Below, one piece after another: positions 1 to 64,000 of a DNA stretch of 64,000 nucleotides; positions within the stretch are counted from its first letter, which is position 1; every line of letters starts with the position of its first letter. The DNA comes from Candidatus Micrarchaeota archaeon. GTDB lineage: Archaea; Micrarchaeota; Micrarchaeia; Micrarchaeales; CABMGC01. Both the position numbers and the translations under genes were made by a program. The DNA lies in the NCBI GenBank assembly GCA_028867025.1, contig JAGWHC010000001.1, positions 118,972 through 182,971 of the forward strand. Reading direction: 5' to 3'. The notes beneath the pieces are model-generated. The model was given only the letters and a program-made list of their open reading frames with translations, made no database searches and was not told the DNA's origin.

Positions 1-715
1 GGAAGAGGTAATAGATGATGAACATCATCGCGCCGACAGCAGACATTATCCCACCGACAAGGATGAATGCCTCGAGCTGCATATTGAGCAGCTGCGTCCA
101 CGGGTACACGCCAGCTGCTGGAGATATGCTGAATCCCCAGTCATTAGGCATGAAGCTTGCGGTGACTGTGGCTTCGATCTGATACGCGTACAGCTGCGGA
201 AGCAGCGAAAGCGCGCCGTTCATAGTGGTTGTAACACCGGAATTGAGGTAGTTGTTGCAGAGGTTCTGGAAGGTGAGCGGCGTCGAGCTACTCGACGAGG
301 AGATGACAGACGAACCTGTCAGCGCGGCCTGGCTGAGGTTGGCGAGGAAGGAGCTCGCTCCCGCTATCACTCCGAGCCCGCCTATGGTCACAATTATGAG
401 CACTATGTTGAAAACGCTTTCCAGGGCCTCGGTTCGTGAGAAGTTCTTGAGATTCTCAAGGCCGAACGCGCTGCCCAGGGAGAAGGTTATGCCCAGAATC
501 GCGATGACAGCGATGACTATCAGGAAGGATATCAGGGAAAGATCGTAGTAGGGGTTGCTTGTGGCTGTTGTCGTGATCGCTCCGAGCCAGCCCTGGCTGA
601 AGAGGGACCCGCATACCGCCTGGGCCAGGTTGCTGAAGCCGCCGAGCTGCGCGCCGGCGAAGTTTGCAGAAGCTAGCAGAGCGAAAAGGAAAATTGCAAC
701 AAGCGCGCGACTCAT
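1..715 (-). CDS. Polytopic membrane protein with signal peptide, paralog 0 of a tandem family (C-terminal part runs off the window)
   Basis: Absent from the ORF track because it is truncated. Hand translation of the reverse strand from ATG (713-715) gives MSRALVAIFLFALLASANFAGAQ... I checked that the frame has no stop down to position 2. It carries the TM/charged-loop/TM module (NFSRTEALESVFNIVLIIV) shared with the next three genes. Confidence 0.55.
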   Translation of the reverse strand, partial: MSRALVAIFLFALLASANFAGAQLGGFSNLAQAVCGSLFSQGWLGAITTTATSNPYYDLSLISFLIVIAVIAILGITFSLGSAFGLENLKNFSRTEALESVFNIVLIIVTIGGLGVIAGASSFLANLSQAALTGSSVISSSSSSTPLTFQNLCNNYLNSGVTTTMNGALSLLPQLYAYQIEATVTASFMPNDWGFSISPAAGVYPWTQLLNMQLEAFILVGGIMSAVGAMMFIIYYLF

Positions 716-722
716 TTCACCA

Positions 723-2549
723 CTACAGCAGCTTCGACAGACCTATTATGTCGGTGTCGCCGCCCATCAGGCCCGAAAGCCCGACTGCGGCCGAGATAAT
801 TATTATTAGGTTGAGCATCGGCACAAGATATGCGGTTACCGCTATTATGCCGTACAGGTTGGCAATGGCCATCGCTGATGCGATGCCGTTGTACTGATTG
901 CAGTTGAGCGATCCTCCGGGCCCCACCGCAGGGGTCGTCGGGACTGACTGCTGCAGCCCGCCGCCTATCCCAGTAATCAGGCTGTATGCCGGTACTAGAT
1001 ACCAACTGGCGAAGGCTCCCTCGTCGTTGACGACGCTGTCGGGCAGGCACGAGTAGAAGCTCAGCACATCGGCGACTTTCGGAAAGACGTAGAAGTTTAT
1101 GCTTATGGGCTCCGGTTTCACAGAGCCGAACTCCAGAGAGCCGTACAGCTGTTGGCATGATGGCAGTTGCTGCGATGAGCACTGACCTGTGAAGCTTGAA
1201 GGATCGCCGCATGTTGCCTCATAGGCGTAGGGCTCGGTTGCAGGACAGTTGGATCCTGGTATGTAGGCTCCGGGCACGTAGCCCGAGGAGGCGCACGTGC
1301 TGCTTGGAGTGGCTGTGCACACTGGCAGGCCGCCAGGCGTTGTTGAACCGCTGGGCGTGGTTTGAGAGTAGCCGCATACTTCCTCGTAGGCCCAGTCAGT
1401 GGGCGGACAGCTAACTGCATTTTGGTCCTGCGTCGCGGGAACATAGCCGCCGACCTGCGGAGCGCCGTAAACGTAGAGCGAACCTGTCGGCGATTTGCCG
1501 AAGAGCGGAAGTGCAGGTATGCTTGTGGTACCTATCGGTTGCAGCCCGGAACCGATGTTCTGGAAAGCGCTGTACTCGAGAGCTATCATTGAGGGAAACA
1601 CCAGAAGCCACGCCAGCATGAGCGCAATGAGAAGACCGCCGGCCCTGCGCGTGAAGAAGGACGCGCGCAGTATTATTCCCGCAGCGAGCAGCCAGGGCCA
1701 AAGGTAAAGGATCAGTATGGTAACCACGAACTCAAGGAAGAACACGTAGAAAGTAAGCGCTCCCTGCACCTCGGTGGGCTGTGTTATCGTTCCTCTGAGA
1801 GCGTCGAAGCCTGCCATAGGCTGGTAGCTGAACTTTATTCCCTCACCAGCGTCCCCGAACGGGCAGAAAGGCGGGGGCGGCAACCCGGGGCTGCATACCT
1901 GCGTCTCTGCGGTGAACTTGTAGAGGAATCCTATCCAGCCTTCGAATTCATAGAGCGAGTTTAGGTTGTTCACCGCCTGGTTCGTGAGATTCGCCACAAC
2001 TATGTAGCTTGTGAACAGGCCGTAGTCTATGCTGTCCGTAAGGCTTGGGACACCACTCTGGAGCTTTGTGACTTCGCTGCACACCTGATTCGTGGGAGTC
2101 GGCTGCCCGCTCGAGAAAGTCCCGCCGCTGTTGAGCAGGATCACCTGGGAACCGCCGAGCTGGCCGCATATCGTGTTGAGGTTCGTAGGGGTGAGCCCTG
2201 GAACCTGCATGAATATGCCGCTGCCGAAGAAGACGAAGACAGATATTATCGCTATGACCACTATGCCAGTCCCGCTCGCCTGGCCGAGCTCGCCTATGGC
2301 CCTTGACTTGATCCTGCTGTTGTTGAGCAGAACGCCCAGCATGTAGTATGCGGACACCACCGTTATGCTGACCAGCACCGCGAGCATCACTATAGGCAGC
2401 CACTGCTGGAACACGGCATAGGAGGTTATGCATCCTCCGGGCTGCGTCGCACACGGGGACTGCGCCCCCACAGCGGGCGTGGCCATCGCTGCGACGAGCG
2501 CGGCGAGCGCGAACAGAAGCAACTTGTCATTTGCTGTCATCTTGATCAT
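723..2549 (-). CDS. Polytopic membrane protein with signal peptide, paralog 1 (608 aa, Cys/Pro/Ser/Thr-rich extracytoplasmic insert)
   Basis: Signal peptide ...LVAAMATPAVGAQS and many TM helices. Has a Cys-rich insert (CPPTDWAYEEVCGY...CTATPSSTC...). Shares motif LRASFFTRRAGGLLIAL and a Gly-rich C-terminal tail ...GLSKLL with its neighbours. Its start overlaps the upstream stop by 4 nt. Confidence 0.65.
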   Translation of the reverse strand: MIKMTANDKLLLFALAALVAAMATPAVGAQSPCATQPGGCITSYAVFQQWLPIVMLAVLVSITVVSAYYMLGVLLNNSRIKSRAIGELGQASGTGIVVIAIISVFVFFGSGIFMQVPGLTPTNLNTICGQLGGSQVILLNSGGTFSSGQPTPTNQVCSEVTKLQSGVPSLTDSIDYGLFTSYIVVANLTNQAVNNLNSLYEFEGWIGFLYKFTAETQVCSPGLPPPPFCPFGDAGEGIKFSYQPMAGFDALRGTITQPTEVQGALTFYVFFLEFVVTILILYLWPWLLAAGIILRASFFTRRAGGLLIALMLAWLLVFPSMIALEYSAFQNIGSGLQPIGTTSIPALPLFGKSPTGSLYVYGAPQVGGYVPATQDQNAVSCPPTDWAYEEVCGYSQTTPSGSTTPGGLPVCTATPSSTCASSGYVPGAYIPGSNCPATEPYAYEATCGDPSSFTGQCSSQQLPSCQQLYGSLEFGSVKPEPISINFYVFPKVADVLSFYSCLPDSVVNDEGAFASWYLVPAYSLITGIGGGLQQSVPTTPAVGPGGSLNCNQYNGIASAMAIANLYGIIAVTAYLVPMLNLIIIISAAVGLSGLMGGDTDIIGLSKLL

Positions 2550-3751
2550 CCGAGCAACGGTTCAGTTCCGAACAGGCCGGAGAGCGAGTTGAGGCCCTTG
2601 CCTATACCGTTGATGAAGCCCACTGTTATCGCCATGTCCACGGCTATGAGCACTATCCCGAGGTAGAGGTACACAGCAATGCTCTCGCCCTGCTGCGCTG
2701 TCAGCGTGGGAGCGTTCCAGATGTAGCTCAGGATGTTCTGGGCTCCGGGGAACGCGGTTCCGGGATTAAGCCCGTACGCGCCCAGAAGATTGAAGCCCTG
2801 CGAGAGGTATGGGACGTTGTTTAGCACGAGCGACTGGCCCTGACTGGAGAAGAGCGTGCTGGGTGCCTGCGGCAATTGGTACGGAGTGAGCAGTACCTGA
2901 ACGCTTGACGGAAGGGGATAGCTGCACTGCACGTTCAGTGAGGATACGAGGCCGATGTTCATGCAGCTCGCCATGTAGACGTTGAAAGCGATCGTGAGCG
3001 GCAGAACGAAGTAGAAACCTATCGCGAGCGCAAGGAAGAGGTTGGACGTCTCCCTTATCTTCGGCCCTACGAAAGAGAGCGAGCGCATTATCAGAGCCAC
3101 GGGCACAACCACAGTGAGCGCGGCCGCCTGTATCATCGGAAGGATGAGGAAGAGTATGAAAAGCGGAGCAAACGAGACCATGAGCAGCGCTGCATAGACT
3201 CCTGTGACCGCTCCCGAATACGACAGAAGGATGAATTCTATGGCTTCGCCGGGCTCTACGCTTATGAGCCCGAGGAACTGCGACTGGGCGAAGAGCTCAG
3301 ACACGAATCCCTGGAACTGGTCCTCTATGATAAGTATGAGGTTTGACGCCACAACGTAGTTCGTGGAGACGGAGTAGAGATTGCTCGCCTCGCTTACACC
3401 GTTGGTGAACAGCAGGCTGCCCAGATACGCGTTGGAGAGCCTGAACAGGCTTGTATAGTCCTGCTGGCCCGCCACAGGCGAAAGCTGCGCGCCTACGTTG
3501 CACGATAAAGATGCAAGCGTGAAGATGGCGAACACTATTATGATGCTCATGAACGCCTCGAAGAGCTCGTAGCGGGTTATGCCCTTCAGCCTCTCGGCGC
3601 GGTCCGTCGGGAGAAGGTTGCTCACCGCGTAGGCAAGTCCTCCCACTGTCACGCTGAGCAGCACCACAAGCACGTTTATGCCGAGCCAGCCTGAGCTGGT
3701 GCCGAATAGCGTGGGAAAGTCGCAGCCTGCGATCAACAAGAGCGGTTGCAT
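2546..3751 (-). CDS. Polytopic membrane protein, paralog 2 (401 aa)
   Basis: TM1 is followed by TDRAERLKGITRYELFEAFMSIIIVF, then motif MRSLSFVGPKIRETSNLFLAL and a Gly-rich C-terminus GIGKGLNSLSGLFG. Lies 7 nt from the upstream gene and overlaps the downstream gene by 4 nt. Confidence 0.65.
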   Translation of the reverse strand: MQPLLLIAGCDFPTLFGTSSGWLGINVLVVLLSVTVGGLAYAVSNLLPTDRAERLKGITRYELFEAFMSIIIVFAIFTLASLSCNVGAQLSPVAGQQDYTSLFRLSNAYLGSLLFTNGVSEASNLYSVSTNYVVASNLILIIEDQFQGFVSELFAQSQFLGLISVEPGEAIEFILLSYSGAVTGVYAALLMVSFAPLFILFLILPMIQAAALTVVVPVALIMRSLSFVGPKIRETSNLFLALAIGFYFVLPLTIAFNVYMASCMNIGLVSSLNVQCSYPLPSSVQVLLTPYQLPQAPSTLFSSQGQSLVLNNVPYLSQGFNLLGAYGLNPGTAFPGAQNILSYIWNAPTLTAQQGESIAVYLYLGIVLIAVDMAITVGFINGIGKGLNSLSGLFGTEPLLG

Positions 3752-3758
3752 AAGAACA

Positions 3759-4979
3759 CTACACCAGTTTCAGCTTGCCTCCAAGCTGCAGCGTTATCGT
3801 TCCACCGAGCGTCCTCGCTATGCTGTCAGTGAGAGGATAGGCTATGGCTATGTCTGCTATGAAGAGCAGGAACTGGAGTATGACAACGAAAGTGTAGAAG
3901 AGCATGCCGTTCATTATGTTGAATATCGTGTACGGGTCGTAGCCCGTGATACCGTCATTGACTCCCTGATGGTATGCGGAATCGCTGTTTGCGGCGAAGA
4001 GAGTGCCGAAGAGCGTGCAGAGGAACGGGCTGGAGCCGCAGCTCACAGACGCGCTTGAGCTGTAGGTGCCGAAGGAGAACGCATCGGTCACGGGGCCGTT
4101 GAGGAGCGCGAGCGTGGCCGGGTATATGACCGCCATGCCTATGCCTATCGCGACCAGGGTCCCGCCCACGCCCCTGATGAACGGGAAGGAGCGCATGGCT
4201 ATGCCGACCGGGATGAGCACAGCCAGCCCCAGTATGACTATCATTGGCAGCAGAGCCTGCTGCGCTATCAGCAGCATCGATATCGGGAAGAGAAGGAAGG
4301 TGAACATGTCATTGAGCATCGACTCGTAGGAGCCGGTGGTTGGCGTGCTCTCCAGCATTGTGTTCACGTACGGCTGGTTGACGTACCCGAACTCGAGCCA
4401 GACGTCTGGAGGTATGGGTATTGGTATCGGCAGGAAGAATCCCACTTTGATTGAGTTGAGGCCGCCGAGCGAGTACGCCAGGCCTAACATGTAATCGAGA
4501 GCCGCTGGCAAGCCATAGATGGGACCGGTTGATGAACTACTTGAGACCGCCTGGTTGCCGATTACCGTATTCAGGTATCCGCATGCTGAAGAGACGAGCG
4601 ACGATATGCTGCTCTGGTACGACGTCCCTGTGGGCTGGAGCGTGAGGAGCGATGCGACATTGCCCATCAGCGTGAGCACGGCGAAGATGCCTACTATCAG
4701 CATCGCGGTCTTCGCTATCTCCAGGAACTCCTCGCTTATCCAGTTCCTTATTCCGCTCGAGGGTATTATCCTGCCTATGATGTAGCCTATCGCGACAACG
4801 TCTATGGATATGATGAGGCCGAGCAGCGAGAAGCCGATCAGGTTTGTGGGAAGCGTGAGCTGCGATGATGTCAGCGGATTGCTTGCGACGTTCAGACAAG
4901 ATATAGTCGCTTGAGCCCGCGCTTGCGAGGCGAAGATAAGCAAAGCAAGGAGGGTAAGTAGTGCCGCTCCGGATTTCAT
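3759..4979 (-). CDS. Polytopic membrane protein with signal peptide, paralog 3 (406 aa)
   Basis: Signal peptide MKSGAALLTLLALLIFASQARAQ. Has SGIRNWISEEFLEIAKTAMLIVGIF, motif AMRSFPFIRGVGGTLVAI and C-terminal tail TLGGTITLQLGGKLKLV. Confidence 0.65.
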   Translation of the reverse strand: MKSGAALLTLLALLIFASQARAQATISCLNVASNPLTSSQLTLPTNLIGFSLLGLIISIDVVAIGYIIGRIIPSSGIRNWISEEFLEIAKTAMLIVGIFAVLTLMGNVASLLTLQPTGTSYQSSISSLVSSACGYLNTVIGNQAVSSSSSTGPIYGLPAALDYMLGLAYSLGGLNSIKVGFFLPIPIPIPPDVWLEFGYVNQPYVNTMLESTPTTGSYESMLNDMFTFLLFPISMLLIAQQALLPMIVILGLAVLIPVGIAMRSFPFIRGVGGTLVAIGIGMAVIYPATLALLNGPVTDAFSFGTYSSSASVSCGSSPFLCTLFGTLFAANSDSAYHQGVNDGITGYDPYTIFNIMNGMLFYTFVVILQFLLFIADIAIAYPLTDSIARTLGGTITLQLGGKLKLV

Positions 4980-5028
4980 GTGCCTCGGTTATAATTGCAA
5001 TACTATATATAAATACAGCGACAGCGTT

Positions 5029-5760
5029 TCAGTGCCTGAGCATCGCGAATCTCTTCATGTACGCCTCGGCCTGGAAGATCACAAAGTAGGGGAGTATGAA
5101 TACGGAGTTGATGATAAGCATCAGGTAGCTGGAGATGAGTGTGCCTGTGGCGTGTATGAGGACGAAGTCCACCACGCCCACTACCAGCACGAGAATCGCT
5201 ACCCACATAAGGAAGTACTGCGGCTTGCTGGCGACCAGGTCCAGGCTGCGGTTGAGCGCCGAGCCCACGCCCTTGTTGTCTATCACTATGGCGGTCGGGG
5301 CGTAGAATATGGCCATGAAGAGGAAGAAGCCCACTATTGGAGTTAGAAACTCCTGCAATCCGAGGAAGTAGCCGAGTATGTTCACGAGGGTGAGTATGAA
5401 CGCGTAGGCCAGCAGTACCACGAAGACCCTGCCGGTGTACTTCTCTATCTCGCGGAGGACGCTAGCCGGCTGCCTGGTAAAGGTCCTCTCTGCCTTGACT
5501 ATCAGGCTTATCGCCACGAAGGCGAAGCTGAGGAAGAGGAGCGAGATGAACGCGGACATTATGATGACGGCAAGGCCCACAGGGTTCAGGTTGAGGAAGA
5601 TGCTTGCGCTCCTGAGGAATATGCCACCGCTCGAGATGTATGTGGGGAGCGGCGCAAGGAGAGGGATGACGAATGCTACTATGAAAGGTATTGAGAAAAG
5701 GAGCACGAGCCTTATGTTCTTCGCATAGGTCTCCCAGGAATCCTCGATAAGTGACGGCAT
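5029..5760 (-). CDS. Integral membrane protein (243 aa), first gene of the minus-strand membrane-protein operon
   Basis: Long ORF with about 6 hydrophobic helices. Same strand as paralog 3 and 49 nt upstream of it. No family recognised. Confidence 0.55.
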   Translation of the reverse strand: MPSLIEDSWETYAKNIRLVLLFSIPFIVAFVIPLLAPLPTYISSGGIFLRSASIFLNLNPVGLAVIIMSAFISLLFLSFAFVAISLIVKAERTFTRQPASVLREIEKYTGRVFVVLLAYAFILTLVNILGYFLGLQEFLTPIVGFFLFMAIFYAPTAIVIDNKGVGSALNRSLDLVASKPQYFLMWVAILVLVVGVVDFVLIHATGTLISSYLMLIINSVFILPYFVIFQAEAYMKRFAMLRH

Positions 5761-5845
5761 CTACTCGCCTATCTATTGGCAATATGGTTAAATATGTTTT
5801 TCTTTGGTTGGCTTATAGGCACGTGGGTTTGAGCTGACTGGGACA

Positions 5846-7405
5846 ATGGAAAGGGAAAAGGTAGTTTTGGCGGCGATGTTTCTTATTGTGCTGGCGAGCT
5901 TCGCTTTCTGGTCAAATTTTGTGATCGTTAAGTACACCATGTTCAGGTACTCGTATTCCGATTTCGGGTTCTACGCATACAATTTCTACTACACGCTTCA
6001 CTACCCGAGCACCTTCCAGGGGCTACAGTACCTGGTGATAGGCAACCACATAGCAGTTGACCAGCTGCTGGTCCTGCCGCTCTTCTACCTGTACCAGAGC
6101 CCGCTGACCCTCCTTCTGCTCCAGGTGCTGGTCATATCGCTCACCGGCATGATTGTCTTTTTCATCGCGAAGGAGCTGCTGAAAAATGACTTTATCGCGC
6201 TTGCACTTGGCACCGCGTTCGTGCTGAACCCGGGGGTGCAGGGGATGATAGTCTTCGACTACCATCCGGAGTTCCTGATAATCCCTTTCTACCTGCTGAC
6301 CTTCTATTTCTACTTCAAAAGGGAAAGGGCGCTTTTCTTCGCCTCGCTTCTCCTGCTGCTCGGAACCCTGGACAGCGTTGTTTTCATTGTTCTTGCGCTG
6401 GGTTTTGGCCTCATCTACTACGAGTTCTTCCATGAAAAGGACAGCAAGACCAGGGCAGCACGGCTTAGGCTCGCCGCCTACATAGTGGTTTTCTCGCTAA
6501 TCTCGCTTCTGCTCTACATAGAAGTCGCAAACCAGTTGATTGCGAGCTACTCGCAGGGGAACGCCGCCTTCCCTCACGTGTTCAGGGCGTTTCAGTTCGA
6601 CCTGCCTGTTGTGGCGAAGCTCGCTACGGGCATCGGAGTTCAGTACAACTACTCGGCCATAAACTCGACATGGCTCACATTCTACCATACTAATATCTTC
6701 CAGGCTCCTGCGTTTCTCTTCGTTGCCATAGTGGTTGCGATACTGGTTTTCGGCGTAGCGGCGATAAACGATCCGCTGCTGGCGATAATCTTGGATTCGC
6801 CGTGGCTCTTGGCACTTATAGGCTTCGGGTACGTAGTGTACGGCAGCATCGACTTCCAGTACTTCAGCTACGTCATAGGCGGCACAGTAGTTTCCACTCT
6901 GCTGGGAACGCTGCTCATATACCGTAACAGGGGCGTATGGCATTTCATCTCAAGAGCATACGCGCACGCCAAAGAGCAGAGGGTGCTCATAATCTGCGCT
7001 TCAATCCTCATACCCACACTCTACGCCTTCATGGTCGGCATGTTCGTGCACGCGCAGGGAACCAATGCGCCCTTCCTGCTGTTCAACAACAGCGAGTACA
7101 ACGCGAGCTGCTATGCGCAGCTCAATTTCGTAATCAGCAGGTTACCATCGAATTCTTCTCTCATGACAGAGTCCTCAATCTTCCCGCACGTGGCTGACAG
7201 GCGGAACGTTGAGGCAATGACGTGGATCAACGGAAGCGTATACTTCACGCCCGAATACATACTCGTAGACTTCAACAACTGCATAAACGTCACCGAGCTT
7301 GACCTGCGTAATGAGTCCTCGATCCTTGCCAGCTACATGAGCAGGTTCAACTATAGCGTGTACCTTACTAACGGCACTGTCAGACTGTACAGGCTGAGGG
7401 GCTAG
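5846..7405 (+). CDS. DUF2079-like / GT-C-fold membrane protein (putative glycosyltransferase)
   Basis: At least 10 TM helices. The N-terminal pattern YSDFGFYAYN...GNHIAVDQLLVLPLFYLYQSPLTLLLLQVLVISL resembles the DUF2079 signature. The C-terminal soluble part is rich in N-x-S/T sequons. Confidence 0.5.
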   Translation: MEREKVVLAAMFLIVLASFAFWSNFVIVKYTMFRYSYSDFGFYAYNFYYTLHYPSTFQGLQYLVIGNHIAVDQLLVLPLFYLYQSPLTLLLLQVLVISLTGMIVFFIAKELLKNDFIALALGTAFVLNPGVQGMIVFDYHPEFLIIPFYLLTFYFYFKRERALFFASLLLLLGTLDSVVFIVLALGFGLIYYEFFHEKDSKTRAARLRLAAYIVVFSLISLLLYIEVANQLIASYSQGNAAFPHVFRAFQFDLPVVAKLATGIGVQYNYSAINSTWLTFYHTNIFQAPAFLFVAIVVAILVFGVAAINDPLLAIILDSPWLLALIGFGYVVYGSIDFQYFSYVIGGTVVSTLLGTLLIYRNRGVWHFISRAYAHAKEQRVLIICASILIPTLYAFMVGMFVHAQGTNAPFLLFNNSEYNASCYAQLNFVISRLPSNSSLMTESSIFPHVADRRNVEAMTWINGSVYFTPEYILVDFNNCINVTELDLRNESSILASYMSRFNYSVYLTNGTVRLYRLRG

Positions 7406-9333
7406 CACCGCAGGTCTGGAAAGGTCTTGCATGCGCTGGCGTTGTACACCGATGGGCTGATGAAGTAGTATTCGCCGTTATAGAAAAGCGCGACTACATA
7501 ATTGACAGGGGTGGCATTTGTCCAAGGAATTCTCGCTTTAAGTTCGTACTCGCTTTCGTTAGATGGCAGTACTATCTTGTTCCTGTTCAGCAGGCACTCG
7601 TAAGCGCCGCACGAAGGAGGAGACGCATTGATCAGCGTTTGGTTATAAAGCCCGGGAACTGTGAGCTTTTTGTCCCCGTAGGCTATCGCGTAAAGGTATA
7701 TGGTATAGTTTGACAGAGTGCCATATCGCAGGTCCGCCCTGTATATGGAGGCGTTGCTTGCAGGCTCCAGGACCAGGCTCTCGTTCGATGAGCTTATGCT
7801 GAAGTTCCTGACATATGCGAGATGAGACTCGTAAATCAGGTATAGGGAGAGCATGAACACTATCAAAAGAATCGCATAGAAAACGGGCTTTGCGCTGTTT
7901 CCCAGCGTCTTTCTGAACCAACCCTCGCTATCCTTGTGCTTCGGGGCAACCGCGAGAAAGAAAAGGATGAAAACGAAGAAGACATAGTACTCCGGCAGGG
8001 CATGGTCCCAGACCATAAAAGGAAGGATGCTGAGCAGGGGGACAAGCATCTTCCTGTTGAAATAAAGAAGCACAACCACGGCCGCAACGATGGCTATGTC
8101 GAAGAGAGTGTAGTAGGTCGAAAGCTGAAGCGGATAGCTTTGAAGCATGACGAAGCCTACGGGAGCTGCTCCATTTGGAAGGTAGAGCTGTCGGATGGGC
8201 AGTATTACCGCTTGGATGAAAGCAGAAGGTGCTGTTGCCAGGAAGTAAGAGTTTATTGCCAGGAAGACCGCGAAAGCGCCGACGGCGTTTTTCAGCCCCT
8301 TCCTGAAGCCCATGTTGTTTAACGAGTAAAGGATGAGGAGCAGAACCGGCACCCACAGCTCCTCCTGCAGGGCCGCACACATGCCAAGGAGCAACCAGCC
8401 GTACTTGCTTTCGAGTTTCATGTATGCGAGTATGAATAGGGCAAGCATCAGGAAAGTTGTGATCGAGACTATGTCTATGCTTGATATGACCAAGAACACC
8501 AGTAGCGCAAGTCTTGGCTTAAGAAGGTCGCGGCGATCAAGGGAAAAGGCTATTACCACTATAAGCACAAACAAGAAAACTGTTGCCTGCCACAGCAGGT
8601 CTACGCTGCCCAGATTGCTTACTGTTGGGGGCGATAAGAAGTAGAATGGAAAGAAGACAAGGAAGAAAAGCGCCGGGTAGTCTATCACGCCGACTATCTT
8701 GTTGTACGTAGTCACCGAAGGTCCGATAGTGGTCGCGTTGTTGAATATCTGCTGCGCTACGTCAACGGTGTAGGGATTTACTCCGTGGAGCGTGAGGTTA
8801 ACGCTCGAGAAGGCAAGGAACTCCTCATCGTTCGTGTTGTAGCCGTGAAAGAGCACGTGCGATGGAAAGTAAATCACCAGAAACAGGAACGCGACCACGA
8901 AAAGCGGAGCCGCGACTTTTAGACTGGTCCTTCCAGATCTGACCAGCTCCGCACCCATGAAGATGAAGAAGAACACTGGTATGAAAAGAACAAGGAACTC
9001 GAGCACTATTATCAGGAAAAGCAGCTCACGGCCGAATATGCCGGGTACAGCGGGCAGGTTGCTTGATATTTCGGCTGCAAGAGAGAGCAGGGCGAGCGCA
9101 AACATGACGTGCATCACGCTTGGTATCTTCTTTGTGCCCTTTTTGTATATGGCTTCTGGTTTAGTTATGTAAAGGAAGAAGTAAGCAAAGAAGAAAATTG
9201 CAAGAAGCATCGAAAAGAGCGCCGCGGTGCTTGTGAAGAATGAGAAGACGTAGTTGGCGTCAACAGCCACTATGAGCATGAGGGCCAGGATGAATAGCTC
9301 CGCATACGCTATTGCTTCCTGGCTTACTCTCAT
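7402..9333 (-). CDS. Large GT-C-like polytopic membrane protein (643 aa) with sequon-rich C-terminal domain
   Basis: More than 12 TM helices. The loop HGVNPYT...IDYPALFFLVFFPFY is reminiscent of DUF2029/GT87-type glycosyltransferases. The C-terminal roughly 130 aa are extracytoplasmic with many N-x-S/T sites and Cys. Converges on the previous gene with a 4-nt overlap. Confidence 0.45.
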   Translation of the reverse strand: MRVSQEAIAYAELFILALMLIVAVDANYVFSFFTSTAALFSMLLAIFFFAYFFLYITKPEAIYKKGTKKIPSVMHVMFALALLSLAAEISSNLPAVPGIFGRELLFLIIVLEFLVLFIPVFFFIFMGAELVRSGRTSLKVAAPLFVVAFLFLVIYFPSHVLFHGYNTNDEEFLAFSSVNLTLHGVNPYTVDVAQQIFNNATTIGPSVTTYNKIVGVIDYPALFFLVFFPFYFLSPPTVSNLGSVDLLWQATVFLFVLIVVIAFSLDRRDLLKPRLALLVFLVISSIDIVSITTFLMLALFILAYMKLESKYGWLLLGMCAALQEELWVPVLLLILYSLNNMGFRKGLKNAVGAFAVFLAINSYFLATAPSAFIQAVILPIRQLYLPNGAAPVGFVMLQSYPLQLSTYYTLFDIAIVAAVVVLLYFNRKMLVPLLSILPFMVWDHALPEYYVFFVFILFFLAVAPKHKDSEGWFRKTLGNSAKPVFYAILLIVFMLSLYLIYESHLAYVRNFSISSSNESLVLEPASNASIYRADLRYGTLSNYTIYLYAIAYGDKKLTVPGLYNQTLINASPPSCGAYECLLNRNKIVLPSNESEYELKARIPWTNATPVNYVVALFYNGEYYFISPSVYNASACKTFPDLRC

Positions 9334-9363
9334 GCTAGCTGCTCTCAGCCAATCTATTTAACT

Positions 9364-17355: not shown

Positions 17356-17968
17356 GGCTGTTCTTGACCCTCTTCCTGAACTCCTCCTCCGCCTTCTTCG
17401 AGCCCTCGGGCCCGAGCAGCGCCCTGTAGTGCATCGGTATGAAGAGCTTGGCCTTTATGTGCCCCGCTGCGTCTATCGCCTCCTCGACGTTCATGACATA
17501 GTGGCCGCCGATCGGCAGGAGGGCGATGTCTGCCCGCACCTTCTTCAGCTCCTCGGTTTCGTCCGTGTCTCCGGGATGGTACACCTTTGTCCCGTCCGCA
17601 TCGATTATGTAGCCGACCCAGCCGTTGACCTTCGGATGGAATTCCTTGTCTGTGTTGTAAGCGGGTACAGTGTGGAACTTTATCCCCTCGATCTCGTAGT
17701 CCCTGTTCGGCTCGACCTCGAGGACGTTCCTTCCGGAGAGCTTGCCCGCAGTCTCCCTAGGGGCGACGAAACGCGTCCTGGAGTCGGATATCTTTCCCAG
17801 AGCCTCCTCGTTGAGGTGATCGAAGTGGGTGTGCGTTATGAAGACTATGTCTGCTTTCGGGAGCTTGCCCCTTATCCTGAACGGGTCGATGTAGACCTTC
17901 TTCCCTCCAATCTCCAGCAGGAAGCCAGCGTGCTCTATCCATTTAAGGAAACTTGTGTCCATGCTCAT
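17312..17968 (-). CDS. MBL-fold metal-dependent hydrolase (UPF0173-like)
   Basis: Has IVFITHTHFDHL (HxHxDH motif) and PGD...IPMHY. Confidence 0.75.
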   Translation of the reverse strand: MSMDTSFLKWIEHAGFLLEIGGKKVYIDPFRIRGKLPKADIVFITHTHFDHLNEEALGKISDSRTRFVAPRETAGKLSGRNVLEVEPNRDYEIEGIKFHTVPAYNTDKEFHPKVNGWVGYIIDADGTKVYHPGDTDETEELKKVRADIALLPIGGHYVMNVEEAIDAAGHIKAKLFIPMHYRALLGPEGSKKAEEEFRKRVKNSLILDQVQEPYYSFQ

Positions 17969-18546
17969 CCCTCGTGAAACACGACCCTCTCCGGGAACAG
18001 GATTAGGAACGGGTAGCCCTGGTAGTTGCGCTCTATCCTGCCCACGCCCACCTTCTTGAGAAAGCCAACCATCTCGTCAGTTATCCTCTTCGAGCCGCCG
18101 CCCCTGCCATTGAACTCTATCTCTACGAACGAACCCAAGCCGGCGACCCTGTCGATGCCTATCTCGTAATTCCCATATGCCCATGAGTCCCTGACCTTGT
18201 CGACCTTGACAATGCGCTTCAGGCCCAGCGCCTTGAATATCTTCTGGATCTGACCGGCGTCCTCCACCTGCGTCTCGAACTCGTCCGCCTGGGTGGACCT
18301 TCCGTCCCTGCCGTAATAGAAGTATTTGTAGTTGATGGTGCACGTCCCGTCCTCGTTTCTCAGCCTCAGCCACTCCCTGACAGGTTCCGAATCCAGGAAG
18401 TTCCTGTGCGCCGGGACGAAGTACTCGTCTATCTGGTGCAGCGTGCCCTTCTTCCTCGCGTTCCTCATGAGGAACGAGACGAGCCTGTCAGGCTTCTGAA
18501 CCCTCACCTTTATCTCTATCTCCTTGTTTCTGTTTCCGCGGTTCAT
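17965..18546 (-). CDS. CYTH-domain protein (class IV adenylate cyclase / triphosphatase family)
   Basis: N-terminal EIEIKVRV (ExExK signature). About 190 aa, with a beta-barrel-like alternating pattern. Confidence 0.7.
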   Translation of the reverse strand: MNRGNRNKEIEIKVRVQKPDRLVSFLMRNARKKGTLHQIDEYFVPAHRNFLDSEPVREWLRLRNEDGTCTINYKYFYYGRDGRSTQADEFETQVEDAGQIQKIFKALGLKRIVKVDKVRDSWAYGNYEIGIDRVAGLGSFVEIEFNGRGGGSKRITDEMVGFLKKVGVGRIERNYQGYPFLILFPERVVFHEG

Positions 18547-18605
18547 TGCGCCCCCATACCATGTGGCATGATAAGAAAATAATGCTTTTGCTGCAAAGAA
18601 TCTGC

Positions 18606-19505
18606 ATGAACATAGTGGTTGCGGTTCCCGTGGATGAGTCGCTGGCCTCGTTCATAGGGAAGAAGGGCTCGGAGAACAGCATAACGTTCTACAACAGGAA
18701 GTCTGGCGTAGACGTGGTTGTGGTGCTGATGCCCAACCAGGAGGAGGACAAGGCATACGCGTTGGCAGAGTCGCTGCTTGTTGCATCATGCGTCGTGCTC
18801 AGCACTGCGACGCTTGACAGGCGGTTCGGCGAAGCGCTTGTTGCCTGCTCGCTGCTCGGGAAAAAGGTATTTGTTACTGATGACAACGACGCATCTGCCT
18901 TGCTGAAGAGCGCGGGACTTGTGGATTACACGCGCGTATCGAAGAGCGAACTGCTCGACAGGCTGGTCGCCGGAGTCGACAGCGGAAACGAAGCGGGGGT
19001 AAGGATAGACATAGACAAGGCATTCCCGGTAAGGGGCATCGGCACCGTGGTGCTGGGCGTGGTGACGCGCGGAACGCTAAGGCAGCACGACAAACTGGTG
19101 CATACGTCAGGGAAGGAGGTGCTGGTCAGGTCGATGCAGAGCCAGGACGAGGACATAACGGAAGCAAGGGCCGGCACGAGAGTGGGCATCTCGCTCAAGG
19201 ACATAGCTGATGATGAGGTGGAGAAGGGCGACCTGCTTACGAAGGCGCACGTGCCGCGATCCGCCACGCTCACCGTTGAGGCAAGGTTCAACGCCGCGGC
19301 CAGGGAGCCGGTGGCTGTCGACTCGAGATACGGCATTGCCAGCGGTTTCTCATACAGCGAATGCGTTGTGAAGAAAGCGGATGGCCAGCGCCTTGAGCTG
19401 GCGCTCAGCGCCCCGATGGCTGTTGAAACCGGCGACACTGTGCTGCTCACGCGCGGCTCAATACCCAGGATTTTTGCCTCTGGAAAGGTCGTCAGCAAGG
19501 CTTAA
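18606..19505 (+). CDS. EF-Tu/SelB-like protein with degenerate GTPase domain and EF-Tu domain 2
   Basis: VRIDIDKAFPVRGIGTVVLGVVTRGTLRQHDKL...EARAGTRVGISLK...VEKGDLL is an EF-Tu domain 2 pattern. The N-terminal region has FIGKKGSENS instead of a GxxxxGK[ST] P-loop. ATG at 18606. Confidence 0.6.
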   Translation: MNIVVAVPVDESLASFIGKKGSENSITFYNRKSGVDVVVVLMPNQEEDKAYALAESLLVASCVVLSTATLDRRFGEALVACSLLGKKVFVTDDNDASALLKSAGLVDYTRVSKSELLDRLVAGVDSGNEAGVRIDIDKAFPVRGIGTVVLGVVTRGTLRQHDKLVHTSGKEVLVRSMQSQDEDITEARAGTRVGISLKDIADDEVEKGDLLTKAHVPRSATLTVEARFNAAAREPVAVDSRYGIASGFSYSECVVKKADGQRLELALSAPMAVETGDTVLLTRGSIPRIFASGKVVSKA

Positions 19506-19531
19506 AATACCTGACAGCACAAGATACTTCC

Positions 19532-20092
19532 ATGGAGGGGAGCTTTCAGAAATTTTGTTCGATAGCGTTGCCAGTGCTGCTCATCGCGTCTGTTTCAGCG
19601 TCGCACGGGTTCGTGCTGCAGTGGACCAACATCTTCTCCGGCATATGGAACAGCATATGGAACTTTATCGCGGGCATCTTCCACATCCCGATAATAAGCG
19701 CGCAGCAGCAGTTCGCGAACAGGCTCGGCGAGCTGCAGACCAACGAGAGCGCGCTTACGCAGTTCTATCTCGCCAACTCCGGCAAGTACGCAAAGCAGTA
19801 CAACGTGAGCGTCAACACGAGCTGGTCCGTACAGTTGACTGACGTGAACTCGAGCACCAGCCCGATAGTGGGTCAGCTCACTGTAACGTGGAACAACACA
19901 AACAAGAGCCTGTACGTCTACGAGGGCGTAGTCAACGCGACCGCGGGAGTGCCCACATTCGCTGTCAACATGACCCACGGCACGTTCCTGTCGCTTTCGA
20001 ACGACGCGCTGCATCAGAGCATAGATGGCGCTATAGCTGATTTCGGAATAGCTGAGGCAACGCACAGCATCTCATACGCGCGAATACGGTAA
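19532..20092 (+). CDS. Hypothetical secreted protein (sequon-rich)
   Basis: N-terminal signal peptide (ALPVLLIASVSASHG) and several N-x-S/T sites. No family recognised. Confidence 0.45.
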   Translation: MEGSFQKFCSIALPVLLIASVSASHGFVLQWTNIFSGIWNSIWNFIAGIFHIPIISAQQQFANRLGELQTNESALTQFYLANSGKYAKQYNVSVNTSWSVQLTDVNSSTSPIVGQLTVTWNNTNKSLYVYEGVVNATAGVPTFAVNMTHGTFLSLSNDALHQSIDGAIADFGIAEATHSISYARIR

Positions 20093-20164
20093 GCTCTTTC
20101 CTTTTCGGAGAGGGCATGGGAAACTTTAAATTAGTGTACGTTTAAGAGAGAAAGTCGTGGGAAA

Positions 20165-20683
20165 GTGACGCACGAAGCGCAGAGCAAGAAGCAGAATATG
20201 CTGATCTACATAGGCATAGCCGTAGTTGTGATAGTACTTGTGGCTGTGATAGCGTTGAACCTGCCGCCTGCTCCGACAGCGGCGACCACCACAGCGGCAA
20301 ACCTCACCACTGTCAGCGTGGCGCCAATCACCACGACGATAGTGAAGAACATCACTACGGCTACGGGCCCAAACCTAGCAACGTGCAACGGCTACAACGT
20401 TTCCATCTCCCAGCCCAACTATGAGATCGTGGGCTCGTGCAACTGGAGGGGCGGACTGATGAACATAACGCTGTTCGGAGGCAGCTTCCAGAGCGTCACG
20501 CTTGAGCTGGTGCAGCAGAACACCACGCTTGCGCCGCACAACATAAGCACAAGCGCGGGATCGTGCGCGAAGGTCTCGGGACCGGTGTACGTGTACCTAG
20601 GAAACTACAAGGTAGTGTTCCGGTCGAGCACTCTGCCTGAGGGCAGCTGCGGAAACGCCACAGTGAGAATGAGCATCTCCTAG
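20165..20683 (+). CDS. Hypothetical membrane-anchored protein
   Basis: N-terminal TM (MLIYIGIAVVVIVLVAVIAL) and a Thr/Ala-rich linker. No family recognised. Confidence 0.45.
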   Translation: MTHEAQSKKQNMLIYIGIAVVVIVLVAVIALNLPPAPTAATTTAANLTTVSVAPITTTIVKNITTATGPNLATCNGYNVSISQPNYEIVGSCNWRGGLMNITLFGGSFQSVTLELVQQNTTLAPHNISTSAGSCAKVSGPVYVYLGNYKVVFRSSTLPEGSCGNATVRMSIS

Positions 20684-20691
20684 TCCTGTTG

Positions 20692-21426
20692 CTACCTCTT
20701 CAGCAGATCGGCGTACTCCTTCCTGAACTTCCTCACCTTTGGCGAGATTACCAGGAGGCAGTAGGGCTGCAGCGGGTTTTTCTTGAAGTAGTCCCTGTGG
20801 TAGTCCTCGGCCTCGTAGAAGGCCTTGAAGGGCACAAGCTGCGTCACGAGCGGCCTGGGCCATATCTTCCTCTCCTCGACCTCCCTCATGACCTCCTCCG
20901 CGGTGCGCTTCTGCTCCTCGGTGCGGTAGAAGATAACAGACCTGTACTGAGCGCCGACATCGGCGCCCTGCCTGTTCGGGGTCGTGGGATCGTGCACCGT
21001 GAAGAAGATCTGCAACAGGCGCTTGAATGATATAACGCTGGGGTCGAATGTTATCTGCGCGACCTCCGCGTGGCCGGTCGTGCCTGTGCACACCTGCTCG
21101 TAGCTCGGATTGGGAACAGTGCCCCCGGAGAATCCGGGCAACACCTTCTTCACGCCCTTGAGCTCGGAGAATATGGCTTCTGTGCACCAGAAGCAGCCGC
21201 TGCCCAGGGTCGCAACCTCCTCCTTTGATGCCATGTTTTCATACCCCTTCGAGACCGCTTCGTGCACGCCCTCGAAATCCGGGCCCTCGAGATGGTCGTA
21301 GCCTCCCGATTTCATCGTTACGTTGGCCTTTGTTGCGCGCGCGAACTTCTCGTTGATTTCCTGGGATTTCTTGAGCTTGGTGATCCTCTTTTCCTTAGGC
21401 TCATCGGCCTCATGCGTCTCCTGCAT
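20692..21426 (-). CDS. msrA: Peptide methionine sulfoxide reductase MsrA
   Basis: [12 protein letters not shown]...GFSGG...[23 protein letters not shown]. The ORF carries a charged N-terminal extension of about 64 aa; an alternative ATG lies at 21232-21234. Confidence 0.85.
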
Positions 21427-21497
21427 GTCAGGTAACTATTACCCACGCAAAGAATTTATAGCTTCAAGGAGAAGCCAATCGAATCCCGAGTGGCAGC

Positions 21498-22082
21498 ATG
21501 CACGCCAAGAAATGCGGAAGGCTTGAGGTCATAGCAGGTCCCATGTTCTCAGGCAAGACCACCGAGCTCATACGGCTTCTTGAGAGGGAAGAGTACGCGG
21601 GAAAGACGACGGTAATGTTCAAGCCCGAGGTGGACAACAGGTACCACGAGAGGAACGTGGTCACCCACAAGGGGGCCAGCCACGAGGCGCTCGTTGTAAG
21701 CTCAGGAGGCAGGGGCCTCGGGCAGATAGAAAAGCTCGGAAAGGGGTTCGAGGTCGTGGGGATAGACGAGGCGCAGTTCTTCAGGAACGGCAAGGAGCTG
21801 ATCCGCATAGCAGACTCGCTTGCGGACATGGGCAAGACAGTGATAGTGTCGCTGCTGAACAGGTCGCATCTCGGTGAGCCGTTCGGCGATGCGCCCGAGA
21901 TGATAGCAAGGGCAGATTACGTGCGCATGCTCACCGCTGTGTGCCGCAAATGCGGAAACGATGCCACGTTCACCCAGAGAGTGGACCAAAACGGCAGGGA
22001 GATCTTCGGAAAGCTGGTGGAGGTGGAAGGCAAGGATTCTTACGAGCCGAGATGCAGGGACTGCTTCGTGAAGCCGCGCTAG
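21498..22082 (+). CDS. tdk: Thymidine kinase
   Basis: GRLEVIAGPMFSGKTTELIR...VVGIDEAQFF...C-terminal CRKCG...CRDC zinc site. Confidence 0.9.
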   Translation: MHAKKCGRLEVIAGPMFSGKTTELIRLLEREEYAGKTTVMFKPEVDNRYHERNVVTHKGASHEALVVSSGGRGLGQIEKLGKGFEVVGIDEAQFFRNGKELIRIADSLADMGKTVIVSLLNRSHLGEPFGDAPEMIARADYVRMLTAVCRKCGNDATFTQRVDQNGREIFGKLVEVEGKDSYEPRCRDCFVKPR

Positions 22083-22089
22083 AAGTGCC

Positions 22090-22689
22090 TCACACGCGTC
22101 CCGTGGCAAAGTAGAAGCCTGCTATCAGCGCCCACAGGAGTTCGTCGTAGAAGAGTATCTCCTCTATCCCTCCGTGGCCGAGCCCGAAAGTGATCTGGGT
22201 GCCAGCGGCGATGTTGAAGATGAAGAGGAAGGTTATCAGTATGCCAACGGCCCCGGCTGCGAGCGAGTAGTACGACAGGTATCCCTTGAATACCTTGTAG
22301 AATCCGAGCGCGGTCACCGAGGCGCCGTCGAAAGTTATCAGCGCTGAGACTATGTGCGGCAGGCCCGTGGTTTCAGGAAAGGTGCCTACGCAGAAGCCGC
22401 CAAGGCCTATGATGAAGAAGGCGACAGAAGCGTACTTCCTGCCAGACTTGCAGAGAAAATAGGAGGAGGTGATGAGCAGGAGGCCGAAGAGCTGCATCGC
22501 GAGGTTGAATATTGGAGCCGTGCCTCCGACTCCAAGGTCGCTGATGTAGTTGTTCGTCAGGCTGTATCCAGGGTAGAGGTGCTGGGCGAGCAGTATGAAG
22601 AACACGACCTCGATGGCTGCTATTATTATGAGCCTGCCTGCTGTCCTTGAGGCCTCGCGCTTGGTCATCTTCATGTGAGTAGCTTGCAA
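22090..22689 (-). CDS. DUF998-like integral membrane protein
   Basis: About 6 TM helices. The motif NYISDLGVGGTAPIFN resembles DUF998. Confidence 0.45.
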   Translation of the reverse strand: MQATHMKMTKREASRTAGRLIIIAAIEVVFFILLAQHLYPGYSLTNNYISDLGVGGTAPIFNLAMQLFGLLLITSSYFLCKSGRKYASVAFFIIGLGGFCVGTFPETTGLPHIVSALITFDGASVTALGFYKVFKGYLSYYSLAAGAVGILITFLFIFNIAAGTQITFGLGHGGIEEILFYDELLWALIAGFYFATGRV

Positions 22690-22731
22690 CTCAGATTTAA
22701 ATTATCTCTGATGCCCTAGACATCTGATCCT

Positions 22732-23223
22732 ATGCGTGATACAAGAGCGGCGTTCCTGTGGATCGTTGGCAAGCTGGAGAAAAACAGGGTTCCGTTCAGG
22801 ATAACAGGGGGCTTTGCTGTCAGGGCATACGGCTCAAGCAGGGGGCTTGCTGACATAGACATCGAGGTGCCAAAGGAAAAGCTGGAGGCGATGCGCGCCG
22901 CGGTCGAGCCCTACATAATCTTCGGCCCGCGCGTATACAGGGACAGGAACTGGCGCATACGGCTCATCACCTTGCGCTATAGGGGACAGGAGATTGACAT
23001 CTGCGCGGCAGGAACGGCGAGAATATATGATAAGAATGCACGCAGGTGGGTGCGTCTTAACATAAACCCTTACGATGCGGTGAGGAAAAAAGTTTTCGGG
23101 AAAACTGTCCGCGTCACAAGAGTGGGCGAGCTGATACGCTACAAGAGCAAGCTGAGAAGAAGGGTTGATTTGAAGGATGTGGAATTTCTGAAGAAAAAGT
23201 ATCTTGGGGTTGCGGGGATTTGA
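22732..23223 (+). CDS. Putative nucleotidyltransferase (Pol-beta superfamily)
   Basis: ITGGFAVRAYGSSRGLADIDIEVP fits the G[GS]x9-13DxD NTase motif. The 3' end overlaps tRNA-Trp by 19 nt. Confidence 0.5.
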   Translation: MRDTRAAFLWIVGKLEKNRVPFRITGGFAVRAYGSSRGLADIDIEVPKEKLEAMRAAVEPYIIFGPRVYRDRNWRIRLITLRYRGQEIDICAAGTARIYDKNARRWVRLNINPYDAVRKKVFGKTVRVTRVGELIRYKSKLRRRVDLKDVEFLKKKYLGVAGI

Positions 23224-23345
23224 ACCCCGACTCGCAGGTTACGCCCGACCACTTGGATCCGCTCCAAATCCTAATCATCGCCAAAAGGCTCAATTATTTT
23301 GAAACATCTGGAGCCTGCTGCGCTGCCAGGTTACGCCACAACCCC
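23205..23345 (-). tRNA. tRNA-Trp (CCA) with an intron of about 68 nt at the canonical 37/38 position
   Basis: Hand-folded. Acceptor GGGGTTG/CAACCCC, D arm GCGT-AACCTGGCA-GCGC, anticodon stem GCAGG/CCTGC, loop CUCCAG|intron|A, T arm CGGGG-TTCAAAT-CCCCG. Intron is about 23240-23307. No encoded CCA. Confidence 0.8.
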
Positions 23346-23400
23346 GTGACATAGAGCATAAGCTATTTATCTTAAAATACTGAGTAGTATCGCTGATTCT

Positions 23401-24006
23401 GTGATCAAGTGCATTCTTTTCGACCTAGGAGGAGTGATAATAGACTACACGGATGACAGGTACTTCTACCCGTATCTTGCAAGGGTGAGCGGGGTCCCAG
23501 TCAAAAAGGTATGGCACACGATACAAAACAGGATGGAGGCGCGGCTGGACACGGGGCAGATAAACCTGAGGGATTTCAACCGTGCGGTCGCTAACAGGCT
23601 TGGAATAAAGCCGTCGCAGGTCAAATGGTACGAGATGCACAGGGACAACAGCAGGATCAACAGGGGCACGATGGGCGTTGTCCGGCGACTTCACAAACGT
23701 TACTCAGTGTCTTATCTTTCTAACGTGGACAGGTCGCGCTATGAATGGTCCACCAAGCTCTTGCGCCCCTATCTAAAGTTTTTCGAACACAGGTTCGCAT
23801 CCTGCGAGATAGGGATGAGAAAGCCTTCGGCCGCGATCTATAGGTATGCGTTGCGTCACATGGGATTCGGAGGTAGGGAAGTCATCTTCATAGACAACCT
23901 GGAGGAGAACGTGCGCGGCGCCAGGAGGGCGGGCATAAAATCAGTGCTGTTCAAGAGTCCGAGGCAGCTTGAGAGGGCGTTGAAGCACATCGGAGTTAGG
24001 CTTTAG
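23401..24006 (+). CDS. HAD-superfamily hydrolase (subfamily IA)
   Basis: Motif I is ILFDLGGVII, and the C-terminal motif is IFIDNLEENV. Confidence 0.75.
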   Translation: MIKCILFDLGGVIIDYTDDRYFYPYLARVSGVPVKKVWHTIQNRMEARLDTGQINLRDFNRAVANRLGIKPSQVKWYEMHRDNSRINRGTMGVVRRLHKRYSVSYLSNVDRSRYEWSTKLLRPYLKFFEHRFASCEIGMRKPSAAIYRYALRHMGFGGREVIFIDNLEENVRGARRAGIKSVLFKSPRQLERALKHIGVRL

Positions 24007-24059
24007 CTGCGGCCTTCCTGTACATATTGCTTAAGAGTTTATTTTCCGCATAAATCGCT

Positions 24060-24347
24060 ATGTCCATACGGGGCACAAGAGGTCTTCGCGAATCCGAAGC
24101 TGCTACGAACGGCTTGAGCAGGTCGCTGCCGCAGAAACGCGAAGCTGCATCTTCGAGTGCCGGCAAAGAAAGCCAGAAAGAGGTCAGATGTCTGGAATGC
24201 GACGCTAAGATTACGTTGCCGCCTGACGTGATAAAGGGCGAGATACTTGGGTGCAAGGAATGCAGCTCGAGTTTCGAGGTCGCGGACATTGAGAAGGGCG
24301 TTTCCATAAAGCCCGCTGAAATTCCAGGAGAAGATTGGGGAGAGTGA
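24060..24347 (+). CDS. lysW: LysW/ArgW-like amino-group carrier protein (zinc ribbon with C-terminal EDWGE)
   Basis: The C-terminal 54 aa, VRCLECDAKITLPPDVIKGEILGCKECSSSFEVADIEKGVSIKPAEIPGEDWGE, contain CxxC...CxxC plus the EDWGE tail. The N-terminal roughly 40 aa are of doubtful reality; an alternative TTG lies at 24114. Confidence 0.65.
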   Translation: MSIRGTRGLRESEAATNGLSRSLPQKREAASSSAGKESQKEVRCLECDAKITLPPDVIKGEILGCKECSSSFEVADIEKGVSIKPAEIPGEDWGE

Positions 24348-24435
24348 ACCTCATTCCATTCTGTCCGTTTTCTGCTCTGCGGAGGGGCTATTAAAAAGTA
24401 TTATAATCTTTAGAAAATGAATAGGCTTGTTTGGT

Positions 24436-25902
24436 ATGGCTGAGGCAAAGGCGGGAGACGACAAGAAGGGCATCACTATTAAGAAGTCGGAGAACTTCTC
24501 TGACTGGTACACGCAGGTTATCGAAAAGACCGAATTTGTGGGCTATACTTCTGTTTCAGGGGGCCTCGCTTTCAGGCCCGATGGCTATTTCGTCTGGGAA
24601 ACGGTGCAGCGCGCGATAGATGTGCTGTTCAAGGAACTAGGGATAACAAACGTCTACTTCCCGATGCTTATACCCGAACACTTGCTCGAAAAGGAAAAGG
24701 AGCATGTGGCGGGATTCGCTCCAGAAGTGGCGTGGGTCACGCATGCAGGCAAGTCAAAGCTAGATGAAAGGCTTGCTGTAAGGCCGACTTCAGAAACCAT
24801 AATGTACGAGAGCTTCGCGAAGTGGATAAGGTCGTGGCGAGACCTGCCGCTGCGCACCAACCAGTGGAACTCGGTGATAAGATGGGAATTCAAGCATCCG
24901 ACACCTCTGTTACGCAGCAGGGAGTTCTTGTGGAATGAGGGTCACACGGTTTTCGCTTCGCGCGGAGAAGCAGACGCTGAAAGAGATCAGATACTGAGCA
25001 TTTATGAGAAGACGCTCAGGGAGTACATGGCGCTTCCTGGCGTACCTGGAAGGAAGACCGATTCCGAGAAGTTTGCGGGTGCAGAAGCCAGCTACAGCAT
25101 AGAGCACCTGGTTCCTGACGGCTGGGCGATACAGGGACCTGATTTCCACAGCGACGGACAGAAATTCTCAAAGGCGTTTGGAATAGAGTTTATAAACAAA
25201 GAGGGCAAGAAGGAGTTCGCCTACCAGAACACCTTTGCGTTCACGACTAGGGAGCTCGGAACGATGATCATGATTCACGGTGACGACAAAGGCCTTATAC
25301 TCCCGCCACCGGTGGCAAGGATACAGGCGGTAATCGTGCCTATATACACTGATGCGAACAAGGAAACGGTACTCAAGGCTGCGCACGATCTGGCCAAAAA
25401 GCTGCAAGGTTCTGTGAGAGTGCACGTAGACGACAACGATGCCTACTCGCCAGGCTGGAAGTTCAACAACTGGGAGCTGCTTGGAGTTCCGCTCAGGCTG
25501 GAGATAGGTGAAAGGGACATAAAGGCAGACAAGGTCATCGCGGTGAGGAGGGACACTGCTGAGAAACACGATGTTAAAATGAAGGATTTGAAGAAAGAGA
25601 TCGTCTCACTACTTGGCGAGATTCACGAGAACCTATACAGGCGCGCTAAGAAATTTATGGATGAGAACACGCACGAGGTGAAGACATACACGGAACTGAA
25701 GAAGGTGGTCGAGGGCAAGCAGGGCGGCATTGCGCAGGGAGGATGGTGCGGCTCGGCTGAGTGTGAGGCGAAGGTGAAGGAGGAGACGGGAGCGAAGATA
25801 ACCAACATGCCCTTCGACGTGCAGGGCAAGGCGAAGGGAAGGAAGTGCGTGGTGTGCGGAGAGGGCGCTAAGTTCATAGCGAACTTCGCAAAATCATATT
25901 GA
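24436..25902 (+). CDS. proS: Prolyl-tRNA synthetase (archaeal/eukaryotic type)
   Basis: FSDWYTQVIEKTEF...GLAFRPDGYFVWE...YFPMLIPE...EKEHVAGFAPEVAWVTHAG...RPTSET, plus a C-terminal Zn-binding domain. Confidence 0.9.
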   Translation: MAEAKAGDDKKGITIKKSENFSDWYTQVIEKTEFVGYTSVSGGLAFRPDGYFVWETVQRAIDVLFKELGITNVYFPMLIPEHLLEKEKEHVAGFAPEVAWVTHAGKSKLDERLAVRPTSETIMYESFAKWIRSWRDLPLRTNQWNSVIRWEFKHPTPLLRSREFLWNEGHTVFASRGEADAERDQILSIYEKTLREYMALPGVPGRKTDSEKFAGAEASYSIEHLVPDGWAIQGPDFHSDGQKFSKAFGIEFINKEGKKEFAYQNTFAFTTRELGTMIMIHGDDKGLILPPPVARIQAVIVPIYTDANKETVLKAAHDLAKKLQGSVRVHVDDNDAYSPGWKFNNWELLGVPLRLEIGERDIKADKVIAVRRDTAEKHDVKMKDLKKEIVSLLGEIHENLYRRAKKFMDENTHEVKTYTELKKVVEGKQGGIAQGGWCGSAECEAKVKEETGAKITNMPFDVQGKAKGRKCVVCGEGAKFIANFAKSY

Positions 25903-25978
25903 GCATCAGACACGAAGTTTTTTCATCACAGATCAGAAATACCTCGTGTCATCACAACCCTGTTTTGCCGTTAAACGC

Positions 25979-26848
25979 TTATAATGTGAGCAGGTAGGCG
26001 AAGAATATCAGGAATGCGCTCAGGGCCAGTTTCCTGCGAAGGTTGCCCTCCTTGAAGATCAACCCCCCGATTGCCACTGTTATTATCACGTAGAAGGCAT
26101 TGCCCAGAGGCTGGGCGAGGCTGACGGGCACAAGGACGAGTGCCAAGTAGAAGGCGAGCCTGTAACCTGAGGTGAGGACCGAGGCCAAGGAGATGGGAAG
26201 CCTGTACGTCCTTGCGGTCTGCACTATCTCCCTAACGCCCCTGTATCTTATGGAAATGAAAACTGCGAAGAATAGGGCCATGGAGATGCTGGATATTATG
26301 AAGAAGGTGTACGGGTTCACCCCGCCGATCGCGTATTTGTTGAACACCGACGCCGTTCCAGACACGAACACGGCGAGCAGGACCACATACTTGTACTTGC
26401 TGCTCTCGAACGCCTGCTTACCATCAGGCCTCTTCGGCTCCCTGAAGAAGAGCATGTAGGTTGCCATTATCATGCCCGCTATGCCTATGTACTGCACCAG
26501 AGAGAGCTGCTCCGACAGGAACAGGAATGCGAGCACCACCACTACCAGCGTCGGAAGGCTGCCGAATGCTGCTGAAGACGCTGACAGTTCTCCATGCCTG
26601 AATGCCCGTGCAGCAAGGAGGTAGCTGTAGGCGTTTATGGCGCTCCACGCGGTTATCAGCAGAAGCTGCCAGACGCTTATATTGAAGTTTGCCAGCGGAA
26701 TGAATAGCAAGGAGATTAATGCGACGAACGGTGACACGGTTGCGCTGAACTCAGTCGCGTAATGCGTCTTGAGCGCGTTTTTCTCGACCAGAGTTGCCAG
26801 TCCGTTCAGTACTGATGAGATGAGGATAAGGTAATACCACTCAACCAT
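25979..26848 (-). CDS. EamA/DMT-family transporter
   Basis: 10 TM helices arranged as two 5-TM EamA-like repeats. Confidence 0.65.
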   Translation of the reverse strand: MVEWYYLILISSVLNGLATLVEKNALKTHYATEFSATVSPFVALISLLFIPLANFNISVWQLLLITAWSAINAYSYLLAARAFRHGELSASSAAFGSLPTLVVVVLAFLFLSEQLSLVQYIGIAGMIMATYMLFFREPKRPDGKQAFESSKYKYVVLLAVFVSGTASVFNKYAIGGVNPYTFFIISSISMALFFAVFISIRYRGVREIVQTARTYRLPISLASVLTSGYRLAFYLALVLVPVSLAQPLGNAFYVIITVAIGGLIFKEGNLRRKLALSAFLIFFAYLLTL

Positions 26849-26860
26849 GCGAGCACGCCG

Positions 26861-27625
26861 CTAGTGCATGCTGAATACGACATATATGTTTTTAGTTACA
26901 GTTGCCTGGCCTGTGAAGAAGGTCTGGTTTGCGGCTATGCTTGCTCCGGAGAAAACGCCGGCGTTGGGGTAGAAAATGTAGCCGTTCTGCACCGTGATGT
27001 TCTGCACCACCACCTGCCTGCCGTTTGCAAGCGCGTCAGCCTGGTTTGTGGCGTTTGTTATCGCTGTGGAGAGTGCCTGCTGCTGCAGGCCGGACTGCTG
27101 CTGCGCTGAAAGCTTTGCTGAAACGCTCCCTATGCTGATTCCTTTTATTCTGCTTATCCTTGACAGCGCGGAATCAACACTGGATACGCTGGGCAGCGTC
27201 ACAAGAATTGTCTCGGTAGCGACGTAGAACTTGTTCGATGATGGGCAGATGGTTGTGGTGGTGGGATAGGGATAGTAGGCTGGTGTGCAGTTGCTTGCCG
27301 GATAAAGGCTGTAAGATTGCGTCTGTATGTTGCTTTCGTTGCCCTCCAAGAACGGGGAAAGTGTTGTGTTTAGGGCCGTTGATGCGCTGCTTAGGTTAGA
27401 TTGCGCGATTGCAGCGGTGCTGCCCGTCCCGTTCAGGTAGAGGTAAATCGATGCCTGCGTCGGAACAGCGCTTGCGGAACCGCTCGCTGATATTGAAATG
27501 AGCGAGAAGTGCTGAGGAGCTCCCTGCAGTATTGCGTAGCCTATGAACGCGAGAGCGAGGGCTATGAGTATGGGAAATACGAGAAAACGTGCGCTTGGGC
27601 CGACGTCCAGCTCAGTCTTCGCCAT
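26861..27625 (-). CDS. Secreted SIMPL/DUF541-like protein
   Basis: N-terminal TM anchor. The pattern SAVPTQASIYLYLNGTGSTAAIA... and the A/Q-rich helix QQALSTAITNATNQADALA resemble SIMPL. Weak assignment. Confidence 0.4.
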   Translation of the reverse strand: MAKTELDVGPSARFLVFPILIALALAFIGYAILQGAPQHFSLISISASGSASAVPTQASIYLYLNGTGSTAAIAQSNLSSASTALNTTLSPFLEGNESNIQTQSYSLYPASNCTPAYYPYPTTTTICPSSNKFYVATETILVTLPSVSSVDSALSRISRIKGISIGSVSAKLSAQQQSGLQQQALSTAITNATNQADALANGRQVVVQNITVQNGYIFYPNAGVFSGASIAANQTFFTGQATVTKNIYVVFSMH

Positions 27626-27663
27626 CTTATCGCACCTTATGCTCAGCCAAAGTTTAAAATCAC

Positions 27664-27736
27664 TAGCTCCAATCGGATTCGAACCGATGTTCGCGGGTCC
27701 AAAGCCCGCTGTCCTTGGCCACTAGACGATGGAGCT
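27664..27736 (-). tRNA. tRNA-Gln (UUG)
   Basis: Hand-folded. Acceptor AGCTCCA/TGGAGCT with A1-U72, D loop AGTGGCCAA, anticodon stem GCGGG/CCCGC, loop CUUUGGA, T arm ATCGG-TTCGAAT-CCGAT. Confidence 0.9.
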
Positions 27737-27789
27737 GCACGTGGTATAATGGCTCTTTTATTATTAACGTTTTGTTGCCAAATACCTAA

Positions 27790-28509
27790 TTGATGACAGT
27801 CAAGCTGTACTGGAATGATGCATACCTGAAGGAGTTCGATTCCGTTGTCGAGAAGGTCGAAGGCAATAGGGTGGTTCTCAGGGAAACCGTTTTCTATCCT
27901 ACCGGAGGCGGAGTGATGAACGATACCGGAATGCTTACGGTGAACGGCGTGGGCTGCAGGGTGGCTGACGTAAGCAGGGAGGGCGATGTCATTTTCCACC
28001 ATCTGGAAGGAATACCGCAGATGAAGGCGGGGGATTCGGCACACGGTACGATCGACTGGGACAGAAGGTACTCGCTGATGCGCTACCACACGGCTGTGCA
28101 CCTCATGGACGGGGTAGTGGAGAGGAAGTACCAGGCAGGCGGCATAACGGGCGGCCAGATATTTCCGGACAGGGCGAGGATAGACTTCGCGATGACAGGA
28201 CTGAACAGGGAGATGGTGCAGAAGATAATCGATGAGGCGAACGCCGCCGGGCGGGAAGGACACAATGTCTTAGCCAAGAATCTCACAAAGGAGGAGGCGC
28301 TCGCGAGGCCCAACCTGGCACGCACGGAACCCGGGCGGGAGATGATGAAGGGCATGGATTCTGTGAGAGTGGTTGAGATCGAGGGCATAGACATGCAGAT
28401 GGACGGCGGCCTTCACGTTGCAAATACGAAAGAGATAGGAAAGATAACACTAAACGGCTTTGAGAACAAGGGGAAGAACAGCAAGAGGATTGAGATAAAA
28501 CTTGAGTGA
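27790..28509 (+). CDS. alaX: Alanyl-tRNA editing protein AlaX (AlaX-M type)
   Basis: LYWNDAYLKEFDSVV...TVFYPTGGG...MRYHTAVHLM is the AlaRS editing-domain signature. Confidence 0.8.
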   Translation: MMTVKLYWNDAYLKEFDSVVEKVEGNRVVLRETVFYPTGGGVMNDTGMLTVNGVGCRVADVSREGDVIFHHLEGIPQMKAGDSAHGTIDWDRRYSLMRYHTAVHLMDGVVERKYQAGGITGGQIFPDRARIDFAMTGLNREMVQKIIDEANAAGREGHNVLAKNLTKEEALARPNLARTEPGREMMKGMDSVRVVEIEGIDMQMDGGLHVANTKEIGKITLNGFENKGKNSKRIEIKLE

Positions 28510-28513
28510 CTGA

Positions 28514-28900
28514 ATGAGATGCTTGTCCCTGAAGCAGCCGTTTGCTGAACTTGTGGTAACGGGCAGGAAGACCATAGAGCTCAGGACCTGGAGCACAAGC
28601 TTCAGGGGCGTTTTCCTGGTTCACGCTTCCGGAAACTTTGACAGTGAGGCTTGCGAATTATTCAAAATGAATCCGAGTTCACTTCCGAAACGTGCCATAG
28701 TGGGAAAGGCTACATTGTACGACATAAAGGAGTACAACAGCGAAGAGGAGTTCCTTCAGGACAGGGACAAGCACCTTGCAACAGAGAAATACTTCGGCTC
28801 CGGCTATGGGTTCCTGCTCAAGGATCCAGTGAAATTCGATAAGCCGATCCCTATGCCTGGCAACCTGGGTTTCTTCGAAGCCCACGTTAAAGTTCCTTAG
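28514..28900 (+). CDS. ASCH-domain (PUA-like) protein
   Basis: LSLKQPFAELVVTGRKTIELRTW is the N-terminal ASCH pattern. 128 aa. Confidence 0.6.
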   Translation: MRCLSLKQPFAELVVTGRKTIELRTWSTSFRGVFLVHASGNFDSEACELFKMNPSSLPKRAIVGKATLYDIKEYNSEEEFLQDRDKHLATEKYFGSGYGFLLKDPVKFDKPIPMPGNLGFFEAHVKVP

Positions 28901-29291
28901 TGCTAGTGTCAACCGGCTTGCGCTCGAACGCAAAAGCTGCTTTTTTCAGCGCCCTGAGCGAGAGCGTGGCGCAGTGCATCCTCACCGGGCCGGGATCTAT
29001 GCCTATCACCTTGAGAAGGTCCCTGTACTGCATCTTCTCAAGCTGCGCGAGCGTCTTGCCCTTCAGCTCTTCGGTGAGCATGCTCGCCGAGCCCATCGAT
29101 ATGACGCAGCCGTTGCCATCGAAGCTCACATCCTCTATCTTGTCCCCATTCAGCTTGAGGTACACTGTTATCACGTCCCCGCATGACACATTCTCCTCGT
29201 TCATGCTGACACTGGCATCCTCCATCTTGCGCTTGTTGTTCGGATGCTCGTAGTGCTGTATCAGCTGTTCGGCGTATATGTCAAGTCCCAT
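28887..29291 (-). CDS. Fe-S cluster assembly scaffold, SufU/IscU (NifU N-terminal) family
   Basis: HYEHPNN...NVSCGDVITVYL...DGNGCVISMGSASM...MHCATLSLRALKKA, with three conserved Cys. Confidence 0.8.
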   Translation of the reverse strand: MGLDIYAEQLIQHYEHPNNKRKMEDASVSMNEENVSCGDVITVYLKLNGDKIEDVSFDGNGCVISMGSASMLTEELKGKTLAQLEKMQYRDLLKVIGIDPGPVRMHCATLSLRALKKAAFAFERKPVDTSTKEL

Positions 29292-29297
29292 TTCGCA

Positions 29298-29804
29298 TCA
29301 GACATTTAGCCCCACTAAGAGGCGTGAAACTACGGGTATGCGGGAGATAACGCTCATCGCAATCCCGTTTATCCTTTCTTTGTACCTGTATAGCACATAC
29401 CCAAGTATCAAGCTTATCGCCATGCCTGCCAGCACCTGCACCAGGGTGTGCTGGTCAAGGTATACCCTGCCGAAAAGCACGAAGATCAGCCAGACGGGAT
29501 ACATCCAGCGCAGATACCTGTAACCCATCAGGAAAAGATACGGGCCTGTAAGCGCTGTTGCGTGATTTGAAGGCATTCCGTAACCGGGTTCGCATCCGGG
29601 GAGGCCTGCGCAAGGCCTTGGCTGTGCTATCAGCATTTTAAGCACGTCAGCGACAACGTATAGTATTATGAATGCGGAGACGAACGAGAAAACGTTTTTA
29701 TCCTTTTTATAGTATAACCATATCGCAAGAAGCGGGATTACCACAAAGTAGCTTTCATCAAGGACGCTGAAGAAGGCAGTAAGGTCGAAAGCCACCGGAA
29801 TCAC
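29298..29804 (-). CDS. PAP2-family phosphatase (membrane)
   Basis: KMLIAQPRP (KxxxxxxRP) and PSNH (PSGH-like). The third box would fall around DQHTLVQVLAG. Confidence 0.65.
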   Translation of the reverse strand: MIPVAFDLTAFFSVLDESYFVVIPLLAIWLYYKKDKNVFSFVSAFIILYVVADVLKMLIAQPRPCAGLPGCEPGYGMPSNHATALTGPYLFLMGYRYLRWMYPVWLIFVLFGRVYLDQHTLVQVLAGMAISLILGYVLYRYKERINGIAMSVISRIPVVSRLLVGLNV

Positions 29805-29831
29805 TAGGGGTTTATTCCCTTAAACATTATA

Positions 29832-30206
29832 ATGTTTATGCAGTCGATAATAGTTGACACCAGCGCGATAATCTTCGCTATCGAGAACAGGAAGGACATA
29901 TTCGCCTCTATAGAGGAATCGATGCCCGGCTCTCAGGTACTGATTTCCAACGGCATAATGGAGGAGCTCGAGATGATATCTGCGTCGCGGAACGAGAACA
30001 GGAAAGCGGCAAAGGCGGCGCTGGAGCTGCTCGCGAAGCACAACATAAAGGCGCTGAAGGACCACAGCTACGTGGACGACTGGATAGTGAGGGAGAGCAA
30101 GATGAGAAAATGCGCAGTGTGCACCAACGATACCGAGCTGAAGAAAAAGCTCAAGGCTGAGAAAATCAAGGTAGTGAGCGTCTCATGGAATGGGATTTTA
30201 AGGTAG
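29832..30206 (+). CDS. PIN-domain nuclease (Fcf1/Utp24-like)
   Basis: IIVDTSAIIFAIE... and CTNDTELKKKL. Sits in the conserved archaeal position upstream of rpoE-spt4. Confidence 0.65.
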   Translation: MFMQSIIVDTSAIIFAIENRKDIFASIEESMPGSQVLISNGIMEELEMISASRNENRKAAKAALELLAKHNIKALKDHSYVDDWIVRESKMRKCAVCTNDTELKKKLKAEKIKVVSVSWNGILR

Positions 30207-30244
30207 TGGTACCATATTTTTATGCCAATTTTTAGGGTGAGAGC

Positions 30245-30817
30245 CTGTATTACACGTATACTGTAAAGGACTCCGTAAGCGTGCCTCCGAAGTACATAGG
30301 AGAGGACATAGGAAAGGCCACGACGGAGATGCTGCGAAGCAAGTACGAGCGAACGCTCGACAAGGACATGGGAGTCGTGCTTGTCGTGCACAATGTGAGG
30401 GACATAAGCGACGGCTACATACTGCCCGCGGACCCGAACATACACCACGATGTCACTTTTGACGTGCTCACATTCAAGCTCGAGGTGGACGAGGTCGTGC
30501 TCGGCGAGGTGTCCGAGCTTGCAGACTTCGGGCTCTTCGTGAGGCTGGGCCCGATGGACGGGCTGGTTCACCTGTCGCAGATAACGAGCGACTTCATAAC
30601 CTTCGACAGGAAGGCGGGCGTCTTCGTGTCGAAGAACACGAAGCGAACGGTAAAGAAGGGCGACACTGTGTACGCCAAGGTGTCGACGATAAGCATAAGG
30701 AACACAATCCAGGATGCGAAGATAGCGCTGACCATGAGGCCAGAGGGCTTCGGCAAGCCCGAGTGGGTGAAGGAGCAGAAGATCAGGGAGATAAAGGAGA
30801 AGAGGAAGAAGAGGTAA
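30245..30817 (+). CDS. rpoE: DNA-directed RNA polymerase subunit Rpo7 (E')
   Basis: DFGLFVRLGPMDGLVHLSQI is the S1 domain. The conserved N-terminal strand (L)YYTYTVKDSVSVPPKYIG lies in frame upstream of the track start (GTG 30281), and only CTG 30245 is available after the TAG at 30233. GGTGA lies 4 nt upstream of that CTG. Confidence 0.85.
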   Translation: MYYTYTVKDSVSVPPKYIGEDIGKATTEMLRSKYERTLDKDMGVVLVVHNVRDISDGYILPADPNIHHDVTFDVLTFKLEVDEVVLGEVSELADFGLFVRLGPMDGLVHLSQITSDFITFDRKAGVFVSKNTKRTVKKGDTVYAKVSTISIRNTIQDAKIALTMRPEGFGKPEWVKEQKIREIKEKRKKR

Positions 30818-30821
30818 GCGA

Positions 30822-31013
30822 ATGGTGGAAAAGGCGTGCAGGACTGACAGGCTGATAATATCACAGGGGGACACGTGCCCGCTGTGCGGACAGAGCAACC
30901 TCACGAGCAAGTGGAGCGGCTACATAGTCATACTCAACGTTGAGAAATCCGAGCTTGCGAAGAAGATGGGATTCAAGATAAACGGATCCTACGCGCTGCA
31001 CCTGAACGATTGA
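30822..31013 (+). CDS. spt4: Transcription elongation factor Spt4 (RNAP subunit E'')
   Basis: 63 aa. Has ACRTD..., CPLCG, and WSGYIVILNVEKSELAKKMG. Confidence 0.85.
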   Translation: MVEKACRTDRLIISQGDTCPLCGQSNLTSKWSGYIVILNVEKSELAKKMGFKINGSYALHLND

Positions 31014-31014
31014 G

Positions 31015-31707
31015 CTACTTCTTTTCGAGCGGCTTGCTTCTCAGGAAGTCCTCCTCGACCCTCAGCTTCGTGACCTTGTCCATGTAGCGCATGAGCGCAT
31101 TCACGAAATCGCTCTTGTTAATCAGGTACTTGCTGTCCTTTTCTATCTTGTCCCCGAATATCACCCTGACGTCGCCGCCGGATATCTCTACAGCATCCGG
31201 GTTCAGGTCGTAGACCTCCGCGACTGCCTTGATCTTGTCCTCGTCCTTCTCTAGCTTTGAGACCACTTTTATCTCGTAGATCATCCTCTCTCCGGCGAAC
31301 GGATGGTTGGAGTCGACGATTACCCTGCCGGAGTTGACGCTCTTTATTGTCGCGACTGCGCCGTCTATGTCAAGCTGCATGCCGGGCTGCGGGTCTATGT
31401 CCCTCTTCTTGAAGTCCGAGACTGACATCACTCTCACCAGCGACTGGTTCCTGTCCCCGAAGGCGTCCTTTGGGTCAATCTCCACCTTTTTCGTCTCCCC
31501 GGCGCTCATCTTCCTGATCGCCTCCTCAACGCCCTTTATCGCATTGCCCTTTCCGACAACTATGAGCTGCGGTGCGTACTTCGCATCCTTGTCCATCTCC
31601 GCGTCCTTCTCAGCAACGCTCTTCATGGTGGTGTACACGAGCTTGTTGTCCGCTGCGCGCCACGCGCTGTAATCCACTTTTACGAAATCGCCGTCGTTAA
31701 AAGGCAT
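31015..31707 (-). CDS. FKBP-type peptidyl-prolyl cis-trans isomerase (long archaeal type)
   Basis: GDFVKVDYSAW...VVGKGNAIKGVEEAIRKMSAGETKKVEIDPKDAFG...HPFAGE. Confidence 0.8.
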   Translation of the reverse strand: MPFNDGDFVKVDYSAWRAADNKLVYTTMKSVAEKDAEMDKDAKYAPQLIVVGKGNAIKGVEEAIRKMSAGETKKVEIDPKDAFGDRNQSLVRVMSVSDFKKRDIDPQPGMQLDIDGAVATIKSVNSGRVIVDSNHPFAGERMIYEIKVVSKLEKDEDKIKAVAEVYDLNPDAVEISGGDVRVIFGDKIEKDSKYLINKSDFVNALMRYMDKVTKLRVEEDFLRSKPLEKK

Positions 31708-31765
31708 AAGCTCATCTTGATAGCTTTTTAAGTATGGTCTGCTTTAGTTAATAAAGGTTTTCGCT

Positions 31766-32374
31766 TTGGAGAGGAAAAAACTCATCGAGATAATAGGATC
31801 GATATTCGTGGCAGCGATATTCCTCAGCTCCTACGCCGCTTTCGGGAACATCTCGCAGAGCGGAAACAACGCGACAACAACTGCGCTGTCGCAGACGTAC
31901 TACGCAGTTGCCAACACGAACGCGATAGTGCAGTCGTACGGAAGCACGTTCAACATAAACATCACGTGCAGCAACGCAAGTAGCGTATTGGGAACGCTGA
32001 ACAGCGAGCTGGCGAGCCTGGAGAAGAACGGCTCGGTGGCGAATTTCTATTCGCAGCAAGCCGCGCAGATACTCGTGCAGTCTGGCAGCATGAGCTCGAA
32101 CGCCCTCTACGTGAGGCTTTCGAACGACATAGGAAGCTATGCCTCGTGCACGCGGTTCTCGGGCACGGCAAACATCAACCTGCCTGGCAGGATGAGCTTC
32201 TACGTCACCTCGCAGAGGAGCAGCGTCATAATAACCATACCTGACAGCCTGCGCGCCTACTCGTTGCCTATCCCGCTGACCGGCGGCATGGGCGGCACGC
32301 TCAACGTGTCGGTCTCGGCCCTGCTCGAGCAGAACGGCACCATATACGGCGGCCTGAGGGTGACGCAGGTCTAG
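31766..32374 (+). CDS. Hypothetical membrane-anchored/secreted protein
   Basis: N-terminal TM (IIGSIFVAAIFLSSYAAF), Ser/Asn-rich. No family recognised. Confidence 0.45.
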   Translation: MERKKLIEIIGSIFVAAIFLSSYAAFGNISQSGNNATTTALSQTYYAVANTNAIVQSYGSTFNINITCSNASSVLGTLNSELASLEKNGSVANFYSQQAAQILVQSGSMSSNALYVRLSNDIGSYASCTRFSGTANINLPGRMSFYVTSQRSSVIITIPDSLRAYSLPIPLTGGMGGTLNVSVSALLEQNGTIYGGLRVTQV

Positions 32375-34108
32375 GTGTTGCATTTGCTGGCAAACAAGAT
32401 AAGGGAAAAGGCAAGGAAGCTGGCGCTAAAGAACGCAATAGATTACGGGAAGGCGGATGCCGGCGCTGTCCTGAGCAAGGTGCTCTCCACTGAGCCCAGG
32501 CTCAAGGAGAGCATAAAGGAGCTCTCGCAGCTTGTCAAGGAGGTGGTGCAGGAGGTCAACAAGATGAGCGAGGCGGCGCTGCAGAAAGAGTTTGAGGCTC
32601 ATTCGGGCGAATTCGAAAAGATTGAGAAGGAGAAGCAGGAGAAGAGCGCAAAGCCCAGAATGGAGCTCGACGGAGCTGTTGCCGGCAGGTTCGCGACCAG
32701 GTTCGCTCCCGAGCCCAACGGCTACATGCAGATAGGCCATGCCAAGATGGCATGGCTCGGCAGGGAGTTCGCCGACAAGTACAGGGGCACACTCGCGCTC
32801 TATTTCGACGACACGAACCCTGAGAAGGAGAGGGAGGAGTTCGTTGATGCGTTCAAGAAGGATCTGGAGTGGCTCGGAATAAGGATCGACCGCGAGTACT
32901 ACGCGAGCGACCACATCGGCGCTGAGTACAAGTACGCTGAGAAGCTCATCGGCTCAGGAGACGCATACGTCTGCACGTGCGACGGGGAGAAGATGAAGAA
33001 GCTGAGGTTTGACGGGGAGGCGTGCGAGCACAGGAGGCACAGCGAGGAGCAGAACTCCAAGCTCTGGAAGGAGATGCTTGACGGAAAGACAGATGAGGAC
33101 GAGGGGGTGCTCAGGCTGAAGCTGGACATGAAGTCGGAGAACACAGCGATGCGCGACCCGGTGGCCTTCAGGATCATAATGCACGAGCACTACAGGCAGG
33201 GGAACAAGTACAGGGTGTGGCCGACATACGACTTCAACACCCCGATCGTCGACTCGCTTGAGGGAATAACCGATGCAATGAGGACAAAGGAGTACGAACT
33301 CCGGGAGGAACTCTACTACAAGATACTCGACCTGCTCGGCCTCAGGAAACCTACGATGCGCACTATTGCCAGGCTTGAGATAGCGGACAACATCACCTCG
33401 AAGAGGAAGACCAACGAACTGATAAAGAGCGGCGCCCTCCAGGGCTATGACGATCCGAGGCTCATAACAATCGCAGGGCTGAGAAGGCGCGGCGTGCAGC
33501 CACAGGCGATAAAGGCGTTTGTTCTGAGGTTCGGGACCAGCAACACCAACAGCGAAGTGAGCATCGACATGCTGCTCGCCGAGAACCGAATGGTCATAGA
33601 CGATTTTGCGAGGAGACTGTTTCTTGTCCGGGATCCTGTTGAGGTGAATATCAGCGGCGTGCCCGCTGGCTACAAAAGCGTGAAGCTCAACCTTCATCCA
33701 TCCAAGAGCCTGGGACAAAGGGAGGCGAGCGTGTCTGACAGGTTGATGATAAGCGGCTCAGACGCAAGGACGCTCAAGGCGGGATCCAAGTTCAGGTTCA
33801 AGGACCTGTTCAACGTTGAGATTGAGAAGAATGCAAAGGACGCGATTGAGGCGAAGTTTGCGGGGAACGGAAACATAGACGCACCGAAGTTCCAGTGGGT
33901 GGACGCGAAAAGGAAGGTGAGGTGCGAACTCTTGCTGATAGGCCCGCTTTTCATAGGTGACAAGTTCAACGGGAAGAGCCTAGTGAAAGTCGAGGCGTAC
34001 GCCGAGGAGTTCGTCAACACCCTGGAAAAAGACGAGATAGTGCAGTTCGAGAGAGTCGGGTTTTATAAGCTTGACGATTTAAACCAGAAAACATTCATTG
34101 CACTTTGA
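32375..34108 (+). CDS. gltX: Glutamyl-tRNA synthetase (archaeal type)
   Basis: RFAPEPNGYMQIGHAK (HIGH region), ALYFDDTNPEKE, WPTYDFNTPIVD, ITSKRK (KMSKS-like). Confidence 0.9.
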   Translation: MLHLLANKIREKARKLALKNAIDYGKADAGAVLSKVLSTEPRLKESIKELSQLVKEVVQEVNKMSEAALQKEFEAHSGEFEKIEKEKQEKSAKPRMELDGAVAGRFATRFAPEPNGYMQIGHAKMAWLGREFADKYRGTLALYFDDTNPEKEREEFVDAFKKDLEWLGIRIDREYYASDHIGAEYKYAEKLIGSGDAYVCTCDGEKMKKLRFDGEACEHRRHSEEQNSKLWKEMLDGKTDEDEGVLRLKLDMKSENTAMRDPVAFRIIMHEHYRQGNKYRVWPTYDFNTPIVDSLEGITDAMRTKEYELREELYYKILDLLGLRKPTMRTIARLEIADNITSKRKTNELIKSGALQGYDDPRLITIAGLRRRGVQPQAIKAFVLRFGTSNTNSEVSIDMLLAENRMVIDDFARRLFLVRDPVEVNISGVPAGYKSVKLNLHPSKSLGQREASVSDRLMISGSDARTLKAGSKFRFKDLFNVEIEKNAKDAIEAKFAGNGNIDAPKFQWVDAKRKVRCELLLIGPLFIGDKFNGKSLVKVEAYAEEFVNTLEKDEIVQFERVGFYKLDDLNQKTFIAL

Positions 34109-34117
34109 GGCGACCAA

Positions 34118-34768
34118 TTGAACACGAAAGAGGTAGACGCTAGCGGGCTCGACGCAGTTCCGTCAACCATAGAAGCGAATGCGATCAAGAAGATAGTGCG
34201 CGAGAACTGGGAATCCAAGCTCAAGGAAAGGGGCACAAGTCTTGACATACTCAACGAGCACGCGGAGTTCATGACAAAGGAGTTTGGCGCGATGAACTAC
34301 GAGACACTGTGCATGCAAAACATAGCAGCGAGGTCGAAGCACATGTCGAAGGGCGAGCTCGCCGCCTACACGAGGACGATAGAGGCGCTGGCTCTGGGAT
34401 ACAAGGCAAGGTTCGGCCCGGAGTTTGCGGAACCGCTCATAGCGGGCGTCGCCCTGCTGTCCAAGGACGTCAGGTCGGCGAGGAAACACCTCGACTACTT
34501 CGTTTCGCACGTATCTGACAGCGCAGCGAAGTACGAGTTGAGGATAACGAGGGAGACCGGCATGCTCGAACGCATAGATTCCGAGTTCAGGAGGAAGAAC
34601 TCCGGGATGCTCAGGTTCCTGAGAAAGAGGGAGATAGATGCGCTCGGCAGCAGGCTTAGGGCCACCAAGGTCAGGATCCTGAAGCTGGAGAGAAAGAAAA
34701 TCAGGTGCGCGAAGCTCGCCAATGACACGAGAGCGAGGGCCGATCCGCATGCAGGCAAAAAGCAGTAG
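34118..34768 (+). CDS. Hypothetical protein (216 aa, basic C-terminus)
   Basis: Long ORF in the only unoccupied frame. No motif recognised and the start is uncertain. Confidence 0.4.
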   Translation: MNTKEVDASGLDAVPSTIEANAIKKIVRENWESKLKERGTSLDILNEHAEFMTKEFGAMNYETLCMQNIAARSKHMSKGELAAYTRTIEALALGYKARFGPEFAEPLIAGVALLSKDVRSARKHLDYFVSHVSDSAAKYELRITRETGMLERIDSEFRRKNSGMLRFLRKREIDALGSRLRATKVRILKLERKKIRCAKLANDTRARADPHAGKKQ

Positions 34769-34811
34769 CCGCTTTGGCTAGTTTTATAAGTCTGAGAATG
34801 CAAGTAGCTGC

Positions 34812-35927
34812 ATGGCAGACAAGAAGGTGCTGGAACAGAAGCTGGAGGAGCTTCAGGAACAGTACTCGAAGACCAGGTACAACAAGGCCACCAACAAGTA
34901 TCTCGGAATATTGCGCGCGAAGATGGCCAAGCTCAGGAAGGCCATGGCTGAGAAGAAGGGCAAGAGGGGCACGGGTTTCGGGGTGAAGAAATCGGGGGAC
35001 GCGACAGTCGTACTTGTGGGATTCCCAAACGCGGGCAAGTCGTCGCTGCTGAAGCGGCTCACCGGAGCCGAATCCAAGGTGGCCGACTACGCTTTCACTA
35101 CCCTTGACGTGATACCCGGAATGCTAAACTATAGCGGGGCGAAGATACAGGTGCTTGACGTGCCCGGGCTCATAGAGGGCGCGCACCTCGGCAGGGGTGC
35201 AGGAACTCAGGTGGCGAGCATCATCAGGGTGGCTGACCTGGTGCTCTTTGTCATAGACGCGACGCTGCCGGACCAGATCCATAGGCTGGTGGAGGAGCTT
35301 TCGCTGCTTGACATAAAGGTCAACAGGCAGAAGCCGCGGGTCATGATAGAGGAGAAGAGGTCCGGGGGTGTGGAGGTGGAGGCCAACGGCCACAAGATTC
35401 CAGGCAGGAAAGAGGTCGAGACTGTCATGCACGAGATGGGAATTTACAATGGCAAGGTGATCTTCTACAATGACATAGACATGGATTCGCTTATCGCTCT
35501 GCTCCTGGAAAACGCGGTGTACGCCAAGGGCGTGATTGCGCTGAACAAGTCGGACCTCGTATCTGAGGAAAAGGCAAGGCGTCTTGCTGCGGAGTTTACG
35601 GCGAGCACTGGAATGCGCACAGTAGCCGTAAGCGCGGCAAGGGGCACGAACATATCGCAATTGAAGGAGGCGCTCTTCGAAAACCTGAGCCTGATAAGAA
35701 TATATCTGAAACCAAAGGACGGAAATGCTGACTACTCGCGGCCCTTTGTCTTGAAGTCGGGCAGCGACGTAATGGAGCTCGCCAGGGGCCTGCACTCGAA
35801 GGCGGCAAAGAGCCTGAAGTGTGCCTATGTTACAGGAAGAAGCGCGAAATTTGAAAACCAGAGGGTGGGGAAGGAGCACGCGCTTGAGGATGGGGACGTG
35901 GTCACTCTTGTATATGACAAGTTCTGA
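34812..35927 (+). CDS. DRG-family (Obg-like) GTPase with C-terminal TGS domain
   Basis: VVLVGFPNAGKSSLL (G1), DYAFTTL, VLDVPGLIEGA (G3), ALNKSD (G4), and a TGS-like tail ...GDVVTLVYD. Confidence 0.85.
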   Translation: MADKKVLEQKLEELQEQYSKTRYNKATNKYLGILRAKMAKLRKAMAEKKGKRGTGFGVKKSGDATVVLVGFPNAGKSSLLKRLTGAESKVADYAFTTLDVIPGMLNYSGAKIQVLDVPGLIEGAHLGRGAGTQVASIIRVADLVLFVIDATLPDQIHRLVEELSLLDIKVNRQKPRVMIEEKRSGGVEVEANGHKIPGRKEVETVMHEMGIYNGKVIFYNDIDMDSLIALLLENAVYAKGVIALNKSDLVSEEKARRLAAEFTASTGMRTVAVSAARGTNISQLKEALFENLSLIRIYLKPKDGNADYSRPFVLKSGSDVMELARGLHSKAAKSLKCAYVTGRSAKFENQRVGKEHALEDGDVVTLVYDKF

Positions 35928-36277
35928 GACCGGGAAGGCGTGCGGGTTTAAGGCTGAGCCAGGCTAATTGGCTACTTATCTGGGAGACATAAGCAGACCT
36001 GTCACGGCCCACTACCCAACGGATTTGTATTAGGCATTTGCAGATATTTTAATGCTATTTTAATGCAGTAAAATTCAGAAAAATTTATCTCTTGCTGGAT
36101 TTGAAGAGGCGGAAATTAAGATTTTGGGGATTGCGACAGGCGAACAGATGCCCTGGATCGGGGAGAACCGGAAATCAGACCTGCCGCTACCCATTTTCCA
36201 AGTAGGATTACTGTACAGGATAGATATTAATATGCATAGTATAAACGCCATAAATGGTGACTATTTTGGCATTTATG

Positions 36278-37315
36278 CTAATCGTGTAGCTCCTTTTTCA
36301 GCCTTTTGAAATCTATGCCGTGGAATTCGCGCGCGACATCTATGTTCCTCACTGGAAGGTAGCCCTTGACCACATCTGTGATTTTTGCAAACCTTACCCT
36401 GGCGTTATCCCCTTTGTATATCTCCTTGTGCGCCAGCACAGACTCGCGTATCGCCTTCTCCTCGGTATCGAAGCACCCGAGCCCGAAGACGAGGCTGCTG
36501 CCGCTCAGGATAGAGAGGTACTGGAACGTGTTGATTACCGGCGCCTTACCGTCGATATCTACGTAGTGCCTGTGGGCTTCCCTGTACCTGTCGAAAGCTC
36601 CCGGACTCAGGTCGTAATTCAAGAAGAAGAACAGGTTGTAATCTGTCGGGGGTTTCGTCAGGGTGATTGTGAACCTCTTTATCACGCCTTCCTTGGACAG
36701 CCTCTTAACCCTGTATCTTATGGTTTCCACCTTCTGCTTGAGCCTCTTTGCCATCTCCCTGTATGACATTCTTGAGTTTTCGTTCAGGAGCATGAGCACG
36801 CCCCTGTCTAACTCGTCGAGGCTGGGTTCGCTTAACTCGAGTTTCTCGATTACACTGTTGGGCATCGGCACGAAACCAAGCTGTTGAAGCAGCACTGAAG
36901 ACGGCTCTATTGTAGGGTTGTAATTGAGCAGCTTGTAGGCTGTCTTGAACCCCCAGTATGCATAGTCGTCGTCGCTAGCCGCCCTCATCATGAGAACAAG
37001 GTCAAAATCCCCGTCTGTTTTTGCTGCAAACCTCACAGCGGCGTCTTCCTCGAACAGCTTCCTGAGCGCCTGCGCAGACGGCTTTACGCCGAACCTGACG
37101 GCCCAGATGTGACTGTGCATGCGGGCCTGCAGCTTGTCGTTGCTGAACTCTATAGTATAGCGTATTCCAAGGTCTTTCTCGAGGGCGAGCATGTTGTACC
37201 AGACCGTGTTCCTGGCGCATTTAAGCTTCTTGGAGAGATCGGCCACCGAGGCGCTTGAATCCTCGCTGAGCGCCCTCAGGAGGGCCCTCTGTAGGTAGCT
37301 GTAGTACTTGGTCAC
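36278..37315 (-). CDS. Tandem (duplicated) Lrp/AsnC-type transcriptional regulator
   Basis: Two HTH_AsnC-like modules: LLRALSEDSSASVADLSKKLKCARNTVWYNM and LLNENSRMSYREMAKRLKQKVETIRYRVKRLSKEGVIKRFTI. Colinear paralog of 49349-50362. Confidence 0.7.
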   Translation of the reverse strand: MTKYYSYLQRALLRALSEDSSASVADLSKKLKCARNTVWYNMLALEKDLGIRYTIEFSNDKLQARMHSHIWAVRFGVKPSAQALRKLFEEDAAVRFAAKTDGDFDLVLMMRAASDDDYAYWGFKTAYKLLNYNPTIEPSSVLLQQLGFVPMPNSVIEKLELSEPSLDELDRGVLMLLNENSRMSYREMAKRLKQKVETIRYRVKRLSKEGVIKRFTITLTKPPTDYNLFFFLNYDLSPGAFDRYREAHRHYVDIDGKAPVINTFQYLSILSGSSLVFGLGCFDTEEKAIRESVLAHKEIYKGDNARVRFAKITDVVKGYLPVRNIDVAREFHGIDFKRLKKELHD

Positions 37316-37748
37316 CTTGGCACCCCCTTTGTTGGACAGAAGTCAGACGGAATTACCTATGTTCAGAATAAGAATAAAAATGGCTAGGGTACGTTTGCTA
37401 TAAAAATGCGGTTACGTGCTCACAAAAGCAAAGAGTTTTGGATTTTTGATAGTCAAATGCTCGATTTTATGCGCTTCTACCTAGCAAAAATGAAGCGCGA
37501 AAAGAACGTTTTAAAATAAGGAGCGGCAATGTATCCGATTGAGCACGTATTTCCGCACTATTTGCCAAGGTTTAAATTTTTGCACGCGTCAATGACAGTT
37601 GGTGGGTACATGATCGCTAGAAAGAGGATAGTGCGAAGTATAGGAAAAACTGGCGGAAATAAAGAAATAAAGATAGGGAGCACGCCCCCTCCCGTTATGA
37701 AGTATAGTCACCCAGTCATTTTCTCTCAATTTTATCTCTTTCTTTTAG

Positions 37749-37827
37749 CCGATTGAAATCGAAAAGATAAGCGCCAGAAATCGATTGAAATGAAACGGAT
37801 AATCAGGCAAAATCGATTGAAATGAAC
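37749..37827. repeat. About 2.5 degenerate tandem copies of a 31-33 bp unit containing (A)ATCGATTGAAAT(C/G)
   Basis: GATTGAAAT occurs at 37751, 37784 and 37815. Units: gattgaaatcgaaaagataagcgccagaaatc / gattgaaatgaaacggataatcaggcaaaatc / gattgaaatgaaccc. Contains the AATCGATT palindrome. Lies 28 nt beyond the 3' end of tRNA-Pro. Confidence 0.6.
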
Positions 37828-37854
37828 CCTTTAATATATACCCCAAATTTTGAC

Positions 37855-37927
37855 CGGGGAGTTTGGGATTTGAACCCAAGTCACCACCGCCCGAGGGTGG
37901 TAGCCTACCAAGCTAGCAGAACTCCCC
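37855..37927 (-). tRNA. tRNA-Pro (CGG)
   Basis: Hand-folded. Acceptor GGGGAGT/ACTCCCC, discriminator G, anticodon stem CCACC/GGTGG, loop CUCGGGC, T arm TTGGG-TTCAAAT-CCCAA. The D stem has one mismatch. Confidence 0.85.
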
Positions 37928-37933
37928 TTTATC

Positions 37934-38401
37934 CTATTTCTTCAAAGCCTTTCTTATAACCTTCAGGATGAATGCCGGGTCTGCGAAGACGTTGTCATAG
38001 AGGTGCTCGTCCCTTATGTCAGCTAGGCTGGCCCACCTGTAGTCAGTGTTCTCGTAATCGAGCCGCACTGCGCTCTTTTTGGACCTAAAAACGTAGAGTT
38101 TGTTTGGAATTATCCTTTTCCTCTCCTCGTCGACCTTCGTGACCCTGATCTGCTTGGAGAGCAGCGAGAGGTCTATCTTTTCCAGCCCCGTCTCCTCCAG
38201 CACCTCCCTGTAGGCTGTTTTGAGGGAGGGCTCTCCAGGGTTCCCTCTTCCGGCAGGGAAGGTCCAGATGCCGCTGTGCGACAGGAATGGTAACGAGACC
38301 CTCTTGAGCAAGAGAACCCTGCTTCCGTGGATAATTATGGCCACAACGCCACTATTGTTTAGGAGTTTGAAGCCAGAGTGCCGTTTCGGGTCAGACATCA
38401 T
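37934..38401 (-). CDS. Nudix hydrolase
   Basis: Nudix box GRGNPGEPSLKTAYREVLEETGL (Gx5Ex7REUxEExGU). Confidence 0.85.
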   Translation of the reverse strand: MMSDPKRHSGFKLLNNSGVVAIIIHGSRVLLLKRVSLPFLSHSGIWTFPAGRGNPGEPSLKTAYREVLEETGLEKIDLSLLSKQIRVTKVDEERKRIIPNKLYVFRSKKSAVRLDYENTDYRWASLADIRDEHLYDNVFADPAFILKVIRKALKK

Positions 38402-38430
38402 AAATATTTATCATGAAAACAATATAAGAG

Positions 38431-39651
38431 GTGGCCACTGTGTTCGAGGCAGAGCAGCTTTCGGTCAAGCGCACGCCGATAGCTTATCTGAACATGAGGA
38501 ACCCGCAGCTGCTCAAGTATTATTACAAGTTCAAGACACTGCAGATGATAGACAAAGAAGATATAAGCGGCTCCAGCCCGCCGGACATCTTCGTGGGCAG
38601 GTTCGGGTACCCCAATGTGTTCATAGGACCGCTGGTCCCGCCCATGCTCGGAGACACGAGCGAGATGGGCCTGCCGGAGACCTGGGTGAACAAGACCATA
38701 CCAGAGATAGTGGAGGCGAGATCCATGCTCGTGAGGGGCATGCAGAAGGAGAACATACACAACGTGGATGACAGCAGGACCGGCTCTATGCTCCAGGAGC
38801 TCGCGATAGCTGACAGGTACGCCAGCGTGGACATGCGGCTGGCGCGCAGGCCCAACCTCACGATCAAGTTCGATGAGAACAGTCAGCCCTTCGGCCCGAG
38901 CGCGCCGCTGAAGCTGATGAGCGTCGGGAACACGAAGACTAACAAGCAGATGGAGAAGGCGTATGCTGACACTGCCATGCCCGCGGGAACGGGCATGGTC
39001 GAGCTGTACGAGAAGGGCATAGAGGTGAGCAGGATACAGAAGATACTCGCGGCGGGAGGGCTGGGAATGAAGAACAACAGGAAGTTCGTGCCCACCAGGT
39101 GGTCCATCACGGCAGTGGACGACACGCTGTCCAAGTACAGGCTGAGCACGGTCAAGGAGACTGACAGCATAGAGCAGATAACAGTCTTCGAGGACGTGGC
39201 GCTGGATAACAGGTGGTTAGTCCTCCTATTTCCGGGAGCTTGGAGTTATGAGTTGGTAGAGGCGTGGTACCCTAATACTACCTGGAACCAGGACACGAAG
39301 AACATCGCCATATTCTCTAGCAGCGAGTTCTTCGCTGGCAGGAAGACCTACGCGGAGATAGGAGGGTGCTATTACGCCGCTCGCCTTGCAAGCTCGGAGT
39401 ACCTCAACAAGATAGGCAAGCAGGCACGAGTTGTGATACTTAGGGAGACGCATCCGGGCTACATAATGCCCGTGGGCGTGTGGAACGTCAGAGAGCACGT
39501 GAGAGCCGCGCTGAAGACGGAGCCGCTGCACTTCGACTCGCTACAGAGCACGCTGAACTTCATTGGAGTAAAGATGGCGATACCTGTAACTGAATGGATC
39601 AAGAATAGCGCTGTGCTGAGGGACATCATACATCAGCGCGTTTTGGCGTAG
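38431..39651 (+). CDS. Archaeal Nre-family protein (DUF650/DUF651; DNA-repair associated)
   Basis: SSPPDIFVGRFGYPNVFIGPLVPP matches the DUF650 N-terminal signature as I recall it. Length is about 400 aa. Confidence 0.55.
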   Translation: MATVFEAEQLSVKRTPIAYLNMRNPQLLKYYYKFKTLQMIDKEDISGSSPPDIFVGRFGYPNVFIGPLVPPMLGDTSEMGLPETWVNKTIPEIVEARSMLVRGMQKENIHNVDDSRTGSMLQELAIADRYASVDMRLARRPNLTIKFDENSQPFGPSAPLKLMSVGNTKTNKQMEKAYADTAMPAGTGMVELYEKGIEVSRIQKILAAGGLGMKNNRKFVPTRWSITAVDDTLSKYRLSTVKETDSIEQITVFEDVALDNRWLVLLFPGAWSYELVEAWYPNTTWNQDTKNIAIFSSSEFFAGRKTYAEIGGCYYAARLASSEYLNKIGKQARVVILRETHPGYIMPVGVWNVREHVRAALKTEPLHFDSLQSTLNFIGVKMAIPVTEWIKNSAVLRDIIHQRVLA

Positions 39652-39883
39652 CACACCTTCTCTGCCGTATATATAGAAAAATATAAGAGAAGAAAAGAAG
39701 ATTAAGGTTTATAACAAAGTTGGGGAAAAATTGGCTGATTGAGATAATACTAAAGTATATAAATTCATACCTACATAAAAGAATTACGCAAAATGCGTTT
39801 TGGCAACGCTATAAAAGAAGCCGTCTGTTTCTGGGTGATCATAAATTAGCGTTAGCTTTAAGCATTTTCGTTGTGTGATTAAT

Positions 39884-40738
39884 ATGATGAATGGTATTCC
39901 AACATTTGTTAAATGGGCTGGCGGCAAAAAACAGCTCTTGCCTCAGTTTATGCCTTTCTTCCCAAAGAAGATTGAAAGGTACTTCGAGCCGTTTGTTGGG
40001 GGTGGTGCTGTTGCTTTTTACATACTCAAACATTACAAACCAAACTATGTCTATCTTTCCGACAGTAATAATGAGCTGATTAATGCTTACAAGGTAATAC
40101 GAAATAATGTTAAGGATCTGATTAGGGGCTTGAAAGAGTACAAGAAAAAGCACTCCAAAGAATTCTATTACAAAGTTCGTGCTTTGAAACCTAATGAGCT
40201 TTCTGAATTAGAGTGTGCAGTAAGGTTCATTTATCTGAATAAGACCTGCTTTAATGGTCTTTATAGGGTCAATTCAAAAGGCGAATTTAACGTTCCTATC
40301 GGTAGCTACAAGAATCCTTCAATAGTTAACGAGAACGAACTTAAGGAAATATCTGGTTTACTACAAAACGCCAAATTCAGTACCAGCGATTTTGAGAACA
40401 TAGAGAACGAAATTCATAGGGGAGATTTTGTTTATTTCGATCCGCCTTACTATCCGCTATCGAAAACTTCAAGTTTTACCTCTTATACGAAAGAAGACTT
40501 TTTGGAGAAGGATCAGATAAGGTTAGCTGACTTATTCAAGCGATTAGACAAGAAAGGAGCTTATTTAATGCTCTCTAACAGTAGTGCAGAATTCATAGCG
40601 AAGCTATACAAGGAATACGAAAAGCACATCGCTCATGTACAAGCATCGAGAATGATAAACTGTGATGCCAAAGGTAGAGGTAAGATCAACGAAGTAGTAA
40701 TAACGAACTACCACACGGGTCTACAAGGAAAGCTTTAA
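39884..40738 (+). CDS. dam: DNA adenine methyltransferase, Dam/D12 class (N6-adenine)
   Basis: FVKWAGGKKQLLPQF...YFEPFVGGGAV (SAM binding) ...NGLYRVN...FVYFDPPY (DPPY catalytic motif). Confidence 0.85.
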   Translation: MMNGIPTFVKWAGGKKQLLPQFMPFFPKKIERYFEPFVGGGAVAFYILKHYKPNYVYLSDSNNELINAYKVIRNNVKDLIRGLKEYKKKHSKEFYYKVRALKPNELSELECAVRFIYLNKTCFNGLYRVNSKGEFNVPIGSYKNPSIVNENELKEISGLLQNAKFSTSDFENIENEIHRGDFVYFDPPYYPLSKTSSFTSYTKEDFLEKDQIRLADLFKRLDKKGAYLMLSNSSAEFIAKLYKEYEKHIAHVQASRMINCDAKGRGKINEVVITNYHTGLQGKL

Positions 40739-41305
40739 TCATTTCTTGCCGGCGTATCTTGATGCTCCTATAATTGAATAGATGTCGTCTTTCTCCGAGA
40801 GCTGTTGTAAGAGATTTCTAAACATATAGACTTCTCTGCCTGCTTTTGTATCGGTCTTTTCTTCTATGCTGAGCAATTCCATAATATAGGTAAGAAGCTC
40901 TATTGAGAATTGGCCATATTTGTTAAGTTCTTCAAACTCCTTCAAATCACTCTTACCAGCATATTTCAATTCGCATTTAAGTTGTTGTTCTTTGCTCTCA
41001 AACCCTTTAATCTCATCATAGATTTTCAAGAGATAGGCTACGTATTTTCGTGTAAGGGCCTTGTTCCCCTGCAATTTCATCAGAATTGCTACAGTCCAAA
41101 CAGTATGGCTTAATTGCCTGCCTTTGCTTCTTTCAGGAGTGAATTTATCTCTATATTTTATGACTATGTCTTTGTCGCTTTTCTTACCTTGATAAACATA
41201 AACGGTTTCTTGGTTTGGCAAGTCAAACTGTTTTATGAGTTCCAATGGCATACTTAGACTACTCACGAAAAAGATAAAAGAGCAGTATTCAACAAAGCCG
41301 ACCAA
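40739..41305 (-). CDS. Hypothetical protein convergent with and abutting dam (candidate cognate nuclease or other partner)
   Basis: 188-aa ORF (likely ATG at 41249-41251, MPLELIKQ...). Its stop abuts the dam stop. No motif securely recognised. Confidence 0.5.
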   Translation of the reverse strand: MVGFVEYCSFIFFVSSLSMPLELIKQFDLPNQETVYVYQGKKSDKDIVIKYRDKFTPERSKGRQLSHTVWTVAILMKLQGNKALTRKYVAYLLKIYDEIKGFESKEQQLKCELKYAGKSDLKEFEELNKYGQFSIELLTYIMELLSIEEKTDTKAGREVYMFRNLLQQLSEKDDIYSIIGASRYAGKK

Positions 41306-41436
41306 AACGGAATAGATATATAGTTTGGCTACCTACTATATTCGGGGGCGTTTATATCGGCTTAAATACTTTACTTTTGAAGTATTTGTGCGACCAGTAA
41401 ACCAATACGTATGTTACGAAAGTCGTACGTGCTCAA

Positions 41437-41742
41437 ATGGCAAAAATTGAAGAAAAAAAGATTGAAGAAAAGCGAGAACGAGTAGAACTCAAAGGAATAG
41501 ACCTGTACAGATTGCTTAATCCTAAATTCATCAAAAATTTGAAGAAAATTAGTTGGGATGCAGATCCCGTGGCCATAATGTTAATGGGCCACAAACGTTC
41601 AACCAAGAAGAAGGGAGAGCATTTTACATTATTGGTAATATCACACCATAGTAAAGAAAATTTGAGTAAGAAGATTATTTCTATAGAAGCAGATGATGTT
41701 GAATTTCTCGAAAAAATGAAAGATGCAATAAAGGAATCGTGA
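41437..41742 (+). CDS. Hypothetical protein (101 aa), gene 1 of a 3-gene cassette
   Basis: Lys/Glu-rich ORF, 4 nt upstream of the next gene. No family recognised. Confidence 0.5.
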   Translation: MAKIEEKKIEEKRERVELKGIDLYRLLNPKFIKNLKKISWDADPVAIMLMGHKRSTKKKGEHFTLLVISHHSKENLSKKIISIEADDVEFLEKMKDAIKES

Positions 41743-41746
41743 TTAA

Positions 41747-42292
41747 ATGACATGGAATAGTTTTGCCAGAGAGGAATACGGTGTCGAAAAAGCTGTAAGC
41801 GATCTCAGAGAAATACAATATCACGACAGCAAAATTTACCTTTCATTTCCAGTCTTTTCTACTTTCGGAAGGAGACAAACCCCGCATTTATGGAGGCCTT
41901 CTTTATTGAAGGATTATTATCAACTCATTTCGACCAGCCGGAGATCGTGGAAAATTCGTACCAAACTATTTAATGAATACATTAACACTGCTTTCATTAA
42001 AGAACTGAGGCTACCTAAAAATTCAAATGAGCTAATTACAGATCTTCTTGGAATCATGAGCAATTTCTTTAAGGGGGAGAGACTTAAGCACGAGATAACA
42101 ATTCAGCAAACCCACGATCCCGAAGATGATATAGCACAAATAAAAATGACTGTAGAGATTGATGATGATTTTAAACACATATACGAAAACCTCCGCCCAC
42201 AAATATATAAGTTGGCTGCAGATGCATTGCCCTCTGAATTAGTACAGAGTTTAGTAATCGATCTAAGAGCAATGAATCAGGGCTTTAGATGA
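41747..42292 (+). CDS. Hypothetical protein (181 aa), gene 2 of a 3-gene cassette
   Basis: ORF whose stop overlaps the next start (ATGA at 42289-42292). No family recognised, and no GSx10DxD NTase motif. Confidence 0.5.
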   Translation: MTWNSFAREEYGVEKAVSDLREIQYHDSKIYLSFPVFSTFGRRQTPHLWRPSLLKDYYQLISTSRRSWKIRTKLFNEYINTAFIKELRLPKNSNELITDLLGIMSNFFKGERLKHEITIQQTHDPEDDIAQIKMTVEIDDDFKHIYENLRPQIYKLAADALPSELVQSLVIDLRAMNQGFR

Positions 42293-42678
42293 ATCCCGAC
42301 GAATTTTTAAGACAGGCAAATAGGTTAGTTTCCCAAGAAGAAGTGGATTGCAGATCAGCGATTAGTAGAGCATACTATTCGTTATTTCATGAGGCTAAAA
42401 TACGTTTAGAATCACACCATAACAAAGAATGGCATCAACTGATAGAGAGTGATAAGAAACTTATCAAAGACACTCGAAACTTTATACCAAATTATCATTC
42501 TGTTGTAGTAAGACTCTTGGCTAAGTTGAATAAGAGTTATGGGTTTGATTACAACGGATTCAAAGAAAAAAGAACGCAAGCAGATTATTTCATAAGAGAT
42601 GCCTTTTTATCAGAAAGAGATTCGAAAATTATAATTGGAGAGATCGACAAGTTTATTGCAAAAATAAAGAACATATGA
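42289..42678 (+). CDS. HEPN-like (UPF0332/COG1895-like) helical protein, gene 3 of the cassette
   Basis: CRSAISRAYYSLFHEAKIRL... and KRTQADY resemble the HEPN/UPF0332 helix 1 and the R..ADY segment. 129 aa, predicted all-helical. Confidence 0.5.
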   Translation: MNPDEFLRQANRLVSQEEVDCRSAISRAYYSLFHEAKIRLESHHNKEWHQLIESDKKLIKDTRNFIPNYHSVVVRLLAKLNKSYGFDYNGFKEKRTQADYFIRDAFLSERDSKIIIGEIDKFIAKIKNI

Positions 42679-42772
42679 TATAACCTGTGAAAAAGTCATT
42701 AGTCTGTGAAAGAAGTCGTACTTTATTTACAAAGCCGCGCCAAACAGAAAAAATTTATTAAAGAAAGTGTAC

Positions 42773-43570
42773 CTAAATTACATATTTACCTGCATGCAAT
42801 TGCTTAGATTCTCCCGGCGTAGCTACGAATACATTTGTACCCTTTCTTATTAGCACCCTGCCTTCGAAATGGTAAACATCATCCTTATTCCAAGGAGGTA
42901 TGCGCACAATAAGTATTGAATTTCCTAGTACATTTTTCTGTGAAAGACTAACAACTAAAGATGGGGAAATAGTATTCTTTATAGAATTTTGCAAAGACTG
43001 ATCAAATTTCTGTCTGCTTTTATCAGTTCCTGATATTACTCCGTCATCTTCAACTCCATAGAAAATAAGTCCTCCAGACTTTGTATTTGCAAATGCGCAA
43101 ACTTCTTTAGCTAACTTATTGGTTTCGATTCCAGCGGCTTTAAACTCGTAGAGTTGATCTTCTCCATTTTTGCAAATGTCTAATATGTCTTTTTCTGAAG
43201 GCATAGAAATTGGAGTAAATACTCTGTTAGCGTGAGAGTGTTTAGCTCGTTTAATGTTGACTGTTTTTGGAAGTTTCTCAGGTTTGGAGAAATAGCCTAA
43301 AGATATGTGTTGTAGCAGGGGAACCTTTTCGTAAATGGTAGAGTCATTTTTCTTTATAGATTCTCCAATTGCGTTCTGTTTTGATTTTATAAGTTCCATA
43401 TCTCGCATTTTTTGCAAGTCATGAAGTGTTGAAGAAATTGGCTTGCCTGTTGCTTTCGCTATTTCTTTTCCAGTTCTGCGACCATTAACCAGCTTAAAAA
43501 CCTCTAAACGTTTAGGTGCTCCTACAAATAAAAGTCGCCCACGAGAGATGAGCTCTTGAAGTTCTGCCAT
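42773..43570 (-). CDS. wHTH plus AlbA_2 (Schlafen-type, former AAA_4) domain protein
   Basis: The N-terminus, FKLVNGRRTGKEIAKATGKPISSTLHDLQKMRDMELI, is a wHTH. The C-terminus, EDQLYEFKAA...LAKEVCAFANTKSGGLIFYGVEDDGVISG, is the AlbA_2 signature. Confidence 0.65.
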   Translation of the reverse strand: MAELQELISRGRLLFVGAPKRLEVFKLVNGRRTGKEIAKATGKPISSTLHDLQKMRDMELIKSKQNAIGESIKKNDSTIYEKVPLLQHISLGYFSKPEKLPKTVNIKRAKHSHANRVFTPISMPSEKDILDICKNGEDQLYEFKAAGIETNKLAKEVCAFANTKSGGLIFYGVEDDGVISGTDKSRQKFDQSLQNSIKNTISPSLVVSLSQKNVLGNSILIVRIPPWNKDDVYHFEGRVLIRKGTNVFVATPGESKQLHAGKYVI

Positions 43571-43603
43571 CTAATCTACGTGCCTATAAAGTTTTGAAAG
43601 GGA

Positions 43604-43780
43604 TCAGGATTTTTTTAGCAACTTCCTTACAGGGAACAGTCTACTGAAATCCGCTTGATCCATTCCTAGGAGTTCTGATAATGCGCTAGCAGACACTCCG
43701 TTCTTCAGTAGCTGTAGGACGAGAAGCTTCTTTACAGATTGTAACTCTTTAAGGACAGGATCACTTTGAATTTTGACCAC
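43604..43780 (-). CDS. Small HTH protein (58 aa), member E of a five-gene tandem array
   Basis: Sub-threshold ORF, hand-translated: MVKIQSDPVLKELQSVKKLLVLQLLKNGVSASALSELLGMDQADFSRLFPVRKLLKKS. GTG start. Overlaps the upstream gene by 20 nt. Confidence 0.45.
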   Translation of the reverse strand: MVKIQSDPVLKELQSVKKLLVLQLLKNGVSASALSELLGMDQADFSRLFPVRKLLKKS

Positions 43781-43991
43781 CTTTTTTCCGTTTTTCAGCG
43801 TTACGATGTCGTATGGCGGAACCAGTTTTACCTAATAGTGATCCGATCTCTTCAGATTTCATGCCTGCTTTTTTATAAATTTTTATTTTGATTGGCTCAT
43901 CTTTGCTTTCGGCAGCAATTATAGCAGATAATTTACTTATCTTGGCACTGATTTCTTTTAGGAGTTCTATTTCACTTTGGGGTTTGCCCAT
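43761..43991 (-). CDS. Small HTH protein (76 aa), member D of the tandem array
   Basis: ...ISKLSAIIAAESKD...KKAGMKSEEIGSLLGKTGSAIRHRN, with a basic tail. Confidence 0.55.
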   Translation of the reverse strand: MGKPQSEIELLKEISAKISKLSAIIAAESKDEPIKIKIYKKAGMKSEEIGSLLGKTGSAIRHRNAEKRKKGGQNSK

Positions 43992-43997
43992 CTTTCG

Positions 43998-44168
43998 TCA
44001 CCCTTTCTCTTTCTTATTCTGCGGATAAAGTTTTGTTAGTGTTTTATCAGAGCAGCCGATAATTTTTGCAACCTGCTTGACCCCACTTCCGCCCTTTAAA
44101 AGCACGCCCGCTAGCAGATACTCGATCGTCTCCAAGTGCTCTTCGGTTTTCTTGATTTTTTTAGGCAT
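43998..44168 (-). CDS. Small HTH protein (56 aa), member C of the tandem array
   Basis: Sub-threshold ORF, hand-translated: MPKKIKKTEEHLETIEYLLAGVLLKGGSGVKQVAKIIGCSDKTLTKLYPQNKKEKG. Confidence 0.45.
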   Translation of the reverse strand: MPKKIKKTEEHLETIEYLLAGVLLKGGSGVKQVAKIIGCSDKTLTKLYPQNKKEKG

Positions 44169-44172
44169 CTAA

Positions 44173-44379
44173 TCACGACTTCTTTGACTTTCTTATGCTA
44201 TGTAAGGTGACTCTTATGAGGTTAGGCGTTTTCCCGGTTATCTCCGCGATTTCTGAAGGTTGAAGGCCAACATTTGAGAGCAGCCTTACTTGTTCCCTAA
44301 GAGTCTTACCTGATACAACACTTGCTGCCAAGAGCTTTGTCATTTTCTCTAATTGCCCAAACAGTTTTTTCTCATCCAT
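44173..44379 (-). CDS. Small HTH protein (68 aa), member B of the tandem array
   Basis: ...MTKLLAASVVSGKTLREQVRLLSNVGLQPSEIAEITGKTPNLIRVTLHSIRK. Confidence 0.55.
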   Translation of the reverse strand: MDEKKLFGQLEKMTKLLAASVVSGKTLREQVRLLSNVGLQPSEIAEITGKTPNLIRVTLHSIRKSKKS

Positions 44380-44381
44380 TT

Positions 44382-44615
44382 TTATACATCTCGCTTCTTT
44401 AGTAAGGCCTTTTCTTTAGATGCGTGACCTTTTGTTATATTCAATATTTCTGCTATGTCTCTGTCTTCTGTGACCCCTCTGCTTACCAAGTATGCTACTT
44501 TCTCTTTAATTGAAAGTTTTTTACCTAGATTTTCATTTACATCTATCAGTAGACTAGCTATGAGACTTAGCTTTCTTGATGCTCTATCTGAAGGATCTGT
44601 CTCCCCCATATTCAT
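44382..44615 (-). CDS. Small HTH protein (77 aa), member A of the tandem array
   Basis: ...LSLIASLLIDV...IKEKVAYLVSRGVTEDRDIAEILNITKGHASKEK. Lies 2 nt upstream of member B. Confidence 0.55.
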   Translation of the reverse strand: MNMGETDPSDRASRKLSLIASLLIDVNENLGKKLSIKEKVAYLVSRGVTEDRDIAEILNITKGHASKEKALLKKRDV

Positions 44616-44818
44616 TAATTAGAAAGTAAACTATTTAAGCATTGTGTGGGTGGGTTAAGAGGTATATAACTACTAAATTAATGAATGGGTCTAAAGAGAA
44701 GACTGACAACCTACGAAAAACGTGTAAGCTCCATTCATAGTCTGATTCTCCCTTAAGGGCTTTGAACTTTTGCTCTTCTTTCCATAGCAAACAAAAACTT
44801 TCCCTTCCCTATATCTCC

Positions 44819-45685
44819 ATGCTCCCAGACTGGCTTGCAATCAAGCCTGCCAACACAGAGAGATACGGCGAGATAAAGCAGACCATAGACGTAATGGGCT
44901 TGCACACCGTCTGTGTTGAGGCTCATTGTCCTAATATTACCGAATGCTGGAGCGCAGGTACAGCTACGTTCATGATACTCGGCGGCACCTGCACCAGGGG
45001 CTGCAGGTTCTGCGCTGTGCAGAAACGCGCCATCGGCGAGGGTATAGACATGCTGGAACCCACGAAGCTCGCCGCGGTTATCAAGAAGTGGGGCCTCGAC
45101 TACGTCGTACTCACCTCAGTATGCAGGGACGACCTGCCTGATCAGGGCTCCGGCCACTTCGCAGCCTGCGTCAGGGAGATCAAGAAAGCATGCGCGAACA
45201 CGCTTGTGGAGGTACTGATACCTGATTTCCGCGGTGATGTATCGTGCCTGCAGCGGATCGTCGACGCGAAGCCTGACGTGATAGGGCACAACATCGAGAC
45301 GGTAGAGAGGCTTAATCCTGTTATCAGGGACAGGAGAGCTAATTATTCGCAGTCCTTGAAGGTTCTGCAGACCTCCAAGCAGCTTGATAGGCGCATATAC
45401 ACCAAGTCGGCCATGATGCTTGGCGTGGGCGAGACAGAGGAGGAGATAATCAAGGCGCTGCAGGACCTGCGCGCCAACGGCGTGGACTTCGTTGCCATCG
45501 GCCAGTACCTAAGGCCCTCGCAGCACCACTACGAGGTGAAGGAGTACGTAATGCCTGAGAAGTTTGAGCGCCTCAGGAAGAAGGCCCTCGAGCTGGGCTT
45601 CCTCTACGTGGCCGCCGGTCCGTTCGTCAGGAGCTCGTACAAGGCGGGAGAGTACTTCGTCAAGAGGCTCATACAGAACAGGTGA
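44819..45685 (+). CDS. lipA: Lipoyl synthase
   Basis: CVEAHCPNITECW (auxiliary cluster) and CTRGCRFCAV (radical-SAM CxxxCxxC). ATG at 44819. Confidence 0.9.
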   Translation: MLPDWLAIKPANTERYGEIKQTIDVMGLHTVCVEAHCPNITECWSAGTATFMILGGTCTRGCRFCAVQKRAIGEGIDMLEPTKLAAVIKKWGLDYVVLTSVCRDDLPDQGSGHFAACVREIKKACANTLVEVLIPDFRGDVSCLQRIVDAKPDVIGHNIETVERLNPVIRDRRANYSQSLKVLQTSKQLDRRIYTKSAMMLGVGETEEEIIKALQDLRANGVDFVAIGQYLRPSQHHYEVKEYVMPEKFERLRKKALELGFLYVAAGPFVRSSYKAGEYFVKRLIQNR

Positions 45686-45710
45686 TTGCGTGAGAGTCGG
45701 CGTTGCTGGA

Positions 45711-46571
45711 ATGAGGGACCTGCGCATTGCCGCGACCCCCAGAAGCTTCTACTCGGACAAAAGGTCGAACGGGAGGGTGCTGATAGTGGGAGGGAGCGCC
45801 AGGTTCCACGGGGCGCCGGTTCTTGCAACCAATGCCGCACACATGACACTTGCGGCTCTGCGTGTAGGTGCCGGGTACGCGATAACGTGCGTGCCGAAGA
45901 GCGTTGTCTCACCGGTGAGAAAGCTCTCGGCGAATCTCATAGTAAGACCGCTGAGCGGCGAAAACATAAACAGAAGAGACCTTGAAGCCCTGAAAAGCGA
46001 AGCAAAAAGAAGCGATTGCGTAGTGTTGGGACCTGGACTTGGAAGGGAGAGGGCTACGATAAACGCGATATCCAATCTGGTCTCGTACTGTATGAAGCAG
46101 GATAAAAAGTTGCTTGTGGACGCAGATGCAATACTCGCAATACGGGGAAAGAAGCTAAACAAGAAGGTCCTGATCACGCCCAACGATAAGGAGTTTCATA
46201 ACCTGAGCAAGGCACCGCTCATGGATAGGAATGCAAGGATTGAGGCTACGAAGAAGCTAGCGCAGAAGCTGGATGCAAACGTGCTGCTCAAGGGCTACTT
46301 CACTGTAGTGAGTGATGGAAAGAGGACGAAGCTGGTTGAGACGAGGAGCGCGGCTCTGGCAACAATGGGAACCGGCGACGTACTATCCGGGATAATAGGC
46401 GGCTACATGACGCTGAACAGAGATGTGTTTGTCTCCGCTGTTGCGGGTGCCTATCTCCACGCGAAAATAGGGGATATGCTCTACAAGGAGAAGGGATATC
46501 ACATAATAGCGAGCGATCTGGTCGACTATATACCCAATGTGCTCAAGAAATTCGACAAGACTACCTACTGA
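45711..46571 (+). CDS. ADP/ATP-dependent NAD(P)H-hydrate dehydratase (YjeF C-terminal / carbohydrate kinase family)
   Basis: VLIVGGSARFHGAPVLA..., VLGPGLG, GTGDVLSGIIGG. Start is ATG 45711 or GTG 45690. The track ORF start (45564) overlaps lipA. Confidence 0.8.
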   Translation: MRDLRIAATPRSFYSDKRSNGRVLIVGGSARFHGAPVLATNAAHMTLAALRVGAGYAITCVPKSVVSPVRKLSANLIVRPLSGENINRRDLEALKSEAKRSDCVVLGPGLGRERATINAISNLVSYCMKQDKKLLVDADAILAIRGKKLNKKVLITPNDKEFHNLSKAPLMDRNARIEATKKLAQKLDANVLLKGYFTVVSDGKRTKLVETRSAALATMGTGDVLSGIIGGYMTLNRDVFVSAVAGAYLHAKIGDMLYKEKGYHIIASDLVDYIPNVLKKFDKTTY

Positions 46572-47307
46572 AGTTCCAGGAGTCTGTAGAGTAGACCGTC
46601 CTTGCGAGCTCGCTTGCTCTCACTTCCTCGTCTCCACTCAGGCTTCCTTGCTTGTATTCCTTACCTTTGGTGAACCCCTTCAGCAGCGCCTCATACGTCT
46701 CTTCTATAGATGCGCCCGAGTACTTCGACACTGACGTAACTCGCTCCTCCACGCTCTTTATCATCTTGTCAGAGATCTTCTCAGCACTCACGTTCAGCAG
46801 CGAGAACATCCTCTTCACGTCGGTGCTGTAGAGCACCGTTCCGTGTTGCAGCAGCACGCCCTGCTTCCTGGTCTGCGCGTTGCCGGATATCTTCCTGCCC
46901 TGCACGAGTATGTCGTTTATCGGGGCGAACGTCGCTTCTATGCCGAGCGTCTTCAGGCCTGCGATTATCCAATCGCAAATGAAAGCGTAGCTTTCTCTTA
47001 TGCCATGGGGGAAAAACGACTCCGGAGCTATGACGCTGTACGTCACCTCGCCGTCGAGGTCGTGGTATACGGCACCGCCGCCAGTTATGCGCCTTATGTA
47101 ATTGACGCCGAGCTCCCTGCACCTTGCCGTGTTGACCTCCTTCTCCATGCTCTGGAATGTGCCTATAGACACTGCGCTCGGTTTCCACCTGTAGAATCTT
47201 ATCGTTGGCTCCGCCTTTCCGTCCCTTACCGCTTCCAGAATTGCTTCATCTGTGCCCATGTTCGTGTATGCGTCGTGTATCTCCAACGGGATTACTCTCC
47301 ACTTCAC
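46561..47307 (-). CDS. lplA: Lipoate-protein ligase A, catalytic domain only
   Basis: TIRFYRWKPSAVSIGTFQS...RRITGGGAVYHD...ISGNAQ. Lacks the C-terminal accessory domain. Confidence 0.85.
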   Translation of the reverse strand: MKWRVIPLEIHDAYTNMGTDEAILEAVRDGKAEPTIRFYRWKPSAVSIGTFQSMEKEVNTARCRELGVNYIRRITGGGAVYHDLDGEVTYSVIAPESFFPHGIRESYAFICDWIIAGLKTLGIEATFAPINDILVQGRKISGNAQTRKQGVLLQHGTVLYSTDVKRMFSLLNVSAEKISDKMIKSVEERVTSVSKYSGASIEETYEALLKGFTKGKEYKQGSLSGDEEVRASELARTVYSTDSWNFSR

Positions 47308-47588
47308 TTCTTCACCGCCATCCTTATCGTCTCCGCGATCGCGTCCGGTGTTACGCCTATCAGCTCCGCGTTGTTCATGGCCAGCACCTTCGCTATCTTT
47401 CCCGATATTTCGTCCTTCTTCGCTCTGGGGCTCGTGCCGACGAGTGCCTTCTCTATCCTTGGCAGCGTCTCCTCCGGGTGCAGGAAGAAGTCTCCCAGAA
47501 TCTGCACGCTCCTTATTTTGGGTCCGTAGACTAGCTTTACGCTAACCATCTTTCCCCCCGGAACCTTCTGCTCTGCGAAGCCCTCCAC
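47304..47588 (-). CDS. lplB: Lipoate-protein ligase accessory (C-terminal) domain protein LplB
   Basis: QKVPGGKMVSVKLVY...IRSVQILGDFFLHPEE. A separate 94-aa gene that overlaps the lplA start by 4 nt, the same arrangement as the Thermoplasma bipartite ligase. Confidence 0.75.
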   Translation of the reverse strand: MEGFAEQKVPGGKMVSVKLVYGPKIRSVQILGDFFLHPEETLPRIEKALVGTSPRAKKDEISGKIAKVLAMNNAELIGVTPDAIAETIRMAVKK

Positions 47589-47638
47589 GTATCAACTATC
47601 CGCAAAAGATATTTAAGAATTAGGCGAGCATTCAGTGC

Positions 47639-47953
47639 ATGGCATTGCAGAAACTGGGGATAAACAAGAAGGACCTGAAGGAGGATTCACCGACTGGGGC
47701 TGAGGCCGGAGGGAAGAAGCTTGCTGTTGTGCTACACAAGGGCAAGGTCTTTGCCATATATGCAGTGTGCACCCACGAGGGCGGTCCACTCGAGGAGGGC
47801 TCGATGGACGGCGACGAGATAATCTGCCCGTGGCACTCCGGAGCGTACAACATAATGACAGGCAAGGCAGACGAGAACACGAACTGGGTGCACGATACGC
47901 CGGTGTACAAGATAGTCGAAGGCGCCGACGGCGCACTCTCGGTAGACATGTGA
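47639..47953 (+). CDS. Rieske [2Fe-2S] domain protein
   Basis: CTHEGGPL...CPWHSGAY (CxH...CxxH). Confidence 0.8.
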   Translation: MALQKLGINKKDLKEDSPTGAEAGGKKLAVVLHKGKVFAIYAVCTHEGGPLEEGSMDGDEIICPWHSGAYNIMTGKADENTNWVHDTPVYKIVEGADGALSVDM

Positions 47954-47955
47954 GG

Positions 47956-49233
47956 CTACTGCCTCCACAGCCTTTCGTCCTCGCCGCGGCTGCCCGAAGT
48001 TGATATGAATTCGGCGAAGGCGCTCTCGAGCCCGTCCGGGTGGCCGATGCCTATGAGCGCTGTCTCTTCATCGTTGAGCTTCATCGCCTCGTTTATCGAC
48101 CTGATCTCGTCGCTCGTTGCGGACGCGTGCGGCCTCTTGTTCGTGAACGAGATGCAGCCGTACTTGTTGAATACGTCAGCGTGGGTTTTCTCTTCTAATC
48201 CGCCGCCGCTCAGCCTTATGGCGAACGCGCGGTTCTCTCCGGCAATGCCCTTCATTATCGTGGGGCTCTTGTTGCTGATGAACACGCCAGTGACATCGAA
48301 GATCGTGAACCTGTCCAATGCCTTGTTCTTAGTGATGCGCTCCTGCCTGGAGGCGTAGCTGCGCTGTATTATCACCCCGGCGCCGATGAGCAGCGCTGCC
48401 ACCAGGTAGTACGGTTCTATGGGCGTGGCCGTCAGGAGGGCGGCGAACAGGATTGTGAAGAACGGCACAGTGACCACTGCATTGCCGAAGAGCAGGGGGC
48501 CGAATGCCCTGATCACGTAGTAGACCATGAACGGGCCCAAGGCATAGCCGAAGGCGCCCAGGAACAGGACAGCGACTGCAGAGCTCGGGGTGAAGGCTAT
48601 GCCAAGGCTTGTCTGCGTCGCAGCTGCGAGGAGCGATATGAAAACGAGCGATGCGAGGTTGAATATCACCACACCCCCCGCGGCGTTGAAGTTGTACTTG
48701 TTGAAGAAGAGCTGCACCGAGGTGGTGCAGAGGCCGGCGAAGATGAGCAGTGCCATGGCCGGCGCCGTCGCCATGCTGATGTTGACCAGCGTGCCGCCGC
48801 TTATCACCACGTATACCCCTACGAAACCTATCACTGAGGCAAGGAGCTGCATGCTCTTGACCTTCTGCTTAAGCATGAACGGCAGCAGGAGCGCGACTAT
48901 TATCACGTAGCCCCTGTACACTATAGCGCTTATGCTCGGGTTAGTCCCCAGGGTCCCGGCAGCGAGGAACAGCTGGGTGAGCGCGTTGTTCACCAGGCCG
49001 ATCGCGATTATCATAAGGAGCAGCCTGTGGTTTTTGGCGATCGAGACTACGCTCGCTCCCCTGTCTGCCACAAGGCTTATCGCTATGGAGACGACCAGGG
49101 CTACGAGGAAGCCGTAGAAGAGCTCTGGTATCACGCCCATCTTGCTTCCGGCTATCTGTAGGAAGATGGACCAGAATGAAAGCTCCAGCACAACGAATGC
49201 GAGTGCAAACATTGCCTTGCGCGACACGTTCAT
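47956..49233 (-). CDS. EamA/DMT-family transporter with a C-terminal soluble extension of about 125 aa
   Basis: 10 TM helices, followed by a cytoplasmic tail (RFTIFDVTGVFISNK...IGIGHPDGLESAFAEFI) of unknown family. Confidence 0.6.
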   Translation of the reverse strand: MNVSRKAMFALAFVVLELSFWSIFLQIAGSKMGVIPELFYGFLVALVVSIAISLVADRGASVVSIAKNHRLLLMIIAIGLVNNALTQLFLAAGTLGTNPSISAIVYRGYVIIVALLLPFMLKQKVKSMQLLASVIGFVGVYVVISGGTLVNISMATAPAMALLIFAGLCTTSVQLFFNKYNFNAAGGVVIFNLASLVFISLLAAATQTSLGIAFTPSSAVAVLFLGAFGYALGPFMVYYVIRAFGPLLFGNAVVTVPFFTILFAALLTATPIEPYYLVAALLIGAGVIIQRSYASRQERITKNKALDRFTIFDVTGVFISNKSPTIMKGIAGENRAFAIRLSGGGLEEKTHADVFNKYGCISFTNKRPHASATSDEIRSINEAMKLNDEETALIGIGHPDGLESAFAEFISTSGSRGEDERLWRQ

Positions 49234-49348
49234 GGTAGCTTATCTGTTTCCTCCATTTAAAAACCAGGCACTTTTATCTGAATTTATTTACGAATTTTTC
49301 GGATTTCCATACTAGGTATTTTATGCCTTCGCGTCGAGTATCTGTCGC

Positions 49349-50362
49349 ATGTCCGAATGGGATTTCATCCCTACTAACAGGGACAAGATGATACTGAGGG
49401 AGCTAAGCGCCGACTCGCGGGCGAGCCTGACCCGCCTCGGGAAGGCGGCTGGCTGCTCTGCGCTGACAGCCAGCAAGCTCGTTGACCGGCTGGTGAAGAA
49501 CCTTGACATCCGCTTCACGCTGGAGATAGACCTCAACAACCTCGGCTTCTCGGAGCGCCACATGATATCGGTCAGGTTCGGGAGAAGGCCTGACGAGGAG
49601 TTCCTCCGCAGCCTGTTCAGGGACGACCCCGTTGTGCACGACGCGTATCTGACCGATGGCGACTACGGCCTGGTGATCTTCGCGGCCACCGATTCGCCCA
49701 TGGGCTACATGAAGTGGGAGACCGACCTTGCATCAAATCTCTCCGACTACCTGCCGGAGCTGAGGCCCTCGGAGTACATACACGAGGTCCTGGGCTACAT
49801 GCCCCTGGACAACTCGTTCGTGGACCACATCAAGGAGGTGATAAAGATAGACAAGAAGGACAGGCAGATACTCCAGCTGCTGAACGGGAACTCGAGGGTA
49901 AGCTACAGGGAGATGGGCAAGCGCCTGGGCATGAACGAGGACACTATACGCTACAGGGTCTTCAAGCTGCAGCGCAAGGGCGTGATACGCAGATTCACGA
50001 TCGCGGCGCAGCGCGTGAGCGGCTCAATAAGCACCTTCTTCATGAGGTTCAGCTTCGACAAGAGGACCATACCCGACCTCTTCCCCGAGCAGAGAAAGCA
50101 CAACATGAACGAGGACGAGCCTTTGCCCCTGCTGAACAGGACCGTGATTGTCGCCCTGATGAGCGGCAGCTACCGCTTCTTCTCGATGTCGTACGGCAAA
50201 ACCAAGGAGCAGGCGCTCGCGACCGGGCTGAAGTGGCACCTCAACCTAGTAAGGAACAACAACCCGCACGAGATTCACGCGATGTTCGTCAAGCCCATAA
50301 AGGGCCTGTTGCCGCTCAGGAACCTGGACCCGAAGCGGTACTACAGGTTCATCTGGACGTAG
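49349..50362 (+). CDS. Tandem (duplicated) Lrp/AsnC-type transcriptional regulator
   Basis: ILRELSADSRASLTRLGKAAGCSALTASKLV and LLNGNSRVSYREMGKRLGMNEDTIRYRVFKLQRKGVIRRFTI. Colinear paralog of 36278-37315. Confidence 0.7.
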   Translation: MSEWDFIPTNRDKMILRELSADSRASLTRLGKAAGCSALTASKLVDRLVKNLDIRFTLEIDLNNLGFSERHMISVRFGRRPDEEFLRSLFRDDPVVHDAYLTDGDYGLVIFAATDSPMGYMKWETDLASNLSDYLPELRPSEYIHEVLGYMPLDNSFVDHIKEVIKIDKKDRQILQLLNGNSRVSYREMGKRLGMNEDTIRYRVFKLQRKGVIRRFTIAAQRVSGSISTFFMRFSFDKRTIPDLFPEQRKHNMNEDEPLPLLNRTVIVALMSGSYRFFSMSYGKTKEQALATGLKWHLNLVRNNNPHEIHAMFVKPIKGLLPLRNLDPKRYYRFIWT

Positions 50363-50570
50363 GCGCTCGACGTCGCGTGTAAAGAAATCCGAAATTATTG
50401 CAAATAAAATTCAAGAAAAAATAAGGTATTTAAATTAGAAGATCCATATCATTGCTTCAAGGGAAAGAGTCGGTCTAGCACAGTGTATCTTACACTTGCG
50501 CTTGTTTTAAACCCACCCACCCATACCGCCTTTCCCCACCCGATAATTGCGCGGCGTGAGCTCTGCACGG

Positions 50571-51935
50571 CTACTTGCCGTAGAAGTAATGTATCGACCT
50601 GCCGAGCGCAGCCTCTGCCGCCTCCTGCAACGCCTCGCTGTACGTCGGGTGCGGATGTATCGAATCGGCTATGTCCTCTAGCGTGGCACCCATCTCTATG
50701 GCCACCACTGCCTCGCCGATTATGTCGCCTGCGTCGTCGGAGACGACCTCAACGCCCCTGACTATATTATCCGAGTCTGCTGCTATCTTGACGAAGCCGT
50801 TGGTTGCGTTGAGTGCTATCGCCCTGCCCAGCGCCGTGAGTGGGAACTTCGTGACCTTCAGGTCGTCGCCGTCGATCCTTCCCGCTATTGCTATCTCCGG
50901 ATCTGAGAATATCACTGCGGGCACGACCATGTTGTCGTAGGCGGCGTTCTGTCCCGCTGCGACCTCTGCTGCGACTATTCCCTGCCGCATCGCCTTGTGT
51001 GCGAGAAGCGGCTCGCCGATGACGTCGCCGACGGCCAGTATGCCCGGATCCGTGGTCCGGAGGGCGTTGTCTACCTTCACAAATCCCTTATCATCGAGCT
51101 TCACCTGCGTGTTCTCAAGGCCGAGTCCCTGAGTGTACGGCGAAAGGCCCACGGCGACCACTATGAGCTGCGAGAACACCCTCTTCCCGTCGCTCAGCGT
51201 CACTGAGCTCGCGTCATATGAGACAGGGGTGGCGCCAGTGAATATCTTGATTCCGAGCTCGTCCATCTTCTTCTTTACCACTTCGACGGCGTCCCTGTCG
51301 AACAGCCTGAGGACGTCCGACCTCGCCACTATCGAGACCTTCGACCCGAGCTTGGCGTAGAGCATGCCTATCTCTACGGCGACGTATCCTGCCCCGAGTA
51401 TCGCTATCGTTTCGGGCAGGTAGTCGAGCATGAGCGCCTCCTTGTAATCGATTATCCTCCTGTGGTCGAATTCGAAGCCCTTCAGCACAGTGGGATCCGA
51501 GCCTGTTGCGATTATAGCCTTCTTGAAATCGATGGAGCCCCCGCCGCCTATCTGGAGCGAACTCGATGAAGTGAACATCGCCGAGCCTTTCGCAACCTCG
51601 ACTCCGTTGGACTTGCACAAGAAATCTACGCCCTTCTCCAGCTTGTCCGATGCATCCATGCGCCATTTGTAGAGCTCTGTCGGTTCCACGTGTATCTCGC
51701 CGACGTGTATGCCGAAGTTCTCCGCATGCTGTATCTCGTAGAACATGTCCGCTACCTTTATCATCGTCTTTGAGGGTATGCAGGCGTAGTTGAGGCAGTG
51801 GCCTCCGAGCTTCTCCTTCTCTATGAGCGCGACGCTCTTGCCGATCTGCGCCGCGTGTATCGCGGCGAAGTAGCCGCCCACTCCTCCGCCTATGACCGCA
51901 ATGTCCACTGCTTCGGGAAGGGAACCCATTACCAT
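50571..51935 (-). CDS. lpdA: Dihydrolipoamide dehydrogenase (E3)
   Basis: VIGGGVGGYFAA...LGGHCLNYACIPSK (redox-active disulfide) and C-terminal HPHPTYSE. Confidence 0.9.
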   Translation of the reverse strand: MVMGSLPEAVDIAVIGGGVGGYFAAIHAAQIGKSVALIEKEKLGGHCLNYACIPSKTMIKVADMFYEIQHAENFGIHVGEIHVEPTELYKWRMDASDKLEKGVDFLCKSNGVEVAKGSAMFTSSSSLQIGGGGSIDFKKAIIATGSDPTVLKGFEFDHRRIIDYKEALMLDYLPETIAILGAGYVAVEIGMLYAKLGSKVSIVARSDVLRLFDRDAVEVVKKKMDELGIKIFTGATPVSYDASSVTLSDGKRVFSQLIVVAVGLSPYTQGLGLENTQVKLDDKGFVKVDNALRTTDPGILAVGDVIGEPLLAHKAMRQGIVAAEVAAGQNAAYDNMVVPAVIFSDPEIAIAGRIDGDDLKVTKFPLTALGRAIALNATNGFVKIAADSDNIVRGVEVVSDDAGDIIGEAVVAIEMGATLEDIADSIHPHPTYSEALQEAAEAALGRSIHYFYGK

Positions 51936-53179
51936 CAGAGCATCTCAAGGAACTCTGGGTCCTCAAGGTACTGTATTATCGCGTTCCCGAACTTCACCGC
52001 GTCGGCCCCGTCGACCACCCTGTGGTCGAAGCTCAGCGATAGGGGCAGTACCTTGCCTACGGCAACCTCGTTGTTCCTCACCACAGGCATGTCCTTCAGC
52101 ATGTGCACTCCGAGTATCCCTACCTCGGGGTAGTTTATCATAGGCACGGACAGGTAGCCGCCGCCCAGGCTGCCTATGTTGGTTATCGTGAAGGTGCTGT
52201 CCTTCATCTCCTCCAGCGTTATCGTCTGGTCCTGCAGCTTCTTGTGCAGCTCCTGTATCTCCTTTGCGATTTCGAGTATGCTCTTCTTGTCAGCGTCCTT
52301 TATCACAACCACCTTCAGCCCGTCAGGCGCCTCGGCCGCGAGGCCGATGTTGTAATATTTCTTGATGATTATCTCCTGGGTCTCGTGATCGTAGCTTGCG
52401 TTGAACCTCGGGTTCTCCTTCAGCGCTTCCACGACCGCCTTTATTATGAAGGGCAGGAAGGTGAGGTGTATGTCCATCTTCGCTGCGCTCGCCTTCTCCT
52501 TGGTCACCATATTGAACAAAGCTGTCGCGTCAAGCAAGTCCATGTGCACCGCCCTGGGTATCGTCCACGAGAGCTCCATGTTCTTCGCTATCGCCTTCCT
52601 TGTCATGCTCATCTGCTCCCTGCTTATCTCCTTGGCGTGCTGCTCCTCGAGAACCTCGGAGAACTTGGGCATCGGCCTTGAACTCAGCGCCTCTCCGTGG
52701 GCGACGCCCCTAATGTCGTTCTCAAGTATGCGGCCGTTCGGGCCCGTTCCAGTCACCTTTGAGATGTCAACGTTGAGGTCGTGCGCCAGTTTCCTGACCG
52801 ACGGCGTGGCCAGAGGCTCCTTTGACCTTATTGCTGTCTGCTGAGGCTGGGGCGTCTGCTGCTGCGGTGCCTGCTGCTGCGGCTGCTGCGCCTGTTGCGG
52901 CTGCGGTGCGGGAGCGGCCCCCTGCTTTACCGCAGATGCCAGCTCTGCGGGATCGCCTATCTGAGCGACCAGGTCGCCCACGTGCAGGATCGTGCCCTCA
53001 GGAGCGACTATCCTCAGTGTGCCTGAAATCGGCGCGGGAACGTTGACGACGGCCTTGTCGGTTTCGACCTGCACTATTGGCTGGTCCTCCTTCACCATGT
53101 CGCCGTACTTGAAGAGCCACTTCCTGACGTGGCCCTCGGTTATTCCCTCTCCGACATCCACGAACCTTATCTCTTTCAT
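51935..53179 (-). CDS. Dihydrolipoamide acyltransferase (E2) of a 2-oxoacid dehydrogenase complex
   Basis: Lipoyl domain VQVETDKAVVNVPAP, a Q/P-rich linker, PSBD ATPSVRKLAHDLNVDISKVTGTGPNGRI, and catalytic SFDHRVVDGA. Confidence 0.9.
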   Translation of the reverse strand: MKEIRFVDVGEGITEGHVRKWLFKYGDMVKEDQPIVQVETDKAVVNVPAPISGTLRIVAPEGTILHVGDLVAQIGDPAELASAVKQGAAPAPQPQQAQQPQQQAPQQQTPQPQQTAIRSKEPLATPSVRKLAHDLNVDISKVTGTGPNGRILENDIRGVAHGEALSSRPMPKFSEVLEEQHAKEISREQMSMTRKAIAKNMELSWTIPRAVHMDLLDATALFNMVTKEKASAAKMDIHLTFLPFIIKAVVEALKENPRFNASYDHETQEIIIKKYYNIGLAAEAPDGLKVVVIKDADKKSILEIAKEIQELHKKLQDQTITLEEMKDSTFTITNIGSLGGGYLSVPMINYPEVGILGVHMLKDMPVVRNNEVAVGKVLPLSLSFDHRVVDGADAVKFGNAIIQYLEDPEFLEML

Positions 53180-53197
53180 CGTTTTACCCTTGCGTCT

Positions 53198-53428
53198 TCA
53201 CCATTTTAGCCTGTACGGTGACGCCCAGAACGCCATGGCTAGCGTCAGTGCGGCTATCTCGACCGCGCTTGCGGCAACAACGATCCAAAACGGCAGCTTC
53301 TCAGCCAGATAAAACACTATCAAGTTTATGATGAGAAGGTCAAGGACTATGTATGTGAACATCCTCACCAGGAAACTCATCTGGAACGGCCAGTCTGGAT
53401 TACGCCATATCGTCTGTTTTTTTGCCAT
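53198..53428 (-). CDS. Small two-TM membrane protein inside the dehydrogenase operon
   Basis: 76-aa ORF with two hydrophobic helices, positioned between the E1-beta and E2 genes (4-nt and 18-nt gaps). Confidence 0.4.
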   Translation of the reverse strand: MAKKQTIWRNPDWPFQMSFLVRMFTYIVLDLLIINLIVFYLAEKLPFWIVVAASAVEIAALTLAMAFWASPYRLKW

Positions 53429-53432
53429 CTTA

Positions 53433-54398
53433 TCACGCGCTTAGTATTTTGTCTATCGCATCCGCAACCTTCTTCTCGGTTGGGACATAATACTTCTCGT
53501 ATCCAGGGTCAGGGTATGGGAAGCTCGGCGATGCCACTCGCATTATCGGCGCTTCCAGCTCATATATCGCCTTCTCCGCCACTCTCGCCGCTATCTCCGC
53601 CCCGACTCCGAAGCTCAGCGGCGCCTCGTGCACTATGAGCAGCCTCGTTGTCTTCTTCACGCTGCTTATTATCGTGCTTTCGTCAAGGGGGTTTATCGTG
53701 CGCAGGTCTATTATCTCAGCGTCTGTCTTCTTGTCCTCCACGACGCTCTTGACCAAGGGCACCATCGTGCCGTAGGTTACGATTGTCAGAGCATTGCCCT
53801 GCCTTACAACGTTTGCCTTGCCTATGGGAACCTCGTAGGCGTCCTCGGGCACCTCCTCCTTGAACAGCCTGTACAGCTTTGTCGCCTCGAGGAAGAGAAC
53901 CGGGTCCTTGAGCTTTGCCGCCGCGAGAAGCAGCCCCTTTGCGTCATACGGGCCTGAAGGCTCCAGCACTACCAGCCCGCCCACATGCGCATACAGCGCC
54001 TCGGGACTTTCCGAGTGGTGCTCCAGCGCCCTTACGCCGCCGCTCACCGGCGTTCTCACTATCATCGGAACAGTGAGCGAGGACCTTGTCCTCATCCTGT
54101 ATCTTGCGGCATGGCTTACCAACTGGTCGAAGCCGAGATACATGAAACCGGCGAACTGTATCTCGGGTATGGGATGCAGTCCTGCCATTGCCATGCCAAT
54201 AGAAGCACCGAGTATTCCGGACTCGGCAAGCGGGGTGTCCATCACCCTGTCCTCTCCGAACTTCGCCTGCAGGCCGTCTGTGACTCTGAACACGCCGCCG
54301 TCTTTGCCTATATCCTCCCCCAGCAGTATCGCCGCCGGGTCCTGCTTGAGTATAGTGTCGAGTGCGTTGTTTATCGCGCTTACCATGTTCATCTGCAT
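53433..54398 (-). CDS. 2-oxoacid dehydrogenase E1 component, beta subunit
   Basis: LGEDIGKDGGVFRVTDGL...DTPLAESGILG... with a transketolase-like C-terminal domain. Confidence 0.9.
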   Translation of the reverse strand: MQMNMVSAINNALDTILKQDPAAILLGEDIGKDGGVFRVTDGLQAKFGEDRVMDTPLAESGILGASIGMAMAGLHPIPEIQFAGFMYLGFDQLVSHAARYRMRTRSSLTVPMIVRTPVSGGVRALEHHSESPEALYAHVGGLVVLEPSGPYDAKGLLLAAAKLKDPVLFLEATKLYRLFKEEVPEDAYEVPIGKANVVRQGNALTIVTYGTMVPLVKSVVEDKKTDAEIIDLRTINPLDESTIISSVKKTTRLLIVHEAPLSFGVGAEIAARVAEKAIYELEAPIMRVASPSFPYPDPGYEKYYVPTEKKVADAIDKILSA

Positions 54399-54406
54399 GC
54401 AATCAT

Positions 54407-55474
54407 CTATTGCCAGGAGTTAGCCGCTGCTGCGGCGTCGCGCTCCTCCTTCAGAACCTCAGGCATGAAGCTGTAAACGTTGTCGTACATGCTCATCGGG
54501 TCGGGCTTGAACTGCTCCGCCTTGTCCACGGCATCGTCTATCTGCTTAAGCTGCTCGTCATTTGTCTGCTTCTCCATGTCTTCGTTCCAGAAGCTCTTCT
54601 TCACGAGATATGCCTTCACCCTTGCTATGGGATCCTTCTTCTGCCACTCCGCCACCTCCTCGTCCGTCCTGTACTTTGTGGGATCGTCCGCTGTCGTGTG
54701 CATGCTCATCCTGTAGGTCACGCACTCTATCACCGTAGGCCCGCTGCGCGCGTTAGCGATCGCTTCGCTTGTCGCCTTGTAGACAGCGATCAGGTCGTTG
54801 CCGTCGACCTGCACTCCCCTTATCCCTGCGGCTATCGCCTTTTGCGCAAGCGTCTGCGCCGCGGTCTGCTTGCTTCTCGGCACAGATATTGCCCACTGGT
54901 TGTTCTCTATTATGGTGACAAGCGGCGCCTTCCATACTCCGGAGAAGTTCAGTGCCTCGTAGAAGTCGCCCTCCGACGTGCCTCCGTCTCCGACGTACGC
55001 GATGACAGCGGCGTCCTTGTTCATGTGCTTGAGCGCGAAGGCTATTCCAACGGCATGCGGCATCTGGCTGCCCACCGGCACGCAGACCGCTGTGCCGTTG
55101 AACGTCGCGGGTATCTTGCCGCCATCCTCGTACCCTTTCCAGTATACGAAAAAGTTTTCAAGCGGGAAGTTGCGCACAAGGAAGACGCCGTGCTGCCTGA
55201 AGTTCGGGACGAAGACGTCCTGGTTCCTGAACGCGAACGCGCTGCCTATCTGCGTCGCCTCCTCGCCTATGAGCGGGGCGTACGTTGCCGCTCTGCCCTG
55301 CCTCTGCAGGCTGAGCATCTTCGCGTCGAGCGCGCGTGCGAAGAGCATGTACTTGTACATCTCCACTATCTTCTGGTCGGTGAGTCCTTCGGGAAAATTG
55401 GCAGCGTCGACGTTGCCGTTCTCATCGAGAACCTGCAGGTAGTCTACGGAGCCTTCGAAAACTCGCTTTATCAG
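54407..55474 (-). CDS. 2-oxoacid dehydrogenase E1 component, alpha subunit (ThDP-binding)
   Basis: GDGGTSEGDFYEALNFS is the ThDP motif. The conserved N-terminal segment YLQVLDENGNV...LTDQKIVEMYKYM lies in frame upstream of the track start (GTG 55366). Only CTG 55472-55474 is available after the TAA, and it is preceded by GGGGTG. Confidence 0.85.
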   Translation of the reverse strand: MIKRVFEGSVDYLQVLDENGNVDAANFPEGLTDQKIVEMYKYMLFARALDAKMLSLQRQGRAATYAPLIGEEATQIGSAFAFRNQDVFVPNFRQHGVFLVRNFPLENFFVYWKGYEDGGKIPATFNGTAVCVPVGSQMPHAVGIAFALKHMNKDAAVIAYVGDGGTSEGDFYEALNFSGVWKAPLVTIIENNQWAISVPRSKQTAAQTLAQKAIAAGIRGVQVDGNDLIAVYKATSEAIANARSGPTVIECVTYRMSMHTTADDPTKYRTDEEVAEWQKKDPIARVKAYLVKKSFWNEDMEKQTNDEQLKQIDDAVDKAEQFKPDPMSMYDNVYSFMPEVLKEERDAAAAANSWQ

Positions 55475-55518
55475 TGGAGCACCCCATTAGCCCTTGCAAT
55501 AAAAGGATTTATTGCTTT

Positions 55519-56322
55519 CTAACCGCCGCCGCTGGTGTAGTGCCGCATCAGCCTGTTGAAGCCCAGGTACGAGACGGTTGAGATTGCTACGGAGACGAGA
55601 AGTACTACCGCAAGCGTCAGCGCTCCGACCGAAGTGAGCACAAGTTCCGATGGATAGTAAGAGGCAACGCCTATGGGTATCACAAGGGTGAAGATCAGCT
55701 GGCCCACGATGCCGTATACGGGCAGCGGGTAGCTCGATGCCTGGCTCATGAAGCTGAGCATCCTGGAGACCGCGCTAGAACCCCTGACCACTACGTAGGC
55801 CGCGACTATGAGCATGAGAAGCATCAGCGTGAGCGTTACCGTGCCTATGGCCAGCAGGAGCAAGTAGCCTATGAACGGCGCGGGGCCGAGCCCGAGCCTG
55901 AAGGCCGAGTATATGAGCACGACGAAAGCGCCGAACGCAGACACTATCGAGGAGAGCGAGCCCTCGGCTGACAGGTATATGGTTGCTCTTCCGTAGGGCC
56001 TGATCAGCCTTGTGTCCATGCCCCCGCGGCGCATCAGCTGGTTTATCCAGTCGGGGCTCAGCACATAGTTGATGGTGCCGAACACGAGCGAAGCTGTCGA
56101 AACAAGGAAGAGCATCTGGAAGTAGCTCCAGCCGCTTATGCCCGAAGAGACGTTGTATATCACTGTTATGGCGACGTAGCTAAAGAGGAAGTTGATGAGG
56201 CTGTAGAGCGCCCACACGACCGCCTGAGCCCGGTATACAAGGAAGTCCTTCCAGTAGTAGCGCTGAGCGAGAAAAAAGAACCTGATGCTTTGTGCTAGCC
56301 TGTTGCTCGTCAACTCAACCAC
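55519..56322 (-). CDS. ABC-2-type transporter permease (COG3694/COG4587-like)
   Basis: 6 TM helices. Paired with a paralogous permease and a COG4586-like ATPase, with overlapping starts and stops. Confidence 0.65.
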   Translation of the reverse strand: MVELTSNRLAQSIRFFFLAQRYYWKDFLVYRAQAVVWALYSLINFLFSYVAITVIYNVSSGISGWSYFQMLFLVSTASLVFGTINYVLSPDWINQLMRRGGMDTRLIRPYGRATIYLSAEGSLSSIVSAFGAFVVLIYSAFRLGLGPAPFIGYLLLLAIGTVTLTLMLLMLIVAAYVVVRGSSAVSRMLSFMSQASSYPLPVYGIVGQLIFTLVIPIGVASYYPSELVLTSVGALTLAVVLLVSVAISTVSYLGFNRLMRHYTSGGG

Positions 56323-57124
56323 CCACCGATGTTATGTTCTGGCTCACCTTCTTCCACCAAAGCGCGGCAAGCACCACAAGCACCACGGCCCACACGACTC
56401 CTGCGAACAGGTAGCCTATCGCAGCTGACGGGCTTATTATCCCGAGCAGCGTCGCTGCCGGGGTGTACACGCTTAGCTGACTTGGAAGGAGCAGAAGTAT
56501 CTGTGATGCCCAGCCTGGGAAAAGTATGAGCGGTATCACCCCTCCCCCGAGCAGCAGGTAAAGGCTGTCGGCCACGCTGATTATGCCCCATATGTTGACC
56601 AGGTACACTGCGAGGCTGCCTATGATGAAGTAGAGCGCGCTTGTTATGAGGTAGGCGGTTATTATCTCGAGTATGAAGAGCGAGAGCGTGACCGGTGTGA
56701 TGCTGACGTGCGCTACCAGGATTATTATGATCATGAACGGTATCAGCACAGTGAGCAGGCCGACGAAGTTATTCGCAAGCGCATTGAAGAAGATCAGCGT
56801 CGGGTATTTCACGGGCCTGACCACAGACGTGGTTATGTTGCCGCTCTGTATGTCGTCCTGCATGTTGCTTGCTACTGTGTCGTTTATGGTGAATATCGAG
56901 ATCGCGTTGGCTATGAAGAAGTAGGCGTACAGCACATCTGGAGTCAGCCCGCCTATCGAGCTCGCTCCTGTTGTCCTGAAGACGGTTATCCAGACGAATA
57001 TGGCCACGAGGGCGGTGAGTATCCTGAAGACCAGCGAGAAGAAGTAGTCGAGCCTGTAGACCAGCTCCTGCTTGAAGCCCGCGACCATTATCGCCGAGTA
57101 TTTGTGCAAATCTATCATGGGCAC
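56315..57124 (-). CDS. ABC-2-type transporter permease (paralog)
   Basis: 6 TM helices. Overlaps the downstream permease by 8 nt and the ATPase gene by 1 nt. Confidence 0.65.
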   Translation of the reverse strand: MPMIDLHKYSAIMVAGFKQELVYRLDYFFSLVFRILTALVAIFVWITVFRTTGASSIGGLTPDVLYAYFFIANAISIFTINDTVASNMQDDIQSGNITTSVVRPVKYPTLIFFNALANNFVGLLTVLIPFMIIIILVAHVSITPVTLSLFILEIITAYLITSALYFIIGSLAVYLVNIWGIISVADSLYLLLGGGVIPLILFPGWASQILLLLPSQLSVYTPAATLLGIISPSAAIGYLFAGVVWAVVLVVLAALWWKKVSQNITSVGG

Positions 57125-58107
57125 TACCTCTTCCTGTCCATCTTCGCGTAGAACTTTGTCAGTACGAAATTGAGCCCGGGCTCGGCCACCCTGTAGTCGA
57201 GCACGCTCTTGTCGTTGAGCATGCGCAGGAACCTCTGGTTCTTGAGCGTGCTCTTGTTCACCTCTATCTTCACCACGTCCCCGCTCTTCTCTATCAGTTT
57301 GCCGTACCTCCTGAAGTCCACGGCGCTACCCTCTTCCAGGCGCAGCTCCACATGCTTCTTGTCCCCGAACATCGACTCCAGCTGCTTCCTGCTGCCGTCG
57401 AACACGATGCTGCCGTTGTTAAGGAGAATGACGCGTTCCGCCATCGTTATGTCCTCGACTATGTGGGTGGTGAGTATGAAAGTAGTGCCTTCCCGCGCCC
57501 TGAGGTCCAGCACCGCGTTGCGCAGTGCTATCTTTGAGGGAAGATCGACGCCTATCGTCGGCTCGTCAAGGAACACTATCTTTGGCTTGTGGAGTATCGA
57601 CGCGACGAAGTTGCACTTCATCTGCTCTCCCAGAGACAGCGACCTCACCTGCCTGTTGAACACTTCGCCAAGGCTGAGCACCTTCAGGTAGTATTTGAGG
57701 CGCTGGCTGTATTCGCGCTCGTTTATGCTGTACACTCCCTTCATGAATTCGAACGAATCCCTGGCTGAGATGTTCCAGAAGAGCTGGCTGTGCGCGCCGA
57801 GCACGACGCCGAGCCTGGCTGCGAGCTTTATCCTGTCCTTCCACGGCTCGAATCCGAGAACCCGCACGCTGCCGCTGTCCGGGTGCAGTATGCCGGACAG
57901 TATCTTCACGAGCGTGGACTTGCCGCTGCCGTTCCTGCCGAGCAGCGCAACTATCTCGCCCTCCTTCACCCTGAAGCTGACGTTAGATAGCGCCTGCTTC
58001 CAGCTCCTCTTTCTCCAGAGCCTGTGGAAAAAGCTGCCGCTACGCCTGAGCTCGAAGGTCTTGAAACCCTTGCTCACGTCCTTCACTTCTATTGCGTAAT
58101 TTTCCAT
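57124..58107 (-). CDS. ABC transporter ATP-binding protein
   Basis: Walker A LLGRNGSGKSTL, signature LSLGEQ, Walker B IVFLDEPT. ATG at 58105-58107 (MENYAIEVKDV). Confidence 0.9.
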   Translation of the reverse strand: MENYAIEVKDVSKGFKTFELRRSGSFFHRLWRKRSWKQALSNVSFRVKEGEIVALLGRNGSGKSTLVKILSGILHPDSGSVRVLGFEPWKDRIKLAARLGVVLGAHSQLFWNISARDSFEFMKGVYSINEREYSQRLKYYLKVLSLGEVFNRQVRSLSLGEQMKCNFVASILHKPKIVFLDEPTIGVDLPSKIALRNAVLDLRAREGTTFILTTHIVEDITMAERVILLNNGSIVFDGSRKQLESMFGDKKHVELRLEEGSAVDFRRYGKLIEKSGDVVKIEVNKSTLKNQRFLRMLNDKSVLDYRVAEPGLNFVLTKFYAKMDRKR

Positions 58108-58339
58108 AAGCGGTAACCTGCGGCGTTCCTTGTGCGAGAACGACTGAAATCGGAAAGTACAGAAGGCTTGGTTCATCGGCTTGACTAACCGTTCAGCCAG
58201 AAATAGTAGTGGCTAGTCGCATCAGAACACCTTGCAACAACCTTGCTTTCATCTTTTATATATCTTTTCATGGTTTGCGCCATAGACTGGAGTTGAGTTT
58301 AATAATAAGATAGAAGCAATAACCCAAAGGGAAGGTCAA

Positions 58340-59302
58340 GTGGGAGGGGTCAGGCTTACAAAAAAGGGCGCGAGTCTATACCCGCTCCAGTTCGAAGGGG
58401 GCGCGGGGGCAGAGCGGCGCAGGATGCTTTTTGTCTCTTCGCTTCCGCTCGCACGCTCCATCAGAGAGGGCGTAGACAAGGTGAATGCACGCATCGCTTC
58501 ATTCAAGCGCTCTGACTTTTCTGGAAAAGAACTCTTCGACTCAGCAACGTACACGCTGAAGAGGCAGGGCAAGATGGTCAGACCGGCGCTTGTGCTTTTG
58601 GGCGCGAAGCTCATTGGGGAAGACACCAACGAGTTCGTAGATATGGCTACGGCCGCAGAGCTGCTGCACACCGCGTCGCTGGTCCACGATGACATAATTG
58701 ACAGGGACATGATGAGAAGGGGCACGGCGGCCGCGCACGTCAAGTACGGCCAGGAAACAGCGCTCCTGGCCGGCGACGCGCTCATAGCCAAGGCGGTCTC
58801 GATGGCTGCGAGATACGGGCCGAAGGTGGTAAAGACGGTGGCGGATGCGTCGATAGACATGTGCGCCGGGGAACTCCTTGACTACTCGTTCCAAAAGGAT
58901 GCCGGGCTTCCTGGGGTGAGGGAGTACCTGAGGATGGCGAGATTGAAGAATGGGGTGTTCATGGGCACATGCGCTAGCATAGCCGCGACGTACAGACGCT
59001 CGAAAAAGTCATTGGCGCTTTACGGCTTCGGCCTGAGCCTGGGCGTGGCGTTCCAGATAAGGGACGACATAATAGAGATCGTTGACGCGGGAGAGCGCAG
59101 GGCAAACGGCGGGAGACCTGGAGAAAGACCGTCTCCTAATCTTGTCAATGTGTTTGCGCGCCAGTTCGGAATCGACGAGGAAGAGGCCGTGGAAAATGCC
59201 ATCGGTCTAAACAACTATTTTGCTGATCATGCGTTGCGCTTCGTTGAGGGAGAAAGGGAGATCGCACCCTACGTCGACTTTGTCAGGGTAAGAAGCAAGT
59301 AG
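58340..59302 (+). CDS. Polyprenyl diphosphate synthase (GGPP/long-chain, trans-IPPS)
   Basis: First DDxxD in LVHDDIIDRDMMRRG and second in FQIRDDIIE. Confidence 0.85.
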   Translation: MGGVRLTKKGASLYPLQFEGGAGAERRRMLFVSSLPLARSIREGVDKVNARIASFKRSDFSGKELFDSATYTLKRQGKMVRPALVLLGAKLIGEDTNEFVDMATAAELLHTASLVHDDIIDRDMMRRGTAAAHVKYGQETALLAGDALIAKAVSMAARYGPKVVKTVADASIDMCAGELLDYSFQKDAGLPGVREYLRMARLKNGVFMGTCASIAATYRRSKKSLALYGFGLSLGVAFQIRDDIIEIVDAGERRANGGRPGERPSPNLVNVFARQFGIDEEEAVENAIGLNNYFADHALRFVEGEREIAPYVDFVRVRSK

Positions 59303-59989
59303 CTACTTCTCTGCAACAAGAATGTAGGCCACGCCAGAAGGCAGCGATTTCAGCCTTATTCTTCTGAATCCGACCTTGCGCGCTTGGTCGACGAGGGCCT
59401 GCTTGTCGAACTCGTTTATGCTATCGACAAGCCAGGAATATGCCCTGTCCGCGAACAGGCTTACGAATCTTATGAAATACGAGTATATCTGGAACTTCAG
59501 AAGCTCGGTGCCATTTTCCGGCTTTGCCATTTCGAGTATAACCAGCCTGCCGCCTTTCTTGAGTATCCTGTGCGATTCCCTGAGAAACCTTTCGACGCTG
59601 TCGAAATTCCTTAGCGAGAATCCGGTGGTTATGACATCAAAGGAGTTGTTCTTGAATCCCGTTCTGAGCGAGTCGCCGATCTTGAACTTTATCGAGTTTC
59701 TTCCGCTTTCTTTCGCTTTCGCGACAGCGACGTCGAGCATCTCCTGCACGAAGTCTGTGCCGGTTATCCTTGCCCTCTTCTTCATTCTGCGGGCGGCATC
59801 GTATACCGCAAAGGCCAGGTCGCCTGTGCCAGTGGCCGAGTCGAGGACCGTAAAGTTCTTTTTGTCCAGCATCGCCTCCTTCGCCGCTTCTTCGCGCCAC
59901 TTTATGTCGAGATTCATGCTGAGGAAGTGGTTCATGGAGTCGTACTTGCTCGCGATCCTGACGAAACGCTCCTTCGCGTCCCTGCTCAC
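59303..59989 (-). CDS. ubiE: Demethylmenaquinone/ubiquinone methyltransferase UbiE/MenG
   Basis: FVRIASKYDSMNHFLSMNLDIKWR...VLDSATGTGDLA. Confidence 0.85.
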   Translation of the reverse strand: MSRDAKERFVRIASKYDSMNHFLSMNLDIKWREEAAKEAMLDKKNFTVLDSATGTGDLAFAVYDAARRMKKRARITGTDFVQEMLDVAVAKAKESGRNSIKFKIGDSLRTGFKNNSFDVITTGFSLRNFDSVERFLRESHRILKKGGRLVILEMAKPENGTELLKFQIYSYFIRFVSLFADRAYSWLVDSINEFDKQALVDQARKVGFRRIRLKSLPSGVAYILVAEK

Positions 59990-60609
59990 AGGACCACCGG
60001 AAAGAAGACCACTATCGCCTCAATCCACAGTATGTGCGTCACCGTCGACGCGAGTATGCCAGCCTTGTGGGCTACAATGCCGGTGCAGAGGCCCACGAAA
60101 AGGGCGGAGACAACCAGTATGGGGTTGAGGGTCGCTATGTGCACAAACGTGTAGTATGCGGTTGATGCTACCCATGGAACTTTCGCGAATCTCTTTGATT
60201 TTGCCGCCGCGTAACCCTGAACTCCGCCCCTCCAGTAGATCTCCTCGAACAAGCCTATGAGCGCAAGCAGAAATATTGTCGAGAGCCCCTTGCCCTGGCT
60301 TCCGTATATCGATGCGTAAACGCTGGACACATAAGAGCCGAGACCCAAAGCTGATGCCGCGGCCCCGCCGAAGACGAATATCGCGTAAAGCACTATGGCT
60401 GCGGCAGCTCCGAAAATCAAGACGATGATCTTGCTGCTGCCCCGGCTCCAGACTATCTTGTCCATGTAGAGCAGCAGCGACAAGCAGGCCAGGACCGCTG
60501 TCGAGGCTGCGAGCGCGTAGATGAAAACGCTTTGGAGAACTATGAAAGAGAGCGGCCAGAGTACCAGCGGAAGCGCAAGGTAGACGAGATCTGTTTTGCC
60601 TATTTTCAT
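59986..60609 (-). CDS. CPBP-family intramembrane glutamic endopeptidase (CAAX protease-like)
   Basis: Has the FEEIYWRG motif and a downstream H...H helix (FVHIA..., VTHILW). Confidence 0.75.
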   Translation of the reverse strand: MKIGKTDLVYLALPLVLWPLSFIVLQSVFIYALAASTAVLACLSLLLYMDKIVWSRGSSKIIVLIFGAAAAIVLYAIFVFGGAAASALGLGSYVSSVYASIYGSQGKGLSTIFLLALIGLFEEIYWRGGVQGYAAAKSKRFAKVPWVASTAYYTFVHIATLNPILVVSALFVGLCTGIVAHKAGILASTVTHILWIEAIVVFFPVVL

Positions 60610-60616
60610 GCGACCA

Positions 60617-61525
60617 TTAGAGGCTGTAAGCTATGACGAGCAGCGCCTGGTACACGAATATCGCTGTTATGTTCGCGGCCATGTACTTTTCGTAGCTCTG
60701 CGGGTTCCTGTACTTCATTATGCCGACCCCGACGTAGGCCGCTACAGGTAGCGTGACGAAGACCAGGAGGAAGAACGGGTTAAGGATCGATCTGATTACT
60801 CCGTAAAGCACGAGCGCGTAAGTGAACGCCTCAAGGCCGATGTAATACGCTGATGTCTTCCTGTTGCTGTTGAACACTATAACAGCATGCCTCCTTCCGA
60901 ACTTCTTGTCTATCTCCGCGTCAGGCACCTCGTTCGCCAGAAGCGCTATCCCGCCGAGCACCCCCGCGGGGATTATGGTGGGAAGCGCAGCGTATATGCC
61001 TGTGAATGAACCGTGAGCGACCGCGTAGCTGCCCATTCCCACAAGCACGAAGGCGAACATGACGAAAGGCTCCGGCAGCAGCGGGAACCTGGTTATGTAC
61101 TTTGTATAAGCGAAAATCGCAACGGCGCCTATCGCAATCAGCGCGAGTATCCAGAGGCTAACCGCGAATGCAAGGTAGAGGCCTATGATCCCTGCTATCG
61201 CTGCGGCCGCGATCCCGATAAAGAGCACGTCCTTGTGTTTTACCGCCCCGCTTGCCACCAGCCTGCTGCCTCCGCTGAACTTGGTCTTTGCGCTCTCCCT
61301 GTCAAGACCCGAGGCGTAATCGTGGTAGTCGTTGGTCAGGTTTACTGACATCTGCGCGAGCACGGAGCCGACCACAACAAGGAACGAGTTGGCGTAGCTG
61401 ATTCCGCCGTAGCTTGCGGCCGCCGCTATCCCCACCAATGAAATGAGAAAAGCAAGCAGGAGCGTCGGTTCTAGGACCTCTGAAACGTAATCGTTGAACT
61501 TCGACCTCATGATGTTAACTATCAA
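60617..61525 (-). CDS. menA: UbiA-family prenyltransferase, MenA-like (1,4-dihydroxy-2-naphthoate polyprenyltransferase)
   Basis: NLTNDYHDYASGLD (NDxxD) and a second Asp-rich region EVPDAEIDKKFGR. About 9 TM helices. Confidence 0.75.
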   Translation of the reverse strand: MIVNIMRSKFNDYVSEVLEPTLLLAFLISLVGIAAAASYGGISYANSFLVVVGSVLAQMSVNLTNDYHDYASGLDRESAKTKFSGGSRLVASGAVKHKDVLFIGIAAAAIAGIIGLYLAFAVSLWILALIAIGAVAIFAYTKYITRFPLLPEPFVMFAFVLVGMGSYAVAHGSFTGIYAALPTIIPAGVLGGIALLANEVPDAEIDKKFGRRHAVIVFNSNRKTSAYYIGLEAFTYALVLYGVIRSILNPFFLLVFVTLPVAAYVGVGIMKYRNPQSYEKYMAANITAIFVYQALLVIAYSL

Positions 61526-61569
61526 CTCATGTTTATAAAACTCTTTGACTCAAGCTGCACATTTCGGCT

Positions 61570-62631
61570 TCATCCGAATGTGAAGGTGTAGACCTTGAAG
61601 CCCGGGCTTGCGTCTATCTCCAACCTGTGCCAGGCATAGCCTGGTCCGGAAACTATGTTGTAGAGCCTTGCTGCGCCGACGCGCGCCTGCGCGGTTCCGT
61701 TGACAAGTTGATCATCATTGCCCAGATAATCGCCAGGCAGGCCGCTGCCGTCGAGTTTTACAGTCAATGTGGAATTGCCGCTCGCCACGACGTTCACGTT
61801 CTTCGCCCTGTATACCAGGAAGAGCTTGGAGCCGTTCACGGAGATCATGCCGTCAGGAGCATTGTACCAGCTGCCTGAGAAATAGACTGTGCTATTCTGA
61901 GTGATGCTGGGCGTGGAGTAGTCCACTGTTTTGTTGGGGCTGAATCCCTGCGAATTGCCTATTGGCTGCCGTGCTGTGTCCCAGCCGAGATATATCTCCG
62001 GCGTACCTATTCCTGAGAAGTTGATGCCGAGAGGAACGCTTGTAAGGTTTGCCCGTACCGTGTACCCGGCATTTTCAAGCAGCGCACGTATCGCTTCCTC
62101 AGTCTGGTTGTAGCCGCCCTCGCCGAACGCCGCGTACCTGACGTCGCCGTTCTTGTCTATCAGGTAGTCTGCGGGCCAGTAGTGGTTGTTGTACGCTGTC
62201 CACGTGTCATAGTTGTTGTCAAGCGCCACCGGATACTTTATCCCGAACTGGTTCACGGCGTTTAGCACGTTGGTGTAGTTGTGCTCGAATCCGAACTCCG
62301 GAGTCGATACCCCGATTATGACAAGACCGTTGTTTCCGTATGCGTTGTACCACGCGTTGAGGTGCGGAATAGAGCGTATGCAGTTTATGCACGAGTAGGT
62401 CCAGAAATCGATGAGCACCACCTTGCCGTGCAGCTGCGATATGTTCAGCGGCGGAGAGTTTATCCATGCGGCTATGCCCTGCACGTTAGGCGCTGGGCCG
62501 TAGTTGCTCAGATTAGAGAGGGACACGTTCTGCGAAGGGGCTTGGTTGAACACGAAAGTCGACGCCGCGGCCAAGAGTATTATCAGGGCCACTATTCCGA
62601 AGGCAACAACGTATATGTTCCTCTTCCTCAT
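61570..62631 (-). CDS. Membrane-anchored thioredoxin-like (TlpA/DipZ C-terminal-like) protein
   Basis: VVLIDFWTYSCINCIRSIPHL (CxxC), GVSTPEFGFE, HYWPADYLIDKNGDV. The ATG at 62629-62631 overlaps the ccdA stop (ATGA). Confidence 0.75.
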   Translation of the reverse strand: MRKRNIYVVAFGIVALIILLAAASTFVFNQAPSQNVSLSNLSNYGPAPNVQGIAAWINSPPLNISQLHGKVVLIDFWTYSCINCIRSIPHLNAWYNAYGNNGLVIIGVSTPEFGFEHNYTNVLNAVNQFGIKYPVALDNNYDTWTAYNNHYWPADYLIDKNGDVRYAAFGEGGYNQTEEAIRALLENAGYTVRANLTSVPLGINFSGIGTPEIYLGWDTARQPIGNSQGFSPNKTVDYSTPSITQNSTVYFSGSWYNAPDGMISVNGSKLFLVYRAKNVNVVASGNSTLTVKLDGSGLPGDYLGNDDQLVNGTAQARVGAARLYNIVSGPGYAWHRLEIDASPGFKVYTFTFG

Positions 62632-63365
62632 TTTGACGCCTCGCCTGCGGCACTTCCGCCTATGTATGAGAAATATGCCGGCACTAGCGGAAGTATGCAC
62701 GGCGAGAGGAAAGTGAGAACTCCGGCGGCTATGGCTATCAGGAAATTGAGGGAGCCGCTCAGCGAGATGTAGCCTGCGCCTCCGCTACTCACCAGGAACA
62801 CCGAGAGCAGGCCTATGTATCCGGAAACCACCAGAGCACCAACGCCGATGAGGAATATGCCGCTCACTATGTTAAGATACTTCATCATGCCCCTGGATCT
62901 CCTGAGGAACTCGGAGAACCTTGACATGAAGGCCCCGGCTATAAGGAAGGGTATGCCCAGGCCGAACGAATACGCCAGGAGCAGCAGGAAGCTGGTGCCC
63001 GGGGAGGTTGCGGCGAGCGCGTATATAGAGCCGAGAATGGGACCGACGCAGGGAGTCCAGCCTATCGCAAACGCGATTCCGAATATGAGAGATGAGAGGT
63101 AGCTGCTCTGCATTCTTCCGAAGCGGAGCATGTGCTCCCCGCTGAAGAAAGGCACAAGCCAGCGGTTGGAAACTATCAATATGACCCCGAACGCTATCAC
63201 TATGATGCCGCCCACTATTCTAAGCAGGTTCATCAGCCCCACCGCAAGACTCGAAACCAGAAGCTGCAGCGCTATCCCAACCAGCGAAAATACGATTACG
63301 AACCCTATCACAAAGAATATCGAATTCAGGAAAACGATCTCTGCCTTGTCCACTTGATTCACCAA
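62628..63365 (-). CDS. ccdA: Cytochrome c biogenesis/thiol-disulfide electron transporter CcdA (DsbD membrane domain)
   Basis: FLSPCILPLVPAYFSYIGG and GWTPCVGPILGS (two conserved Cys motifs). 6 TM helices. Confidence 0.85.
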   Translation of the reverse strand: MVNQVDKAEIVFLNSIFFVIGFVIVFSLVGIALQLLVSSLAVGLMNLLRIVGGIIVIAFGVILIVSNRWLVPFFSGEHMLRFGRMQSSYLSSLIFGIAFAIGWTPCVGPILGSIYALAATSPGTSFLLLLAYSFGLGIPFLIAGAFMSRFSEFLRRSRGMMKYLNIVSGIFLIGVGALVVSGYIGLLSVFLVSSGGAGYISLSGSLNFLIAIAAGVLTFLSPCILPLVPAYFSYIGGSAAGEASK

Positions 63366-63372
63366 GAGTAGG

Positions 63373-63444
63373 TGGACCCTGCGGGATTCGCACCCGCGAC
63401 CTTTTCGTTGCGAACGAAACGCGCTACTGCTGCGCTAAGGGCCC
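63373..63444 (-). tRNA. tRNA-Ala (CGC) with atypical D-loop/T-loop
   Basis: Hand-folded. Acceptor GGGCCCT/AGGGTCC including G3:U70, D arm GCGC-AGCAGTA-GCGC, anticodon stem TTTCG/CGAAA, loop UUCGCAA, T arm GCGGG-TGCGAAT-CCCGC. Confidence 0.75.
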
Positions 63445-63486
63445 CTGAGATTAGATTCCCTGCCTCACTATTTATCTCTTGCTCTG

Positions 63487-64000
63487 CTATCCCCTTTTCT
63501 GCGGAAGAAACCTTTCGCTCGCGCCTTCCAGATAGCTCTGAACATAAGCGGGATTGAGCACGTCGTTGCCGTAGCCCTCGCCCACGCGGTCTCTCAGGCC
63601 GCCCTCGGCGTCTATGGAAAAGTCGAGGCTGTCCACTCCGCTCTGTATCGCGGTTATTTTCCTTCTTACGTTGCTTCCGTCTAGACCTCCGGCTATTACT
63701 ATGTTCGACTTCACGCCCCGCGCCCTGAAAGTCAGGTAGGCGGACACGCTCTCCGACATGTCAAACTCGATTCCCTTGCCTCCCGACTGGTCAAGTATTA
63801 TGTACTCAACATCTGCATACTCTTTTGCAAGCCTGTCTGCAACCTGCTCGCCAGTCATGCCGCCGGTGACCGAAGAGGACATCTGCAGAGTTATCTTCAG
63901 CTTCGGGAATCTGCTCCTTATCTCCGACACCTGCTCGGGCGTGGGCCACACTTTGTTTATCTGGACTCCGCCCACGAGCCCCCTGTCGTAAATGCTCCTT
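63487..64000 (-). CDS. TIM-barrel-like protein (possibly PRAI/TrpF-like); N-terminus runs off the window
   Basis: The frame stays open to 64000. IILDQSGGKG...VIAGGLDGSNV resembles phosphate-binding barrel enzymes. Assignment is weak. Confidence 0.4.
   Translation of the reverse strand, partial: RSIYDRGLVGGVQINKVWPTPEQVSEIRSRFPKLKITLQMSSSVTGGMTGEQVADRLAKEYADVEYIILDQSGGKGIEFDMSESVSAYLTFRARGVKSNIVIAGGLDGSNVRRKITAIQSGVDSLDFSIDAEGGLRDRVGEGYGNDVLNPAYVQSYLEGASERFLPQKRG

Follow-up and report, generated by a model that had tools for sequence, protein, structure and literature searches.

What is a 5.1-kb block of AT-rich DNA, sharply unlike its surroundings, doing between nre and lipA, two core genes of a micrarchaeal genome? 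The block lies in the window, a 64,000-nucleotide stretch of one contig, and raises the question of whether it is foreign, whether its genes form one system, and whom they serve. Our answer is that the segment is very likely a horizontally acquired defense island at a genus-specific hypervariable nre-lipA hotspot, carrying three autonomous conflict modules.

Composition and edges of the insert

The insert is framed by the following features.

38431..39651, plus strand: nre, the left core flank, present in 39 of 41 relatives; the G+C drop begins on the left at its stop codon
39652..39838, no strand: AT-rich non-coding left leader, common to the island of G010
44616..44818, no strand: divergent intergenic region, holding the right island boundary (~44745-44770) and the motif upstream of lipA
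44819..45685, plus strand: lipA, the right core flank, with the conserved start MLPDWL at ATG 44819

From 39652 to ~44770 (5.1 kb), G+C is 0.367, compared with a genome-wide mean of 0.530 (SD 0.024; z = -6.75 among 781 genome-wide 5.1-kb windows), making the island the lowest-G+C window of the entire 814,742-bp assembly. Values fall from 0.54-0.60 to 0.31-0.42 directly past the nre stop codon (39651), stay uniformly low through the island, and are back to at least 0.56 by ~44800 on the lipA side. Third-codon-position G+C (GC3) shifts as well, with 0.26-0.51 in island genes versus 0.62-0.78 in flanking genes, so the AT-rich block that the initial annotation had placed between the nre stop and the lipA promoter is borne out by both measures. 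On the right, lipA orthologues of congeners begin at the same Met, G+C of 0.56 is regained at lipA, and G002, G005, and the unoccupied G008 site all have the motif CTTTSCAYAGCAAACAAAAA that precedes lipA; the island edges are consistent with that unoccupied site. On the left, the leader (39653-39838, 186 nt) is 89.8% identical to the leftmost part of the island in G010 and has no match in Rfam; past it the cargo diverges, with Dam in the source genome (G000) versus Dcm in G010.

Family profile searches matched 0 of the 11 island proteins to an integrase or transposase, no flanking direct repeats were found around the island, and it lacks structural genes, genes for replication or integration, and att-like repeats, just as had been claimed for mobility genes and repeats. 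The sole tRNA nearby, tRNA-Pro (37855-37927), lies 1.7 kb off with two core genes between it and the island. An integrase-mobilized genomic island was rejected on these grounds; cargo turnover would probably proceed via recombination through the conserved flanks rather than by a site-specific integrase.

A variable junction among congeners

The nre-lipA gap in 7 congeneric genomes measures 58 bp (G008), 0.75 kb (G004), 2.3 kb (G001), 5.1 kb (G000), 6.0 kb (G010), 8.6 kb (G002), and 10.8 kb (G005). The junction is empty in G008 and holds other cargo in G004, G001, G010, G002, and G005; island proteins have no tblastn match in the sibling inserts, and the island is missing from every congener, which makes it accessory rather than core, as had been supposed. 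The three largest sibling inserts (G010, G002, and G005) are also low in G+C, and their cargo includes an Eco57I/MmeI-type restriction-modification (R-M) enzyme with DUF3800, a Dcm, BpuJI, and Dcm R-M set, a RiboL-PSP HEPN with GmrSD_N, and HNH, HerA-like ATPase, HATPase_c_3, and MazG-like proteins. Recognized defense genes are thus enriched at the junction, those recognizable in G000 being Dam, HEPN, and Schlafen. Conserved core flanks and an empty site go together with variable cargo, with zero cargo proteins in common among the 7 congeners. From the low-G+C block in G000 and the empty or unrelated, defense-bearing sibling junctions, we therefore read the segment as an accessory island at a hypervariable defense hotspot. 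This hotspot is confined to one genus because, in other genera of the family, nre and lipA are on separate contigs wherever both were found.

The cargo agrees gene for gene with what had been described: a Dam methylase with a convergent gene, a three-gene HEPN cassette, a wHTH-AlbA_2 protein, and five HTH genes, none of them assigned to a housekeeping family. PADLOC recognizes only the methylase. Each of the three modules is rare in the lineage and conserved elsewhere, recurring at loci in other genomes or metagenomes. Rather than a single system, the island stacks three modules that are independent of one another and move separately.

A Dam methylase with a convergent partner

39884..40738, plus strand: Dam-family (D12-class) N6-adenine DNA methyltransferase, reading frame open from GTG 39875
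40739..41251, minus strand: u170, 170 aa from its real start, convergent partner abutting Dam, candidate restriction subunit

Type II R-M systems with a Dam-family (D12-class) methylase include the DpnII/MboI-type GATC systems. The island methylase matches PF02086 (E 2.8e-71), TIGR00571 (E 3.5e-93; 312 bits, cutoff 115), and the PADLOC oMTase/MTase_II models (~1e-100), and its translation contains the DPPY motif, as expected of the methyltransferase of a type II R-M system. Wherever the flank suffices, each of the u170 homologues (n=16) directly adjoins a Dam orthologue, tail to tail; these convergent Dam proteins, from metagenomes and 4 other genera, are 60-71% identical, and the linkage is held over 39-78% sequence divergence of u170. 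Within the order, only 6 of 151 genomes have u170, and it is broken (pseudogenized) in two genomes, G094 and G093, the G094 Dam aligning stop-free over residues 49-283 with its N-terminal 48 residues outside the alignment. Close Dam orthologues without u170 are found in G139 and G037, where a different small gene is convergent and overlapping. Thus, given enough flank, u170 occurs only with Dam while Dam also occurs without u170, the pattern of R and M genes in type II R-M. The pair often adjoins a DDE transposase.

The confident AlphaFold2 model of u170 (pLDDT 83.7, pTM 0.82) places three strands at the N-terminus and seven helices after them, and fold searches of PDB and BFVD gave no match. 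The protein likewise has no family match in Pfam (including DpnII), NCBIfam, PADLOC, or PHROG, no sequence match in PDB, and no PD-(D/E)XK, HNH, GIY-YIG, or PLD signature. With no recognizable nuclease fold or motif in u170, it is therefore only gene linkage that points to R-M. GATC is depleted in G000 (observed/expected 0.68) and equally so in congeners without the module (0.65 and 0.61); the depletion is genus-wide, therefore uninformative, and lends no support to GATC restriction by the island.

Dam and u170 are a conserved pair, and probably an R-M pair, in which the Dam-class methylase would protect host DNA and u170 would be the restriction subunit, on a fold without a solved relative. 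As in type II R-M systems with a D12-class methylase, a Dam-family methylase is tightly linked to a small convergent gene, and the pair is mobile and sporadic, with a sometimes decaying partner gene. Unlike in those systems, u170 matches no known restriction-enzyme family and no solved fold.

A three-gene cassette ending in a HEPN protein

41437..41742, plus strand: gene A (c101), at a hypervariable position, stopping 4 nt ahead of gene B
41747..42292, plus strand: gene B (c181), conserved partner of the HEPN gene
42289..42678, plus strand: gene C (hepn129), predicted AF0298/UPF0332-type HEPN, with an ATGA overlap with gene B

The three genes, of 101, 181, and 129 aa, are translationally coupled. 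For hepn129, the Pfam E value is only 0.05; the family profile matches 9xbd (1.7e-4) and 2hsb (AF0298; 5.6e-4) in PDB, and the protein matches the phage protein family phrog_5176 (E 2.8e-14). The family has invariant R22, R27, H34, E35, H70, R95, D99, and Y100, with RxxxDY aligned in the 2hsb match, and hepn129 lacks the canonical histidine of Rx4-6H. An AF0298-type HEPN-T with an alternative active site has been described (PMC3710099), and the invariance of R95, D99, Y100, and H70 fits that pattern, which we count in favor of our reading of the cassette. Judged by its residues and the 2hsb match, the gene C HEPN is of the AF0298 type.

Gene B has 20 matches besides the query among 1.84 billion representative proteins. 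It stands immediately upstream of a HEPN gene in 9 further loci, which come from four Bathyarchaeia, one Nitrosopumilus, G017, and soil metagenomes; one of the 9 is within a predicted provirus, adjoining a portal gene. Its modeled C-terminal domain (residue blocks 81-170; mean pLDDT >90) has an alpha-beta-beta-alpha-alpha-beta order and no significant fold match in PDB. Position A is held in other cassettes by unrelated proteins of 91-218 aa, and c101 has no significant family match in Pfam, NCBIfam, PADLOC, or PHROG. Relatives of the cassette adjoin phage portal, Rep, and Cdc6 genes and also occur within an IMG/VR viral contig. Since it is frequently found on proviruses or plasmid-like elements, the cassette may work for the element that carries it, as an addiction module, and not for the host.

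No NTase (MNT) family match was obtained for c101 or c181, nor did the c181 fold search return an NTase, and a type VII HEPN-MNT toxin-antitoxin was ruled out by the absence of an adjacent MNT antitoxin. The cassette resembles AF0298 HEPN-T (2hsb) and type VII HEPN-MNT (PMC3710099, PMC7641770) in its small four-helix HEPN with the arginine of Rx4-6H, the replaced Rx4-6H histidine, a second conserved histidine upstream, and its compact mobile operon. It differs from them in lacking an MNT nucleotidyltransferase, in its constant partner, whose 180-240 aa include a new alpha/beta domain at the C-terminus, and in a third, hypervariable gene that is always upstream in the cassette. We picture a tripartite toxin-antitoxin or abortive infection-like module, in which the HEPN would be an RNase effector using R95 and the alternative histidine H70, the gene B protein its neutralizer or adaptor, and gene A a regulator or trigger-sensing part.

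A Schlafen gene behind tandem mini-HTH genes

42773..43570, minus strand: wHTH-Schlafen (AlbA_2) protein, 265 aa, predicted nuclease, last gene of the operon
43604..43780, minus strand: h58, mini-HTH; in 17 metagenomic loci, homologues (identity up to 73%) directly precede Schlafen homologues
43761..43991, minus strand: h76, mini-HTH, in the five-member alignment
43998..44168, minus strand: h56, mini-HTH; PF02796 HTH_7 E 1.6e-4; homologues (identity up to 71%) upstream of Schlafen homologues
44173..44379, minus strand: h68, mini-HTH; tblastn matches in 41 of 80 Schlafen loci; weak Sigma70_r4_2 match
44382..44615, minus strand: h77, mini-HTH, first operon gene; tblastn matches in 9 Schlafen loci

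The Schlafen protein matches PF04326 (E 1.8e-23), with weak wHTH matches to ArsR (1.1e-3) and Csa3 (2.7e-4). Across 63 family sequences, its GEDQLYEFK motif (E146-x4-E151-x-K153) and D175 show conservation of at least 90%, and E146-x4-E151-x-K153 fits Ex4(E/D)xK, the published pSlfn catalytic motif (PMC13056530). Bacterial Schlafen proteins with this motif have been experimentally shown to be phage-defense tRNases (PMC13056530, PMC13462974), and HTH-fused Schlafen is already a published class, accounting for 8.8% of 5,930 pSlfn proteins (PMC13056530).

The upstream genes set the locus apart. Five tandem mini-HTH genes (56-77 aa) precede the Schlafen gene here, and among its homologues (at least 95, 44-69% identity), 2-5 tandem same-strand mini-HTH ORFs lie upstream in 46 of the 50 metagenomic loci with enough upstream DNA, counts made with an iteratively built HMM that may admit unrelated HTH ORFs, although direct BLAST matches support the main trend. 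For h76, tblastn matches occur in 7 Schlafen loci and lie upstream in all 6 whose position was compared (the seventh is L128). The mini-HTH proteins and the Schlafen N-terminus have only a generic HTH core in common (hhalign probability 31%). No relative of the operon was found among 2.9 million viral contigs.

Together with the AlbA_2 gene, the five HTH genes make up a single conserved operon. The HTH-fused Schlafen protein, with its intact Ex4ExK, would be a tRNA- or RNA-cutting effector, and the five small HTH proteins, co-transcribed with it, may control or target it. The protein shares with pSlfn (PMC13056530) and Cash (PMC13462974) the AlbA_2/Schlafen domain, intact Ex4ExK, HTH fusion, and defense neighborhood; it differs from them in the N-terminal HTH of a short 265-aa protein and in the 2-5 tandem mini-HTH genes ahead of the Schlafen gene in island-type loci. 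In PMC13056530, HTH passages concern domain fusions only, and the word "operon" is absent.

Alternative origins and functions

Could the block be something other than a host defense island? An assembly or binning artefact, in which foreign DNA had been spliced into the contig, might be suspected from the 40-contig metagenome-style assembly and a composition so unlike the rest, but we hold it to be extremely improbable: the block is embedded in a contig of 658 kb and congeners show synteny on either side of it, three independently assembled congeners have low-G+C inserts at the exact same junction, and the first 186 nt are common to G010 at an identity equal to that of the flanking genes. A decayed virus or plasmid remnant that has since lost its mobility genes, whose modules were addiction or anti-competitor genes and never host defense, fits the viral and plasmid neighborhoods of the HEPN cassette relatives (portal, Rep, Cdc6, and the IMG/VR contig), the phrog_5176 match, the DDE transposases often beside Dam-u170 pairs, and the uniformly low G+C. 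It is nevertheless unlikely, since the island carries no structural, replication, or integration genes or att-like repeats, the Schlafen operon has no viral relative in the contigs searched, and four congeners have quite different cargo at the same site, which suits a recombination hotspot better than one element. This account also overlaps our own, as defense genes commonly arrive on mobile elements.

For the Dam-u170 pair, a possible if rather doubtful alternative makes Dam an orphan methylase, regulatory or linked to repair, and u170 a non-nuclease accessory, such as a methylation-state reader or regulator, in which case the pair would not be restriction at all. The strand-and-helix layout of u170, matching no nuclease signature or solved fold, agrees with this, as do GATC depletion beyond u170-bearing genomes and the best PADLOC match of Dam, an "orphan methyltransferase" model. 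However, the tail-to-tail linkage is strict despite u170 divergence, the distribution is sporadic, u170 decays while most of the G094 Dam aligns stop-free, and the pair moves as a unit between neighborhoods; taken together, this is how R-M pairs whose R gene is toxic classically behave.

A probable defense hotspot in a small genome

Variable defense hotspots between conserved core genes occur in other organisms, and defense islands were reportedly described by Makarova et al. in 2011. The nre-lipA site shares with them conserved flanks; cargo that is defense-rich, foreign in composition, and unrelated from one relative to the next; a relative whose site is empty; and several systems side by side. 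It differs from known hotspots in its host, a 0.8-Mb DPANN-size archaeon, in having no integrase or transposase in the island, in its restriction to one genus, and in cargo that PADLOC mostly does not recognize. We found no published description of the three compact modules, which also turn up in distant microbes. The initial suggestion that the block is a likely site of an undescribed defense system is supported. Thus, a symbiotic archaeon of ~0.8 Mb and DPANN size carries a foreign-looking insert at a spot where each related species would have different anti-virus genes.

A low-GC island of defence-type genes between nre and lipA

G+C content is 0.54-0.60 as far as the stop codon of nre (39651), lies at 0.31-0.42 from about 39600 to 44800 and is at least 0.56 from lipA on. 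The island (39652-44760) has a G+C content of 0.367, the lowest of any window genome-wide (z = -6.75) when measured against 781 overlapping 5.1-kb windows from the whole 814,742-bp, 40-contig assembly (mean 0.530, SD 0.024). Its genes likewise have GC3 values of 0.26-0.51, compared with 0.62-0.78 in nre, lipA, lplA and the Nudix gene. The sharp break in composition described in the initial annotation is thus borne out by all three measures, and every gene listed there is present:

39884-40738, plus strand, Dam-family methylase
40739-41251, convergent with Dam and abutting it, u170, a protein of 170 aa whose start (MPLEL) is set by homologues
41437-42678, plus strand, coupled cassette of genes A (c101, 101 aa), B (c181, 181 aa) and C (hepn129, 129 aa)
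42773-43570, minus strand, wHTH-AlbA_2 (HTH-Schlafen) gene
43604-44615, minus strand, five tandem HTH genes of 56-77 aa (mini-HTH genes)

None of the 11 island proteins matched an integrase or transposase family, and a search for flanking direct or inverted repeats as att sites returned short chance matches only. Integration linked to a tRNA was rejected, the tRNA-Pro gene being 1.7 kb away with two core genes intervening. The absence of mobility genes, tRNA-derived att sites and flanking repeats noted at first sight therefore holds under family and repeat searches. The island contains no RNA gene (Rfam), CRISPR or tandem-repeat array, and all its genes are single-copy, with no second copy elsewhere in the genome. 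Outside it, another short AT-rich spacer (37400-37930, G+C about 0.40) adjoins tRNA-Pro upstream of the Nudix gene. Taken together, the observation of a defence-like AT-rich island is confirmed, and its first reading as an accessory defence-type island is supported.

The nre-lipA junction is a hotspot in the genus

Comparison with relatives, proposed in the initial annotation as a check on presence/absence and boundaries, found congener inserts that hold none of the island proteins (no tblastn match in any sibling insert) and an empty site in the congener G008. Among the seven congeners with nre and lipA on one contig, this genome included, the distance between the two genes ranges from 58 bp in G008 through 0.75 kb in G004, 2.3 kb in the rearranged G001, 5.1 kb here, 6.0 kb in G010 and 8.6 kb in G002 to 10.8 kb in G005. 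At the empty site of G008, the nre stop is followed by about 60 nt and then by the conserved lipA upstream motif CTTTSCAYAGCAAACAAAAA, which places the island boundaries at 39652 and about 44745-44770. The reading frame of lipA extends back to a TTG at 44762, but congeners begin at MLPDWL (ATG 44819); a gene call from the TTG probably reaches too far, into the conserved motif.

The sibling cargo is defence-rich. G002 carries a 954-aa Eco57I/MmeI-type R-M enzyme and DUF3800; G010 carries Dcm, a BpuJI-type endonuclease, a second Dcm and a RiboL-PSP HEPN with GmrSD_N; and G005 carries a HerA-like ATPase, HATPase_c_3, a MazG-like protein, HxlR and an HNH endonuclease. These three inserts are likewise low in G+C (0.31-0.47), and that of G005 has a host-like middle stretch of 0.56-0.62 (L023, contig G005:C7, about 3000-5100), which encodes a 665-aa HerA/FtsK-like ATPase. 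Such a high-GC stretch inside a low-GC insert suggests that the hotspot cargo is mosaic in origin. In G001, a carbohydrate-kinase-like gene that is downstream of lipA in our genome stands between lipA and nre, and lipA is flanked by what we take, by eye from the sequences, to be two toxin-antitoxin-like small-gene pairs (L024, contig G001:C40, 1826-2325 and 167-798). A 209-aa gene with no Pfam match fills the nre-lipA gap in G004 (L026 1086-1715) and G001 (L024 3384-4013) and is conserved between both.

Following the nre stop, a non-coding, AT-rich leader of 186 nt (39653-39838) is 89.8% identical between this genome and G010 (L022 1314-1497), the same identity as that of the flanking genes, and the cargo diverges beyond it, with Dam here and Dcm in G010. 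This pattern suggests that cargo has been replaced rightward of an inherited leader. G002 and G005 share a left-end motif distinct from this leader. Exchange may proceed by homologous recombination through the flanks, which is the most economical mechanism given the absence of mobility genes. In every other genus of the family in which both genes were found, nre and lipA lie on separate contigs, so the hotspot appears to be genus-specific. A defence island at a hotspot is a known kind of feature; it is unusual in a genome of DPANN size without an integrase.

A Dam methylase with a convergent partner

The methylase of module 1 is, by its family matches, a clear Dam-family enzyme (PF02086, 2.8e-71; TIGR00571, 312 bits; PADLOC MTase models, about 1e-100). 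Its partner u170 has 16 relatives at 33-78% identity, none with a Pfam domain. In every context examined, drawn from three metagenomic lineages and from four genera of the order besides this one, a u170 homologue stands tail to tail against a Dam of 60-71% identity. The pair occurs in 6 of 151 genomes of the order, often adjoined by a DDE transposase. Two u170 copies are broken by a frameshift or stop codons, in G094 (L053/L055, contig G094:C3, 3952-4382) and G093 (L054, contig G093:C62), and the Dam beside the broken copy in G094 aligns free of stops across residues 49-283. Close Dam orthologues in G139 and G037 (72-73% identity) have no BLAST-detectable u170 and are overlapped by a convergent gene of 206 and 180 aa, respectively (L184 1404-2024; L185 787-1329). 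These two genes are mutual homologues (E 3e-6). Their likeness to u170 is weak and at motif level (7 bits), too little to make them clear u170 homologues; each may be a different partner of Dam or a strongly diverged one.

This linkage pattern is the hallmark of a restriction-modification pair whose R gene is toxic and fast-evolving, and on gene linkage we rate module 1 as somewhat more likely than not to be such a pair. The AlphaFold2 model of u170, built from the family alignment (pLDDT 83.7, pTM 0.82), has three N-terminal strands followed by seven helices. Foldseek found no match to this fold in PDB (best E 0.79) or BFVD (best E 0.39), the u170 profile had no match among PDB sequences, and no nuclease motif could be identified, so that neither a known nuclease nor a SeqA/MutH-like protein has sequence or fold support. 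A GATC restriction enzyme might be expected to show in GATC avoidance, and the observed/expected ratio is indeed 0.68 in this genome. However, depletion is equal in two congeners lacking module 1 (0.65 in G002, 0.61 in G004), and this sign was rejected. CTAG is also depleted genus-wide (0.55-0.61), irrespective of Dam-u170. Both words were counted over the whole genome here and over positions 1-200000 of G002:C3 and G004:C1.

A HEPN cassette with a variable first gene

Gene C of module 2 encodes a predicted HEPN protein of the UPF0332/AF0298 type. Its family profile matches PDB entries 9xbd (1.7e-4) and 2hsb (5.6e-4), with SRAYYxLFHE and R-x3-D-Y aligned, and gene C matches phrog_5176 (2.8e-14); R95, D99, Y100 and H70 are among its invariant residues. 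AF0298-like HEPN-T proteins lack the motif histidine, and a second conserved upstream histidine may form an alternative RNase site (Anantharaman et al., PMC3710099). The residue pattern of gene C, with H70 upstream of R95, fits this description. A literature search found no paper on UPF0332 together with HEPN.

For gene B, a search of 1.84 billion representative proteins detected only 20 relatives. Its model has a variable, low-confidence N-terminus and a C-terminal domain of about 100 aa (mean pLDDT above 90 in residue blocks 81-170) in the order alpha-beta-beta-alpha-alpha-beta. Neither MNT nor another known fold gave a significant match, the best Foldseek hits (E 0.02) being generic alpha/beta proteins (OsmC, EscJ, KH-like). 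With MNT absent, module 2 is not a type VII HEPN-MNT system.

B lies directly upstream of a HEPN gene in nine further loci: three from soil or other metagenomes (L035, L036 and L037), four from Bathyarchaeia, one from Nitrosopumilus and one from G017, the one further positive in 401 genomes from the phylum. More distant viral HEPN proteins stand without B. A third gene precedes B in eight of the nine, the exception, L035, being cut off inside B. This gene A comes in no fewer than four unrelated types, namely proteins of about 210 aa in the Bathyarchaeia, of about 200 aa in both L036 and L037 and of 91 aa in G017, and c101 here; a profile search found no homology between c101 and the others. 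The Bathyarchaeia cassettes adjoin a phage portal gene, a Rep gene or a Cdc6 gene, and one is inside an IMG/VR viral contig; another metagenomic cassette neighbours a KAP NTPase. On a Bathyarchaeia contig identical across the cassette to an IMG/VR viral contig (L040/L168), A-B-HEPN directly follows the phage portal gene in a predicted archaeal provirus, moron-like inside the structural module.

Module 2 could be a mobile tripartite toxin-antitoxin or abortive-infection-type module, a reading to which we give nearly even weight. Gene C would then be the RNase effector. B, present throughout, would serve to neutralise it or as its adaptor, and A would be an exchangeable part for regulation or triggering.

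An HTH-Schlafen protein with a mini-HTH array

The six minus-strand genes of module 3 are tightly packed, with gaps of 2-6 nt and one 20-nt overlap among the mini-HTH genes and 33 nt before the Schlafen gene. In the 265-aa protein, an AlbA_2 domain (1.8e-23) is accompanied by a weakly matched N-terminal wHTH. At least 95 full-length relatives, metagenomic and 44-69% identical, were found, with neither relatives nor the operon in 2.9 million viral contigs. The HTH-Schlafen protein is all but missing from 150 further genomes of the order, where the array gave only weak HTH-core matches in unrelated proteins. By direct tblastn, all five mini-HTH proteins have homologues in Schlafen loci, mostly upstream of the Schlafen gene and at up to 73% identity. 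Moreover, an iterated HMM found two to five tandem same-strand mini-HTH ORFs in 46 of the 50 Schlafen loci with at least 1.2 kb of upstream DNA. At least one host looks bacterial, the flanks of its locus reading by eye, from first ORF residues, as rpsM-rpsK-rpsD-rpoA-rplQ. Neighbours of the Schlafen loci, again by eye from ORF starts, seem to include methylases and HsdM-, DUF3800-, recombinase- and TIR-like genes. That the mini-HTH proteins are specific paralogues of the Schlafen N-terminal wHTH was rejected, as they share a generic HTH core only (hhalign probability 31%); a BLAST single-linkage cluster was insufficient to join the two.

Conservation across 63 members of the family is at least 90% for GEDQLYEFK (E146-x4-E151-x-K153) and for D175. 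This motif corresponds to the Ex4(E/D)xK site, which bacterial Schlafen proteins need in order to cleave tRNA and defend against phage (PMC13056530; PMC13462974). HTH-fused pSlfn is a published class, making up 8.8% of 5,930 proteins (PMC13056530); in that article, the word "operon" is absent and the HTH passages describe domain fusions only. The Schlafen protein would act as an RNA/tRNA nuclease effector, with the mini-HTH proteins repressing, tethering or gating it.

A stack of independent cassettes

No Dam, u170, B or HEPN protein matched in 80 Schlafen loci, and the Dam-u170 contexts differ from those of B-HEPN; the modules are independent cassettes stacked in one island. Most of the cargo is undescribed. 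It is possible, at somewhat less than even weight, that one or more of the three modules represent a genuinely new conflict system, with u170, A-B-HEPN and the mini-HTH array as candidates. If true for u170, the protein would found a new structural class of restriction endonuclease accompanying Dam methylases, possibly a new restriction-enzyme fold. If true for A-B-HEPN, the hypervariable gene A would supply an MNT-independent HEPN RNase with an exchangeable part for triggering or specificity, two other proteins replacing the usual MNT partner of the effector. If true for the mini-HTH array, it would be a modular multi-protein Schlafen controller common to archaea, CPR bacteria and other bacteria.

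DPANN archaea are host-dependent organisms with tiny genomes, and to our knowledge little is known of how they resist viruses and plasmids. The nre-lipA junction suggests that a genome as small as 0.8 Mb maintains, without an integrase, a site reserved for defence cargo that turns over fast. At this site stand three compact candidates of two to six genes each, conserved across distant phyla. Since Schlafen and HEPN nucleases function in eukaryotic immunity too, new modes of controlling them would be of general interest.
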